From the NCBI GenBank assembly GCA_963843555.1, contig CAWJKV010000005.1, positions 32,001 to 96,000 of the forward strand: DNA of 64,000 nt, read 5' to 3'. The notes beneath the pieces were generated by a model. The model made no database searches. It was not told the origin of the DNA and worked only from the letters and a program-made list of their open reading frames with translations. Shown here piece after piece: positions 1 to 64,000 of this stretch. This stretch comes from an uncultured Methanosarcinales archaeon (GTDB lineage: Archaea > Halobacteriota > Methanosarcinia > Methanotrichales > Methanotrichaceae). A program made the position numbers and the translations under genes. The first letter of the stretch is position 1, and each line of letters starts with the position of its first letter.

Positions 1-71
1 TGCATAAAAGAGGGAAGGATAATCACCAGAAGAGGATACCAGGCCAAATACAGCTACTAGAGCTGATTCAA

Positions 72-704
72 ATGATGAAAGATTACACTGATATTGGAGC
101 CACCACGCCCGAGGCTTTGGAGATAAGCAGAAAGAGCCGGCGGCTTATCTCGGAGATGATTGGAGATGAGAGCCTGGAAGACAGAATCACTCAGAGGTGT
201 GTTATTGCCACGGGCGACCCGAGTGTTGCCGAGATTATGAGATTCCAGAAAGAGCCCGCCCAGGCAGGGTTGCATGCCCTGGAAAAGGGTGCGCATATTT
301 ATGTGGACATAAAGATGGTGGAAGCGGGAGTTTTAAAGACCGGCCACCATAGCCCTATTGAGACCTTCATCGGCAAAGGCGACGACCTGGCCGCGGCACA
401 GGGGATCACCCGCACCTCAGCCGGAGTTATGGCGTTGCAGGGTTTGCTGTCCGGATCCATAATAGTGATAGGAAATGCGCCTTCCGCCCTGCTCACTTTG
501 TGCGAGCTCATGGAGTCGGGAAAGGTCTGGCCTGATCTGGTCATAGGGGTTCCTGTGGGCTTTGTCAACGCTCGCGAGAGCAAAGAGAGACTGAGAAAGA
601 TCGATGTACCGTCCATATCCACGGCAGGCACGCGCGGCGGAACGCCAATTGCCGTTGCGGCCCTGAATGAGATCATAAATACATATGCCCGAAACCACCA
701 CTGA
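72..704 (+). CDS. cbiC: Cobalt-precorrin-8 methylmutase (CbiC/CobH)
   Basis: Motifs IATGD, TRTSAG, IGNAPSAL, GVPVGFV, GTRGGT; first of three overlapping cobalamin genes. Confidence 0.93.
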   Translation: MMKDYTDIGATTPEALEISRKSRRLISEMIGDESLEDRITQRCVIATGDPSVAEIMRFQKEPAQAGLHALEKGAHIYVDIKMVEAGVLKTGHHSPIETFIGKGDDLAAAQGITRTSAGVMALQGLLSGSIIVIGNAPSALLTLCELMESGKVWPDLVIGVPVGFVNARESKERLRKIDVPSISTAGTRGGTPIAVAALNEIINTYARNHH

Positions 705-1698
705 TCCCGTCACTGGCTTTCAGATTCCAACCTCCTGGTTCAGAGCCTGTCCCGACCCAGAGGCTCTGCAAAAGATCCAGAGCGGCAGATGGGTCCTTCT
801 CTCCAACGGCCTTCTCTTGCGGCGAGGCCTGACCACGGGAACGACCGCTGCCGCCGCCTGCAAAGGAGCCGTCCTCTCCCTGAATGGATCGGTCGATTGC
901 CTGGAGGTGATGACCCCTGTGGGGATCAGAGTATCTCTGCCCGCAGTCGGCAAAGATGGCTTTTGCGTCGCCATCAAAGATGCTGGCGACCACCGGTTCG
1001 ATGTCACTCGCGGCCTGGAGATAGTGGCCCAGGCCAGACCATCTCTGGAGACGGCGCTTGTGGCGGGATCGGGAGTTGGCAGGATTGTGGCCAGAGGCCT
1101 GTGCGATGAAGTAGGAAGGCCGGCCATAAGCCCCTCTGCCCGGCGACAGATCATGTCGGCGATATCAGAGGGCCTGGAAGAGATAGGCCTGGATCATGCG
1201 CATGTGGAATTGAATGTTCCCCGGGGCCTGGAGCTGGCCGAAGAGACCCTTAATCCTAAACTAGGCATAATGGGTGGCATCTCCATACTGGGCTCAACGG
1301 GTTTTGTGGAACCCTGGAACGATCACTTCATCAACGACAAGGCCCTGGAACTGAAAGGAGCCAAAAGGGTGGTGGTCACCACAGGCAGAACGGGTCTTAA
1401 GTTCAGTCGCATTCTCTTTCCCGATCATAAAGCTGTGCTCATGGGGAGCCAGCTTGACCGGCTGGAATTTGAGAAGGATCAGGAGAGCATCCTATGCGGC
1501 CTGCCCGCTCTCATCCTCAAGTGGGCTTGGCCCCGGGTTTTGGAGGGAACAAACTTTGGCACTGTGGCGGAGATGGCAGAGAAGGAGCCGCAGCACAGGA
1601 ACATCGCCCTGGGACTGGAGAAGGCCAAAAAGAAGCTGCCCCACACCCGAATCGTTCTGCTCCATAAAGACGGACGCATTTTAGGAGATGCACCATGA
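685..1698 (+). CDS. cbiD: Cobalt-precorrin-5B C1-methyltransferase CbiD
   Basis: LRRGLTTGTTAAAA, KDAGDH.DVTRG, TLNPKLGIMGGISILGSTGFVEPW. Confidence 0.95.
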   Translation: MPETTTDPVTGFQIPTSWFRACPDPEALQKIQSGRWVLLSNGLLLRRGLTTGTTAAAACKGAVLSLNGSVDCLEVMTPVGIRVSLPAVGKDGFCVAIKDAGDHRFDVTRGLEIVAQARPSLETALVAGSGVGRIVARGLCDEVGRPAISPSARRQIMSAISEGLEEIGLDHAHVELNVPRGLELAEETLNPKLGIMGGISILGSTGFVEPWNDHFINDKALELKGAKRVVVTTGRTGLKFSRILFPDHKAVLMGSQLDRLEFEKDQESILCGLPALILKWAWPRVLEGTNFGTVAEMAEKEPQHRNIALGLEKAKKKLPHTRIVLLHKDGRILGDAP

Positions 1699-2267
1699 TC
1701 ATAGTGGGAGTGGGCATAGGTCCGAAGATGCTGACCCCGGAGGCCAGAGAGGCCATTGGCCAGGCCCGGCTCATTTACGGCTCGAAGAGGGCCATCGATC
1801 TGGTCAGGGATCACATCTTCCCGGGCTCTACGGTTGAAGTTATTGAGGACTACGGGAAGCTGGCAGATCTCCCTGAAGAGGCAGTGGTTTTGAGCACGGG
1901 CGACCCCATGCTCTCCGGCCTGGGATATCTGGACGGCCAGGTAATCCCCGGGATCTCCAGCATGCAGGTGGCCTGCGCCCGCCTGAAAGTCAGTCAGCTC
2001 AAGGTGATTCCCATCACTGTTCACGGCCGGAGCCTGGACCCTGAGGCCATAGCCTTTGAACTGCGTCGCGAGAGATGCGTCTTCTTGCTCACAGATGAGA
2101 GCACCGATCTGCAGGGCCTCTGTCGTTATCTGGAATCACAAGGCTTGCGGCGGGCTGTGGCCTCTCTCACAAACCTGGGATACCCTGAGGAGAGGATCGT
2201 TAAAGGGAGCACAGCCTCACCACCGCAGGCTCCCGGTCTGTCCTGCATCCTCATCGGCAAATTTTGA
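1695..2267 (+). CDS. cbiE: Cobalt-precorrin-7 C5-methyltransferase CbiE
   Basis: IVGVGIGP, LSTGDPMLSGLG, IPGISSMQVACA, NLGYPEERI; ATGA overlap with cbiD. Confidence 0.9.
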   Translation: MIIVGVGIGPKMLTPEAREAIGQARLIYGSKRAIDLVRDHIFPGSTVEVIEDYGKLADLPEEAVVLSTGDPMLSGLGYLDGQVIPGISSMQVACARLKVSQLKVIPITVHGRSLDPEAIAFELRRERCVFLLTDESTDLQGLCRYLESQGLRRAVASLTNLGYPEERIVKGSTASPPQAPGLSCILIGKF

Positions 2268-2279
2268 GTGGGGAAAGGC

Positions 2280-3236
2280 TCAGGGGTTGCAGCTCTTGCA
2301 GGGAAGATAGCCCTGTCTCCTTGCAGACTCAGCGCTCTGGAAATTGATCCTGTTCTCCGGCTTTATCTTCAGAGCATAGCGGCAATCCAGTAGATGGTAC
2401 TTTTTTGAGGTACTGCTGCCCACGATCATGGCTTTTGTCGCGTCGTTGGAGGAAGACGCAGGTAAGGACCCAGACGGAGATGAATCGTTCTCATCTACGA
2501 CCGTCTCAGCTGCCAGGCTGCCTTCGACCTTCTCTTTCTTCTTGGAGGGGGCCACTGTCCCATCTTCATCTTTCGTCACGGTGCCCATCTTTGCCTCATC
2601 TCCGGCCTCATTCAAGGTCTTTTTCTCTGCCATGACATCTTCCAGGGTCTCCTCGTCCTCGTTCTCCGATGCCCGGACACCCTCCTCTTTCGCCATCTCC
2701 TCTTGGGCCTTCTGTTTGGCGAATTCTGCTTCTAAGGAGAGGGGAATTTGACCGGATTTGAAATCCTGCAAGGGCTTTTCCAGGCTGCACTTTCTGTTTT
2801 CCAGAGCCAGAGTTCCCTCTGGACCTGAGACCTCCAAAGTGCAGTTGTAGTCACCCGGCTGGATTCTCATATTCTTGGAGATCTCAAAGTTATAGTCCCT
2901 GTTAGGCTCAAGTTGCATCAGCAAGTATTTTGTGCGCATTAGAGGAGTTCCTCCATCCTGGGCAAGGGTAGCATTGAGCATAAGATAAGGAAGTGAGCCA
3001 TTGCCTATGAGCAAAACTTTTCCCTCTGCACAAAAGAGATTGCTCTTCACCACCGCCTCGTAATCCAACTGCAAATGAGAGGATAGTTCCCCTAACTGCT
3101 GATTTTCAGCTCCAAACGAAGGCACTTGAGAGAGTTGAGGCCCTCGATCTATGCAGCCCACCATAGAGAACAATGCCAATATAAGAGGAAATAAAATTAG
3201 AGTTATACCACACTTACTAAAAATTTTTATAATCAA
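2280..3236 (-). CDS. Putative lipoprotein with C-terminal Ada-type metal-binding domain
   Basis: Hydrophobic N-terminus ending in a lipobox-like MVGC; acidic linker; C-terminal KKYH..DC...RQGYLPCKSCNP. TTG at 3236 preferred over 3377 because the longer ORF overlaps the next gene and an ORB-like box. Confidence 0.65.
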   Translation of the reverse strand: MIIKIFSKCGITLILFPLILALFSMVGCIDRGPQLSQVPSFGAENQQLGELSSHLQLDYEAVVKSNLFCAEGKVLLIGNGSLPYLMLNATLAQDGGTPLMRTKYLLMQLEPNRDYNFEISKNMRIQPGDYNCTLEVSGPEGTLALENRKCSLEKPLQDFKSGQIPLSLEAEFAKQKAQEEMAKEEGVRASENEDEETLEDVMAEKKTLNEAGDEAKMGTVTKDEDGTVAPSKKKEKVEGSLAAETVVDENDSSPSGSLPASSSNDATKAMIVGSSTSKKYHLLDCRYALKIKPENRINFQSAESARRQGYLPCKSCNP

Positions 3237-3242
3237 TTGATC

Positions 3243-3263
3243 AACCCCCTTATTTCCAGTGGA
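3243..3263 (-). promoter_or_regulatory. ORB-like Orc1/Cdc6 binding box (distal, inverted)
   Basis: Minus strand reads CTCCACTGGAAATAAGGGGG, nearly identical to the ORB at 5042-5063. Confidence 0.6.
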
Positions 3264-3336
3264 GATCTTTGAACTCCAAGATCCTATCCCCAGAGATGTC
3301 TGAGGACTGAAGCTGTCCAGAGACTGTCTATGAGCC

Positions 3337-3795
3337 TCACCCTTGCATGGACCGAAATGCCCGCAGCAATCCTTCAATGCAGTCTAATTGCTTTTTCAGC
3401 TTATCCAGATCCTGTTCCACTTCCAGGCCCTCGGTGAGCTCTCCCAGACGGCGCAGCAAAGATGCGCGAAGGTTCGCCTTCGCTCTTATAAATTCAACAT
3501 CTTCCCCTTCATACCGGATAGCCTCTCTTGTCTCCGATCTCCTCGACGAGCTTGCAATAGCCTCCTTCTGCGACAAAGTCTCGCCTGCAGGAAATGATTT
3601 TTCCAGCTGACTCGCGGTGCCCGACCCCTCCGCCAGAGCAATAGACGATGACTTATCTGGAAAGGAGCAGACAGGGCAGACGACCTCTCCCTGGCAGCGA
3701 AAGAGAGGCGCGCCACAGTCATGATGTGTGGCCAGCATTGTGCAGCCCTGCTCCAGCAGCCTGGTTATCTTGCCGAGAACTTCATCTTCATCCAT
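3337..3795 (-). CDS. UPF0148 / Sjogren autoantigen p27-like Zn-ribbon protein
   Basis: LLEQGCTMLATHHDCGAPLFRCQGEVVCPVC. Confidence 0.85.
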   Translation of the reverse strand: MDEDEVLGKITRLLEQGCTMLATHHDCGAPLFRCQGEVVCPVCSFPDKSSSIALAEGSGTASQLEKSFPAGETLSQKEAIASSSRRSETREAIRYEGEDVEFIRAKANLRASLLRRLGELTEGLEVEQDLDKLKKQLDCIEGLLRAFRSMQG

Positions 3796-3895
3796 GTCTC
3801 ATCACCCTCATCCCACATACGTTTAAATACAACGATATAGCATCTTTGCATAACTGATTAAGACGGATACCGTCATTAACCTTTTTCCCATAGAT

Positions 3896-4171
3896 ATGGG
3901 TGGTGATTCTACGACAGCTGATAATGTCCTTAAGCAATGCGTTGAGGTATTAGAACGTATTATGAGTGATGACGCCGTCCCGAGGAATATCAGGCGCTCC
4001 GCTGAGAGCGTCAAGACCATCCTCACGGACGAGAGTGTAAGCGAAGCAATCAAGGCCGCATCTGCCATCTCAATACTTGACGAGATAAGCAATGACCCCA
4101 ATATTCCCCTTCATACCCGAACTCTGATCTGGAATGTTGCCAGCCAGCTTGAGACCATACCTGTAGCTTGA
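3896..4171 (+). CDS. UPF0147 family protein
   Basis: [11 protein letters not shown] ... [29 protein letters not shown]. Confidence 0.9.
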
Positions 4172-4300
4172 ATTTCTCTACTGCTAAGATGCGTTTCTCT
4201 TTGGCCAAAGAGAACAAAAGCCAACATAAGAGGCAATTTCACCTTTTTGAGATTAAAGGCGCTCATAACCAGAGGATGCAGGGCTAAGAGAGACCGTATG

Positions 4301-5063
4301 ATTTCCACTGGAACCTGTCTCTTTGCCCACTGGCGTATGACGAAGCTGCAGGCATTGAGCATTCTTTTGATGTGATTGATCTGCAGGACAACAAAGCCTC
4401 AGATTTGGACCTGACTGCAGAGGAGATCAGAGCACCACTAGAATCCTTATCATATCTCTATATACTATCTCAAAGACATGAAAGAATCGAAGGCTATCGG
4501 TATCTGGATGAGCCTGTCATTTCCAGCAAGCCTGTCATTTCCGGCAAAGACGCAGGAATTATCGTCATCATAATGGAATATAGAAATGCGGACATTTGAA
4601 CGTTTTTTAGTAAATGCTTAAGAATTTAAGGGAAAAATAAAAATAAGCGATGATTTATAGATTTATAAATTAGATTATGAATTATGATTTTAAAATTATA
4701 TTTTACACACATCTTTCCTGATATCAATGGAATTAAAAGATATGATCGCTTCATACCCTTTAAAAAAAGTTTTGCCCCTCTCGCGATGGGTCTTAATCTT
4801 CTTCTTTTGTCGATACTGATGAATAAGAATAAATCCAATGCTCTATGGGCGCATTTATTTGAAAATTTGACAGACTCCATCCACAATAATAATGATAATA
4901 CCTTTTACTTTTTTGACAATAAAGCTTATATACAAATAAAATCATACCATACAACCGGCTAATTTTATTTCATTATCTATCATGAGAAACTACGTTTTTT
5001 TTATTTCCTTTCCACTGGAAACCATGGGGTGGGAGGGCCAAGTTCCACTGGAAATAAAGGGGT
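4301..5063. other. Probable replication origin (oriC): inverted ORB boxes flanking an AT-rich unwinding element
   Basis: TTCCACTGGAAACCATGGGGT (5010-5030) and GTTCCACTGGAAATAAAGGGGT (5042-5063) on +; GTTCCAGTGGAAAT on - (4301-4314); AT-rich tract ~4600-5000; directly upstream of cdc6. Confidence 0.85.
4511..4546. repeat. 18-bp tandem repeat with a mini-ORB-like core
   Basis: AGCCTGTCATTTCCAGCA / AGCCTGTCATTTCCGGCA; minus strand contains CTGGAAAT / CCGGAAAT. Confidence 0.7.
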
Positions 5064-5122
5064 GTTTACCATAACTCTTAATATCCCCCAAGACCTAGAA
5101 AAATTGTTCGAGGGGAATTATC

Positions 5123-6356
5123 TTGGTATCTATTTCGAAAGGGTTATTTGCTGATTTATTAGCGCAAGGAGGCATATTTCAGTCCAGAGATGTCCTGCGT
5201 CCTACTTATACGCCAAGCGAACTGCCTCATAGGAAACGAGCAGATCAACGGCCTGGCATCTGTTTTAGTTCCTGCATTAAGAGGAGAAACCCCCTCCAAT
5301 GTTCTTATCTATGGAAAAACCGGTACCGGTAAAACTGCAGTTGCCAAGTACGTAGGAAAAGAACTGGAAGAAGCAAGTTTTGGAGATATGAAGTGCACAG
5401 TGATCTACATCAACTGCGAGGTGGTAGACACTCAGTACAGAATTCTGGCTCATCTTAGCAAGACACTTTGATAAAGAGATCCCAATGACCGGCTGGCCTA
5501 CAGATCAGGTCTATGCAGAGTTCAGAAATGCAGTGGATGAAGAAAAACAAGTTGTCGTGATAATGCTGGATGAAGTGGACAAGCTGGTGAGAAAGGGAGA
5601 CGACGTTCTTTACAACCTCTCCCGTGTAAACTCTGATCTGCTTCGTTCCAAGGTCAGCATCATCGGCATATCCAATGACCTCAAGTTCACAGAGTTTCTA
5701 GATCCAAGAGTAAAAAGCTCTCTTGGCGAGGATGAGATCATCTTTCCGCCTTACAACGCCGAGCAGATTAGGGACATCCTGGAACAGAGAGCCAAGCTCT
5801 CCTTCTAGTCCAGGTGTTCTTCAAGAAAGCGTCATACCATTATGTGCTGCTTTTGCGGCCCAAGAGCATGGAGACGCTCGTAAAGCTCTGGATCTCTTGC
5901 GCATATCCGGAGAATTGGCCGAAAGAGCTCGCTCTGCTAGTTGTAGCTGAGGATCATGTGCGTTCTGCTCGAGAAAAGATTGAGCAGGACAGAGTAGAAG
6001 AGGTTATCAAGACTCTGCCCACTCAGTCCAAACTGGTGCTCTACAGCATTGTTCTATTAGAGGAACAGGGAACAAGAAACATCACCACCAGTGCCGTTTA
6101 CAACATGTACAAACAACTCTGCCCTCTGGTTGAGACCGACTTTTTGACCCATCGCAGGATAACGGATCTCATTGCAGAGCTGGATATGCTGGGCATATTG
6201 CATACGATTGTGATCAGCAAAGGTCGATACGGCCGGACCAAAGAGATCACGCTCAGTGTTTACTCCGGCAAGCTCAAGGCTACGCTGCAACAGGATTACC
6301 GGCTGAAGGTCTTGGGCAATGTCAATGTGCCTTGCCAGGCCCGGCTGGGCCTTTGA
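5123..6356 (+). CDS. cdc6: Orc1/Cdc6 replication initiator (about three apparent frameshifts)
   Basis: Fragments give L.PTYTP.ELPHR, Walker [50 protein letters not shown]. Confidence 0.95.
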
Positions 6357-6392
6357 TATCTCATTTTTCAGGATCCGGTTCATGCTAGACTG

Positions 6393-6635
6393 CTAAAAAC
6401 CCAGGCTCAGGAAATGGAGCAAAATCACCAGGAAGGCGCCCAGGATCCCGCCGATGCCACAGATGAGTATGACCAGCCAGCTGTAACCGATCTCCAGGCC
6501 GGCGGCGTAATTTGCGAGAAAAAGAATCAACAGCCCCATAGCTGCATTCATGATGAAATTCTTGATGGATCTCAGGATCAAGAATGCACCGAAGACTATA
6601 ACCAATATTAATACCACAAGCCCAGCTTCAGTCAT
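6393..6635 (-). CDS. Small membrane protein, BofA-like
   Basis: Three hydrophobic segments with N..MGLLIL and ICGIGGILG. Confidence 0.7.
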   Translation of the reverse strand: MTEAGLVVLILVIVFGAFLILRSIKNFIMNAAMGLLILFLANYAAGLEIGYSWLVILICGIGGILGAFLVILLHFLSLGF

Positions 6636-6687
6636 TCCAGCAAACTAAGGAACACTAACTATTTAAAAAGTCTCTTTTCCTAAGGCA

Positions 6688-9600
6688 TCATACCTTGAAA
6701 GACTCCATCTCGCTGGCCAGGCGGTGCAACTCCTTAGTGTCCAGGGATAGTGGATCTACATGCACCAGCAATATGGCGTTCTTCAGGGCGATCTCATCCC
6801 TCTGGGACTGAACGAACCGGAGCACAGTCTCATAATTGCTCTGAGTTATGAGATAACCTAGGCCTTCCAGCAGGATGACTGGATAGCTCGCCTTGCTGAG
6901 GAAATCGGAGATCATACTGCTCAGGCGGGGGAAGTTCGTTGGGTCCACAGACCTGTATCCCGGCTCGCTCTTTTGCGTCAGCCATATAACAGTCTCTGCG
7001 GGCACATTATATCTCTCATACAGAGTCTCGGGATTGTAGCGGCTCAAGCATAAGCCCTCCATGCCGTGCATTACCAGTTCGCTGAAGATCTCCAGGATCT
7101 TTTGCGGCTTTTCTTCCTCAATGATATAAGTGGTTCCTGGTATGAGAGATATCTCGTAGGGACTTCGACCGTAGCTTTTCATGATACCTTCCAGGGCATT
7201 GATGGGGTCGAAGGCAGTATCATGCGTTTTGATGATTCTGGCCAGCCTCCTCAAAGCAACGAAGAAGCCGCGTCTCGTCAGCACCAGCCCACACCTGATC
7301 CTTAGCTGCTGCAAAGAGCCCAAAGCATCTTGCATATCCGGTTCGCAGGCCGTGCTGGAGTCATCAGAGATCGGTTCGGCTCTGGCAGGGCTCTCAAAGA
7401 ACCCGCCTGCAGCTATCATCTCATTAGTGACAGTCACCACCTCTTTTCTCACCTCTTCGCTCAAATTAGAGAGCATAGCCTCGGAGAATACCCGGAAGAG
7501 GTAGGCGGAGAGGGGACCCAAAGAGAAGATCAGCTCTTTGATCTCATTTACATTCGATGTCAAACTCGCATGGACAAACTCCGGCTTCTCCGCCAGTATC
7601 AAGTGCGTCTTATGGCCCAGGAGCTCCATCTGATAGACGAAGTCCAGCATCTCCCTCTCCGGAACCCGGCCCATGTTTTCGTTTATCAGTTGTTCGATAC
7701 TGTCAATGAGCACAATGCTGTTCTTGCTGGACTCGACAAATGCTTTTATGGTCATGAAAAGAAGCGGCAAATTTCGGGGCGAGATGTAGCGATCGCTTCC
7801 CTTCTCATCGCTCAGCTTTATAATGGGCGTCTCCTTGAAGCCCCAGCGAAGCCTCACATCTTCTGGAGCATAATGGGTTATGCATAGCCCCTCTACACCA
7901 TGGGTGATCTGATCGGTGAAGACTTCATAGGCAATCTCAGGCACGATATAGATCTTTCCCGTCTTCAGATCATAAGTAGGAAGCGTTGCCTTTGCTTCTT
8001 CTTTCACCGGCTTTACGGGCAAGTGGTCTTCTACAATCATCCTCGTGGCGGAAGGCCCAACTGAGCCGGTGAGCGTCTTCTCGAACTGATCCCACAGCTC
8101 CAGAAGTTGCTGTGTCTCAATCTTCTCCCGGCTGGTGCCGAGTTGTTCAAGGTAGTTATCGACCTGCATTCTTGCCGTCTCTTTGCCTATGTAACGCGCC
8201 AGCGTCGCTTCCAGTTCCTCTACTGTACCCTGGCGTATTACCCTGCGTTCATGGTCCGGAGCCGGTGCCTTTTCACGGCATGGGTTGACGAAACAATCGG
8301 CAATGGCTGCCTCTTCCAAACTGGGCTTCGTTATGAGCGATACAAGAACGTAAAGGCTGCAATTGACAAGAAGGGTCCAGTATACAGAGTTCGTCCAAGG
8401 GTCCAGGTCAAGCCCGAACAGATCCGTGGGCTTGAGGAAGGCGGCGCCAAAGGGTCCATCCTTGACCAAACTTGCCAGCGCTCCATTGTTTCCCGCCACT
8501 GTTGGAATGAGGGCGGTGTAGGCCCAGAGCAAGAAGCCTGATACCAGCCCAGCCATCGCTCCTTCCCGGTTGCCTCTCTTCCAGTACAGGCCGCCCAAGG
8601 CGGCAGGTGCCAGTTGGCTGGCTGCCAGAAAAGAGACGATGCCGATATCTGCCAGGATCTGGTATGCCACAGCGCGCGAGTAAAGATATCCCAGGACCAC
8701 TACAATAAGTATGTTTAGCCTTCTCGTGTTGAGGAGAATACCAGCAAGGTTTTTTTGCTTTTTTATACGGCCCAGAATATAGGGCAGCTCCAGGTCGTTG
8801 AGAAGCATGGTGCCTACAGCTACGGATTCAATCAGTATCATGGCGGTGGCAGCCGACATCCCTCCTATGAAGACGAAGAGTGAAAGCAAGTCCTGATTAT
8901 GGGTGTAAGGTATGGTTATTATGAAGGCATCTTTTAGGCCTCCCGTATTGAGGAGCAATCCTCCCCACGCGATGGCTGGTACGAATAGATTGATTAATAA
9001 GAGATAGAGCGGAAAGAGCCACATTGCCCTCTTGAGGTGCTTCTCCTCGCTATTTTCCACCACCATAACGTGAAATTGTCTGGGCAGGAATAAGATGGCG
9101 AAGAAGGATATCAGAGTCAGTGAGAACCAGAGGGGATACTCCACGTCCATGAGATCGGCATATGCCGGATTATGGCTGGCCTGATCAACCATCTGGTTCG
9201 TTATATTCCCATAGCCACCGAAGATGCCATAGGCCACAAAAATTCCTACCAGGAGGAATGCCACTAATTTGACCAGGGATTCAAAGGCCACCACGGCGAT
9301 CAGTCCCTCATGGCGTTCCATGGGGTCGAGATGGTGTGCACCGAAAATGACTGCGAAGGCTCCCAGGAGCAGGGCCACTACCAGCTTACTCTCCGCAGGA
9401 AAGCCCAGCAATATGTTCGAACCTGTCAGTATCTCAAGCGATGTGGAGATGGCGATGAGCTGCAGGGCCACATAAGGGGTCACCATGATAAGGCACAATA
9501 CCGCCACCACGGCGCCTATAGCATAGCTCCTGCCGTAGCGGAAACTTAGAAAGTCGCTGATTGAGGTGAGCCTGTTCTCTTTTGAGACGCGAATCATCTT

Positions 9601-9849
9601 GCGGATGACTATCCACCCCAAAGTCATGGCTAAGACGGGTCCCAGGTAGATGGGCAAAAACTCCAGGCCGGTTGATGCTGCCCTTCCTATGGAGCCGTAA
9701 AAGGTCCAGGCGGAGACATAGACGCATAGAGAAAGAGCATAAACATAGGGGTTGGCAACGATGCTCTTGCCCAGATGCTTCCGTTGATCGGCATAGCGGG
9801 CTATGGCAAAGAGCAGCAGCAGGTATAGGACCATGATGAGCAGAGCCAC
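6688..9849 (-). CDS. SLC5 (Na+/solute symporter-like)-STAC-DUF835-DUF835 fusion protein
   Basis: N-terminal ~500 aa CrbS/CbrA-like (YALSL.VY.SAWTFYGS.G.A, LTSISDF.S.RYG, PY.ALQL, AFES.VKL.AFL, FLPRQFHV.VVEN); STAC-like helical domain ~8035-8230; two DUF835-like domains (~7600-7960, ~6700-7140); no histidine kinase motifs. Confidence 0.85.
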   Translation of the reverse strand: MALLIMVLYLLLLFAIARYADQRKHLGKSIVANPYVYALSLCVYVSAWTFYGSIGRAASTGLEFLPIYLGPVLAMTLGWIVIRKMIRVSKENRLTSISDFLSFRYGRSYAIGAVVAVLCLIMVTPYVALQLIAISTSLEILTGSNILLGFPAESKLVVALLLGAFAVIFGAHHLDPMERHEGLIAVVAFESLVKLVAFLLVGIFVAYGIFGGYGNITNQMVDQASHNPAYADLMDVEYPLWFSLTLISFFAILFLPRQFHVMVVENSEEKHLKRAMWLFPLYLLLINLFVPAIAWGGLLLNTGGLKDAFIITIPYTHNQDLLSLFVFIGGMSAATAMILIESVAVGTMLLNDLELPYILGRIKKQKNLAGILLNTRRLNILIVVVLGYLYSRAVAYQILADIGIVSFLAASQLAPAALGGLYWKRGNREGAMAGLVSGFLLWAYTALIPTVAGNNGALASLVKDGPFGAAFLKPTDLFGLDLDPWTNSVYWTLLVNCSLYVLVSLITKPSLEEAAIADCFVNPCREKAPAPDHERRVIRQGTVEELEATLARYIGKETARMQVDNYLEQLGTSREKIETQQLLELWDQFEKTLTGSVGPSATRMIVEDHLPVKPVKEEAKATLPTYDLKTGKIYIVPEIAYEVFTDQITHGVEGLCITHYAPEDVRLRWGFKETPIIKLSDEKGSDRYISPRNLPLLFMTIKAFVESSKNSIVLIDSIEQLINENMGRVPEREMLDFVYQMELLGHKTHLILAEKPEFVHASLTSNVNEIKELIFSLGPLSAYLFRVFSEAMLSNLSEEVRKEVVTVTNEMIAAGGFFESPARAEPISDDSSTACEPDMQDALGSLQQLRIRCGLVLTRRGFFVALRRLARIIKTHDTAFDPINALEGIMKSYGRSPYEISLIPGTTYIIEEEKPQKILEIFSELVMHGMEGLCLSRYNPETLYERYNVPAETVIWLTQKSEPGYRSVDPTNFPRLSSMISDFLSKASYPVILLEGLGYLITQSNYETVLRFVQSQRDEIALKNAILLVHVDPLSLDTKELHRLASEMESFKV

Positions 9850-9860
9850 ATTGGGTCCTA

Positions 9861-10070
9861 TCAGTCGGAATTCCTCCTATCGAAAAGATAGAGCACGAGT
9901 ATGATAACCAGCCAGACCGTGGTTATGTATAGCAATATCGCAGGTACACCCATAAGGGCGAAGCCCTCGGCCAGGGTGAGCATGGGCCAGTTGAGCAGCA
10001 GCCACCCTAAGACGAAGAGAAAGGCCCAGAATTCTTTCAGGCCAAGGAGATCCCGGAAAGAGAGTTCCAT
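9861..10070 (-). CDS. Small two-helix membrane protein, CbrX/DUF3311-like partner of SLC5 proteins
   Basis: LFVLGWLLLNWP.L...MGVP.ILLY...VW.V.I pattern; 11 bp upstream of the SLC5 fusion. Confidence 0.75.
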   Translation of the reverse strand: MELSFRDLLGLKEFWAFLFVLGWLLLNWPMLTLAEGFALMGVPAILLYITTVWLVIILVLYLFDRRNSD

Positions 10071-10071
10071 G

Positions 10072-10758
10072 CTATAAACCCGGATAAATTACCAATCCTT
10101 TTACGGATATATCTACCGCACGCTTTCCTAAATGGTGGGATGTGCCGCACATCTTAAGAATCTCGATGGTCCTCCTTCTTGTAAAATTTATCTCTTCATT
10201 TTGCAGCAATATTATTCCGTCTGCGATCTGCGCTATAGAAATGGGGTACGGAGCTCCAGGCAGCGCATCCTCCGCCACCAGTGCAACCGCTTTTTTTGAT
10301 TTGATCAGATGAGATAGCTTTAGGAGAAAGCGCCAGTATTCATCTTTGAGCACATCTTCCAGAAAAGATAGATTCTCCATGACGATTCGAGCCGGTTCGA
10401 TTGTATCGATCTGCATCTCGAGCGCTTTTAGAAGTTCATCCGATCTTCCTGCCTTTTCCACTATGCCTTCCAGCTCCACGTAGCAGATCTCTTTGCCAAA
10501 GTACGAACTCTTCACAAACTCGTAACTGGAGGCGAAATTGAATAGCAGATCAGGCGGTCCGCCGAAAGTCAGGAGGTAAAGCCCGTGCTCCCCATGATCC
10601 GCACCTTTGCAGAGAAACTGAGTGCAGAGTGTGGTCTTACCTGCCCCCGCATCGCCTGCCACAAGAGTAATGGAGGGTATGGGAAGGCCACCTTCAATCA
10701 TATCATCCAGGCCTTGTATTCCTGTAGCCATCCTGTCTATAAAATTCAATCCTTTCAC
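10072..10758 (-). CDS. Single-domain KaiC/RAD55-like ATPase
   Basis: TGIQGLDDMIEGGLP, Walker A AGDAGAGKT, ADGIILL, RRTIEILKM.GT.H. Confidence 0.88.
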   Translation of the reverse strand: MKGLNFIDRMATGIQGLDDMIEGGLPIPSITLVAGDAGAGKTTLCTQFLCKGADHGEHGLYLLTFGGPPDLLFNFASSYEFVKSSYFGKEICYVELEGIVEKAGRSDELLKALEMQIDTIEPARIVMENLSFLEDVLKDEYWRFLLKLSHLIKSKKAVALVAEDALPGAPYPISIAQIADGIILLQNEEINFTRRRTIEILKMCGTSHHLGKRAVDISVKGLVIYPGL

Positions 10759-10876
10759 CTAGACAGTTTTAGAAAATACTAGTACCTTATCTTATTTGTC
10801 TTTATTCTTCGACTTTGATTTTTGTATATCAGACGGCTTTTATATCAGGAATCCATTCTCGCTGTCGTGAGATGAC

Positions 10877-12181
10877 TTGATCCTTAGAACTCATTATTCA
10901 GGCGATATTACAGCAGAGATGGACGGAAAAGAGGTCACGCTGGCAGGCTTCGCCCACGAGTCTCGCGACTTGGGAGGCATAGCTTTCCTGGTGCTCCGAG
11001 ACAGAAAAGGCCTGGCTCAGATAACACTGGTCAAGAAGCTGCTCGGAAAGGAATTGTTCAAGAGCGCGCGCTCTATCAGCCGGGAGAGCGTCGTAATGGT
11101 TCGGGGAAATGTGAAGGCCGAGCCGAAAGCGCCCCGCGGATACGAGATCCTTCCCACAGAGATCATTGTTCTGAGTGCCGCCCAGGTGCCCTTGCCCCTG
11201 GACCCCACAGAGAAAGTGGAGTGCGAGTTGGACACTCGCCTGGACGCCAGGTTCATGGATATCAGAAGGCCCTGCGTTCTGGCTGCTTTCGAGATTGAGA
11301 GTGCAGTGCTTCGCAGCCTCAGAGATTATTTTTACAAAAAGGTAATTACTGAGGTCTTCACTCCTAAGATAGTGGCAGCGGCCACGGAAGGCGGAACGGA
11401 TCTCTTCCCCATCAGCTACTTTGAGAAGGAGGCCTTTCTGAACCAGAGCCCACAGCTCTACAAGCAGATGCTCATGGGTGCGGGCATGGACAAGGTCTTC
11501 GAGATCGGGCCGATCTTCCGGGCGGAGGAGCACGACACACGCCGCCACCTAAATGAAGCCATATCCATCGACCTTGAGGTCAGCTTTGCCGACGACAAAG
11601 ATGTAATGGGGATACTGGAAGAGGCAGTAGCCGGGGCTTATGAGCACGTAGCTCAGAGCTGCCGCTACCAGTTGGAGGTCCTGGGCCTGGATTTGCAGGT
11701 ACCAAAGCTTCCCTTTAAGAGAATCACTTACACTGAGGCGTTGGAGCTGGCGGGAGAGAAAGCGGGAGTGAAGATGCAGTGGGGAGATGATCTGGACACG
11801 GAGACGGAGAGGTTCCTGGGCGAGACCATCGGGGAACACTACTTCCTCACGGACTGGCCGTCCTCCATAAAGCCCTACTACACTCTACCTTATGAGGATA
11901 AACCCGAGGTCTGCCGTGGTTTTGATCTCATGCACCCGCGCATGGAGCTGGCCAGCGGAGCGCAGAGGGTACATGACTACAACCAGCTTGTAGAGCGCAT
12001 AAAAGAGAAAGGTCTGGATCCAGACGGCTTCGAGTTCTACCTAATGGCCTTCCGCTACGGCATGCCACCTCATGCCGGCTGGGGGCTGGGCCTCTCCCGG
12101 CTGGTCATGACTATGCTTAAACTTGAGAACATTCGCGATGCCGTGATCTTCCCCCGGGACAGAAAGCGTCTGGTGCCCTGA
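10877..12181 (+). CDS. aspS: Aspartyl-tRNA synthetase (archaeal type)
   Basis: [52 protein letters not shown]. Confidence 0.97.
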
Positions 12182-12232
12182 AGACCGAACGCCTGGCGCC
12201 TCGGCGCCCGTTCGGTCTTCGTTTTCTTTTTT
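12180..12232 (+). terminator. Hairpin plus T-tract terminator after aspS
   Basis: GAAGACCGAACG (12180-12191) pairs with CGTTCGGTCTTC (12209-12220), followed by GTTTTCTTTTTT. Confidence 0.7.
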
Positions 12233-12420
12233 CATTGCGTTGTCTTCGGAACGCCAAAATGGTTCTTAATTGAGCAACTCTTGAAGCTCGCCAAAAAAGC
12301 AAAGGCCGGACAGTTCTTTTTGGGAATGTGATGAGGCCGGTCAAGGAACCGGCCGAAGATTTCGAACAGGCCAGTGGAGCGGCTGGCCTGCGCATGAACC
12401 TCTAAGATAACAGAGTCTCT

Positions 12421-12693
12421 TTAGACCTCATCCAACTTATCGATGCCCACTTTCTTTACCTTGGGCTTCCAGATCTTATCCGGCATCCAGGCAGGCGCGC
12501 CTTTGGGCTTGTCCACCTGTACCCTCTCTCCTACAAAGACATGCACTTTCTTGGTACCGCGTTCGCGCAACTTGATATCCGTGTATCCCCGGTTGGCGGC
12601 CTTGAGGGCAGCTTGCCTGGGCGATTTTCCTGTAAAAACTCCAATCTCGTTGCCCTGTGCGTCCCTCAGGGCGAAATTTCTCATTTCAGCCAT
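12421..12693 (-). CDS. Non-histone chromosomal protein MC1
   Basis: RNFALRD..GNEIGVFTGKSPRQAALKAANRG ... LRERGTKKVHVF ... PAWMPDKIWKP. Confidence 0.95.
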   Translation of the reverse strand: MAEMRNFALRDAQGNEIGVFTGKSPRQAALKAANRGYTDIKLRERGTKKVHVFVGERVQVDKPKGAPAWMPDKIWKPKVKKVGIDKLDEV

Positions 12694-13173
12694 ATTTTCC
12701 CTCCTACGTTGATATGATATGCGTCTCTGATGCGGTATATTAATTTAATCCAAAAGTATCATCCATTAAGCACTTCCAGAAGATGTCCTATGCAGCAGAT
12801 GTATTTGCAGAAACAGTGAAAATCAGCACAGATACAGGAAATGTTTTTTAAAAATATTGCTAAAAAGCATCCTGTGTCGTGCCTTTACATCCTTATTATG
12901 TGGTTTTGCTCTCATCTGTAACCCGCACTCTGCTGGTCCCTCCAGTCGCCAGACTTCATATCCCATAGGCCAAGCGTCTCGCAGACGAGACCTATGAAGA
13001 CGGGGTGGAATGGTGGACATGATCCGCTTCCGAACCACCGACCTGACCCGCATCATCTCCCGGGTGTGGTGCGATTGCGGCGGACTGGGTTTCCATGATG
13101 TTCAGATGAGGCTCAGGCGAGACTTAAAGCTAAATAAGATACAACCTTAGACCACCTCCAGAGGTTTGATAAT

Positions 13174-14379
13174 TTGAAAACTAGCAGTTTATGCTTTTGT
13201 CTTCTTGCCCTGCTCCTGGGCGCAGGAGCGGCAGCCGGCCAGGGCATGTCCCCATTGCAGTCCATGGACATGACCGGCGGAGCCTTTAATGAAGATTTCG
13301 TGAATAGCCTGTTTGGTATCGGCTCCGGCGTGGCCTCAGAGGCAGGCGGTCCCTGGTTCGGCCCCGAGTTTGATAACTCCAGCAGCGCAAGTTCCTTCTT
13401 CAGCGAGTTCTACATGGGTACCAGCATTCCCGTGATCAGTGGATCTGCGCCCGTGAAGATCGATGTCACACATCAGATGCCTTCCAAGATATACTTCGGC
13501 AGCGGCCAGGAAGTTCTGTACACCCAATATCAGTCTGCGATGGCTTCCAGCAGAGGAAATGAGCTCTGGATACAGAAGGGGGCGGATTGGTCCCAGTATG
13601 CCATAGTTCCTGTCGGGACAGGTATGCAGTTCATCGCTTTTGCGCCAGCGGGCGGACAGGCCGATTATTATGAGATCATCCAGACGGATTCTATGAATAT
13701 AACCGGCAAGCGAATGAACTTCTACTCCGGCTACAATAGCCTGAACTTCATGGCGGACAAAGTTGGCCGGCACATTTTCTTGTTCGTGCTCAACAACCAG
13801 CCCAGCAACTCCATCATTGTCGATGTGATCAGCCAGGCGCCGCCCGCCCAGCAGACACCCCCAGCCCAGCAGGCGGGAGCCGCAGGGCAGATGCCACCCT
13901 CCACAAATCCGCCCACAGGCTATAGCACACAGAATCCGGCCACGAGCGGCTATGGACAGCCAGCCGCTACATCCACACCGTACCCGCCCGCAGGCACATC
14001 CAGTCAGTACCAGTCTGCAGCCTCATCGACACAGTACCAGCCTGCAAGTTCGTCGACTCAGTACCAAACTTACAGCTCAACCTCGACTTACCCGCCCCAG
14101 ACGGGAGGCACAGCCGGGGATACCCCCGTGACCATCCAGACGACAATGAGGGGCTATGATGTCTATGTCGATGGTGCGATGATTGGCAAAGACGGCGCAA
14201 ATGGTGATGCGCTGGATGGCGTCTTCAGATTCAATGTAGTTGGCGGCCAGACGCACACCATAAGGATCTTCGACGGGGCGAACAATTATGAGAAGCCCAT
14301 GTACTTCGATAGAGGCGTCCCCAAGGTGATAAACGTACCCGCGGCCACTACTGTTTATACCACTGGCATGCCCTATTGA
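13174..14379 (+). CDS. Secreted protein with Q/S/T/P-rich linker and PEGA-like C-terminal domain
   Basis: Signal peptide; low-complexity SSTQYQ repeats; YDVYVDG..IG motif. Confidence 0.7.
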   Translation: MKTSSLCFCLLALLLGAGAAAGQGMSPLQSMDMTGGAFNEDFVNSLFGIGSGVASEAGGPWFGPEFDNSSSASSFFSEFYMGTSIPVISGSAPVKIDVTHQMPSKIYFGSGQEVLYTQYQSAMASSRGNELWIQKGADWSQYAIVPVGTGMQFIAFAPAGGQADYYEIIQTDSMNITGKRMNFYSGYNSLNFMADKVGRHIFLFVLNNQPSNSIIVDVISQAPPAQQTPPAQQAGAAGQMPPSTNPPTGYSTQNPATSGYGQPAATSTPYPPAGTSSQYQSAASSTQYQPASSSTQYQTYSSTSTYPPQTGGTAGDTPVTIQTTMRGYDVYVDGAMIGKDGANGDALDGVFRFNVVGGQTHTIRIFDGANNYEKPMYFDRGVPKVINVPAATTVYTTGMPY

Positions 14380-14753
14380 GACTACCGATTGAAGCTACCT
14401 GTTTGATCAAAGGAACAGGGATTTCTAGTTCAATCTTTTTCGCATGAAAACATCAAGAAAACAGGATGGGATGACTACCCGCATCCCTCCTTTAACCTTT
14501 TCTTCACTTATCCTGCTTGACTGATGGTCTTTGCCATCTCGTAAATATCCATTCATGCTTAAAGGCAAGACGCAACTGGGTATTTTTGGCTCATTCTTCT
14601 TAACCTCAGGTCCTTGACTTGTGATGCTTAGAGTCGCGCTTCGTGATCTTCCAGTTCGAAGCTTTCCAGCTGATTGGTAGACTGCAGGCACTATGCCAAA
14701 GCGCATTTTTCAGCTTATCAGCATCCTGAAAATCCCTGTATCTGTATTCTCCG

Positions 14754-14810
14754 TCTCCCACAGCCAAAAGGGCAAGGACACCCTTTTCCGGCAGGAAAAG
14801 TCTTTGCGAT
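14754..14810 (-). pseudogene. Diverged copy of the 5' end of the adjacent wHTH regulator gene
   Basis: 45/57 nt identical to 15294-15350; translates QRLFLPEKGVLALLAVGD versus QRLFLREKPVLALLAVGD; no start codon. Confidence 0.7.
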
Positions 14811-14905
14811 TGAGTATGTCACTTACTTTTCTTCGAGGTCCAGGCGCGTCATCCACCCACGGCTATTTTTCAGAATGCTCTGCAACAAAAAATGTGCCCG
14901 GCAGC

Positions 14906-15361
14906 TCATTCGCGTACGAATGCTGCAATCTCGTCATCGAGTTCTTCTGCAGCCTTTCGCAGCGTGGCATCCCCCAGGCCTTTGAGTTTTGCCAGATCCC
15001 GGCGCAAAGGTCCCAGACGGAAAGCCGCCCCAGAACCTTCTCTTTGCAATGCTGTTTTTCGAAGCCTCTCCAGCCTCTCTGTCATGGCATCCGAATGGCG
15101 CAGCAGATCTGATAGCTCCCGCAGGGCCTTGGCGATCCGTTTGCCACGGTCGGTCAGTTCCAGGTACCTGATTCTGCCAACAGGACGGGACTTGACCAGC
15201 CCCTGGGCCTCCAGCTCGGAGAGTATGCTGGAGGTATGGGGGAAAGTGGAGTCTATGCGCTTAGCAATCATGGCGGCATAAGCCGACTGCATATCCCCCA
15301 CGGCCAAAAGGGCCAGGACAGGCTTCTCCCGGAGGAAAAGCCGCTGCAATGGATCTTGCAT
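14906..15361 (-). CDS. Winged-helix (MarR-like) transcriptional regulator
   Basis: YAAMIAKRIDSTFPHTSSILSELEAQGLV...GRIRYLELTDRG. Confidence 0.85.
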   Translation of the reverse strand: MQDPLQRLFLREKPVLALLAVGDMQSAYAAMIAKRIDSTFPHTSSILSELEAQGLVKSRPVGRIRYLELTDRGKRIAKALRELSDLLRHSDAMTERLERLRKTALQREGSGAAFRLGPLRRDLAKLKGLGDATLRKAAEELDDEIAAFVRE

Positions 15362-15376
15362 GGATACTGCAGTCGC

Positions 15377-16366
15377 TCAAGTTTGCCCAGTCGCTTGCGG
15401 TTGCATCGTGGTCGGGCGGATGACAGTGGCTGAAAGAGCCTCCTCCGGCAGGATTACTTCCACTGGCTTATCGAAGTCGGAATACAGATCGTTCGTCTCT
15501 ATGTTGATCGAGACAGGAGGTAGCTTCCTCGATTGATTATACATCATCATCTGACTGGTATTGATATCCAGTTGACCCACGATCTCTGGCGTCATCTGGA
15601 AGCTTGTGAGACTCTGGTACTTCACAGGCAGGTAGCTGCTCTTTGAGATCCAGATCGCTTTCTCCATCTTGGCAGTCTCATTCAGTTCCGTTTTATTGAC
15701 CGCTGGCATATACATGGGGTACTGGGTCAACTGGGCTGCTATGCTAGAGGCGGTATTATAGAGATTGTCGTAATCCGCGCTTCCTGTAACTATATTAAAT
15801 TTGTAAGCGTCTTCGCCATTGACCGTCTCCGAGCCGGCCTCTTCTACAGCCGACTGGTTGAACATCTCGGCCATGGCCTTCACCTGATTATTGCTGCCCT
15901 GGCCCCAGATCTCTTCCGCGGATCTGGGATCCTGGAGATGGGTCCAATTGCCGCTCTCATCCTGGATATAGGTCGAATTTCCTAATTGGTAGACAACAGC
16001 CAATGTAGAGCGGGCGTTTGCAGGGTTCGCGGGCGAGCCTGATTGCTCCATCTGGTTCTTTGTTGAGCCGTTCGCCTGAGCCTGGAAGCTTGACAGGTTC
16101 ACAGAGGCGATAGTCTCTGCGCTCTCAGTCACGGTGGTCACATTCTCAGGGGCTTTCGCCACGTCTCCATAGAGCTTCCATATCTGAGACACTGAACTCT
16201 TGAAGCTGTAGCTGGTCAGGTTCTCTGCGGAAGATATCGACATCGTTTTCAGTTCTTCCACGTTCCCGGTTGTTCCACTTGTCCCGCTTGTCTCACTGGG
16301 GCCTTTCTCCGTGCAGCCGGAGATGGCCACGGTAATTATCACAAGAACTAGCAATAATCTCTTCAT
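15377..16366 (-). CDS. Lipoprotein, probable LolA/LppX-like fold
   Basis: Lipobox ISGC; GSETVNGEDAYK, IWISK.SYLPVK, YSDFDKPVEVILPEEA. Confidence 0.75.
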   Translation of the reverse strand: MKRLLLVLVIITVAISGCTEKGPSETSGTSGTTGNVEELKTMSISSAENLTSYSFKSSVSQIWKLYGDVAKAPENVTTVTESAETIASVNLSSFQAQANGSTKNQMEQSGSPANPANARSTLAVVYQLGNSTYIQDESGNWTHLQDPRSAEEIWGQGSNNQVKAMAEMFNQSAVEEAGSETVNGEDAYKFNIVTGSADYDNLYNTASSIAAQLTQYPMYMPAVNKTELNETAKMEKAIWISKSSYLPVKYQSLTSFQMTPEIVGQLDINTSQMMMYNQSRKLPPVSINIETNDLYSDFDKPVEVILPEEALSATVIRPTTMQPQATGQT

Positions 16367-16487
16367 GATATCATCTCTAAATAATTTCTGGAGGATAGAT
16401 TAGCATCCCCAATCGTTGGAGAGAGGATGCTAATGGCTTAAATTCTTTCCGATTTTTCTCAAACATGCTTATGCATCGATTAAAGCT

Positions 16488-17409
16488 TCAATAACGCTGG
16501 GCAGGTTTGAACTTCTCTCCCGTGATCATCTCGAAGAGTTTGATATAGATCCTGCCCGTCTCTTCCACAACGAGAGGTGGCAGAGCCGGTATGGGGGGCT
16601 CCTCCAGGCCGGCGTCTCTGGCCTCGTAGAGCTGATCTTTGTAGCCGGTCTGGCGATAGTACTGGCGCACGTACTCCTTGGAGAGGTCAACGAACTCTCC
16701 CGATTCGTAGCGAGCCTTATCCCAAAAACGGTCCTCGTCTGCCGTTCCATAGACATCGATCACCATTATTTGCCGGTCCTTATCAAAGGCCAGCTCTTTC
16801 TTGCCATCAACATGAATGAGGCCGCGAATGTTAACGCTCCTACCAATATCCTCATCGATCTTGAGGACAACCTCCCGGGCATCCTCATACTCCTGGGCAC
16901 TGAGCCCGGAGATCTCCAAGGCTTCAGCTTTTTCCAGCAATCTGTCGGTCTTCTCAAGTTTCGTGGAGACCTCCAGGAAAGGCTCGGGGAGGGGCTCGCC
17001 ATAGACCACTTTATGGCCGGAGGAGAAGCCCAGAGACCCGGCCGGAAACCTTTCCCTCCAATACCCGGTCATAGAGGGAGCCTGCCACATACCAGCGGCA
17101 GATGAACTCCAGGGGTATGAGGTAGTTGCGAGATCTGTTGGTGATCTGATGAGGCTGAATTATGTCCACCTTCTGGCAGATCATGCCGTTCGGGGGGATA
17201 TACTCAAGGAAGTGGGTCTTGATTCCCATCTTGCTGGCTCTTTCAAACCAGTAGACGCCCTCCCGGCTGAGGGTCTCGCCCTTAAAGGGAATGAGGCTGG
17301 GAATGATCTTGTCGAAGACAGAGATATTGTCCGTAAACCGAAACTCCAACCGGTCGCCCAGATCGTAGGCTTCCTTGACCTTGCCTTTCATCAAGAGCTT
17401 GCGTTCCAT
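16488..17409 (-). CDS. purC: SAICAR synthase (frameshifted near 17050)
   Basis: KGKVKEAY, FTDNISVFD, KGE.L, IPLEFICR.YVAGS, STKLE.TDR, VDGKKE, GTADEDRFWD, LSKEYVRQY. Confidence 0.93.
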
Positions 17410-17480
17410 TGCAGGCCATGTATCTGGCAAGATAATAACACTTTTGCTTTTGATGAAAAAATGAGAAAAAAGAGAGGCTT

Positions 17481-19130
17481 TCAGTAGTCCTCTCCGCCCA
17501 TGCCACCTGGCATTCCGCCGGGCATGCCGCCAGGCATTCCGCCCGGTCCGCCGGACTTGGAGGCGATGACGTCGTCGATGCGCAGGATCATGACTGCAGC
17601 TTCAGCGGCGCTGTTGATCGCCTGAGTCTTCACACGCAGGGGCTCGACCACGCCCAGCTTCTGCATGTCCACAGGCTCGCCTGTGTCCATGTCCAGGCCT
17701 GCGCTCTTCACGCCCTTCTCATGCTGGCTGCGCAGAGCCACCAGGGAATCGATCTGGTCCAATCCGGCGTTCTCGGCCAGGGTCTTGGGTATGACTTCCA
17801 TGGAGTCGGCGAAGGCCTCAATGGCCAGCTGCTCGCGACCGCCCACGGTTGCGGCATATTCCCGCAGACGCAGGGCCAGTTCTACCTCAGGGGCACCGCC
17901 GCCTGGAACCAGCAGCTTGTCCTCGACGACAACGCCGACGACGCGCAGAGCATCTTCCATGGCCCGGTTCAGCTCATCGACCACGTGCTCAGTTCCGCCT
18001 CTCAGGATGATGGATACAGACTTGGGGTTCTCGCACTCTTCGACGAAGGTCATCTTCTCGTCGCCGATCTTTCTCTCTTCAACGAGGCCTGCCTTTCCCA
18101 GGTCCTTTTCTGTCAGGTCGTGGATGCTGGTGACAACCCTTCCGCCCGTAGCTCGCGCCAGCTTCTCCATGTCGCTCTTCTTGACGCGGCGGACGGTGTA
18201 GATGCCGGCCTTGGCCAGGAAGTGCTGGGCCAGGTCGTCGATGCCTTTCTGGCAGAAGACGACGTTAGCGCCCGTCTTGAGGATAGCATCTACCATGCCC
18301 TTGAGCATGGTCTCTTCCTGATCCAGGAAAGCCTGCAGCTGATCGGGAGAGGTGATCTCGATCTTGGCGTCGACCTCGGTCTTCTCGATCTCGATGGCTG
18401 CATTGAGCATAGCGATCCTGGCGCCTGTGACCTTCTTGGGCATATTGGGATGGAGCCTATCCTTGTCGATCACCATGCCGTGTACGAGCTCGGAGTCGGT
18501 TATGCCGCCGCCCACTTTCTTCTCTACGGTGATGTTGTCGGTGTCTACAGTTCCGTCCTCGTCGACGACGGCCTTGACGGCTTCCACAGCCAGCGCGGCC
18601 AGCTCTTCTCGAGCCGTGCCGGAGCCCTTGCCGGTCATGGCGGTGATGGCGACCCTCTTCAGGAACTCGGTATCTTTTACAGAGACGCTTACGGCGATGG
18701 TCTTCAGGATCTCCAGGGATTTGTCGGCTGCTGCCCTGTAGCCTGCTGCAATGACCGTGGGATGGATATCCTGATCCAGCAGCCCCTCGGCCTGCTTGAG
18801 CAATTCTCCTGCCAGGACCACGGCGGTGGTGGTGCCGTCTCCGACCTCTGCATCCTGGGTCTTGGCGATCTCCACCATCATCTTGGCGGCGGGGTGCTCG
18901 ATGTCCATCTCCTTGAGAATGGTGACTCCGTCGTTGGTTATTACCACATCTCCAAGGTTATCGACCATCATCTTGTCCATGCCCTTCGGACCAAGGGTCG
19001 TTCTGACGGCGCCGGCGACTGCCTTGGCGGCCATGATATTCGACTTCTGTGCTTCGCGGCCTGCCGTTCTCTGGCTGCCTTCTTTGAGAATGATTATGGG
19101 TGACTGTCCACCGAATTGTCCTGCTGCCAT
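17481..19130 (-). CDS. Thermosome subunit (group II chaperonin)
   Basis: [32 protein letters not shown]-terminal GGMP repeats. Confidence 0.98.
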
Positions 19131-19387
19131 TCAATTACCTCCAATTTTATGGGTTCAAAGTGTGATATCGGGTGTTTGAACTTCTATATGAAGGTATTCC
19201 TGGAAAGCTTGGAAGGTTCTGTTGCGTTTGTGGGGTGGTGCGCTTATGGTGGTGCAAATCGTGGTGGTCGGAAACGAGAAATCATGAGATACGTATCGGG
19301 TCGCATATGGAACCTATGGAGCCACGCCAGCAGAGGCAGCAGATGTAGGGTTCGAAGAGGAATAGATCTGGTGGGTTGAGTGGAGCA

Positions 19388-19759
19388 TCAAAAATCGACA
19401 TCGTTGAACATTAAGCTCTGGGCTATTTTCATATTGACTTTTCGTTTAAGATCGTCGTCAGCTACTCCAATGATGCCTTCACAGTACTTCTTGTCAAGAA
19501 TCATGATTTTATCAATTGAGAGAACAGATATTTCTTTCAATCGGGCGTTTGTATAGGAAGGCGTTCCTGGCAAGATAAGCAAGTCAGTTGGCAATAGTTT
19601 TGCAGGAATCTGACCCGTTATATATGCCACAGTCACATCCAAATATCCTTCGTATAGAACCAACGCTGGCCTTAGCTTTTCAGCGCTGAAATCTGTATAT
19701 GGAAACCAAACTAAAACAATACTTCCCTTGGGTGTCTTTGGTGGTTCCCCCGACATCAT
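19388..19759 (-). CDS. PemK/MazF-family toxin
   Basis: GSIVLVWFPYTD.S..KLRPALVL ... VAYITGQ ... S.LSIDKI. Confidence 0.85.
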   Translation of the reverse strand: MMSGEPPKTPKGSIVLVWFPYTDFSAEKLRPALVLYEGYLDVTVAYITGQIPAKLLPTDLLILPGTPSYTNARLKEISVLSIDKIMILDKKYCEGIIGVADDDLKRKVNMKIAQSLMFNDVDF

Positions 19760-19781
19760 GTAATCACCAAAGAGGCTACTC

Positions 19782-20012
19782 TTATCTAAACCTAATTTTC
19801 AGGTCATCTACTGTATAGATATCCGCTTCCTTCTCTATAAGTGGCGCTAAGGTTAGCACAGAAGCTCGCATAAGATCCATAACAATTGCCCTATCATCCT
19901 CAAAAGAGGTTTCAGGCGAAACTTCTCCCTGCGTCGCTGTTTCCTGACGTATAAGAGCCCTATTCCTTGTCGGAATCATTTGGTTCTTCTCATAGAGGTT
20001 ATCTGAGCACAC
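19782..20012 (-). CDS. Putative antitoxin partner of the PemK-like toxin
   Basis: Small ORF just upstream of the toxin; acidic C-terminus EKEADIYTVDDLK; start uncertain. Confidence 0.55.
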   Translation of the reverse strand: MCSDNLYEKNQMIPTRNRALIRQETATQGEVSPETSFEDDRAIVMDLMRASVLTLAPLIEKEADIYTVDDLKIRFR

Positions 20013-20376
20013 GATGTTATCCTCTTACTGGTTGCATCGGTAGATTTTGATAACAATATCTACGTAAAGCCAGGTATTTAAGATTAAGCTTATGGTTATA
20101 CTTAGAGGCCCAGTCAATTTAATTCTTTTATATTTATTCATTTACATAGCTCTAATATTCCTCTAAAAAGATTTCAAGATCGAACCCAGGAGCCGGACGT
20201 CTTTATGCCCTTCTCAACGTTCATTTCCTGACTTATCATATAGTTCAGAAGCAAGAGGACGCAGATATTTCCTGCCAACTCCAAACGGGCAAGAAACTGA
20301 GCTCTGTAAAAGAGAAAGACCTGCATCATGGACGAAGTAACGGTTGAAGAGCTTCATCTGCTGGTTACATTCTCTC

Positions 20377-22137
20377 TTAAACTTCCTCAACAGGATAATA
20401 GTACTCGCCCTGATCCTTTTGCATCCTATCCAGACGGGACTCCGGTTTGTTAACCCTTGGCCTGCGTGTCTCCTCATCACGCCTGAATGTTATACCGATC
20501 CCCTTCAGGAAGGCATTCATGCCCTCCCGCATCTCTAGAGGGGTGTGGGCTATTCCCAGGGTTCCGGGAATGCCGTCAAAGACCATCAAACGCTCACTGA
20601 GCAGGTCAATGAGATAGATGTCATGGTCCACCACAAGAACGGTCTTCTCTGTGGACTCGGCGAAGCGCCTCATGACCTTGGCTGCCAGCATTCTCTGCTC
20701 CACATCCAGATGGGCGGACGGCTCATCCAGCAGATAGAGGTCTGCTTCCCGGCTGAGGCATGCAGTTATGGCCACACGCTGCAGCTCGCCTCCGGACAGC
20801 TCTGTCAGAATCTGGTCCATAAAAGGCTCCAGGCCCATGGGCTTCAGGATCTCGGCCTGATAGTAACTGCTGTCGAAGTCGCGGGTCACGCTGCGCAGCA
20901 GGCTCCGCACAGTCATATCGGAGTCTGCCTTGAGGTACTGGGGCTTGTAGGATATCTTGAGCTGGCTATCAAAATCACCCCACGTGGGCTTCTCCACACC
21001 GGCCAGGACCTTGATATATGTACTCTTTCCGATTCCGTTTGGTCCCAGTATGCCCACCACCTCTCCGCGGCGAATGATGCCGGGCTCGGCCTCAAGCCGG
21101 AATGATGAATACTGCATGGCAAATGCGTTGTAGGCAATGAGCGTGGGGATCTCCTTTTCTATCCTTGGAGCATGCACCTCAAAGCTGATGGAGGTATCGC
21201 GGAACCGCACGTTCTCTTCTGGCAGGTTGCCCCGCAGGTACTGGTTGATGCCCACCCGTACCCCTTTGGGCCTGGTTATGACTCCGTAGGCTCCGGGAAC
21301 GCCGTAAATGAGATGAACATTATCTGCCAGAAGATCGAGCAACGCCAGGTCGTGCTCCACCACCATGACCGCCTTTTCTTTGGCCAGGCTCTGCAAGATG
21401 CGAGCGGAGTTGATGCGCTGGTAAATATCAAGATACGGGCTTATCTCATCGAAGAAATAGAAATCCGCGTCCCGCGCCGCCGTGGCTGCGATGGCGACCC
21501 GCTGCAGCTCGCCACCGCTGAGGCTCGATATCTCCCGATCCATCAACGTTGATATGGAAAGCTGTGCAGTCAGATCCTTTAAAGCACCCCGCTCATCGGT
21601 CTTTTCCAGGAGACCGGAAACCATTCCCGAATAGCTCTTAGGGATGCGGTCCACATACTGAGGCTTATAAGAGGTCTTGACACCCTTATCCACTACCCGT
21701 CTCAGGTAGTCTCCCAGGATTGAGCCTGCAAAACGCTGCAATACATCATCCCAGGAGGCATTCTTTCCCAGGTTTGGCCTGAGGATGCCGGAGAGTATGG
21801 ATATGGCCGTGCTCTTTCCTATGCCGTTGGGGCCCAATATTCCCGTGACCCGGCCATCAACCGGCACAGGCAAACCATATAGCGCGAAGCCGTTCTGGCC
21901 GTATCTGTGAACTGGATCCTCCATCTCTTCAGGCAGGTTGGTGATGGTGATTGCCCCAAAGGGGCATTTACGCACACAAATACCGCAGCCTACACAGAGA
22001 TTTTCGGTTATGAGAGGCTTGCTATCCAAAAAGACGATGGTCTCATCGCCAGTACGAACAGGCGGGCAGAAGTACTCGCATTCCTTGGAACACTTTCTGG
22101 GCTGGCAGCGATCGCGATTTATGATGGCTATCCTCAT
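20377..22137 (-). CDS. rli: ABCE1/RLI ribosome recycling ATPase
   Basis: N-terminal Fe-S cysteines (C.P.KC...C...CP, CVGCGICV.KCP); two GPNGIGKST and two LSGGELQR. Confidence 0.97.
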   Translation of the reverse strand: MRIAIINRDRCQPRKCSKECEYFCPPVRTGDETIVFLDSKPLITENLCVGCGICVRKCPFGAITITNLPEEMEDPVHRYGQNGFALYGLPVPVDGRVTGILGPNGIGKSTAISILSGILRPNLGKNASWDDVLQRFAGSILGDYLRRVVDKGVKTSYKPQYVDRIPKSYSGMVSGLLEKTDERGALKDLTAQLSISTLMDREISSLSGGELQRVAIAATAARDADFYFFDEISPYLDIYQRINSARILQSLAKEKAVMVVEHDLALLDLLADNVHLIYGVPGAYGVITRPKGVRVGINQYLRGNLPEENVRFRDTSISFEVHAPRIEKEIPTLIAYNAFAMQYSSFRLEAEPGIIRRGEVVGILGPNGIGKSTYIKVLAGVEKPTWGDFDSQLKISYKPQYLKADSDMTVRSLLRSVTRDFDSSYYQAEILKPMGLEPFMDQILTELSGGELQRVAITACLSREADLYLLDEPSAHLDVEQRMLAAKVMRRFAESTEKTVLVVDHDIYLIDLLSERLMVFDGIPGTLGIAHTPLEMREGMNAFLKGIGITFRRDEETRRPRVNKPESRLDRMQKDQGEYYYPVEEV

Positions 22138-22144
22138 ATTTACC

Positions 22145-22570
22145 TCAGTTCAGAAGGATTGTCCATGTAACCAGCCAGAGGGCTACCATAATAAACTCCA
22201 CATAGAGCCAGTCTTTGTTTTTAAAGCTTGCCGCGTCTACCTTCAGGAAGGGGTAGGTGAACTTTTGAATGAGGGCGGTGACAAGGATTACAGATATCAT
22301 TACAAAATGCCAGGAGAGGTCGCCTATTTGCCAGTGGTTTTCCCCAACTTCACCTGCTACAAAATAGCAGGCAAAGCCCGCTATGACTCCCAGAACTGCG
22401 GGATATACTGTCTTTATTATTCCATCTATGCGGTCTTTTCTACGCTCGGCTTCGCTCTTGGGCTTGGCTTTGGGCGGCGCTTTGGCGATGCGTTCATTCT
22501 GATTTTCCTGGGATCCTGCGCCAGGCCCTTGGGTATCCTTATTACCAGCCTTCTTTCCTTTCTTGGCCAT
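22145..22570 (-). CDS. EMC6-like archaeal membrane protein
   Basis: Three TM segments with F..KDWLY..F....W.V.WTILLN; start at MAKKGKK inferred. Confidence 0.7.
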   Translation of the reverse strand: MAKKGKKAGNKDTQGPGAGSQENQNERIAKAPPKAKPKSEAERRKDRIDGIIKTVYPAVLGVIAGFACYFVAGEVGENHWQIGDLSWHFVMISVILVTALIQKFTYPFLKVDAASFKNKDWLYVEFIMVALWLVTWTILLN

Positions 22571-22652
22571 CGAACCCTTGGATTGCATTATATGATAATA
22601 GCGTTTTGGTCCGGGAAAAGTCCAAGTACTATAACTTTCAAGAGCCAATCAT

Positions 22653-23108
22653 GTGTATGTCGTAGCGGACGCCTCAGTATTCATCTGGGGCAAAAGACCG
22701 GAGGGGGAGCTGATCACCGTCCCGGCAGTTGAGGCGGAGCTAAAGGATATAAGAACAAAATCGAGGCTCTACCTCTTCGAGGCACGGGTGGAGAGCCCCT
22801 CATCCCAGGCGCTGAAAGCGGCACGCAACGCAGCCGCAGAGACCGGCGACCTAAAAGCTTTGTCTCCCGCCGATCTGGAGGTTCTGGCTAAGGCCCTGGA
22901 GTATAGAGCCGTTCTCGCTACCGACGATTACGCTCTGCAAAACGTCGCTCTTCACCTCGGCCTGAAGATCGAGCCTATTGGACAGCCCCGGATAAAAAGA
23001 AAGATAAAACACGTCCAGAGGTGTCATGGCTGCGGTCATAGCTTCGAGGGGGAAGCATGTCCTGATTGCGGAACTCCTGCCCGAAAGAAAAAGAGGTGCA
23101 TAAGATGA
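22653..23108 (+). CDS. nob1: Nob1 PIN endonuclease
   Basis: VADASVFI, TGD...LSPADLEVLA, TDDYALQNVA, C-terminal CHGC...CPDCG. Confidence 0.92.
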   Translation: MYVVADASVFIWGKRPEGELITVPAVEAELKDIRTKSRLYLFEARVESPSSQALKAARNAAAETGDLKALSPADLEVLAKALEYRAVLATDDYALQNVALHLGLKIEPIGQPRIKRKIKHVQRCHGCGHSFEGEACPDCGTPARKKKRCIR

Positions 23109-23722
23109 AGAATATTGAGACTTTGATGAAGAAAGCAACGGAATTGAAGGCGGAAGGGCTGGTAGAAGGTCAGATCTCGGAAGAGCTGAATGTCTCCAGC
23201 GAGACTGTGACCTGGCTTCTTACTCATGCTGAGAAGACGAGCACCACTCCCGGGCCCAAGGATATTTCCGTGGACTGGTCGATGATCGGCAAGAGCGCCT
23301 TCCGGCTGAGCCATATCTCTGAAGCCCTCTCCGATATCATCTATGAGACTCTGGACGCCAACGATTGTGGTGTGGATGTCGTGGTGGGCATTGCTCTATC
23401 CGGCCTGCCCCTGGCGAGCATGGTGGCCAATGATCTGGCGGCAGAGCTGGCCGTCTACACTCCCAGCAAGCAGATGCTGACCAGGGAGAGCAAGAAAGCG
23501 CGCGGCAACCTGAGCTCCAACTTCTCGGATGTCAAGGACAAGGAATGCATCATCATCGATGATGTGGTGACCACCGGCGAGACTCTGGAAGAGACTGTCG
23601 AGTATCTGGATGAGCACGGGGCCAAGATCAATGCCATCGCCGTCCTGATCGATAAGAAGGGCACGGACGAGATCGCAGGAGTGCCTGTGGTCTCGCTCTT
23701 GAAGGTTATCAGGGTAAACTAG
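23105..23722 (+). CDS. PyrE-like protein with N-terminal HTH (GfcR family)
   Basis: GQISEELNVSSETVTWLL HTH; PRPP-binding motif IIIDDVVTTGET. Confidence 0.85.
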   Translation: MKNIETLMKKATELKAEGLVEGQISEELNVSSETVTWLLTHAEKTSTTPGPKDISVDWSMIGKSAFRLSHISEALSDIIYETLDANDCGVDVVVGIALSGLPLASMVANDLAAELAVYTPSKQMLTRESKKARGNLSSNFSDVKDKECIIIDDVVTTGETLEETVEYLDEHGAKINAIAVLIDKKGTDEIAGVPVVSLLKVIRVN

Positions 23723-23845
23723 ATACTAGCCGAAAAAAAGGATGGCCGGAGACCGAGCGGCCATTCACACTCATTTCTCGACTTTCTTCTCCTTTGGAAA
23801 GCCTTTTAGCATTCCTGCTCATTCTTTCGGAAAAAGCTGATTCAC

Positions 23846-26583
23846 ATGTTCTCCGAGGATGAATATCGATTGGACTTCTTCGTGGATGAGGGATTCCAAC
23901 GCAAGAAGTGCGAGAAATGCGGCAAATTCTTCTGGACCAGGGACGGCGCTAGAAAGACCTGCGGGGACCCGCCCTGCGATCCCTATACCTTTATTGGCTC
24001 GCCCATATTCAAGCGCGAGCACAGTCTGGACGAGATGCGCGAGCACTACCTCAGCTTCTTTGAGGCCCGAGGCCATGCTCGCATCAAGAGGTATCCGGTG
24101 GTGGCCCGCTGGCGGGACGACATCTATCTGACCATCGCCTCCATCGCCGACTTCCAGCCCTTTGTGACCTCCGGACAGGTGCCGCCGCCCGCCAACCCCC
24201 TGACCATCAGCCAGCCCTGCATCCGGCTGGACGACCTCGATTCGGTGGGGCGCAGCGGACGGCATCTCACGACCTTCGAGATGATGGCCCACCACGTCTT
24301 CAACACCCGCGAGAAAGAGCATTACTGGAAGGATCGGACAGTTCAGTTATGCGATGAGCTGCTGGTGGGCCTGGGGATGGACCCTCTGGCTGTGACCTAC
24401 AAGGAGAATCCCTGGGCAGGCGGAGGGAATGCCGGCCCCAGCGTGGAGGTCATGATCGGCGGCCTGGAGCTGGCGACGCTTGTCTTCATGGACCTGAAAG
24501 CCACGCCCGGGGGCGCCATCGAGATCAAAGGCGAGCGCTATGAGAAGATGAACAACTACATCGTGGACACCGGCTACGGCCTGGAGAGGTTCGTCTGGGC
24601 CTCCAAAGGCTCGCCCACCATTTACGACGCCATCTTTCCGGATCTGGTCAGAAAGGTGGCGGACCTGGCAGGCGTCGAGCACAATCTATCGGATCCGGAG
24701 TATGCCGAGATCTTCGCCCAGAACGCCCGGCTGGCGGGCATGGTGGACCTGGACGAGTATTCAGATGAAGGATCTGCGGACGAAGATTGCGGGCAGCATC
24801 GGCATCTCGCCTGAGAAGCTGGAGAAGACCATCGAGCCCATGGAACGCATCTATGCCGTGGTCGATCACACTCGCTGCCTGGCCTACATGCTGGGCGACG
24901 GCATCATTCCCTCCAATGTCAAGGCCGGCTACCTGGCCCGTCTGGTCATTCGCCGCACTCTGAGGCTGATGAAGGAGCTGGGATTGTCTCTGCCACTGGC
25001 AGAATCTGGTCGAGATGCAGATCGCGCGGCTGGACTACTCCGACTGGCAGGAGCGCTTCGTCACCATCAAGGAGATCCTGGACCAGGAGGAGCAGAAGTA
25101 CGCTGAGACCCTGGAGAAGGGGATAAGCGCTGGTCAAGAAGACGGCCGAGAGCTACTTCAGAAAGTTGCAGCCCATACCGCTGGTCGGAGATGATCTCCC
25201 TTTACGATACGCACGGCATTCCTCCTGAGATCGCTCGCGAGTCGGCAGAGGAGATGGGGGCATCTGTGGAGCTGCCGGACAATTTCTATTCACTGGTGGC
25301 CAAGAAGCACATCCGGGCGGAGGCTGAGGACGCTGCCAAAGCAGTCCTTCCCGGCAAGACGGAGCTGATGTTTTACGAGCATCCCTTCGAGCAGGTCTTC
25401 GAGGCACAGGTTCTGGATGTGGTGGACGGAGTCGGTCATCCTGGACAGGACGCTCCTCTATCCCGAGGGCGGCGGCCAGCCTGCTGATCACGGCACTCTG
25501 GAGAAGGGAGGCCAGGTCTTCTCGGTAGTGGATGTGCAAAAGTCGGGAGATGTGGTGCTGCATAAGCTGGAGCAGTCGGAAGGGCTGGTGAAGGGAGACC
25601 GCGTCACCGGGAGGGTGGACATGCGCCGCCGGCTGGCGCATGCGCGTCACCATACGGCAACGCATCTGGTCCACGACTCTGCGAAGCGCGTTTTGGGCAA
25701 GCACGTCTGGCAGGCCGGAGCCCAGAAGAGCGAGGACCGGGCCCGTCTGGACATATCCCATTACAAGCGCATCACAGATCTGGAGCTGAAGGCCATAGAG
25801 CTGGAGGCTAACCGGCGGGTGATGGAGATCGAGCCCGTGGATACCCAGTTCCTGCCCCGCACCGAGGCTGAGAAGCTCTTCGGCTTTGAGCTGTACCAGG
25901 GAGGCGTGCCGCCCGGAACGATCGATTCGGGTGGTGCACGTGGGCAGCGATATCGAGGCCTGCGCGGGAACGCACGTCACCAACACCGGCATGATCGGGG
26001 CCATCAAGATCCTGCGCGCCGAGCGCATTCAGGACGGCGTGGAGAGGATCGAGTTTGCCGCAGGCGAGGCGGCTGTGCGGGCCGGCCAGGGAGCGCGATG
26101 ACCTGCTCTGCGGGAGCGGCGGACGTATTGCGCGTGCCGAACGAACAGCTTCCCAAGACTGCGACGCGTTTCTTCGAGGAGTGGAAGAGCCAGCAAAAGG
26201 AGATCGAGCGGCTGAAGGAGGACTTGGCAAAGGCGCGGCTCAAGACGCTGACGGCCGATGCCGAAAGCATCGACGGCCTCAAGGTCGTGGTGCAGAAGAT
26301 GGGCAGCGCCGACATCGAGGAGCTGCTCAAGGCGGCGGCGCTGCTGGCGGAGCAGGACTGCGTTGCGCTGCTGGGCAGCGAGACGGGCAAGCTCGTGGCG
26401 GCCGTAGGCCGGTCGGGCCTGGCGAAGGGCGTCAAGGCGGGGAGCATCATCAAGGCGGCGGCGAAGCAGTTGGGCGGGGGTGGCGGAGGCAAGCCGGACC
26501 TGGCGCAGGGCGGAGGGCCCAATGTGGAGAAGCTGGACGAGGCCCTGGCTGCGGGAAGAGAGGCGATGAGGGCGGGGGCGTAA
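23846..26583 (+). CDS. alaS: Alanyl-tRNA synthetase (several apparent frameshifts)
   Basis: [78 protein letters not shown]. Confidence 0.96.
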
Positions 26584-26717
26584 GGCCTCTGTCCATATCC
26601 ACTAGAAATGATTCTACAGCATTGAGTGTGGAATATTGGTGAATGTGGGTAATCAACGACACTGTGCTTTTCGAGCTATCCTCACATTTATATCAAAAGA
26701 GAATCAATAGCATCTAC

Positions 26718-26966
26718 GTGAATAATGAAAACCTGCTGGAACGGATCACCATCAATCCCAAAGTAATGGTTGGCAAACCCGTCATCCAGGGCACAAGGCT
26801 TACCGTGGAGTACATCCTGGGACTACTGGCTCATGGCACCACCATGGAGGAGATCATGGTGGAGTATCCCGGCCTGGTGAAGGACGATATCTATGCCTGT
26901 CTCCTCTTTGCCTCCAAGACCCTTCAAGATGCCTCCTTTATTCCCATCAAGGCTGAGGCCGTTTAG
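26718..26966 (+). CDS. DUF433 antitoxin-like protein
   Basis: RITINPKVMVGKPVIQGTRLTVEYIL..LA.G....EI..EYPGL..DDIYACL.FA. Confidence 0.92.
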   Translation: MNNENLLERITINPKVMVGKPVIQGTRLTVEYILGLLAHGTTMEEIMVEYPGLVKDDIYACLLFASKTLQDASFIPIKAEAV

Positions 26967-27326
26967 ATGCGATTTCTGGTTGACGAGTGCGTGGGCCCTT
27001 CCGTCGTGCGCTGGCTGCGCATGAACAACCATGACGCCACCTCTGCTTACGAGGATTGCCGGGGGTGGGAAGATGAGAGCATACTCGAAAAAGCCTACTC
27101 GGAAGGGCGCATAGTAGTAACCATGGATAAGGATTTTGGAGATATGGTTTTTCGAATGAAATTGCCTCATCGCGGGATTATACTGCTTCGCAGCGCATAC
27201 TGCGGCCCATCCGAAAAGATCTCGATGATGGAAAAGGTTCTTTCCTTACCTGAATCGGATCTGTCAGGTCGCTTCGTCGTGGTTACAGAAACTGCGATCA
27301 GAATCTCGGGATCTATCATTGATTAG
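26967..27326 (+). CDS. DUF5615 PIN-like toxin
   Basis: MRFLVDECV, D..IL..A..EGRIVVT.DKDFG, H.GIILLR; abuts the DUF433 gene. Confidence 0.9.
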   Translation: MRFLVDECVGPSVVRWLRMNNHDATSAYEDCRGWEDESILEKAYSEGRIVVTMDKDFGDMVFRMKLPHRGIILLRSAYCGPSEKISMMEKVLSLPESDLSGRFVVVTETAIRISGSIID

Positions 27327-27350
27327 ACAATCCTCACGTATAAGAAGCGC

Positions 27351-27593
27351 TAGCAGAAGGAAATCACGAAGCTAAAGAGCCTTATCGCCGTGGCCGAAAT
27401 TAAAGACGGTCTCAAGATCGTAGTGCTGAATATGGGCAGCGCTGACATCAAGGAACTGCTCAATGCGGCGGCGAAGCAGTTGGGCGGGGGTGGCGGAGGC
27501 AAGCCGGACCTGGCGCAGGGCGGAGGGCCCAATGTGGAGAAGTTGGACGAGGCCCTGGCCGCGGGAAGAGGGGCGATGAGGGCTGGGGCGTAG
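27351..27593 (+). pseudogene. Duplicated, internally deleted 3' end of alaS
   Basis: 27465-27593 is nearly identical to 26455-26583; upstream part matches QKEI and DGLK.VV..MGSADI.ELL of AlaS. Confidence 0.9.
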
Positions 27594-27653
27594 TCCTCGG
27601 TCTTCAAATTTCGGGCATTTAAGCCCTTAATGCCAATCCCATCCCCCAAAGTC

Positions 27654-28169
27654 CTATCTCTTCCCCTTGATCTCCTTCGCAATCTCCTCCACCAGTGCAT
27701 CCCTGTTCTCCAAAGTCACAGTTATCACCTTAAACGATCCCCGGATCTTCTTGGCCAGACGGTGATTGGACCACTCGTGCAGCACCACCAGCATGGGTTT
27801 TGGCGAGGCGATGGCCTTCTCCACCGCAGTGATGAACCTGCGGCTGGATAGCTCCATGGGACCTATCTCGTCTACGATGATGAGGTCGGAGTTCAATGCG
27901 TTCTCCACGGCTTGGGCCCCAACGCGGTCCAGGTCATCCAGGCGGACACGATACTTTCCCAGCTGGGGCCCATCCCCGGTCTCATCGGCCAGCATTCCAG
28001 TGGCCCCGGAGCCCAGGTCGAGGAGTTCAAAGCCGATGCGCCGGTCTTTGTAGCGCTTATCACGGGCCAAGACGCCGCCCACGCGCTCGCCCGATAGTGC
28101 CGCCACCTTCTGCACCAGGGTGGATTTGCCGATGCCGGGGTGACCTGTGACTGCAATTCTATGGACCAT
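27654..28169 (-). CDS. Nucleoside-triphosphatase, THEP1 family
   Basis: AVTGHPGIGKSTL, RIGF, GKYRV, IVDEIGPMEL, VTLENRD. Confidence 0.92.
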   Translation of the reverse strand: MVHRIAVTGHPGIGKSTLVQKVAALSGERVGGVLARDKRYKDRRIGFELLDLGSGATGMLADETGDGPQLGKYRVRLDDLDRVGAQAVENALNSDLIIVDEIGPMELSSRRFITAVEKAIASPKPMLVVLHEWSNHRLAKKIRGSFKVITVTLENRDALVEEIAKEIKGKR

Positions 28170-28590
28170 ACAGCTCCCTCATCCTCTCCACATAAAGGCT
28201 CAGGCTCTCTACGTCCTTTATCTCCTTTTTGACCAGCTTCTTGAGACGACAGCGTAGCTCGGCATCGGGGCGAGAGCCCACGGAGCGCAGGTGGTGCTCG
28301 ATATTCCTGGCCATCTCATCCCCTTTGCTGTCCCAGTCTGTGAGAAGGACAATCTCCGAGAAGTTCCGGGCGGCTTCCTCGGCCAGGTCCAGAGCCCTCC
28401 GGTGCGAGGCCATCATCACCGGCCCGGGCAGCCCCAAGGCTCGCAAGGCTATTTCGTCGTTCCTTCCCTCCACAATGATCGCAGCACCTTGAATTGAAGC
28501 CTCCAGGAGAGCGGCGATCAGCTCTTCCAGGGCCTCCAAATCATAAGTCCTCTTGGGACGGCTCTCTTGCGACGCTCTTCCCCAAACCAC
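28159..28590 (-). CDS. Toprim-domain protein (UPF0292-like)
   Basis: IIVEGRNDE.ALR.LG, LLTDWDSKG, KDVESL; start uncertain. Confidence 0.85.
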   Translation of the reverse strand: MVWGRASQESRPKRTYDLEALEELIAALLEASIQGAAIIVEGRNDEIALRALGLPGPVMMASHRRALDLAEEAARNFSEIVLLTDWDSKGDEMARNIEHHLRSVGSRPDAELRCRLKKLVKKEIKDVESLSLYVERMRELYGP

Positions 28591-28690
28591 TGTGTCTCCT
28601 GCTCAATTCCTGGATCTATTTTCTGAGTCTGTCCACCAGATCAATTCCTGGGGCCAAATTCATCGATTCATCCATTTGTATATTTCTACA

Positions 28691-29014
28691 TCAAAAATGG
28701 CTTAATATCGATTTCAAGATCATGACGACCTTATCCATTTCCTCGCCTTTCACTAGCAGAACCTTTCGCGCGTTTTTGTGGCCGCTCATAAGCTCAATAT
28801 CAGACTCGGAGATGCTCAAGACTCTGGCCAGCTCGGCCACAAGCTGGCGATTGGCTTTCCCTTTTGTCGCTTCCTCTGTCAACCGGGCCTCAAGAGATCG
28901 CCGCCAGGGGTTGAAGCCGGAGGGCACAGCCAGCCGGGAAGATCCGGGCACAACTTCAAAGCGGATGATGCAGCCAAGAGGGTGGTGCTCGACTGCTGGG
29001 CATGGGGCCATCAT
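28691..29014 (-). CDS. DUF167/YggU family protein
   Basis: EVVPGSS, A.KGKANRQL...L, IEL.SGHK..RK.LL. Confidence 0.88.
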   Translation of the reverse strand: MMAPCPAVEHHPLGCIIRFEVVPGSSRLAVPSGFNPWRRSLEARLTEEATKGKANRQLVAELARVLSISESDIELMSGHKNARKVLLVKGEEMDKVVMILKSILSHF

Positions 29015-29207
29015 TTTTAAATAGGCCTCCTGGGAGCTTAAAGTTTGTTGCCGGAGGGGCAGGATCACGAGGGTTGAAGGGGTGAAGCTAATCCATCCAT
29101 CATCATCTAAACTTGAATAATTTTTTAAAGCATGCAGGAGAGCTTTCCGGAAGGGAGCTTTTGGCAACAGGTTAAAATAGCGCCAGCGACGAAAGTCAAG
29201 AGGTTCG

Positions 29208-30566
29208 ATGAAGATCAAACAAATCGTCGTCCTGACAGGTCAAACCGAGGTGGCGAGTTCCATTCTTCCCGGCTTGGAGCAGCTTGGCCTGCAGATTTGT
29301 ATTCGAGATCGCTTTTCTTCTGGAAACGATGACCAAGAGAGCTTGTTGGTATGCGATTCTGGTTATGCAGAGACTCTGCCCGGCTCCGTTCTCATACGCC
29401 AGGCCTTGGGCAACGGATGCATCGTCCTTCTGGATGGCATGCAATGCCCTGCGGTTCTGGAGGAGATCAGAGAGACAGGTGGCCTTTCGTCGAAGACGAG
29501 AAATAACCTGGAGGCGTACGCCCTCTACAGGTGCCTGCAGAGCGATGGCGAAAGGCTGGCCGAATTGCAGTCCGGAGTGGACGGCCTGCCTCAATATGTG
29601 GCCACTGCCTACGAGAAGGTGCAGGACCTGCGCTATGGAGAGAACTGGCACCAGAAGGCGGCGCTGTACCGCAAAAAGAACGATCTGGGCCTGCCCGAAG
29701 CCCGGAAGCTCAACGGGCGGGAGATGTCCTACAACAATATGGTCGATGCGGAAACGGTATTGGAGATGCTCATCGACCTGTCGGAGTACGATGGAGCGCC
29801 CTCTCTGAAACCGCTTTCGGTCATTGTGAAGCATGCCAACCCCTGCGGTGTGGCCTATGGCAGCAGCCTTGCTGATGCCTATCGGCTCTCTTTTGCCACC
29901 GATCCCAAATCCGCATTCGGAGGCGTCATAGGCTTTAACCGAACAGTGGACGTGGACACGGCACAGGCCATAGGCGACGGCTTCGTGGAGGTTCTGCTGG
30001 CCCCAGGATTCGAGCCCGAAGCGCTGAAGCTGCTCACTGAGAAGAAGCCCAACCGCAGAGTACTGGATATAGGAGACCTGCTGCAAAGGAAGGAGGAGCT
30101 CTACATGGGCTACTACCAGAAAAGCATCTTCGGCGGCATGATGCTCCAGGATTATGATACCGGCGACATACAGGAGTGGAAGGTGGCGACCAAGAGACTT
30201 CCCACGGACACGGAGACCAGAGCCCTCCGTTTTGCCTGGAAGGTCGCCAAATATGTAAAATCCAACGCCCTGGTCTACACTACTGAGAATCAGACCATCG
30301 GCATAGGATCGGGCCAGGTGAGCCGCGTGGACTCAGCCCGCTTTGGAGCGGAGAAGGCGGAAGAGCATGGCCTGTCCACCCTGGGAACAGTGGCAGCCAC
30401 GGATTCATTCTTCCCCTTCCGGGACGGCCTGGATCAAACCTTCCAGGCGGGAGCTACAGCCGTAATTCATCCTGGCGGATCCATCCGGGATGCAGAGGTG
30501 ATAGATGCCGCCAACGAGCATGACATGGCCATGGTCTTCACGGGCATGCGCCACTTCAGGCACTAA
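29208..30566 (+). CDS. purH: PurH-like AICAR formyltransferase with degenerate N-terminal domain
   Basis: LRYGEN.HQKAALY, SYNN..D, KHANPCG, DPKSAFGG, KSNA, GQVSRVDS, DSFFPF.DG, PGGSIRD, TGMRHFRH. Confidence 0.92.
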   Translation: MKIKQIVVLTGQTEVASSILPGLEQLGLQICIRDRFSSGNDDQESLLVCDSGYAETLPGSVLIRQALGNGCIVLLDGMQCPAVLEEIRETGGLSSKTRNNLEAYALYRCLQSDGERLAELQSGVDGLPQYVATAYEKVQDLRYGENWHQKAALYRKKNDLGLPEARKLNGREMSYNNMVDAETVLEMLIDLSEYDGAPSLKPLSVIVKHANPCGVAYGSSLADAYRLSFATDPKSAFGGVIGFNRTVDVDTAQAIGDGFVEVLLAPGFEPEALKLLTEKKPNRRVLDIGDLLQRKEELYMGYYQKSIFGGMMLQDYDTGDIQEWKVATKRLPTDTETRALRFAWKVAKYVKSNALVYTTENQTIGIGSGQVSRVDSARFGAEKAEEHGLSTLGTVAATDSFFPFRDGLDQTFQAGATAVIHPGGSIRDAEVIDAANEHDMAMVFTGMRHFRH

Positions 30567-30600
30567 AACCGGTCCGAAGGCGCAGGCAAGGGCACCGTCA

Positions 30601-32055
30601 TTGACACCGATCGCGCTTCTGGCGCTAGCATTGGTACTCTTCAATTCCGCTCTATTTGTTGAGGCATCGGCAAGCACGATCCAGGCAGGCGAGGATATCC
30701 AGAAGGCCATAAGCTCAGCCCAGGCAGGAGACATAATAATAGTGGGCCCGGGGGACCAGGGCACCTTCGATGTGGACCGGCCCCTGACGATTGTGGGGCA
30801 GGGCGGGCCGGTAATCCGCGCCTCTATGCAGACACCTGCCATAAGAGTAAACAGCGATGGCGTTACCATCTCCGGATTCAGCATACTTGGTGTGGGCAAG
30901 GACACCAATGCCAAGTTCAATTACTACATGCAAAATCCCCTGGCTGCAGCAGGAAAGCGTCTCGACGAGCCCAATGCCGCCATAGTTGTCCGCGGCAACG
31001 ACTTCCGGCTTCTAAACTCCACGGTATTTGGAGCGCAGGTAGGTGTACTTGCTGAGAACGCCTATAATCTCACCCTTCAGAATACCACCCTGGAAGGCTG
31101 CGATATAGGCGCGTATCTTGTGGGCTGCATCGCCCCCAGAGCGGACAACTGTAAAATTACCAATTGCAAAAAATACGGCCTTGATATCGAACAGTCTCGC
31201 GATATGATGCTTACAAATAACAGCATTCTAAATAACACTAATGGCGGAATCCTATTGAAAGGGTCAGACGGTGGCATAGTTCAGGATAACGTATTCTCCA
31301 TGAACACCTTCGGAATCTCCCTCTGGAATGCCTCCTACAACCAGTTAAAACGGAACAGGGCCGATCATAATTACTATGGATTCCTGGTAACATCCTGGTC
31401 GAACTACAACAATATCACAGATAATCTGGCTCTGGATAACAGCAGAAGCGAGATCATAACGGGCTTTGGCATCGGCTTCAGCCTGCAAGAGAACAGCAGC
31501 TATAACGTGATGATCAGAAACACTGCTATGAGGAACTTCAACGGCCTGGAGGTCTCCAAAGGCTGCCAGTTCAATGCCGTCTACGACAACAATGCTTCGG
31601 AAAATAAGCACGGCATAAGGCTCAATGAGAACCGGAATAACCTCATCTTCGGCAACAACTTCTATAATAATGATATCAATGCTTATGAGAATACCAGCCT
31701 CAATGTCTGGAACACCACTCTCGGCAACTATTACAGTGACTACCGAGGCAAGGACGAGAATGGCGACGGCATCGGCGATCAGCCTTATTCCCTGCCGGGC
31801 CCCGAATCGAAGTCCTTCGATCACAGGCCCCTGATCCGTCCCAACCTCGAGGGAGATCTGGGATTTTCGGCGCTCAGAGAAGAAGCCAGGAAATATGCCA
31901 TATTTGGACCGGCCGCTGAAGAGATCCCTCTCACGAGAAAGGTGAATGGAGTATTGGTGATATCCAGAGGCCTGCCCGGCACCCCGCCCAAATGGCCGGA
32001 ATCAAGACCTCTGGATGTGACTATTCCGCCGTTCCAGAAGGATTCTGATTTCTAA
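30601..32055 (+). CDS. Secreted NosD/CASH beta-helix protein
   Basis: Signal peptide; IQKAISSAQAGD.I.VGPG; Asn-rich repeats; GNYYSDYRGKDENGDGIGDQPY; TTG start inferred. Confidence 0.85.
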   Translation: MTPIALLALALVLFNSALFVEASASTIQAGEDIQKAISSAQAGDIIIVGPGDQGTFDVDRPLTIVGQGGPVIRASMQTPAIRVNSDGVTISGFSILGVGKDTNAKFNYYMQNPLAAAGKRLDEPNAAIVVRGNDFRLLNSTVFGAQVGVLAENAYNLTLQNTTLEGCDIGAYLVGCIAPRADNCKITNCKKYGLDIEQSRDMMLTNNSILNNTNGGILLKGSDGGIVQDNVFSMNTFGISLWNASYNQLKRNRADHNYYGFLVTSWSNYNNITDNLALDNSRSEIITGFGIGFSLQENSSYNVMIRNTAMRNFNGLEVSKGCQFNAVYDNNASENKHGIRLNENRNNLIFGNNFYNNDINAYENTSLNVWNTTLGNYYSDYRGKDENGDGIGDQPYSLPGPESKSFDHRPLIRPNLEGDLGFSALREEARKYAIFGPAAEEIPLTRKVNGVLVISRGLPGTPPKWPESRPLDVTIPPFQKDSDF

Positions 32056-33111
32056 ATGACTCTTCAACAGGAAGGCGCCATCACCTTCGAGACCGAGGGA
32101 GCCTTTTACAATCCCAAGATGATGCTCAATCGAGATATCGGCGTGGCTATGGCCCGGGCACTGAGCCTGACAGAGTATCTGGATGCCCTATCTGCCAGCG
32201 GAATTCGCGGTCTGCGGGTGGCGAGAGAGGCGGGCGTAGAGAGAGTGACATTGAACGACTTTAGCCCCCAGGCCTACCAGCTTATACTGAAAAATGTGGC
32301 CAGAAATGATCTCTGCTGCACAGTCACCGAACGAAACGCCAATGTTCTCCTGCATGAGCAGCACTTTCAAGCCGTGGATCTTGACCCATTCGGCTCGCCA
32401 TCATCCTACCTTCCTGCTGCCAGCAGATCAGCCCAATCCTATCTATTCATTACCGCCACAGACACGGCGCCTCTTTGCGGCGCTCATCTCAAGAGTGGTA
32501 TTCGCAAGTATATGACAGTGCCTTTGCGCACAGACTATCACCGGGAGATGGGGGCCAGAGTCCTCCTCGGCCTGGCGGCGCGGGAATTGGCGCGGCTGGA
32601 TAAGAGCCCGGCCCCCATGCTCACCCACGTTACAGACCATTATGTGCGCACTTACCTTCGCGTGATCAAGGGCGCAAGAGCTGCGGACAAATGTTTGGAG
32701 TCCCTGGGATATGTCGAGCACTGCCGGAGCTGCGGCGGCTTTGCTCTGCTCAATGATCCACATCCAACGGGCACATGCGGCCACTGTGGTGGCAAGACCA
32801 CATTGGCCGGACCCCTGTGGCTGGGCAGGATACAGGAGCCGGATGCTATCCATAACGCCCTAGCCGGGCCTGGCTTGAGCCGGAGAGCCGAAAAGCTCCT
32901 CTGCGCCTGCGCGAGGGAGGTGGAGGCACCCATGTACTATGACCATCATAGTATCTGCGAGAGGCTAAACATCACTCCAGGCAAGATAGACGATGTCGTG
33001 CAAAGGCTGCAACGGGCGGGCCGTCAAGCTTCCCGCACACATTTCAATGGACTGGGCATAAAGACCGACGCCGCTATCCGTGAGGTAGAAGAGGCTGTGA
33101 AGCTAGCTTGA
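32056..33111 (+). CDS. trm1: tRNA (guanine-26 N2)-dimethyltransferase Trm1
   Basis: FYNPKM..NRDI, DALSASGIRGLR, DLDPFGSP, TATDTAPLCG, GPLWLG, SRTHF. Confidence 0.95.
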   Translation: MTLQQEGAITFETEGAFYNPKMMLNRDIGVAMARALSLTEYLDALSASGIRGLRVAREAGVERVTLNDFSPQAYQLILKNVARNDLCCTVTERNANVLLHEQHFQAVDLDPFGSPSSYLPAASRSAQSYLFITATDTAPLCGAHLKSGIRKYMTVPLRTDYHREMGARVLLGLAARELARLDKSPAPMLTHVTDHYVRTYLRVIKGARAADKCLESLGYVEHCRSCGGFALLNDPHPTGTCGHCGGKTTLAGPLWLGRIQEPDAIHNALAGPGLSRRAEKLLCACAREVEAPMYYDHHSICERLNITPGKIDDVVQRLQRAGRQASRTHFNGLGIKTDAAIREVEEAVKLA

Positions 33112-33401
33112 TTTTTAAAAGATTATAAAAAAGTCGGATCTGTTTTCCACCTAAAACTTAATAAAGGAGAAGAGACCTAATAGTGATAGCTGCATTATGA
33201 TAGGATAATGCAGAAGATCGCGGCACGAGGTGACGTTTATTACCCCCTTCATTGCTACTCCCTTTCGCATCTCGTGCCATCCCTTGTTACATTTTAGCGA
33301 ATCAATAAAATGCAATTGACGTCTCTTCGTGATACCGTCCAACCCTATTCCAGACTAATTGGCGCAAAACGGTAAAATAATGGTGAGATAATGCCCCTGG
33401 C

Positions 33402-34058
33402 ATGAAGATTGCCCTAGTTGGCGGTACCGGCGATATTGGGACCGGCTTTGCCGTGCGCTTTATGCAAAATCATGAGATCATAATAGGATCACGTAAAATT
33501 GATAAGGCCAAGGAAAGTGCCGCTGCAGTTATGCAACTTCCCGACGCAAAGGGAAATGTCTGGGGCACTGATAACGGCAGCGCAGTTGCCGCGGCGGATG
33601 TCGTCTTGCTTTGCGTGCCCTATGAAAATCTGAATTCAGTGACCTCGGATCTGCTGGCCTCGTACAACAGTCAGCTCGTCATTTCTCCCGTGGTTCCCAT
33701 GAGCTACAACGGCAAGTTCTTCCAGTTCAATCCCCCGGCTGAAGGCAGCGCTGCCATGCAGGTGAAGTCGCTGCTTCCGGAAGGCATGAGAATCGTCTCT
33801 GCTTTTCATACCATCTGCGCCGCGGCTCTGCAGGCCAGGGACCGGGTGCTGAAAGCCGATGTTCTTATCTGCGGCGACGATGCCGAGGCCATAGACATTG
33901 CTGTGGGCTTGACAGGGGAGATTAAGAGCCTGCGGCCGCTGAGAGCGGGTCCACTGGCAACTTCAGCCCTGGTGGAAAGCCTGACACCCATGCTACTCAA
34001 TGTGGCCCGCAGAAACAAGATAAAGAATGCCGGCATAACCATAGTATCTGAGAGTTAG
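33402..34058 (+). CDS. npdG: NADPH-dependent F420 reductase
   Basis: MKIALVGGTGDIG.G, IIGSR, GSAA, VSAFH, DVLICGDD, VESLTP.L. Confidence 0.92.
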   Translation: MKIALVGGTGDIGTGFAVRFMQNHEIIIGSRKIDKAKESAAAVMQLPDAKGNVWGTDNGSAVAAADVVLLCVPYENLNSVTSDLLASYNSQLVISPVVPMSYNGKFFQFNPPAEGSAAMQVKSLLPEGMRIVSAFHTICAAALQARDRVLKADVLICGDDAEAIDIAVGLTGEIKSLRPLRAGPLATSALVESLTPMLLNVARRNKIKNAGITIVSES

Positions 34059-34077
34059 CCTGGTACGTTGATCATTT

Positions 34078-35307
34078 TTATATGAGAATTTTAGATATTA
34101 TCTCATTCAGAATCTCCATCGCCAGGCTCCACAGCTCCCCCAGTTGGATTAGCCCTGCCCTCTGAAAGATGATACCAGCAACGATAACCCCGGCTACGGC
34201 ACCCAAATTCGACAGCGTCGTCACCAGGATGACCTTGCCGAAGCGGTTTTGCCTCATCTCCCCAAAGTTATCCGATAGAGCCAGGCGCTTCAGATCCGCC
34301 ACGGTTGGCTTGATCTTCCAGGCTTCGACCATCCCGGCAAACCAGCCTGCGGCTATGAAGGGAATGAGAGTCGTCATCCAGGCCACCGCGAGTGCAGTCA
34401 GCGCAGAGAGGGGATGGCCCCGGGCCAGGACCACGCCTAAAGCAGATAGCCCTCCAGTGGCAACAACCCATATGGCAATGACCAAAAGACCGTTCTGGCT
34501 CTCTTGGGCCGCGACCAGAACCAGGCAGACGATCGCCAGGACGATCAGGCTCACAAGCACACCCAATACCCTGAAGAGGGTGATTCTCTTCTTAGGTCGC
34601 TCTATCAAGCCTTCCATGGCTGGAATATCTTCAGGATGCGCCAGATGGTGGGCTATGCCCTCTCTATGACCTGCCCCCACAACCGCAAGCACTCGTCCCT
34701 GTTTAGAGAGCAGAATCAGGTTCCGGGCCAGGAAGGCGTCGCGCTCATCGATGAGTGCATTCGCGGCTCCCGGAGAGATCTTGCGAAACTCGCCGATCAT
34801 CTGGGAGACTATATCTTCTTGAGTGATGCTATCGATATCAATCTCTTCTTTACCACCCCAGCCGATGGCCGCCGGGATCAAGGAACCGGCCAGCTTGACC
34901 TTACCCCAAAATCCCATAGCCGACCAGAAACGTTGAATGGTTATGCCCACGTCCCTGTCCACGAGTGCCACGCGCGCGCCCGTTCTCTTCGCCGTCTCGA
35001 TGGCCGCCAGCATCTCTGAACCCGGCTTGACCCCCATCTCATTGCCGATCTTTCGCTGGATATAAGCAAGGAGCAACTGCACCAGGAAGAAAGAGAGCTT
35101 TCCGCCGCTCAAGAGCTCGCTGATCTTGATCTCTTTCTCCTCTTCCTGGCCAGTCAGCGCCCTGTAGCGGGCAGGACATAGCTCCACGGCCACGATATCG
35201 GGCCGAACCTCCTCTATCTTGCTGACTACCTCCTGGACGCTCTTCTCAGAGACATGAGCCGTTCCTACTATGACGATCTCATGGGATTCGCCTTCGGTCA
35301 GGTTCAA
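34078..35307 (-). CDS. TraB/PrgY family protein
   Basis: VGTAHVS, VAVELC..R, KPGSEM, DRDV.IT, LIDERD, VVGAGH; C-terminal TM helices. Confidence 0.92.
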   Translation of the reverse strand: MNLTEGESHEIVIVGTAHVSEKSVQEVVSKIEEVRPDIVAVELCPARYRALTGQEEEKEIKISELLSGGKLSFFLVQLLLAYIQRKIGNEMGVKPGSEMLAAIETAKRTGARVALVDRDVGITIQRFWSAMGFWGKVKLAGSLIPAAIGWGGKEEIDIDSITQEDIVSQMIGEFRKISPGAANALIDERDAFLARNLILLSKQGRVLAVVGAGHREGIAHHLAHPEDIPAMEGLIERPKKRITLFRVLGVLVSLIVLAIVCLVLVAAQESQNGLLVIAIWVVATGGLSALGVVLARGHPLSALTALAVAWMTTLIPFIAAGWFAGMVEAWKIKPTVADLKRLALSDNFGEMRQNRFGKVILVTTLSNLGAVAGVIVAGIIFQRAGLIQLGELWSLAMEILNEIISKILI

Positions 35308-35382
35308 TTGCGCCTTCGGACTCCACTATCTGGCAGGGAAGCACTGCTTCAACTTTATTTTCTTCCAAGTTCTCCAAATCGA

Positions 35383-36490
35383 TTACCTCTTAAAATCCTG
35401 CCCGGAGCTTAGCTCAATGGCCCTGACCAGGTCCTCCCTGGAGACAATGCCCACCAGCCGGCCGTTGTCCATCACAGGCAATCGGCGAATTTGCATATCG
35501 TTCATCATCTTCATGGCAGTTGATGCCTCATCCAGAGGGGCGATCACATATAACTTTCTTGCCATCACCTTTTCGACGCTGGTGCTGGAAAGCAGCTCAT
35601 CCGGAACGCTCTGCAGGTTGGTTAAGGTTACAATTCCGAGCATTTCATCTCCAGACATGACTGGATAGCCTCTATGCTTTTCCAGGAACATCAGTTCCTT
35701 CAGCTCCTGGAGTGTCGTATCGGGGGCCACGGTGCGCACCTCAGGGGACATGATGTTTTTGACTTTTATGCCCTCCAGGCTGACACTGATCTCCGTCGCT
35801 TTCTCCTCTTCCGAAGCTCCGACGTAGACGAAGAACGCCACAAAGAGAAGCATGAAGTTGAAGGAGAACAGGCCGAGCACAAACATCAGTATCGCGAACA
35901 TCTTTCCAATACCGGCCGCATTCCTGGTAGCTCTTATGTACGGCATGCGGGTGGCAAACCAGGCCCGCAAGAGCCGGCCGCCGTCCATGGGAAAGGCAGG
36001 GATGAGATTGAAGATCATGAGGATGAGGTTCATGAGGCCCAGGGTCCAGAGAATGATGGCCGCAGCACTGCCATCTCTGAGCAGGGAGGCCAATAGAACA
36101 GAGACCAATCCTATGACGCCGCTGACCGCCGGCCCGGCAAAAGCCATCTGCAGCTCCAGGCGGGGATTGCGGGGGATCTCCTCTAAAGCGGAGACTCCGC
36201 CGAAGAAGTAGAGCGTTATGCTCTTTATCTCTATGCCGTTCTTGCGAGCGATATAGGAATGGCCCAGCTCATGCAGAGCTACGCAGGCGAAGAGCACTAC
36301 GGCAAAGACCAGAGAATAGGTCCATCTGAGGCTGACGGGCTCAATGCTTCCTAAACCATATGTCCTGCCCAGAGACCTGCTGGTTGATAGAGGCAAAGGC
36401 CCAGGCAAATAAAGGGATGACCAGGAGAAAAGTCCAGTGCAGCCGGACGGGTATTCCCATGATCTTACCCAATTGCAGAGAGGAATTCAT
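35383..36490 (-). CDS. Site-2 (M50) metalloprotease with CBS pair (frameshift near 5' end)
   Basis: Start MNSSLQLGKIMGIPVRLHWTF at 36490; HELGH, AGP, FNLIPAFPMDGGR; two CBS domains. Confidence 0.92.
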
Positions 36491-36914
36491 TCTTTAGCTT
36501 TAGTGCTCCTGCATTAATAGATCTTTTGATAACTTATCGCCCGAATATCGATCTGCTGGCAAAATGCAATCCTCAATAATTTATTAAGTGAGCGGGTAGG
36601 AGAGTGGGGGTTCAGTGTGGATTTTAAAAACTAGGATTACCCGCTCAAGTCAATGGAGTGGCGATAAAGATATAAATTTTTCCCCTGAAACATTTGAGAT
36701 TTTTACGAGGACAATTTCGCCGCATAAGGGCATCCTTCACAATCAGTGATTAGCGAGGTCGTCCGAAGCACTCCAGACAACCCCGATTTCAGGAAATGGG
36801 CATCTGATCCCACATAAGGCATCTCGATCAGAGGGGACGAATATACATATAGATATATATTTTGAAGATTGAACCAAGTGTAATTCTGAGATATAGTTAA
36901 ATATATAAATATAT

Positions 36915-37514
36915 TTATAAGATATCTTTCTCCTTATTCATTTCCATCCTGGCATTGCTGGGATAGACTCTTACCAGATATCTCACCTGAGAGCTATGCT
37001 CAGCCATACAGGCCGCAGGTAAAGGCCTCGCTTAAATTCATTCCGGAGGCAAATACGCCATGGCCGCGAGCAATACAGGCCTTGTGGCTCTGCAATGCCA
37101 TCGATACAGCTTTAGCAAGACGATCCGATCCAAAATGACCTTCAACAATGGGCATGGCCCCTAAGAAGAGGATGCCTTCGCTGTCAAGGGGTTCTACTGA
37201 ATCACTTTCCAGTAGAGGATAGAGCTACAGCATAGGGAGAGTGAGTGTGGATGAGGGCCTTAATTGAGGTGCTCTGATAGATCGCTCTGTGAACACAAGT
37301 CTCGCTGCTGGCCACCTTATCCCAAGGCGCAGGGACAATTCAGATCCACTTCCACCACATGGGACTCATCCAGCTCGTCCAGCATCGAGCCCGTGCAGGT
37401 GATGGATATCTTCTCCCCCTGACATAAACTGATATTTCCGAACCGAGAGCTTGTAAGGCCCGAGGCCACCACTTTTTTGCCGAACTTCGCAATCTCCTGC
37501 CATGCTACTGACAT
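36915..37514 (-). CDS. Class II aldolase/adducin family protein (frameshift near 37320)
   Basis: FGNIS, ITCTGSML; downstream frame ASSETCVHRAIY, IHTHSPYAVA, DSEG, ARGHGVFA. Confidence 0.85.
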
Positions 37515-37521
37515 ACCAGCC

Positions 37522-39398
37522 TCAAGCCTTTTTCCGCAAATGGAAAGGGACCGCCTTTGATTCCACCTCTCCGAATTTTCCCTCTAAATCGACAGCTACC
37601 TGGTAGTCGCCGGGCGTCCAGAAGCTCGTCTCCCAGCGGGCAGAGAAGATACCGTTGCCGTCTAAGTCGTCCATGGGGATCTCGAGCGTTCTGTCCGGAC
37701 CCAGGATGTTTGTGCTTATGGTCTTGATATCGCCAGAGGCGCTCGCTTCGATCATCACCGGCTCGCCTGCAGAGGCATCTTCCCGGTTCAGCTTAATCTC
37801 CTTGAGATCCGGAGGAGATAGCCTCGAGATGAGGCATCAATGCTGGCAAGGGCCCGGGTCAAATTAAGCGCCCCATAGCCGTAGACATTATCCTGCCCGG
37901 ACGGCCCCAGGTCGTCCGCAGTCTTGAGCAGTATCCTCTTCACATCGGCGGGCTCCAGATCAGGCCGGACCTCCAGCAGAACGGCAGAGGCTCCCGAGAC
38001 CTGAGGAACGGCCATAGAGGTGCCGCTCACTGAGCTCTGGCCATTCTTCGATCCCGCCAGGGCCGAGACCACATCCACACCCAGAGTGACCAGATCAGGC
38101 TTGGTCTCGCCTTTGGCAGTAGGCCCGCGTGAAGACAGGTCGAAGATAGAGCCGGAATCGTCTATGGCACCCACCGTTATCACATTCTCGGCATCTCCTG
38201 GAATGACAATGGACGAAGGAGCGGGACCGGAGTTCCCGGCAGCTACGCACATGATAAGTCCCTTTTCGACCATCTTGTCACAGGCGTCATCCAGGAGAGA
38301 CGTTCCATCAGAAGGGTTCTCACCACCGACGCTAAAGGATACCACCTTTATTCCATAACGATCCTTATTTTCCAGGCACCAGTCCAGTGCTTTGAGGGCA
38401 TCGGATAGGTAGCATGCCCCATCCCGGTCCATGACTTTTATTACTACCAGCTTCGCCCCTGGCGCCACTCCCGTCCCCTTCTCCCCAGCAACGAGGCTGG
38501 CGCAATGAGTGCCATGTCCATTGTCATCGTAGGCCGCCGTTTGATTGTTCACGAAGTCCTTGAAGGCCACGATTTTGTCGTTCAAGCTATCGTGATCTGC
38601 ATCTGCTCCGGTATCGATGAGTGCCACAGTCACACCATTTCCGGTACGGCCGCCATTCTTTCTCGGATCATCGATGATTGCCGGCCCGGATGACGATTTG
38701 CTGGAGCCGCTCTCCTGCGATCCCAGCACCTTCAGCTTCTGGTCCTTGTAGATGCCCTTGACACCATCCGTCCTGGCTATCTTCTCCAGCTTGTCTGCCG
38801 GCACAGTTAACGCGCTCCCCGGCAGGATACTGAGGCTATCTTGCTTTGCAGAGGCAACACCCGTCAGGTTGCCGTCATGGAGGACTATTACCTTCAGATC
38901 CCTGGCGCCTTGCTTCTCCAGGCTGTCCTCGATTCCGTTGCCGTTGAGATCATTGGGATCGCGAATAGTTAACTTTCGGGACTCATCCTTTGCAGCATTT
39001 CCGTTTTTGTCGATGGCGATAATTGTCACATTGAAGGTTCCGGGCGGCAAATTGGAACCACAGTAGCCGGTGTATCTGTCATCGTGGTTCAGATCCAGCA
39101 TGAGGTTCATGCGATTGCCTACATCAGCGTAAACCATCTCAATGCCGCCAGTATCATAGACGAAGGCGTTGATCTCGCTTCTGGGAGAGCCGATCTTCAG
39201 CGACGAGGGGCTTACGCTCACGCCATAAATGGACGGCGGCATGCCGTCATCGATGTTTGGCTTGAAGTAGTTGTTATACTCTTTCTGAAACCAGATAGTG
39301 GCCTTGTTATTCTCAAGTGCATTTTGCACGGGAAAAGCTGCCGCACTGCTAACCAGACAGGCCACCAGAACAAAATAGAGCAATAGGCTGGAGTTCAC
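37522..39398 (-). CDS. Secreted subtilisin-like (S8) serine protease with Ig-like domains (frameshift near 37800)
   Basis: Signal peptide; catalytic triad motifs IDTG, HGTH, SGTSMAVPQVSG; AAGNSG. Confidence 0.93.
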
Positions 39399-39444
39399 AC
39401 TTAACTCCAGCTATTAATTTTCAATATTCTTATATTTACTGGTG

Positions 39445-40997
39445 TCAAACGACTTCGATCTCCATGGCATCAGTGAAGGTCTTGTTGAGATTTTCTAGAG
39501 AAGCCACAATGTCGACCTTATAGATCCCGGCCGCGGCATTGGCATTCCAAATTCCTGCAAACTCGTCTCCAGAGATGCGCTTCACTATCACCTTGGACAC
39601 AGGGTCTCCGTTCGAATTCTTTACCATGGCCAGGACTGTGAATCCCTTGTTGGCAGCGCTTTTTTGGGCCTGGGATGAGGAGCCTATCTGTCACCACACC
39701 ACCAGTGCTGCTGAGATCGGCATACCCCTGCGGCGAGCCGAATCCGCAGGTGGCACACCCTTTGATGGTCAGAACGGTCTCGTTGGCGACCTTGGATTGC
39801 TCCGGAGTACCGTTGGTGCTCAGGTTCTTCTCCTTGAAGACAACCGTCATCTGGACGACATCTCCAATCCTGGCCAGGATTGGGCGAAGCCCTCGCTTCC
39901 TGCAGTTCGATGTTGAGCTGCGGCTGATTGGCCTGCCAATCCTGCCAGGAGTAAATTCTGGCATCATAACCGAGGAGCGTCAGGGCAAGCCAGGTCATGG
40001 AGGCCTTGACACCGGTATTGGTGTAGACGACTATGGGCTTATCCTTTGGCAGCGAGGAGAATAGCTTTTGCAGTGCTGCCTCGTCCTTGATCTTTTGCCG
40101 TCCAGGACGCTGTCATAGGGAATATTGACGGCATTCGGTATCGATCCGGCATTGAACTCGGCAGGTGTTCTGGCGTCGACGATCAAAGGCATATTGCTAT
40201 GTACGTACTCGTAAGTGGCCAGGAGATCGGCCTTAATGGATGGATTGTAGCTCTTGGGAGAGAGGACGGCAGGCTCTGTCACTGTGGGTTGCCTTGCCGC
40301 CACCCAGTCGTCTATGCCTCCGTCCAGCAGTTTGACATTCTCATGTCCCAGATACTTCATGATCCAGTAGACATAAGCTGCTGCCGATGGTCCGCCGCCG
40401 CATGGCTGGCATTCGCCGTAAATGAGCACGGCATCACTCTGGGATATTCCCGCATCACCTAAGATGCGAGCCATCTCGGATATCGGCAAGAGAACTCCAT
40501 CCGGATCAAGGAATTTTGTATAAGGGATGTTTATCGCTCCAGGGATATACTCCGTGGAGTTGGGGCTGATATCAAGAATTATCCCTGAATTATTGGCACT
40601 CTCCAGAGGAACCAGGATTGAAGCGCAGCTTCGGGCTTCTCTCGGGCCAGGGTTTGCTATTGGAAGCCACTACATCGGAGGCCGCCCCATGAGATGGGCT
40701 CGAATCTGGTGGGCTTCTATTCGGATTCGTTTATCCGATGCTTTGCCATTATTTTCCGCCTGACGAGCTGACTCGCTGGAGTACTGGGGCGAGATCAGGC
40801 CATTGGCGCTGGTTATTACTCCGGCGTAGTGGCATTCTCATCCCCCATAAACACTGCCCACTCGGAATTCAGCACGTCCTGTTGAGCAGTGGCAGATCCG
40901 CCCTGGCAGGCGCTGCATTCTCCGTTAGCGCTGGAGACCAGAGCGACGAAACTGCAACTAACATCAGGGCAATGCCAGCGGTTCTAATTATCTTCAT
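39445..40997 (-). CDS. Secreted tandem rhodanese-like protein 2 with three CxxC motifs (multiple frameshifts)
   Basis: Reassembled frames: signal peptide, ECSAC, IPGAINIPY, YGECQPCGGGPS, LLDGG, IVDAR, VVYTNTGVKAS, C-terminal domain with GCATC. Confidence 0.8.
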
Positions 40998-42143
40998 GCT
41001 TTTGCCTCATTCTCATTTCAAGCTGTATTATTGCCTGCATTGGACTGGCTTTCAGCCATCTGATTATACGATAGTCCTCGTAGCTGTAGAGCTTGGCATC
41101 ATAGCCAAGAAGCTCCAGCGCAAACCAGACCACAGATGCTTTGATGCCCGTATTGTCGTAGACTACCACCGGTTGGTTCTTATTCAGGATGTTGAATACC
41201 CGGGCAAGTTTGGTTTCATCCTTGATCCTGCTATTGCTGATAACGCTCTCGTAGGGATGTTGATCGATCCCGGTATGGAGCCAGCCCCAAACTCCTGCAC
41301 AGTTCTTGCGTCTATTATCTGCGCGGACCCGCTCTTCACGTAATCGTAGGTGGCAATTAAATCAGGTGTGAACTGTGCCGTATAGTTTCTGGATGGCTTT
41401 ATGACCGTCTCTTTGCTGACAGGCTTTCCGGCGGTTGGCCCAATTTGTCACTGTTCCGTCCATCACCCGAACGTTCTCCTGGCCCAGAGATTTCAGCATC
41501 CAGTAAACATAAGTCGCCGGACTTGGCCCTCCGCCGCAAGGCAGGCATTCACCATAGACGACCACGGGATCTGTGCGGGATATTCCTGCGTTACCCAGTA
41601 TCCTGGAGATCTCTGGAACTGACAACAAGCTTCCGTTATTCATGAAATGGGTGTAAGGGATGACAATCGATCCCGGAATGTGTTCCGTAGCGTTCTCGCT
41701 GATGTCCAGCAAGATATCGGTACCAGAGACATCCACCATGGGAACCAGCATACCCTTGGCCCCGGTGCTCCGCACGATGGTGTCATTCTCCGGGACGGGT
41801 TTGCTTTTCACCACGATCTTTGCTGCGATGGTCTTCACGGAAACGTTGCTCTTCCGAGGCTGATTGGTCTCATCAGTTGCATTGTCACCGGCAAATCCGG
41901 CCAGGGGTTGTTTCCATATACCCACTCGATTCTTCTGAGCCGTGCTCAGACCTGACATGACTTCAGTCGTTGCAGCGTTGGGGTTACCGATCTGATCAAG
42001 CGCTTTTGCTCCCGACCAACCGGAGTCGCCTGCACATGCGTTACAGATAAGCTTCGGCCCCCAATGCAGCATTTGCCAGCATCAATAACGCTATAAGTGC
42101 TACTATGCCCGCTCCTGCCGAACCATGATCTAAATATTGTCAT
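40984..42143 (-). CDS. Secreted tandem rhodanese-like protein 1 with two CxxC motifs (multiple frameshifts)
   Basis: Signal peptide, ICNAC, HIPGSIVIPY, YGECLPCGGGPS, IIDAR, VVYDNTGIKAS; paralog of the downstream gene. Confidence 0.8.
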
Positions 42144-43617
42144 TATCTCCCCATTTTAATAAATTTAATATTACTTGTACTCAGGAAAAGCCGCCTCTGG
42201 CTTTCACCGTCACACGCGCCCAAAGTCTCTTGCAGTTCAAACCCTCGTGCGTCTTTCGCATTCAGGACTATATCGTACTCCCCCGGGTCCAGGAGAGCTG
42301 TAGAGAAGGATCCCTGATAGAAATCCCCGGACTGAACCAGTCTGGCGTAGCCTTCTGCCTCCTTTCCCGATTGAAAGGCGCGTGCAGTTACTTGTGTGAT
42401 CTCGTACTTGGATTTTAACTTTGCTTTTACGGCAATACTGTCGCCCACCCTCGCCTCGGTTGGAGTCAGATCCTGGCTAACAATGCTGATCTGTTTGACC
42501 TGGTTGCCCATAACAGGATATTCATCTAGATGCGCTTCTCGCTTACCTTATAGGGCATATCTCCAAAGCCGTCCTTTCCGATGACGTCCTGGTCAGGCCC
42601 CTGCATCTCGTCGCTGCCCTGGTAGTCGCTCCAGAGGTTGCCGCCCCAGGGATAGTCGGCATTCCAGGTATTCGCTCCCCTATCTTCAGCTTGAATTGCA
42701 TTGTCGGCAATGCTATTTCCGTAGATCTGATTCTTGCTCGAATCCAGGAATATTCCTGTCTGGCTATCTGTAATGTTGTTGTAGATGATTGTGTTGCCGT
42801 CGGAATCGCTTTGAATCTGCATTCCATAACGTCCGTTGCCTTTGATCAGGTTCCCTTTGATGGTATTTTGTCCCGACTCCATGAGAACTATTCCAGAGAC
42901 GACGTTGTCCAGCATGCTGTTGTTGAGGATGAGGTTGTCTGTGCAGTTGAAGCGCAGATCCAGACCGGAGTTGGTGTTTCTGGACATGTCATTGAATTCG
43001 ATGACATTTCGGGCACAATCGGTGAACATGTAGAGCCCGTACATGTTTCCTTGCAGCACATTGCCTCTTATGGTATTATTGCTGCAGGACGGGAAGAGGT
43101 TTATGCCGTAAGCGCCGTTGCCATAAGCAACATTATTCGTGATCTGATTGTCATTGGAATTGGAGAGATATATTCCGTACCAACCCTCGCCTACCACGCC
43201 GTTAAAGCTGGCATTGTTCCCAGTGATGGTGTTGCCGTTAGAGAAGAGCAAGGCTATGCCGGGCTGAGCACAATGGATGACGGTGTTGTTGGCGATGGTG
43301 CAACCCATAACATTATTGAGCTTTATCCCATAAAATCCGTCTCTGACTAGGAAGCCGGATATGCGAACGTCGTTGGCCTCTACGTTTACGCAGGCGTCCC
43401 TATTTCCGGCTCGGATAACCGCACCATTCCCCACCAGGTTCAGGCTCTTTTGTACGGTTATTCTGTCATAATCACCCGGCGCTACCTGGAGAGTATCGCC
43501 AACGGAAGCGGCATCTATCGCAGCTTGCAGATTCGAGCTTACGTCTATCGTGGCACCATCCGCGACGGAAGCTATCAGCAAGGCGGCGCAGAAGATGTAA
43601 AAGACTATGTTTCTCAA
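42143..43617 (-). CDS. Secreted NosD/CASH beta-helix protein with C-terminal Ig-like domain (frameshift near 42530)
   Basis: LQAAIDAA..GDTL.V.PG.Y; Asn-rich repeats; GGNLWSDYQG.D. Confidence 0.85.
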
Positions 43618-43807
43618 GCGACCACCGTCACGAAGAGCAGTGGTGAGGTTAATAAAGCTAACGTAGAGGATTTTCCCCTGCAGTTGGTTAACCGTTTCAT
43701 TTAGAAAATATGGCTCATATGGACCAGAAGATCGCCTAACATAAGCTACATATGAAGGTAAGTCTTTTTATTTGCTGGAATATGGTAGTCTAGCGGAGGA
43801 ATCGAAT

Positions 43808-44380
43808 TTGAGATATTTGTATGCACTTATGGGCATTTTCCTGCTCTGGCCGCAGATGCCGCTGCAGGGAGTTTCAAAGCAGAGATGGATGTGGATACCT
43901 ACGTAAATGCGAATGACGCCAACCAGAGCTATGGCGACAGCGATCTCCTCTGGGCGACTTCCGAAAATGGAACGCCTGTGAATGAGACGTATCTCAGCTT
44001 TGTCAACCTCTTTGGATCGCAGAGCATCTTCAAGGCGGAACAGATCAAGTCTGCTACGCTTACTCTTGATGCAGCCGATGTCGAAAAAGCAGGCGAGGTC
44101 ACAGCTTACTTCTTCCACGGAGCGACATTCGACAATGTAAATTGGAATGACAAATCCGAATACGACAGCAATGTTACATCCACGCCAGTCGAAATAGTAA
44201 AGGAAGGCAGCTATGAACTGGACGTGACCTCCATCATCCAGAAGGCAGTCGAAACCTGCACGGAAGGGTGCCCCTACAGCATAATTCTGGTAGCAGAAGA
44301 CGATGCCTCAATTGCATTCACCTCCAGCGAGGGCATCCGATGAGAATAAGCCAATCCTGGAGTATGTCACTGAAGAGTGA
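43808..44380 (+). CDS. Secreted DNRLRE-like surface domain protein (frameshifts at both ends)
   Basis: DTYVN.....SYG...L, YLSF, IKSATLTL, V.WN, YELDVT.II, F.SSE...NKP.L. Confidence 0.7.
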
Positions 44381-44549
44381 AACCAAAAATAGCCCAATTG
44401 CGGTGCCGCAATAGAGACAATTACTGATAGAAATTGTCTTGAGAAACGAATTGATTGGCCGGAGGATGTTTTACCATTCCCCGGCCAAGAGCCCGCGATC
44501 TTTGAATGGTACCTTCCTTTTATATCTCTTATATTCCATAAGGTGGCTG

Positions 44550-45689
44550 ATGCGCTCTATCCTGCCCACCATGGGAGTCATCGGTCTTATCCTGCTCATA
44601 GCTATAGCTCTGCTATTTTCGAATAGCTTTGCCGCTTCAGGAAAAGATGCGGCAGAGGTCATAATCATCAAGTCTCCAGGATGCACAAAATGCGCGGCTG
44701 CTGACAGAACGCTTGATAAGATAGGGCAAACGGTGCCTCTGAATGTCACCGGTTATTATTATTATTCGGATGAGGGTCATCGCGTCATCAAGCAGTACAA
44801 TGCCAAGGATGTTCCCGCCATCATCATTGGGACCCGGGCCATAAACTACAGGGACTATGAGGGGAACAATTCCAAGCTGGAGCTGCTTATTGTTGAGGCT
44901 CTGGCAAACCAGAGTTCGGGTATCAAACCTGCGATTTCGATACCTGGCAACGAAAGCCAGAACATGAGCAACAAAAATGGCCCCGGCATGGGCGGGCTGG
45001 ATTTGAAGGAGCTCTCCATTTACACTATCTCCGCCGTCCTGGGAGCGGGCCTCGTGGCAGGCTTCAACCCCTGCCTCCTGGGCATTCTGGTCTTCCTGGC
45101 AGCATCCATTCTCTCTACCAGTGGAAAGAGGCGCGAGCTGGTGATGATGGTGGTGTTCTTTTCTCTTGGCATCTTCACCATGTACTTTCTATTTGGCCTG
45201 GGAATGCAGCGACTATTGCAGTCGGAGGCGATAGCCAGTGCCTTCCGCTACTTCTTGACCGTCCTGCTTTTGGTGGCCGGCTTTTCACAGGTTCTGGATG
45301 CGGTGCGGCTGAACCAGGGAAAACCCTCTCTGTTCCGGACGGACTGGGCGCTCAAGTACTTCCAGGCCGGGGTTGACAAACGTCGCTTCAGCTCCTACTT
45401 CCTGATAGGTGCGCTCTTCTCCCTGGTCAAAGCTCCCTGTGTGGGTGCCATCTATCTCGCGATACTGGATCTTATCTCCGCCAGAAGCTACTTTGAGGGT
45501 GCTGCCTATCTCTTCTTTTTCAACCTGGGAGTGATCCTGCCCATCATTGTCGTGGGCAGCATCTTAGCCCTGGGTATGAGCCCGGAGCAGGTGGATAGTT
45601 TCCGCAAAGATCATCGGGTGGGAATGAGGCTTTTCACCGGCCTGATGTTGCTGGCACTGGTACCTCTCATTTACTGGCAGCTAATTTAA
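44550..45689 (+). CDS. Thioredoxin-fold (CTKC) domain fused to a CcdA/DsbD-type transmembrane domain
   Basis: N-terminal anchor; SPGCTKC ... DVPAIII; TM cysteine motifs GFNPCLL and KAPCVGAIY. Confidence 0.85.
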   Translation: MRSILPTMGVIGLILLIAIALLFSNSFAASGKDAAEVIIIKSPGCTKCAAADRTLDKIGQTVPLNVTGYYYYSDEGHRVIKQYNAKDVPAIIIGTRAINYRDYEGNNSKLELLIVEALANQSSGIKPAISIPGNESQNMSNKNGPGMGGLDLKELSIYTISAVLGAGLVAGFNPCLLGILVFLAASILSTSGKRRELVMMVVFFSLGIFTMYFLFGLGMQRLLQSEAIASAFRYFLTVLLLVAGFSQVLDAVRLNQGKPSLFRTDWALKYFQAGVDKRRFSSYFLIGALFSLVKAPCVGAIYLAILDLISARSYFEGAAYLFFFNLGVILPIIVVGSILALGMSPEQVDSFRKDHRVGMRLFTGLMLLALVPLIYWQLI

Positions 45690-45848
45690 TCGTGACTGAG
45701 ACGGATCCAGGGTTACGGACCCGGGATCGCAGAGCCAGGGGTCGGGCAGAACGGCATTAGCGTATCGTAGACCTCAGAGCCAGGCACCAAACGCAGCAAA
45801 AGGATTAAAATAGAGAGATTGCTCACTCGTCTGGCGAGGTGAATCTTT

Positions 45849-47036
45849 TTGTTTTTAGTTGGAGAGGCTCTCATAGGAAAGGAGCCTGAGATAGCTCATA
45901 TCGATCTGATCATCGGAGACAAGGAGGGGCCTGTTGCAACGGCTTTTGCCTCCGGACTCACACAGCTTTCGGCAGGGCACACGCCGCTTTTGGGAGTCAT
46001 CCGGCCGAATCTGCCGCCCAAGCCATCTACTTTAATCGTTCCCAAAGTTACTGTGAAGAACATGGATCAAGCTGCCCAGATCTTCGGACCTGCGCAGCAG
46101 GCCGTGGCCAAGGCGGTGGCTGATTCCGTTGCCGAGGGCATCATTCCCAAGGATAAGGCAGAGGATCTGCTGGTAATAGTATCCGTCTTCATCCATCCCC
46201 AGGCCAGGGATTACGACGCCATCTATCGCTACAATTACGGGGCCACGAAGCTGGCCTTGCAGCGAGCCATGGAGGGCTTCCCGGATATCGATAAAGTTCT
46301 TTACGAGAAGGACCGGTCCACGCATCCCATCATGGGATTCCGCGTTACACGTCTATGGGACCCACCATACTTGCAGGTGGCCTTCGACCTCGTTGACGTC
46401 GCTGAGGTGCGCCGCGTGCTCAATGCGTTGCCTGAGAGCGATCACATACTGATTGAGGTGGGAACGCCCCTGGTGAAGATGCTGGGCATAAGTGTGGTCA
46501 AGGAGATTCGAGCCATCCGGCCGGGTGCCTTTGTCATCCTGGATCTCAAGACTCTGGACACAGGCAATTTGGAAGTGCGTCTGGCTGCGGACTCTACAGC
46601 CGATGCCGTGGTGATCTCAGGTCTCGCGCCCAAGAAGACGCTCGAGCTCTCCATCAATGAGGCCAGGAAGACGGGCATCTACTCCATAATCGATATGCTC
46701 AATGTGCCAGATCCGCTGGCCGTCCTGAAGAGCCTGGACGTCCTGCCGGATGTGGTCGAATTGCACCGGGCCATTGATAACGAGAAGAGCGCTCACGCCT
46801 GGCAGAACATCGGCGAGATTAAGGCCCTGGCCAAAGATGGCCGCAAGCTCCTTGTGGCCGTCGCGGGAGGCATCCGCACGGACACGGAAGGCGCAGCCCT
46901 GGCAGCAGGCGCGGACATACTCGTAGTGGGCAGAGCCATAACCAGATCCCGGGATATTCGCGACATGGCCGAGCAGTTCCTGACGGGCCTGAAGCAGACG
47001 GAGATCGACCAGTACAGGATCATGACCGACTTCTGA
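45849..47036 (+). CDS. fae-hps: Bifunctional formaldehyde-activating enzyme / 3-hexulose-6-phosphate synthase
   Basis: [64 protein letters not shown]. Confidence 0.95.
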
Positions 47037-47330
47037 TGCTGAAGTTGGATGATCCATTTTCTCTTTTTTTATTGGTACTCTCATTGTTACTGAAGAGAGA
47101 GGACCAGATCTACGAGCAAAAATTTGTGGCGCGGGCCAAGAAGCACTCCTGCGAGGCCCAAAATGAGATCGAGCTTATTGCCCACCACAACCCCCTTCAC
47201 AGCACGAACACGATAAGCAGCAGTGGTCAGGTAAGAGCCGGGATAGCTGGCCAGGACTCTCTTTGAGTGAAGGGTCCTGCAAGCAAAACGCCTGAAAGAT
47301 TTTAATAACTTGGTGATCAAGGCCAGATAG

Positions 47331-48641
47331 ATGATCCGCGCTCTTCTTCTTTTATTGCTATTGCTGCTGCCCGCTAGCGCCCTCGACATCCAGGTGGGGC
47401 CGGAGGCCCGGCCTGATGGCGCAGTGATCGTGGTGGTGGACGGGTTGGGCGCATCCTATGTTTACCCCGAGCATAGCGCCTATGCTCTGGACGGCTCCCC
47501 CTTGGTCAAGGCCGTGCTCTTCAACCTTACCGGCGGCGGGGCTCGGGCTGTGGATGTGAGGGTTCCCGTGCCGGAGACGACGAAGAGCCACAGCGTTCTC
47601 ATCACAGGGAGCTCAGATGCCGATCCGGAGTTCCTCAGCCCCACAGTCTTTGACGCCGCCCGCCAGAAGGGCTACCTCTGCCTCGGCGTTCTGGAGCGGG
47701 GCGATTCCATGCATGTTCTGCAAGAGCTGGATGCCGTTCTCTATCTGGGCGACAATGCTTTGCACGGAGCCGAGCCCACGCCGGGATTCAGAGACGATGT
47801 GCCGGCAGGCCTGCGGGTCCTGTTCCAGGAATGGCGGGATAGATTTGCAGAGTACACCGAACCTGCTGGTCTCCCTGGCTACGCAGGGAACAATGCCTGG
47901 GGGCTGGATGCGGCTGCCGACATCGTCGAGCACCTCCCAGGCCAGCCCTTCATCATGCTGGTCAATGTGGGCGCAGTTGATAGCGCCGGGCAGAACCTCG
48001 GGGCGGACGGTTACTTGCAGACGGCGCAGGCCCTGGACGAGCCGCTGGGAAAATTGGCCGAGGTCTGCCGCAAGAACAACGCCCTACTGGTCATAACTGC
48101 TGACCACGGCATGGTCTTTCCAGATGCAAAGGGCAAGGGCGGCCACTCCGCCGAGAAATACGCGGCAAAGCCTGAGGCCCTGCGCGTGCCCCTGGTCGTT
48201 CTCGGGCGAGGAGTGGAAGAGCTGAACCTGGGCGGCCGCTGGTCGGAGATGGACATCACGCCTACTGTGCTGGATATCCTGAATATATCGTCAAACTTAA
48301 CCAACGAAGGCAGGTCCATGCCCCTTCGCGAGAGCTACGACCTGCGGGTTACGGGCGCGCCCGCGGGCCTGGAGCTCTGGCGCGGTGAAGAGCGGCTGGC
48401 CAATGCCACTGGAGAAGACGAGTACAACTTCCGCGGGCTGGAGCGCGGGCTTTACATGCTCAAGGCGGGCGGGCAGTCCATCCGGGTTTTGGTGAATGGA
48501 GATCAGACCATGGATCTAGCAGGAAAGACGGCAGCGGCACCCAGCGGCGACATGAAGAAGACGATCGGAATCGTACTCATCCTGGCCATAAACCTGGCTG
48601 GATTAGCAATAATTATCAGGATTTGGAAAAGAGGCGAGTGA
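47331..48641 (+). CDS. Membrane-anchored alkaline phosphatase superfamily protein
   Basis: Signal peptide; VVDGLG, PETT.SH...ITG, ITADHG, GGH, VPL, DITPT; C-terminal TM anchor. Confidence 0.8.
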   Translation: MIRALLLLLLLLLPASALDIQVGPEARPDGAVIVVVDGLGASYVYPEHSAYALDGSPLVKAVLFNLTGGGARAVDVRVPVPETTKSHSVLITGSSDADPEFLSPTVFDAARQKGYLCLGVLERGDSMHVLQELDAVLYLGDNALHGAEPTPGFRDDVPAGLRVLFQEWRDRFAEYTEPAGLPGYAGNNAWGLDAAADIVEHLPGQPFIMLVNVGAVDSAGQNLGADGYLQTAQALDEPLGKLAEVCRKNNALLVITADHGMVFPDAKGKGGHSAEKYAAKPEALRVPLVVLGRGVEELNLGGRWSEMDITPTVLDILNISSNLTNEGRSMPLRESYDLRVTGAPAGLELWRGEERLANATGEDEYNFRGLERGLYMLKAGGQSIRVLVNGDQTMDLAGKTAAAPSGDMKKTIGIVLILAINLAGLAIIIRIWKRGE

Positions 48642-49089
48642 TTCCGGCTAACTCTGCGGTACGAATAAAAATCGAGATGCTTTGACCTTATCGACTAGAC
48701 CTTAAGCCAAAGTCGTGGCTACATCCAAACGGTGGAACTCTCGATTAGTCTCCAGTTTGGCCGCCGTCGCTTGGCCGGCCGCGGCCTTGAGCGGCGCCCC
48801 AACCATAGCGCGGGAGGCCAGCAGGCCGACTCGCGGCACCCCAGAAGGATGTGCGGACGTTGTTCCTGCTGGCATCGGATAGATCCCATCTGCAGTTGAA
48901 TGATTTCTAACTTGTCGAAAATTATCCTACTACATCTTTCGATTCCCGCGCGGGTGTTACGCGTTAGGGGTGACGGGGGCCACTCCAGGCCGTGGTGGCC
49001 CCGCCTGACTCCGCGGCCGCGGGGGGACAATCTATGAAGCCTTGCCAATTATCCGTGAACGTGTTTGAGGAGGCCCCAGCCAGGGTGCA

Positions 49090-49456
49090 TATCCTGCGGG
49101 ATCTTCTAAACGTGTCGCTAAACCTCACAGAAGGCAAGCCGATATCCGTTCTCGAGAGCTATGACCTGCGGGTTACGGGCGCGCCCGCAGGCGTGGAGCT
49201 GTGGCGTGGCGAAGTGGAGCTTGCCAACGGCTCCGCTGCCGGGGAGTATAACTTCCTAGGTCTGGAGCGCGGGCTTTACTCGATCAAGTCGGGCGGGATG
49301 TCCTGGCAGGTTCTAGTGAATGGGAACGCGGAGATGGACCTATCAGGGAAGGCGCCATTTAGCAGCGATATGAAGATGATAGGAATCAAACTCATCCTGG
49401 CCATAAACCTGATGGGGGTTTTGGTGATCATAAGAATAATCAGGAAGGAGGAATAG
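49090..49456 (+). pseudogene. Diverged duplicate of the 3' end of the phosphatase-family gene
   Basis: ESYDLRVTGAPAG.ELWRGE..LAN ... EYNF.GLERGLY ... LILAINL matches the product of ~48270-48641. Confidence 0.85.
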
Positions 49457-49548
49457 GCATCCAAAGTCTGAATGGGCGCCCTATTGTTGCCCTGAGTCCA
49501 GTCGTTTCTCCAGGGTTCAAAACTCGGGTTGAGATATTTCATACTTAT

Positions 49549-49574
49549 TATGAACTTCGCATACATTTTCCCAA
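49549..49574 (+). promoter_or_regulatory. Candidate operator upstream of the first amtB
   Basis: TATGAACTTCGCATACATTTTCCCAA, shared with 51388-51413; TATA-like TTATAAAATA at 49581. Confidence 0.55.
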
Positions 49575-49607
49575 ATATGCTTATAAAATATGTATCTGCC
49601 TTGACGC

Positions 49608-50882
49608 TTGGTGGTAACAATTCGTACCTTCTGGTCATTACTTCTGCTAGCTCTGCTGATAGGCACGGCATCTGCAGACGATGGAATGATAAATGCTGCG
49701 GACAACGCCTGGGTTCTGATCAGCGCAGCTCTGGTCTTACTCATGATTCCGGGGGTTGGATTCTTCTACGGGGGGATGGTTCGCAAGAAGAATGCCATCT
49801 CCACGATCATATTCAGCTTTGCCGTCATGAGCATCATAAGCTTGCAGTGGATCTTATACGGCTACACCCTGGCCTTCGGAAAGGACATCTACGGCCTTAT
49901 AGGCAGCCTGGAATTCCTGGGCCTGATGGGTGTGGGCATGGGTGTGAAAGAGGGCCTGACCATCCCTTCGCTCACCTTCATGATCTTCCAGGCCATGTTT
50001 GCCATCATCACCGTGTCTCTGATCACGGGCAGCTATGTAGAGCGCATAAAATTCAGCTCTTTTCTGGTCTTCTCTCTGGCCTGGGCCACTCTGGTCTACG
50101 ATCCTGTAGCCCACTGGGTCTGGGGCGGGGGCTGGCTGCAACAGATGGGCGCACTGGACTTTGCGGGCGGAATTGTGGTGCATATCACCGCAGGCGTCTC
50201 GGCCATGGCGGTGGCACTGGTCATTGGAGCTCGCAAGGGATTCGGAACGGACCCCATGGAGCCGCATAATATCCCCACTACAGTCATGGGCGCGGCCCTG
50301 CTCTGGTTTGGCTGGTTTGGCTTCAACGCGGGCTCGGCCTTGGCCGCGAACGGCATAGCTGCCAATGCCTTTGTAACCACAAATACCGCTGCCGCGGCCG
50401 CGGCGACGACCTGGATGCTTCTCTCCTGGAGACAGAGAGCGCCTTCCGCCCTGGGAATCGTGACCGGCGCCGTTGCTGGTTTGGCCGCGATAACGCCGGC
50501 TGCGGGTTTCGTGACGCCCCTGGCGGCGATTCCTATAGGCATAATGGCTGCCATTGCCGGATACTATGCCATCATCCTGGTTCGAGGCAGCAAGAAGGTC
50601 GACGACTCTCTGGACGTCCTGGCCTGCCACGGCATCGGCAGCACCTGGGGCGTCCTGGCCACAGGCATCTTTGCAACCATCGGGGCGACCGGCCTCCTGG
50701 CCGGCAACCCCCATCAGGTCATGGTGCAGGTCGTAGCCATTGGAGCTGTCTGGGGCTACTCCTTCCTGGTCACCTTCGGCCTCGCCAAGCTCATTGATGC
50801 CTTAATGGGTCTGCGCGTTCGGGATGAGGAAGAGTCTGTGGGTCTGGACATCAGCCAGCATGGCGAAGGCGCCTACATGTGA
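49608..50882 (+). CDS. amtB: Ammonium transporter (with signal-peptide-like leader)
   Basis: [56 protein letters not shown]. Confidence 0.96.
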   Translation: MVVTIRTFWSLLLLALLIGTASADDGMINAADNAWVLISAALVLLMIPGVGFFYGGMVRKKNAISTIIFSFAVMSIISLQWILYGYTLAFGKDIYGLIGSLEFLGLMGVGMGVKEGLTIPSLTFMIFQAMFAIITVSLITGSYVERIKFSSFLVFSLAWATLVYDPVAHWVWGGGWLQQMGALDFAGGIVVHITAGVSAMAVALVIGARKGFGTDPMEPHNIPTTVMGAALLWFGWFGFNAGSALAANGIAANAFVTTNTAAAAAATTWMLLSWRQRAPSALGIVTGAVAGLAAITPAAGFVTPLAAIPIGIMAAIAGYYAIILVRGSKKVDDSLDVLACHGIGSTWGVLATGIFATIGATGLLAGNPHQVMVQVVAIGAVWGYSFLVTFGLAKLIDALMGLRVRDEEESVGLDISQHGEGAYM

Positions 50883-50900
50883 AGGATGTGAGGAGTCAAG

Positions 50901-51239
50901 ATGAAGAAGATTGAAGCCATAATCCGGCCCGAGAAGCTCCACCTGCTGCGCGATAAGCTGGACAAGAAGGGCTTTTCAGGCATGACAGTGACAGAGGTCA
51001 AAGGCCGGGGAAAGCAGAAGGGCATCACGCTGCAGTGGAGGGCCGGAGACTACAAAGTGGAGTTCCTGCAGAAGATAAAGCTGGAGATGGTGGTAGAGGA
51101 TAAAGACGCGGAGGACGTCATCGATGTGATCTGCGATGTAGCCCAGACGGGGGAAGCCGGGGACGGCAAGATCTTCGTCTATCCTGTGGAGGACGTGGTG
51201 CGGGTGAGGACGAAGGAGCGGGGGTGCGGAGCGGTTTGA
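50901..51239 (+). CDS. glnK: PII nitrogen regulatory protein
   Basis: [38 protein letters not shown]. Confidence 0.95.
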   Translation: MKKIEAIIRPEKLHLLRDKLDKKGFSGMTVTEVKGRGKQKGITLQWRAGDYKVEFLQKIKLEMVVEDKDAEDVIDVICDVAQTGEAGDGKIFVYPVEDVVRVRTKERGCGAV

Positions 51240-51387
51240 CGCCAGCTCAAGCGTTTCCTTTTTTTTAGCTCCTCCGACTTCAGAGGTTCTGATTTAGAAA
51301 ACCTATTGAAGGCAAACAGTTTCTAAGTCCCCCCGGAGCTCTATGCTTCCCATCCCATATAGCTCCTAACCAAAAGCTATGAACGGT

Positions 51388-51413
51388 TATGAACTTTTCA
51401 TATCTCTTCCCAA
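51388..51413 (+). promoter_or_regulatory. Candidate operator upstream of the second amtB
   Basis: Perfect palindrome TATGAA-CTT-TTCATA followed by TCTCTTCCCAA. Confidence 0.55.
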
Positions 51414-51555
51414 TTTATATCAAATACTCTTTTAAATACTCCTGCCCAGGTTCCATCCAGCAAATCCTGGACCCGAGATCCCTAGAGTGGTCCGGAGAGT
51501 CAAATCAATAAACTGAATATCTTTCGCATTCATATAACATTTAAGGTGATGCAGT

Positions 51556-52764
51556 TTGCCAATAAATACTGGAGACACAGCATGGGTTCTGGCGGCAACA
51601 GCGATGGTAATGCTGATGACGCCGGGCGTTGGTTTGTTCTACGGCGGCCTGGTCCGCAGCAAGACCGTCGTCTCGATGATAGGTCTCTCTTTCCTGGCTT
51701 TCGCCATAGCCAGCATCCAGTGGGTCCTCTTCGGCTACAGCCTCTCTTTCGGCTCGGATATTTCCGGTGTCATAGGCGGCCTGAACTATATGGCGCTAAA
51801 CGGCATTGGCCTTGGCGAGGCGCCTCTGGCGAGCAACATACCGCATCTGCTCTACGTGGCCTTTCAGCTGGTCTTCGCAGCCGTTACTCTGGCCATCCTG
51901 ACCTCTGCCGTGGCGGAACGGGTCAAGCTCAGCTCCTTCATCGTGCTGGCCGTTCTCTGGACCACCCTGGTCTATGACCCTCTGGCTCACTGGGTCTGGG
52001 CAGGCGGCTGGATGGCTCAGATGGGAGCCCTGGACTTTGCCGGCGGAACGGTGGTGCACATCAGCTCCGGGTTCTCGGCCCTGGCCATAGCTCTGGTCAT
52101 AGGAAAAAGAATGGGTTTCGGATCCTATGTCATGGAACCCCATAACATCCCCCTGGCCATGATCGGCGCTGGTCTGCTCTGGTTCGGCTGGTTTGGATTC
52201 AATGCCGGCTCCGCCCTGGGCGCCAACGGCCTGGCCGCTTCCGCCCTGCTGGTCACCAACACCTCTGCGGCTGCCGGTGCTCTGACCTGGCTCTTCGCCA
52301 GCTGGTTCAAAGGAAAGCCCAGTGCTCTGGGAATGGTGAGCGGAGGTATAGCCGGTCTGGTGGCCATAACGCCTGCTGCGGGCTATGTTGATATCGCTGG
52401 CGCCGTCGTCATCGGCGCGGTGGCCGGTGTTGTTTGCTACATGGCGCTCCTCTTCCGCGTCCGTCGGGGCCTGGATGAGAGCTGCGACGCCTGGGCAGTG
52501 CACGGCATGGGCGGCCTGTGGGGCGCTATAGCCACAGGCATCTTTGCTACGGCCTCGGTCAACAGCTACACCGGCTTGCTCTCTGGCAATGTTCATCAGT
52601 TCACTGTGCAGATCATGGCGGCGGGTGCATCTGTGATCTATGCCTTCGTGATGACGTTTGTCCTGGCCAAGATCGTGGACTCTCTCATGGGCTTGAGGGT
52701 CACTGAGGACGAGGAATACGTGGGCCTGGATATATCCCAGCATGGCGAGAAAGCTTATGCCTGA
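51556..52764 (+). CDS. amtB: Ammonium transporter
   Basis: [51 protein letters not shown]. Confidence 0.96.
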
Positions 52765-53109
<345 letters not shown>

Positions 53110-53162
53110 TTCCTCTTTTTTGATCAAGACGAAAAGGTAAATAGCTTTATTTCAACTAGTTA

Positions 53163-54215
53163 ATGATGGCAGGCGAGATTAAGATCCTGGGTGCGGGAAT
53201 CTCTGGTTTGACCGCGTCAATTAATTTGGCCAAGGGAGGATTTGGTGTAACGGTTTTTGAAAAGTCCTCTTCGGTTGGAAGCCGTTTCCATGGCGATTTT
53301 CAGGGCCTGGAGAATTGGAGCGACGAGACGGATACTCTGGAAATTTTAAAAAATCTGTCGCTCAAGACCAACTTCTGGAACAAGGGTTTCAAGAAGGCCA
53401 CCATATATACCGATTTGCATAAGGAGTTTAAAGCAAGAGATGCTGACAACATTTTCTATCTGGTGCGAAGGGGGCCTGTTGATAGCCTGGATGAAAGTTT
53501 AAAGAACCAGGCTCTTGATGCCGGCGTGGAAATAAGATTCAATTCAAAAACGGACCAAAAAGAATGCGATATAATTGCTACAGGGGTTTCTGGCAAAAAA
53601 CCGGTTATGATCGCAAAGGGCATCGTCTTTGATACAGATGCCGAAGATTTGATTATTGCGACCCTAAATGATAAATTAGCCTTCAAAGGATATTCATATT
53701 TTTTGGTTGCAGATGGGAAAGCAACATTGGCCTCTGTCGTAGCCAAAGATTTATCAAAAGTGAATCTCTGCTTTAAAAATACCCTTGCAAGCATTTTCAA
53801 AATTGAAAAAATTCAAGATCGAAAACAAGAGATCCTTTGCAGGCTATGGAAATTTTGCAGTGAATGAGAGCAATATACAGAATAAGAAGTTGTTCGTAGG
53901 AGAGGCCGCGGGTTTCCAGGATCTCTTTTTGGGTTTTGGCATGAAGTATGCCCTCTTAAGCGGATATGCGGCAGCAAGAAGCATAATGGAAGAAAAAGAC
54001 TACGATGACGATCTGCCGAGAAGTTGTTCTTGGATAAGCAGAAGGCATCCGCTGCCAATAGACTGATCTACGAGTTATCCGGCCAATGGGGCTATAATTA
54101 TATCGCAAGTCGAGCCTGTAATTCGAGAAGTCCGAAATCGTGGTTGAAAGGTAAATATAGCTTCAGTCCGAGCAAAAGGCTCGTCTACCCCTTTACAAAA
54201 TTTGCAAAGATATGA
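53163..54215 (+). CDS. FAD-dependent oxidoreductase, geranylgeranyl reductase-like (two frameshifts)
   Basis: ILGAGISGL...L...G..V.VFEK; VGEAAGFQD.FLGFGM.YAL.SG; visibly AT-richer than its neighbours. Confidence 0.8.
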
Positions 54216-54323
54216 TTCTCCGTAAACATATCTCCTCCAAATCATATACATACAAATCAACTTTAAATCAAGTTCATTTGCCTGTAGGTAAATCTAATTT
54301 TTTAAGCAATCTTAAGTCAAACG

Positions 54324-54456
54324 GCGGCGGCGCACCCCGCTGCAAGCAGGCGGGGCATGCGAGGCGCCGCCGCATGAAGGCGGAACTATATCGATCTGAT
54401 CCATTCCTAAGTTGAACACGTATGCCCTTTATCCCCGATGCAAGCATCGGGGTATT
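54324..54456. mobile_element. Twin-hairpin element, possibly a non-autonomous IS200/IS605-type (PATE/REP-like) relic
   Basis: CCCCGCTGC-AA-GCAGGCGGGG inside a 10-bp outer stem (54324-54373) and CCCCGATGC-AA-GCATCGGGG (54433-54452). Confidence 0.5.
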
Positions 54457-54500
54457 GCTATAAAATAATTGTTCTTCATCCCAAGTTCGGGTGAAATGAA

Positions 54501-55784
54501 TTGGGACTTTTAGATGACGCATGCAGAGGCAAATTAACAGAGGAGATGAAGGCGGTAGCTGAGGCCGAAGGCAAAACTCCTGAGTTTATACTTCGAGGCG
54601 TAGCCAGCGGCAGAATTGTGATACCCCGGAGTCCTTACAGATATACGAGACCTGTGGGCATTGGCAAAGGGCTACGCACCAAGGTGAATGCCTCCATCGG
54701 CACCAGCAGCGACATCGTCGATGTGGAGATGGAGGTCGCCAAAGCCCGCGTGGCCGAGGCAAATGGAGCCGATACGCTCATGGAGCTCTCCACGGGAGGA
54801 GACTTTCCAGAGATCAGAAGACGCGTGGTTGAAGCCACGACATTGAGCGTGGGCAGCGTCCCTCTTTACCAGGCCTTTATCGAGGCCATAAGGAAGCACG
54901 GCGCGGGCGTCGATATGCCGGAGGATGACCTCTTCCGGGTGACTGAAGAGCAGGCAAAGCTCGGCACCAACTTCATGGCCATTCATACCGGCATCAACAG
55001 CATCTGCATAGAGCGGCTCCGGCGCCAGGGAGGACGCTTTGGCGGAGTCTGCAGCCGGGGAGGCGCCTTCATGATTGGATGGATGCTGCATAACCAGAAA
55101 GAAAATCCCCTCTACAAGGACTTCGATTATCTCCTCGAGATCCTGAAAGAGCATGAAGTGACTCTCAGTCTGGGAAACGGCCTGCGTGCCGGAGCCGTGC
55201 ACGACTCTACCGACAGGGCCCAGATCCAGGAACTGATAATAAATGCCGAGCTTGCCGATAAGGCTCAAGCCGCAGGCGTTCAGACCATCGTCGAGGGGCC
55301 TGGCCATATCCCCATCGACGAGATCGAAGCCAACGTCAGGGTCATGAAGCGCATGACAGATGAGCGACCCTTCTACATGCTTGGTCCTCTGGTTACTGAC
55401 ATTGCCCCAGGCTACGACCATATCGTGGCGGCGGTGGGGGCAAGCCTTTCCAGCGCCTATGGAGCGGACTTCATCTGTTATGTCACTCCCGCGGAACATC
55501 TGGCGCTTCCCAACGTGGAGGACGTGAGACAGGGAACGATCACGGCAAGGATTGCAGCCCATATTGGAGACATGATCAAGAACAATGATCGTGATCGTGA
55601 CCTGGCCATGGGAAGTGCCAGAAGAGATATGCTCTGGGAAAAGCAGTTCCAGCTCGCCATCGACCCGGAGACGGCAAGGCTTGTCCGGGCAGATAGAACG
55701 CCATACGACGCTGATGTCTGCACTATGTGTGGGGACTACTGTGCCTTGAAAATAATAAAAGAGAGCATAGATCTCGCTCGCTAG
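54501..55784 (+). CDS. thiC: Phosphomethylpyrimidine synthase ThiC (a BzaA/B-like paralog is not excluded)
   Basis: TKVNASIGTS, ADTLMELSTGG, SRGG, EGPGH, PGYDH, YVTPAEHL, CTMCGDYC. Confidence 0.9.
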   Translation: MGLLDDACRGKLTEEMKAVAEAEGKTPEFILRGVASGRIVIPRSPYRYTRPVGIGKGLRTKVNASIGTSSDIVDVEMEVAKARVAEANGADTLMELSTGGDFPEIRRRVVEATTLSVGSVPLYQAFIEAIRKHGAGVDMPEDDLFRVTEEQAKLGTNFMAIHTGINSICIERLRRQGGRFGGVCSRGGAFMIGWMLHNQKENPLYKDFDYLLEILKEHEVTLSLGNGLRAGAVHDSTDRAQIQELIINAELADKAQAAGVQTIVEGPGHIPIDEIEANVRVMKRMTDERPFYMLGPLVTDIAPGYDHIVAAVGASLSSAYGADFICYVTPAEHLALPNVEDVRQGTITARIAAHIGDMIKNNDRDRDLAMGSARRDMLWEKQFQLAIDPETARLVRADRTPYDADVCTMCGDYCALKIIKESIDLAR

Positions 55785-56248
55785 CCAAAGAAGAGACTAT
55801 AGCCGAACTGGAGAACCTCTGTGCTGGAGAGAACGGCCTCCAGCTTGGCTTTAGCCAGCAAACCTTTTCCTTCGAATGTCATCTGGCCTTGCTCTCTCTC
55901 TTGCTGAAAGGTGGCGATGGGATCCTTTGAGCTTCTGATATTGTTTATGGCGCTCTCAGTGGTGGTTATGGTGATAGAGGGATCATTCAGGCCACCAACA
56001 ACAGTTTCATTTATCTTCGCATTCACCATATCCAATCCCACGAGAAATACGCTTCCATCATCCCTGGTAATATCCAGATTGATCTTCTCATCGCCCACGA
56101 TGCCTTTCAAAAGAGCAGGTGCTTTGTCGATATTTTTATTATAGGCATCGACATTTTTTTGCGTTTCTGCCATATCAATTGAAAAAGCATTGGCAAAAGA
56201 TACCAAGAGCATCAAGAAGATTGCCGCGAAAAGGATTGATCGTCTCAT
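55781..56248 (-). CDS. Secreted hypothetical protein
   Basis: Signal peptide MRRSILFAAIFLMLLVSFANA; 155-aa ORF. Confidence 0.7.
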   Translation of the reverse strand: MRRSILFAAIFLMLLVSFANAFSIDMAETQKNVDAYNKNIDKAPALLKGIVGDEKINLDITRDDGSVFLVGLDMVNAKINETVVGGLNDPSITITTTESAINNIRSSKDPIATFQQEREQGQMTFEGKGLLAKAKLEAVLSSTEVLQFGYSLFFG

Positions 56249-56363
56249 AATAGGAATTAGATCCTATTGAAATAAATATTTTGCGGCGGTCTCTTCTTGA
56301 TTTTTAGATACCTGAAAACTGGCTAGAGAATCCTTTAAGTACAATCTTTTCAAATAATAGTCT

Positions 56364-57467
56364 ATGGATGTCCTTGTGCTCTGTATTGACCGGGATAACG
56401 ACTTGGGCCGCAAGGGCGGGGTAATAAGCCCTGTTGTGGGCAGAGAGGCCAATATCGATGCCGCACTCCGGCTGGGTATGGCCGATCCGGAGGATTCAGA
56501 CGTCAATACTATATTCGGAGGCATAAAGGCGCTCGATGAATTAATCGCTTCCGGCAAAACTGCGGAGATCGCTTCTCTGGCAGGAGATCTGAAGGTAGGC
56601 CTGATATCGGACAGCAAGCTCGCCGCCCAACTGGAAGATCTGCTGGCACTCCTCCATCCTGAAGGCGTGATCGTGGTCTCAGACGGCGCCGAAGATGAGG
56701 CCATTCTGCCCATAATCCAGTCTCGCGTCAAGGTCAATGGCGTGCGCCGGGTACTGGTCAAACAGAGCCCCAACCTGGAGAGCACCTACTACCTTCTCAA
56801 GCAGGTTTTTAATGATCCCAAGATCAGCCATACCGTCTTCATTCCGCCGGCTTTGGCCTTGCTCATGTTCGCCATCTTCAGCTTGCTCGGCTACCCCAAC
56901 GGCGCTATTGTGGCCATCACTGGGGCAGTAGGCCTTTACCTCCTCTTCCGGGGCCTCGGCCTGGATGACTCCATGGAAGAGGCCAAGCAGACTTTAAGAA
57001 AATCCCTTTATGCCGGGAAGATCGCATTCATAACTTACATTCTGGCAGCCATGCTGGTGGTCATTGCCACCGTCAATGGACTTGCCTATTTCTGGGAGTA
57101 TTTCCATAAACCCATGTTTCCCGGTTACTTCACGCTGATTATGATCTTTCTTTATGAGAGCATCTGGTGGTACATGGCCGCAGCCCTCTGTGTGATTTTG
57201 GGCAGGATCATGGATATGTATCTGGAAGGGATAAGAGACGCTCGCACCATCTCCTATCTGTTCTTCATAGTGGCAACGGGCCTCATCATCTGGTCTGCCA
57301 GCAGCTTTATCCTGGCCAGCGATGCCAACCTGGCGTTCGGTATCGGCGTAGTTGAATCCGTCCAGAAGCTGGCCATATCTGCCATCGGGGCCATCCTCAT
57401 AACCGTTGTCGGTGTCAACATATCCAAGCGCATAGCTACAGAGAAATCCCTTCCGGCCGCCAAATGA
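56364..57467 (+). CDS. DUF373 family membrane protein
   Basis: LVLCIDRDNDLG.K, DPEDSDVN, VSDGAEDE, VKQS.NLESTYY; C-terminal TM helices. Confidence 0.92.
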   Translation: MDVLVLCIDRDNDLGRKGGVISPVVGREANIDAALRLGMADPEDSDVNTIFGGIKALDELIASGKTAEIASLAGDLKVGLISDSKLAAQLEDLLALLHPEGVIVVSDGAEDEAILPIIQSRVKVNGVRRVLVKQSPNLESTYYLLKQVFNDPKISHTVFIPPALALLMFAIFSLLGYPNGAIVAITGAVGLYLLFRGLGLDDSMEEAKQTLRKSLYAGKIAFITYILAAMLVVIATVNGLAYFWEYFHKPMFPGYFTLIMIFLYESIWWYMAAALCVILGRIMDMYLEGIRDARTISYLFFIVATGLIIWSASSFILASDANLAFGIGVVESVQKLAISAIGAILITVVGVNISKRIATEKSLPAAK

Positions 57468-57473
57468 TCCGCG

Positions 57474-58361
57474 ATGCTCCAGATCCAAGCCTCGGGAGAG
57501 AAGTGCCTGGGCGACTTTACATTTGATTTTTACTGGCAGCACCAGGGCTCAAGACTTGACAGGAATCAAACCGTAAGCGGCATCAGCCTTCGGCAGATAG
57601 TGGAGGCCTTATGCCAGGGCGAGACGATAAGCATTTCAGGTGATGCGGGCAGCCGTCTCGGCTCAAGCCTCGGCGTGGATTTGATCCGGCTGGGGGGAAA
57701 GGGCGGGCCCATTGAGACGACTGGCAGGATTGTGGTGGAGGGCAATGTGGGCCGTCGCATGGGCATAAGCATGTTGCGTGGTTCTATCTATGTCTCGGGC
57801 CGGGTTGAAGCACCACTGGGAAATGTGATCGAGGTTGAAAGCGATCTGACTGGGTATCGAAAGTTCGTCTCGGCCACAGAGGCTCTGGAAAAAGGGATAA
57901 AGGTCCTGGAGCCGAATATTCTGGATGAGCATGGATTGATCATCGAGGACGGCATATTGAGGGATACACTTGGAGCAAGAAACCCCATCGACAAAATAGT
58001 TCGTCTGCAAGGTGATGCAGGAATGAGCACCGGCATACTTATGACCTCCGGCCAAATCGAAGTTTTTGGGGATGCGGATCGCAATACAGGCGTACTCATC
58101 AGAGGCGGCAGAATAGTAGTGAGAGGCAATACAGGGGACTTCACAGGAGCCGAGATGAGAGGAGGCGAAGTTTTCATAGAAGGAGATGCAGGCAGCTTCA
58201 CCTGCGCCCGGATGAGGGGCGGGGCCGTCTATGCCAAAGAGGGCAAGCCTCTGCCGCCCGCCCGGGCGCAACTGCTCAACTCTTCCGAGCAGATCAAAGT
58301 GGCCAGGGTGCTACAGCTCGCCCCTCTCCACGCCATGATGTATCACAAGTTCGGCCTGTAG
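57474..58361 (+). CDS. GXGXG beta-helix protein (FwdC/FmdC-like)
   Basis: Repeated G.AG...G..M.GG.I.V.G units in two blocks. Confidence 0.8.
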   Translation: MLQIQASGEKCLGDFTFDFYWQHQGSRLDRNQTVSGISLRQIVEALCQGETISISGDAGSRLGSSLGVDLIRLGGKGGPIETTGRIVVEGNVGRRMGISMLRGSIYVSGRVEAPLGNVIEVESDLTGYRKFVSATEALEKGIKVLEPNILDEHGLIIEDGILRDTLGARNPIDKIVRLQGDAGMSTGILMTSGQIEVFGDADRNTGVLIRGGRIVVRGNTGDFTGAEMRGGEVFIEGDAGSFTCARMRGGAVYAKEGKPLPPARAQLLNSSEQIKVARVLQLAPLHAMMYHKFGL

Positions 58362-58364
58362 CAT

Positions 58365-59474
58365 TCAGTAGATCTCTTCCAGATCCTCAATGTGAGCGAA
58401 GGCATCGTCCAGCTGCTTCCTGGCGCGCGACCTCTTCTCCTTCTCGTCCTGCATGCCTCGAGCGGCCTGGGCATAGATGGATTCCAGCTCCGGCGCGCTG
58501 GCCATGGTGAAGATGGATAGGACCTTGGGATGCCCTTTCTTGACGATAATTCCCTTGAAGACGTGGCCCGCGCTGGCGGAGATCTTCTCTACCTCTTTAG
58601 TGATCTGATCCACATCCAGGTGCTCCCGCGAGCCCTGAATAATAATCATCGCTCTGGCGGCGTCGTCAGTCACATTTGCCGGATAAAGCAAGTTGCCCGG
58701 CTTTAGACTGTTCTCAATGGCGTCCTTGATGGACAGATTCTTGCCGTCTGCCTGATAGAATCCCATGGTGCCTATGCGCAGGCCCCCGTTCATGACCGTC
58801 TTGAAGTCGCCAAGATCTGTTACAGAGAGCATCTCGCTGTCCAGAGATTCGATCAGGAAGAGCAAGCGTTGGGCGATCATGCTGTTGATTTTGTCATAGG
58901 CAGAGGCTATATCTCCGCTGAACCTCTTCATGTACTGGTTGTCCGCCAGAATTATGCCCTCTGCGTCCACCTCCATCAGCTCTCTCATGCTGAAAGCGGC
59001 ATTCTGGAGGTAGATGGAACCCTCCTCCCGGAAGGGCAGGACGGCAACTGTGATGACGGTGATATTTGGATACTGCCTCTTCAATTCGTTTATAAGCAAA
59101 GGTGAGAACGAGGACCCCGTCCCTCCCGAAGTGGAGGTGATCACAAAGGCTATATCGAAATCGCCTCTTTTCTCGATCTCGCCCATGATCATGTCGCGGT
59201 TATCCATAAAGGCTTGCTTGCCCACATTTCTGTTGGCTCCCACGCCATGCAGGTTAGGTACATGCAATCTATCTTTGGCCGTGGTGAACCTCAACTCTTT
59301 AAGGTCATTTTGGGCCGTATTGATGGCCAGGGTTTCCACCCGACTGGGGAACTTGGGGCGCAAACAATATTTGGCAAGCTTTGAGGCCCCGCCTCCTCCA
59401 AAGGACTCTTTATTTATTGAATCCAATATTCGATTCCCGCACTGGCCTACGCCGAGCATGAGTACGTTAAGCAT
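58365..59474 (-). CDS. cetZ: Tubulin/FtsZ superfamily protein, CetZ-like
   Basis: GVGQCGNRI, AINTA.NDL, GVGANR..G, SGGTGSS, VLPF..EG, LADN, DLGDFKT. Confidence 0.85.
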   Translation of the reverse strand: MLNVLMLGVGQCGNRILDSINKESFGGGGASKLAKYCLRPKFPSRVETLAINTAQNDLKELRFTTAKDRLHVPNLHGVGANRNVGKQAFMDNRDMIMGEIEKRGDFDIAFVITSTSGGTGSSFSPLLINELKRQYPNITVITVAVLPFREEGSIYLQNAAFSMRELMEVDAEGIILADNQYMKRFSGDIASAYDKINSMIAQRLLFLIESLDSEMLSVTDLGDFKTVMNGGLRIGTMGFYQADGKNLSIKDAIENSLKPGNLLYPANVTDDAARAMIIIQGSREHLDVDQITKEVEKISASAGHVFKGIIVKKGHPKVLSIFTMASAPELESIYAQAARGMQDEKEKRSRARKQLDDAFAHIEDLEEIY

Positions 59475-59562
59475 GATATCAATCTCTCTTATATTGGAAT
59501 TTTATGTAATTGTGATCCCGATTGAACGGAACTATTCCGATTAGGAAATATTGTCACTCTCT

Positions 59563-60721
59563 TCAATATTTATACTCTTTGTATCTCCTAAACATCCATG
59601 CAATGATAACTATGATTGGGATGATGAGTAGTAGATATTGATATTTATACTCTCGTCCCAGAACGACCACATCTACCGTCCCTTCCTGAGTCATGGCTCC
59701 GTCCCCACCGTCATAACTGGCCTTGAGGCTCACGGTGTAGTTTCCCGGGGCAATTCCTGAAAGCACGGCCGAGTAATTCACCTCTTTTTCTGGCGAGATC
59801 TCAAAGAAGCTCTTGTCAAGCCCGGAGGCCTCCAGGCCCTCGGGGGGCCTGACCTCTCCTTTCACTTCTATCTTGGTTGCGGCCGCCGTTCCCAAGTTAG
59901 AAAGGCTGACGTTCATTGTGCCTTTGCCATCCAAGGGTATCGGTCCAGATGCGGTCAGCTTTATTGCCAGATCCGCTTTGCTTTTTGGACTTATCAAGAC
60001 GTTGAAGGGCTCGGAGCTATTTGATTTGGCGTTCTTCTTCGAGTCTGTGTAGCTGACTTGCATGGCCGGAACCCTAATGGACCCTTCTTTGACTGCACTT
60101 ATCAAATATACTGCTGAATCGGACTCCCCGGGGTCCAGCGTATCCTTGATCTTTGGCGGATAACCGGCGATATAGGAGAACTCCGGGAGAGGCGGTACAT
60201 CTTCGGTTTTTATGTCCATGGCCTGCCCAGTGCCTGTGTTCTTGACAGTGATCGTGGCCTTGACCTCGTCTCCCACGTTCAGCTGGTTCTTGTCGAAACT
60301 CTTTTGCACGGACAAAATAGGTAAATCCCGGGGTGTAGCAGGCTGTTCTGACGCATGCTTCCTGGCTGAGCCCAGGCCCTCTTGGTATTCGACCCTCACC
60401 TTGGCAGACAGTTCGTCCAGGATGTCAGTTACAGTGATGGTGATGCCTCCGTTTTCCGCGCCTCCATCGAAATTATTGGCGCTATTCTCCAGAAAAGCTC
60501 TTTGTTCATCCAGGGCACCACCTACCTTGGAGATCCTCATCACCGCTAATCCCATCTCTTTCCGATTGTATCTCAATGAGTTCCGCCTGATAATCACCAA
60601 CATCAATGCGGTCCCCAATGGTGAGGGTGAAATCCGTATAGGTCACCTCATCATCATCGGTTTCTTGGGCATAGACGGCACCAATACAGGCGGCTGAATC
60701 ATATAGCATAAAAACCGCCAT
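59563..60721 (-). CDS. Cell-surface protein with BatD/CARDB-like Ig domains and C-terminal TM anchor (frameshift near 60560)
   Basis: L.VQKSFD...LNVGDEV...ITVKNTGTG.A; C-terminal hydrophobic anchor plus basic tail. Confidence 0.75.
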
Positions 60722-60742
60722 ATGGAGATTCCGTCAAATTTG

Positions 60743-61567
60743 CTAATTTGCATCTTTCTCTATCTCCAGGCTTAAATCGATCCATCTCGCATTTCTGGTG
60801 AGAGCACCAAGAGATATCACGTCCACTCCGCTGGCTGCGTATTCTTTTATATTATCCAGGGTTATGCCTCCAGATGCCTCCAGGAGTACTCTGCCACGAT
60901 GACCAATGTTTTGCAGAAGCTCAACTCCGCGGGCAATCTCAGTCGGGGCCATGTTGTCGAACATGATGATATCTGCGCCACCTTCCGCTGCTATAAGCAT
61001 ATCGTCCAGGTTCTCTACCTCCACCTCGATCTTCTTGGTGAAGCTGGCCCGATTACGGGCTCGGCAGAGACATTCCTCCAAACCCAGAATCTTTATGTGA
61101 TTGTCTTTTATGAGCACAGCGTCAGAAAGATTGAACCTGTGGGTATCGCCACCCCCCAGGAAGACTGCCTTCTTCTCGAATACTCTGAATCCGGGGGTGG
61201 TCTTGCGAGTGGCAGCGATGCGCGCGTGGCCGGCGCATAACACGCACTCCCTGGTGAAGGTAGAGATTCCGCTCATTCGCGCCATGAAATTCAGGACAAG
61301 CCTCTCCGATTGCAGGATCTTTCTGGCATTGCCGCATACGGTGATCACCACACTTGCGGCGGGGACGAATTCACCATCATCGTAGAGTCGCTCGGCCACG
61401 AGACCGAAATAATCGAAGATCTCCTCTGCCTCCGCCAGTCCAGAGATAATACAGTCTTCTCTGGCGATGACGGCGGCTCGGGCTGGGATTTCGGGGACGA
61501 GGCTGCTGGAATCATCCCACTCGCCCAAGTCCTCACCCACAAATCGATCCAGCTCAGACCTTAGCAT
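60743..61567 (-). CDS. nadC: Nicotinate-nucleotide pyrophosphorylase (carboxylating)
   Basis: EDLG..D, ERLVLNF..RMSGIST, TRKTTPG, HRFNLSD.VLIKDNH, IEVEV, EASGGI, ISLGALT. Confidence 0.95.
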   Translation of the reverse strand: MLRSELDRFVGEDLGEWDDSSSLVPEIPARAAVIAREDCIISGLAEAEEIFDYFGLVAERLYDDGEFVPAASVVITVCGNARKILQSERLVLNFMARMSGISTFTRECVLCAGHARIAATRKTTPGFRVFEKKAVFLGGGDTHRFNLSDAVLIKDNHIKILGLEECLCRARNRASFTKKIEVEVENLDDMLIAAEGGADIIMFDNMAPTEIARGVELLQNIGHRGRVLLEASGGITLDNIKEYAASGVDVISLGALTRNARWIDLSLEIEKDAN

Positions 61568-61607
61568 ACCGCAAAGATTTTGATGTCCAATTGATTTATA
61601 GCCTCCG

Positions 61608-62420
61608 ATGCCTCTAAGAGTCGGGCTTGTTGGGTGCGGTGCCATTGGAGCCGAGATTGCAAGAGCGATAGATACGGGCGTGATAGACGCAGATCTGGTT
61701 GCAGTATGCGACCACAATCCGGCAACGGCTGAAGCCCTAATAGAAAGCTTGCAGCATAAACCGATCAAGGTCAAACTGGAGGATCTTGTGAACCTCTCCG
61801 ACGTAGTGGTGGAGGCGGCTTCCCAAAAGGCAGTCCCGGCCGTTGCCAGGGCCGTGCTGGCGAAGGGAAAGAAGCTCATGATCATGAGCGTTGGCGCCCT
61901 GGCCAGCCCCGACTTCTTCCAGGAGGTAAAGAACCTGGCCAAAGAGCATGGTTCTCGGGTTTACATTCCATCCGGAGCTATATCGGGACTGGATGGCCTC
62001 AAGTCCGCCAGCATTGGCACCATTCGAAAAGTGGCTCTCACCACCACCAAGAACCCCAGCAGTCTGAAGGGTGCGCCATACATCCTGGAGAAGAAGATCG
62101 ACCTCGATGCCCTGACGGGACCGACAACGATCTTTGCGGGAAGTGCCGCGGAGGCGGTAAGAGCCTTCCCTGCCAATGTGAATGTTGCCGCCACCCTCTA
62201 TCTTGCGGCAGGCGAGAGCGATGTGCGGGTGGTGGTCGTCGCAGATCCAAACATTCATGTAAATCGCCACGAGATCGAGGTGGAGGGCGATTTTGGGAGG
62301 ATCTCAACCCGGGTGGAGAACGTTCCCTCGCCCCGCAACCCCAGGACCAGCTATCTGGCGGCTCTCTCCGCCATCGCCACCATTGAGATCTATTGCGGAA
62401 CCTGTGAAGATCGGAACTTC
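61608..62420 (+). CDS. nadX: L-aspartate dehydrogenase (frameshift in the last codons; 3' end approximate)
   Basis: VGLVGCGAIG, VEAASQ, MSVGAL, PSGAISGLD, FPANVNVAA, NPRTSYLAALS; shifted frame ends LRSIAEPVKIGT. Confidence 0.93.
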
Positions 62421-63542
62421 AAAAAGACCGCATGGATTGCATTGATCTTCTCTTTCAAGCCCTGCAGCGTCGCGACAAGCTCCGATGTTATCCGTTTCTG
62501 GGTCTCTTTGCCCACTTTTATCTCGATATCCGGAAGTGCAAGAGGCTCTCTGCCTGTCAGATTTGTAAAGAACTCCACCCAGTAAGGGGGCAAATATTCA
62601 GGCAAAGGCTGGCCCCTCATGATACATAAAACGCTCGCCCAGGCCACAGGTACAACTTCCATGTTATATCCGCCCCCACCCAGAGCCAGAAGCCGGTCCC
62701 CTGAATACTGGCCCGCCAGTTCGGTGATGCGATGAACAAGATATGTATAGCCGGAAAGGGTCATATTCAGGCTGGTGAGGGGATCGGAATAATGAGCGTC
62801 CACCCCCAGCTGGGCCACCACAACCTGGGGTTTGAACCATTCAAAGAGGCTGGGAACTATCTCTTCAAAGGCCCGGCAGTATTCGCCGTCTCCCGCATAC
62901 ATGGGCATGGGTATGTTCACACTGTACCCAACCCCGGGACCTGTGCCGATCTCGTCAATAAAACCGGTGCCAGGAAATAGGTATAATCCTGATTCATGCA
63001 GGGAGACGGTTAGGACGTGGGGGTCTTCATAGAAGATTTGCTGCACCCCATCGCCGTGGTGGCCATCGATGTCGATATAAAGAACCCGATCGAATCGCTC
63101 TCTTAAAACGCTGATGGCAAGAGCCGGATCGTCAAAAACGCAAAATCCCGACGCCCTGGAAGGAAATGCATGATGCAGGCCGCCGCCTATATTGAAGGCG
63201 CTGCAGCCCTCCCCGATAATGCGACGAGCGGCGCTGATGCTGGCACCGGCGAGAAGTTGCGATGCATTATAAATCCCGGGGAAGACGGGAGTGTCATCGC
63301 TGCCCAGGCCAAAGGCAAGATCCGGCTCCTCCATTTTTACTGCATCCAAATACTCCTGGGTGTGCACTCGCTGCAGATCAGCTCTCCGAGGCCGGGCCCG
63401 GCTCCATCAGGCAAGTGGATTCGTCCGTCAGGCCCAGCTCTTCTATGAGCCGGCAGGTGAGCATCAAACGAACCGGATTGAAGGGATGCTCCGGGCCGAA
63501 GTTGTAGCACTGGAATTTATCGCTATAATAGAGATAGATCAT
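62390..63542 (-). CDS. Histone deacetylase / AcuC family deacetylase (frameshift near 63400)
   Basis: Start MIYLYYSDKFQCYNFGPEHPFNPVR; GGGLHHA, SGFC.F.D, YIDID.HHGDG, FPGTG, QLGVDAH..DPL, GGGGY. Confidence 0.93.
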
Positions 63543-63736
63543 TTATAGCCTTTCTCAACCAGGCCATCGCTCCAATAGTTATCGCAATTCTTGCAGTAGA
63601 AGATGGTCTCAATTATGATCTTCTTCCAATTATCAGCATCCAGGGCCCGCCGGAGCTCCTTTTGATCGCACTCATTGCCGCATTTGGGACAGAAGGGTAC
63701 GTAGTGTTCCAGAACTGCCTGGTCCTCATCAGCCAT
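63539..63736 (-). CDS. Small Zn-ribbon protein
   Basis: CPKCG ... YCKNC; overlaps the deacetylase start codon. Confidence 0.7.
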   Translation of the reverse strand: MADEDQAVLEHYVPFCPKCGNECDQKELRRALDADNWKKIIIETIFYCKNCDNYWSDGLVEKGYK

Positions 63737-63793
63737 CGAATATTCCTCTTTCTTAGTTTCAGGAGCCGGATAGGGCAAAAAAGCTGTCGGTGA

Positions 63794-64000
63794 TCAGAAA
63801 GGCCGGACGCCGGCAGCGAGGCATCCTGCCAGGAATCCCAGAATCACACCGGAGTTGAGAAAAGGCAGTCCCGCCTGGGGACGATCCCTTGAGGTCGTCG
63901 CTAAAATGAGAAAACCAAGGTATGTGCCCAGCATTGCCCCAATGACGGGCAGGTTCAGACCGAAGCCCAAGGCAGGAAACGACCAGCTGGCTGAAACCAC
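63794..64000 (-). CDS. Presenilin-family intramembrane aspartyl protease, C-terminal part (truncated by window edge)
   Basis: PQAGLPFLNSG (PAL-equivalent motif) after hydrophobic helices. Confidence 0.8.
   Translation of the reverse strand: MVSASWSFPALGFGLNLPVIGAMLGTYLGFLILATTSRDRPQAGLPFLNSGVILGFLAGCLAAGVRPF

What the first reader, a model, noticed from the sequence alone, without database searches (positions are those of the whole stretch)
6688..10758. Transporter-sensor operon: KaiC-like ATPase, CbrX-like peptide and SLC5-STAC with two DUF835 domains instead of a histidine kinase
Seen: three tightly packed co-oriented genes (gaps of 1 and 11 bp), all with intact frames. The 1053-aa protein has a CrbS/CbrA-type SLC5 domain and a STAC-like helical domain (GTVEELEATLARYIG...FEKTLTGSVGPSATRMIV). 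It then has two DUF835-like domains and no H-box or HATPase. Known: in proteobacteria SLC5-STAC is fused to a histidine kinase (CrbS controls acetate utilisation via acs; CbrA handles C/N balance) and is preceded by a small membrane peptide. DUF835 is regarded as an inactivated KaiC-like domain proposed to partner archaeal KaiC ATPases. Inference: a bacterial-type solute-sensing input has been rewired to an archaeal KaiC-family output. In a probably acetoclastic methanogen, acetate is an attractive but unproven ligand. The architecture may already be listed in comparative surveys; I know of no functional characterisation.
Basis: partly seen in the sequence, partly recalled or inferred. Interest (0 to 1): 0.85.

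Follow-up and report, generated by a model that had tools for sequence, protein, structure and literature searches.

The report
Archaeal transporter-sensor with pseudo-KaiC output
The main family of acetate-eating methane producers carries a fixed, family-specific membrane sensor, borrowed from bacteria, whose usual kinase is replaced by two inactive archaeal clock-protein-like domains; it probably reports acetate or a similar small acid, but neither the ligand nor the target is proven.

Summary
The 1053-aa protein has a CbrA-type SLC5-STAC unit (PDB 10ED, E 2.5e-89), two DUF835 domains of KaiC/RecA fold with an unnamed helical domain between them, and no kinase. The SLC5-STAC part occurs in 101 of 105 genomes of the window's family (Methanotrichaceae; 64 of 64 good ones, 16 of 16 genera) and in 0 of 388 other genomes of the phylum. 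Its relatives are bacterial SLC5-STAC sensors with other outputs. The hairpin peptide is homologous to their upstream peptides and overlaps the start in 49 of 49 loci. The pocket has the Arg of acetate-linked CrbS/MxtR proteins, not the His of CbrA and RpuS.

The interpretation needs two corrections. The KaiC-like protein lacks the catalytic glutamates and the arginine finger, so it is probably a nucleotide-binding pseudo-ATPase. It is also optional: 60 of 105 genomes have it, with at least 7 changes on the tree.

Best reading: a proton-coupled carboxylate transceptor that signals through protein contacts. Ligand, partner and target are untested. The papers I could search do not describe it, but two key surveys were not available.

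The parts
10072..10758 (-). Single-domain KaiC-like protein, 228 aa. Walker A intact (GDAGAGKT); catalytic EE replaced by GG; Arg finger replaced (KMCG). Probable nucleotide-binding pseudo-ATPase; optional in the family.
   Evidence: Pfam PF06745 E 1.3e-31; alignment to KaiC; motif counts in 134 rows; 60 of 105 genomes; median dN/dS 0.13
9861..10070 (-). 69-aa two-helix membrane hairpin peptide; positional counterpart of CbrX; its stop codon overlaps the probable start of the large gene
   Evidence: Two hydrophobic segments; present in 29 of 29 genus loci that reach upstream and 20 of 20 loci of other genera; profile scores 27-33 bits on 4 bacterial upstream peptides against a maximum of 10.5 in 500 shuffles each; overlap in 49 of 49 loci
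6688..9864 (-). Transceptor gene, SLC5-STAC-DUF835a-helical domain-DUF835b; 1053 aa from GTG 9849, 1058 aa from the probable CTG 9864
   Evidence: single copy in the own genome; median dN/dS 0.11
8305..9849 (-). SLC5 (SSF) membrane domain, residues ~1-515. Lys194 in the Na2 site as in CbrA K196; pocket Y44 S46 W48 T49 F64 I67 Y68 S248 A251 R257 F407.
   Evidence: 10ED alignment read against the residues named in PMC13022988; 11 of these 12 positions invariant in 28 of 28 orthologues, S46 in 27 of 28
8014..8232 (-). STAC four-helix domain, residues ~540-612
   Evidence: aligned to the STAC part of 10ED; four helices in the model
7576..7974 (-). DUF835 domain a (inactive KaiC/RecA fold), residues ~626-758
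   Evidence: PF05763 49.7 bits, over the cut-off; homologous to domain b
7165..7557 (-). Unnamed helical domain between the DUF835 domains, residues ~765-895; fastest-evolving part, with a conserved CEPDM motif in a low-confidence loop
   Evidence: no Pfam hit; not found outside the family in 340 other genomes of the phylum
6703..7152 (-). DUF835 domain b, residues ~900-1049; about as conserved as the SLC5 domain
   Evidence: PF05763 129.8 bits; structural matches PH0284 Z 13.5, FlaH Z 12.8, SSO2452 Z 12.3; rates
6393..6635 (-). BofA-like small membrane protein, 52 bp downstream and co-oriented; usually syntenic, but an older archaeal gene, so membership is unproven
   Evidence: PF07441 E 3.4e-9; in 26 of 30 and 17 of 20 loci; also in 4 of 5 genomes of another family that lack the sensor

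Best explanation
This is a transceptor (transporter-receptor) acquired once from bacteria at the base of Methanotrichaceae and kept as a core gene. The SLC5 domain, assembled with the hairpin peptide, binds a short monocarboxylate, most likely acetate, and cycles with a proton through Lys194. STAC passes that movement to a cytoplasmic tandem of inactive KaiC-fold domains that resembles a KaiC CI-CII protomer. Nothing in the operon has kinase or hydrolase residues, so the signal leaves by a change in protein contacts, most likely RecA-type subunit contacts between DUF835b and a KaiC-family protein. The operon's own KaiC-like protein is an optional nucleotide-binding modulator. The constant effector is encoded elsewhere; my lead candidate is the catalytically more intact KaiC-like ATPase that sits before a glycogen-synthase-like gene. 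Shown: architecture, fold, distribution, gene coupling, residue states. Inferred: ligand (acetate about 45%), proton coupling, direction of signal, every binding partner (glycogen link about 15%).
For: Homology to CbrA over SLC5 and STAC, E 2.5e-89; CbrA's K196 and pocket are described in PMC13022988. Of the best 150 representatives, 2 cover the DUF835 part and 148 match SLC5-STAC only. Of the first 45 of those 148, 41 carry signalling domains (kinase, SpoIIE, GGDEF/EAL, HD, PAS) and 4 had no family at E<=1e-8, so the unit is a sensor with exchangeable outputs. The named ones are bacterial. Family sequences form one clade (100* SH-aLRT). 101 of 105 family genomes against 0 of 388 others. R257 is shared with the MxtR-like proteins of P. 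aeruginosa and A. baumannii (the latter beside a cation/acetate symporter gene) and a CrbS-like protein of S. meliloti, with 10-11 of 12 pocket positions matching; RpuS (7 of 12) and a CbrA orthologue (8 of 12) have His. The genome has two acetyl-CoA synthetases over the cut-off. DUF835 genes lie beside KaiC-like genes in other archaeal loci. DUF835b evolves faster where the KaiC-like gene is lost (lost/kept branch-length ratio 0.74+-0.09 against 0.58+-0.03 for SLC5; 1.9% of bootstrap pairs reverse this; DUF835a shows no shift). The second KaiC-like gene keeps one Glu, Walker B and KMRG, is in 98 of 105 family genomes and precedes the glycogen-synthase-like gene in 18 of 18 loci.
Against: No binding, transport or expression data. 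R257 is the majority state (145 of 148 near representatives), and the archaeal clade falls outside the CrbS/MxtR/RpuS subclade with its sister unresolved, so the Arg does not single out acetate. Restriction to an acetoclastic family is one origin, not repeated association; Methanosarcina acetivorans, also acetoclastic, has no DUF835 match (control). In Pseudomonas, a CrbS/CbrA chimera followed the kinase part and STAC deletion had little effect (PMC5715377), so the SLC5 domain may not set specificity. The rate shift is small, rests on ~150 columns, and is one of four domains examined. The second KaiC-like gene is older than the sensor (20 of 29 genomes of another family), was not found in the 3 genomes of genus g24 that have the sensor, and is unlinked to it.
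Confidence: 0.5

Rival explanations
1. Inside-out control: the protein is mainly a high-affinity uptake system, and the DUF835 tandem with the nucleotide-binding KaiC-like protein gates transport according to the cell's energy state, with no downstream output.
For: No enzyme or DNA-binding output in the operon. Transport residues are invariant. No SatP/Ady2-type acetate channel was found in the own genome (82% complete). It is single-copy and core in an acetate specialist.
Against: The SLC5-STAC relatives examined carry signalling outputs. CbrA's uptake alone does not support growth on histidine (PMC13022988). The genome has three other SSF genes. The supposed gate subunit is lost repeatedly.
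Confidence: 0.25
2. One reading: a dedicated three-gene system in which the adjacent KaiC-like ATPase is the obligatory output, switched by hydrolysis or autophosphorylation.
For: The gene is ancestral (14 of 16 genera), adjacent in 58 of 60 genomes and under purifying selection; DUF835b speeds up slightly after its loss.
Against: It is found in only 40 of 64 good genomes and is missing from near-complete G005 and G026; at least 7 changes among 29 genus loci; truncated or remnant copies in G062, G066 and G108; catalytic Glu and Arg finger are absent. The DUF835 domains stay conserved without it.
Confidence: 0.1
3. It is a sensor, but not of acetate: it reads another small acid or amino acid, or the proton motive force through Lys194, and the match to acetoclastic hosts is an accident of a single transfer.
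For: The clade is outside the CrbS/MxtR group. The characterised relatives respond to histidine, acetate and pyruvate (PMC9100948). A 2026 preprint calls the MxtR signal unresolved and raises membrane energetics (10.64898/2026.09.07.749794).
Against: The pocket matches the acetate-linked proteins best. The same preprint cites thermal-shift evidence for short-chain fatty acids binding the Acinetobacter orthologue (the primary paper was not found). Retention in 64 of 64 good genomes suggests a signal central to this family.
Confidence: 0.15

Closest known systems
CbrX-CbrA of Pseudomonas (PDB 10ED; PMC13022988)
   Same: SLC5-STAC unit (E 2.5e-89), Na2-site Lys, 7 of 12 pocket residues, upstream two-helix peptide overlapping the start codon
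   Different: No PAS, DHp or CA domain and no response regulator in the operon. The pocket differs at A56>T, C74>I, F248>S, S251>A and H257>R. The peptide is only weakly similar to CbrX.
CrbS/MxtR and RpuS SLC5-STAC hybrid kinases (PMC5715377, PMC9100948)
   Same: PRQFH motif and 10-11 of 12 pocket positions shared with the CrbS/MxtR-like proteins; same input unit
   Different: A separate deep branch; the output is tandem DUF835 rather than PAS_7-HisKA-HATPase-REC; archaeal host. PMC5715377 states that STAC-containing signalling proteins are absent from Archaea.
Archaeal REC-(PAS)n-DUF835 proteins beside KaiC-like ATPase genes (PMC5847659; Makarova 2017, recalled, not read)
   Same: C-terminal DUF835 (up to 34% identity to domain b) encoded next to a single-domain KaiC-like gene
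   Different: The input is a membrane transporter, not REC/PAS. There are two DUF835 domains with a helical insert. The adjacent KaiC-like gene is not of the type in those operons (23-27% identity where matched) and has lost its catalytic residues.
Archaeal single-domain KaiC-like proteins FlaH/ArlH, CirA, PH0284, SSO2452
   Same: RecA/KaiC fold (Z 12.3-13.5 for DUF835b against PH0284, FlaH and SSO2452); regulatory role by binding a membrane machine is the reported pattern for ArlH (PMC10983859)
   Different: No archaellum link here; DUF835 has no P-loop; the 228-aa protein scores below all NCBIfam cut-offs for these families.

Membership tests
SLC5-STAC transceptors (CbrA/CrbS/RpuS kind) | N-terminal SLC5 domain homologous to CbrA | tested here: met
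   residues 3-614, E 2.5e-89; SSF E 4.5e-9
SLC5-STAC transceptors (CbrA/CrbS/RpuS kind) | 13 transmembrane helices | tested here: inconclusive
   A hydropathy scan gave 12 segments at its threshold; the alignment spans the whole CbrA membrane part; no reliable model of this part
SLC5-STAC transceptors (CbrA/CrbS/RpuS kind) | STAC four-helix bundle with the GPx turn after SLC5 | tested here: met
   G598 invariant in 62 rows
SLC5-STAC transceptors (CbrA/CrbS/RpuS kind) | Upstream overlapping membrane hairpin peptide | tested here: met
SLC5-STAC histidine kinases (two-component sensors) | DHp/H-box and HATPase domains | tested here: not met
   No HisKA or HATPase at E<=1; the cytoplasmic part folds as STAC, two RecA-fold domains and helices
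CrbS/MxtR orthologues | Branches within the CrbS/MxtR clade | tested here: not met
   The CrbS/MxtR/RpuS rows form a separate 99* clade inside a 97* group that excludes the archaeal clade (quick tree, no AU test)
CrbS/MxtR orthologues | Responds to acetate | not testable with these tools
   Only pocket similarity
CbrX | Sequence homology to CbrX | tested here: inconclusive
   A CbrX-like peptide (L199) scored 3.4 bits (34 of 500 shuffles as high) on the archaeal profile and 8.6 bits (0 of 500) after adding bacterial peptides; no CbrX chain hit in PDB
DUF835 (inactive KaiC-like domain) | PF05763 over the cut-off; RecA/KaiC fold without Walker A | tested here: met
   no GxxxxGK[ST] in either domain by inspection
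KaiC-like ATPases | PF06745 over the cut-off and Walker A/B | tested here: met
   110 bits against 26.6; Walker A Lys in 130 of 134, acidic Walker B residue in 129 of 134
KaiC-like ATPases | Catalytic glutamate(s) and Arg finger (roles recalled from KaiC/RecA literature) | tested here: not met
   Glu in 0 and 6 of 134 at the two positions, Arg in 6 of 134; KaiC has TFEE and LKLRG there
Circadian KaiC clock | Double-domain KaiC with S/T phosphosites and kaiB nearby | tested here: not met
   Single 228-aa domain; AQI in place of the phosphosite residues in the alignment; 98 bits against the 408 cut-off
KaiC-DUF835 signalling pair (proposed) | Physical interaction of the KaiC-like protein with DUF835 | tested here: inconclusive
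   Indirect signs only: adjacency and a small rate shift

The most novel reading that the evidence does not exclude
Methanotrichaceae sense their single growth substrate with a phosphorylation-free pathway. A bacterial acetate transceptor was grafted onto the archaeal KaiC network at the origin of the family. Its pseudo-KaiC tandem acts as a membrane-anchored, ligand-switched subunit that captures or releases a conserved KaiC-like ATPase coupled to glycogen synthesis, and the operon's pseudo-ATPase tunes this by ATP/ADP.
Probability: 0.15. Interest if true: 0.92.

Novelty: new variant of a known kind. Interest (0 to 1): 0.72.

Why it matters
Methanothrix-type archaea carry much of the acetate-to-methane flux in digesters and sediments (established knowledge), and I know of no described acetate sensor in them. 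A single-copy gene kept in 64 of 64 good genomes and found in none of 388 other genomes of the phylum is a strong candidate, and a family marker. It contradicts a published statement that STAC signalling proteins are absent from Archaea (PMC5715377). It also gives the idea that DUF835 and KaiC-like proteins form an archaeal signalling network a defined membrane input that can be tested with purified parts. For the bacterial field, it shows the SLC5-STAC unit can be coupled to an output that has no enzyme activity, which bears on the open question of what STAC transmits.

Tried and rejected
Single-sequence fold of the whole protein failed (pLDDT 40) and was not used. No RNA holder was listed for the locus, so co-transcription is untested; the sigma-70 and terminator scan was at chance level and does not cover archaeal promoters. 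A second STAC copy in the middle domain was rejected (HHalign probability <=0.5). The middle domain gave no usable Atlas hit and was not folded alone, so its fold is untested. Profile comparison of the KaiC-like protein with DUF835 found nothing; the link rests on structure. Decay of the KaiC-like gene as a pseudogene was rejected (dN/dS 0.13). A late single gain of that gene was rejected (14 of 16 genera, same position). The bacterial donor could not be placed; 8 of 10 further representatives had no taxon name or none at all (one named taxon). Insertion between ancestral aspS and bofA neighbours was not supported (far apart in 4 of 4 outside genomes that have both). Earlier findings of this scan: none. 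Makarova 2017 (mBio) and Korycinski 2015 (JMB) are not held; either may already list this architecture. bioRxiv supplements were closed, and one supplementary file of PMC5847659 was not searchable.


Full report
1. Observation. The three ORFs are as described: 228 aa (10072-10758), 69 aa (9861-10070) and 1053 aa (6688-9849), all on the minus strand with open frames. Pfam gives two DUF835 stretches (E 1.3e-50) and SSF (E 4.5e-9) for the large protein, no kinase domain at E<=1, and KaiC ATPase (E 1.3e-31) for the upstream protein. The only PDB sequence match of the large protein at E<=1 is the CbrA SLC5-STAC construct 10ED, over residues 3-614 at E 2.5e-89, which confirms STAC. A model of residues 530-1053 from a 62-row alignment (pLDDT 83, pTM 0.78) shows a four-helix STAC, two alpha/beta domains and a helical domain between them. 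Foldseek ranks two-domain KaiC first (E 2e-6, but TM-score only 0.22, so the domain arrangement differs). VIA-align puts PH0284 (Z 13.5, rmsd 2.9, 153 aligned), FlaH (12.8) and SSO2452 (12.3) first, for domain b. The start is probably the CTG at 9864: in 49 of 49 loci the peptide ends in TGA with an in-frame NTG overlapping it, like the translational coupling reported for cbrX-cbrA (PMC13022988).

2. Host and range. Close relatives are named Methanothrix or Methanotrichaceae, and the genome has two acetyl-CoA synthetases over the cut-off. The SLC5-STAC part was found at E<=1e-20 in 101 of 105 family genomes, 64 of 64 good ones and 16 of 16 genera; the four misses are 56-78% complete. In a 401-genome sample of the phylum all 13 matches were in this family and 0 of 388 others matched. 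I checked the full architecture in 30 genus loci (one cut by a contig end, one with an internal stop) and in 20 loci from the 15 other genera, where all 20 had the full-length protein and the peptide. Outside the family the cytoplasmic profile matched single DUF835 domains only (53 of 340 genomes). Other archaeal phyla were not searched genome by genome; among the best 150 of the 50%-identity representatives only 2 covered the DUF835 part.

3. Origin. The other 148 representatives match SLC5-STAC only. I scanned the first 45: most carry histidine-kinase domains, 2 SpoIIE, 3 GGDEF/EAL, 1 HD, 3 PAS only, and 4 had no family at E<=1e-8. Named ones come from Desulfuromonadales, Deferrisomatales, Desulfobacterales/Desulfobacca, Geobacterales, Chloroflexota, Streptomyces and Thauera. 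The archaeal sequences form one long-stemmed clade outside the CrbS/MxtR/RpuS group; the sister is unresolved. The peptide profile scores 27-33 bits on the peptides upstream of 4 bacterial SLC5-STAC genes, above all 500 shuffles each; two more scored lower and two loci had no such peptide. Peptide and SLC5-STAC therefore came together from bacteria (inference from distribution and tree). DUF835 is the native part: REC-PAS-DUF835 or DUF835 genes sit beside KaiC-like genes in archaeal loci L103-L107 and L109, and PMC5847659 lists REC-DUF835 and labels DUF835 an inactivated KaiC (passages).

4. The pocket. Mapping the CbrA residues named in PMC13022988 (parts 1-3 of 8 read; passages) through the alignment gives Y44 S46 W48 T49 F64 I67 Y68 K194 S248 A251 R257 F407. 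Seven of 12 equal CbrA, including the Na2-site Lys that goes with proton coupling. Eleven are invariant in 28 of 28 orthologues. Position 257 is Arg here and in MxtR-like proteins of P. aeruginosa and A. baumannii and a CrbS-like protein of S. meliloti. It is His in RpuS and in a CbrA orthologue. I assigned these references by architecture and neighbours, not by accession. Arg is also the state in 145 of 148 near representatives, so it argues against histidine and for a carboxylate, not for acetate alone.

5. The KaiC-like gene. Across 134 rows it keeps the Walker A Lys (130), an acidic Walker B residue (129) and the Lys of the finger (133), but has Glu at the two catalytic positions in 0 and 6 rows and the Arg finger in 6 (KaiC shows TFEE and LKLRG; residue roles recalled). 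It is under purifying selection (median dN/dS 0.13 over 75 pairs), so I read it as a working nucleotide-binding pseudo-ATPase. It is in 60 of 105 family genomes (40 of 64 good; 14 of 16 genera) and adjacent to the sensor in 58 of 60. One exception is a contig break (G010); the other (G091) lies on a contig whose neighbour gene matches genus g24 and may be misbinned. Presence changes at least 7 times among 29 genus loci, and there are truncated and remnant copies. It is ancestral and repeatedly lost. DUF835b stays about as conserved as the SLC5 domain without it (1.09 times the SLC5 rate against 0.85 with it). The shift is borderline (1.9% of bootstrap pairs, 40 by 25 replicates; L126 and L128 with partial copies were counted as lost; four domains examined) and absent from DUF835a. 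This hints that the protein touches domain b and that domain b has another job too.

6. Mechanism. Shown: parts, folds, range, coupling, residue states. Inferred: the peptide packs on the SLC5 domain as CbrX does; a carboxylate and a proton drive the transporter cycle; STAC relays it; the DUF835 tandem changes its contacts with KaiC-family proteins. Nothing in the operon can phosphorylate, and probably nothing hydrolyses ATP. The genome has two other KaiC-family genes. One, single-domain, keeps one Glu, Walker B and the Arg finger, is in 98 of 105 family genomes and precedes a glycogen-synthase-like gene in 18 of 18 loci. It is my lead for the constant partner, on fold and co-occurrence only; it was not found in genus g24 (0 of 3) and is older than the sensor. 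I put 0.5 on this scheme, 0.25 on energy-gated transport, 0.15 on a sensor of something other than a carboxylate, and 0.1 on the adjacent protein as an obligatory active ATPase.

7. What is known. Sepulveda and Lupas (PMC5715377, passages) write that STAC-containing signalling proteins are absent from Archaea and that outputs include kinases and GGDEF. A review (PMC7918813, passages) notes some archaeal SSS-kinase predictions but no DUF835. Stand-alone archaeal STAC is known (PMC4834066, passages). In the searchable library DUF835 occurs in one paper, which has no mention of STAC, SLC5, SSF or symporter in its text or in the supplementary files that could be searched. 'Methanosaeta + KaiC + symporter' gave 0 papers; 'STAC domain + SLC5 + archaea' gave 7 (5 listed), and the four I opened did not describe this protein. 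Makarova 2017 and Korycinski 2015 could not be read and may list the architecture. Databases name it 'DUF835 domain-containing protein' or 'Na+/proline symporter'. Also seen as passages: PMC9100948, PMC8402216, PMC10983859, PMC6393860 (references only), 10.64898/2026.09.07.749794.

8. Verdict. Real, conserved and family-defining. It works like a CbrA/CrbS transceptor and belongs to the SLC5-STAC kind, but it is not a histidine kinase and not a CrbS orthologue. It is a new variant built from two known modules. Interest 0.72.

Noticed in passing
G000:C5:148897-151423 (L149, outside the window): A conserved single-domain KaiC-like ATPase lies 7 bp before a glycogen-synthase-like glycosyltransferase; adjacent in 18 of 18 loci, the ATPase in 98 of 105 family genomes and 20 of 29 of another family. 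A possible KaiC-type control of carbon storage in its own right.
   Followed up: partly
window 5190-6356 (+): A cdc6/orc1 gene is split over three ORFs by frameshifts; acs copies on contig C17 are also broken. Probably indel errors of the assembly rather than biology.
   Followed up: no
L107:2287-5566 (G019): Operon of REC, PAS-histidine kinase, stand-alone DUF835, PadR and a KaiC-like protein with a GTLKS Walker A; a second DUF835-KaiC module in some Methanothrix genomes, not found in the own genome.
   Followed up: partly
window 6393-6635 (-): BofA-like small membrane protein directly downstream in most family members; function in archaea unknown to me; could be a second accessory subunit.
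   Followed up: partly
window 7165-7557 (-): The CEPDM motif with a nearly invariant Cys (residue 835) lies in an otherwise variable, low-confidence loop of the middle domain; a possible modification or partner site.
   Followed up: no
L093:3277-5049 and L095:1652-3424: Wenzhouxiangella SLC5-STAC kinases lie just downstream of a 590-aa symporter gene that looks ActP-like by eye; not scanned.
   Followed up: no
G000:C2:58504-61025: A double-domain KaiC followed by a KaiB-like gene (by eye) with intact catalytic motifs; patchy in relatives.
   Followed up: no
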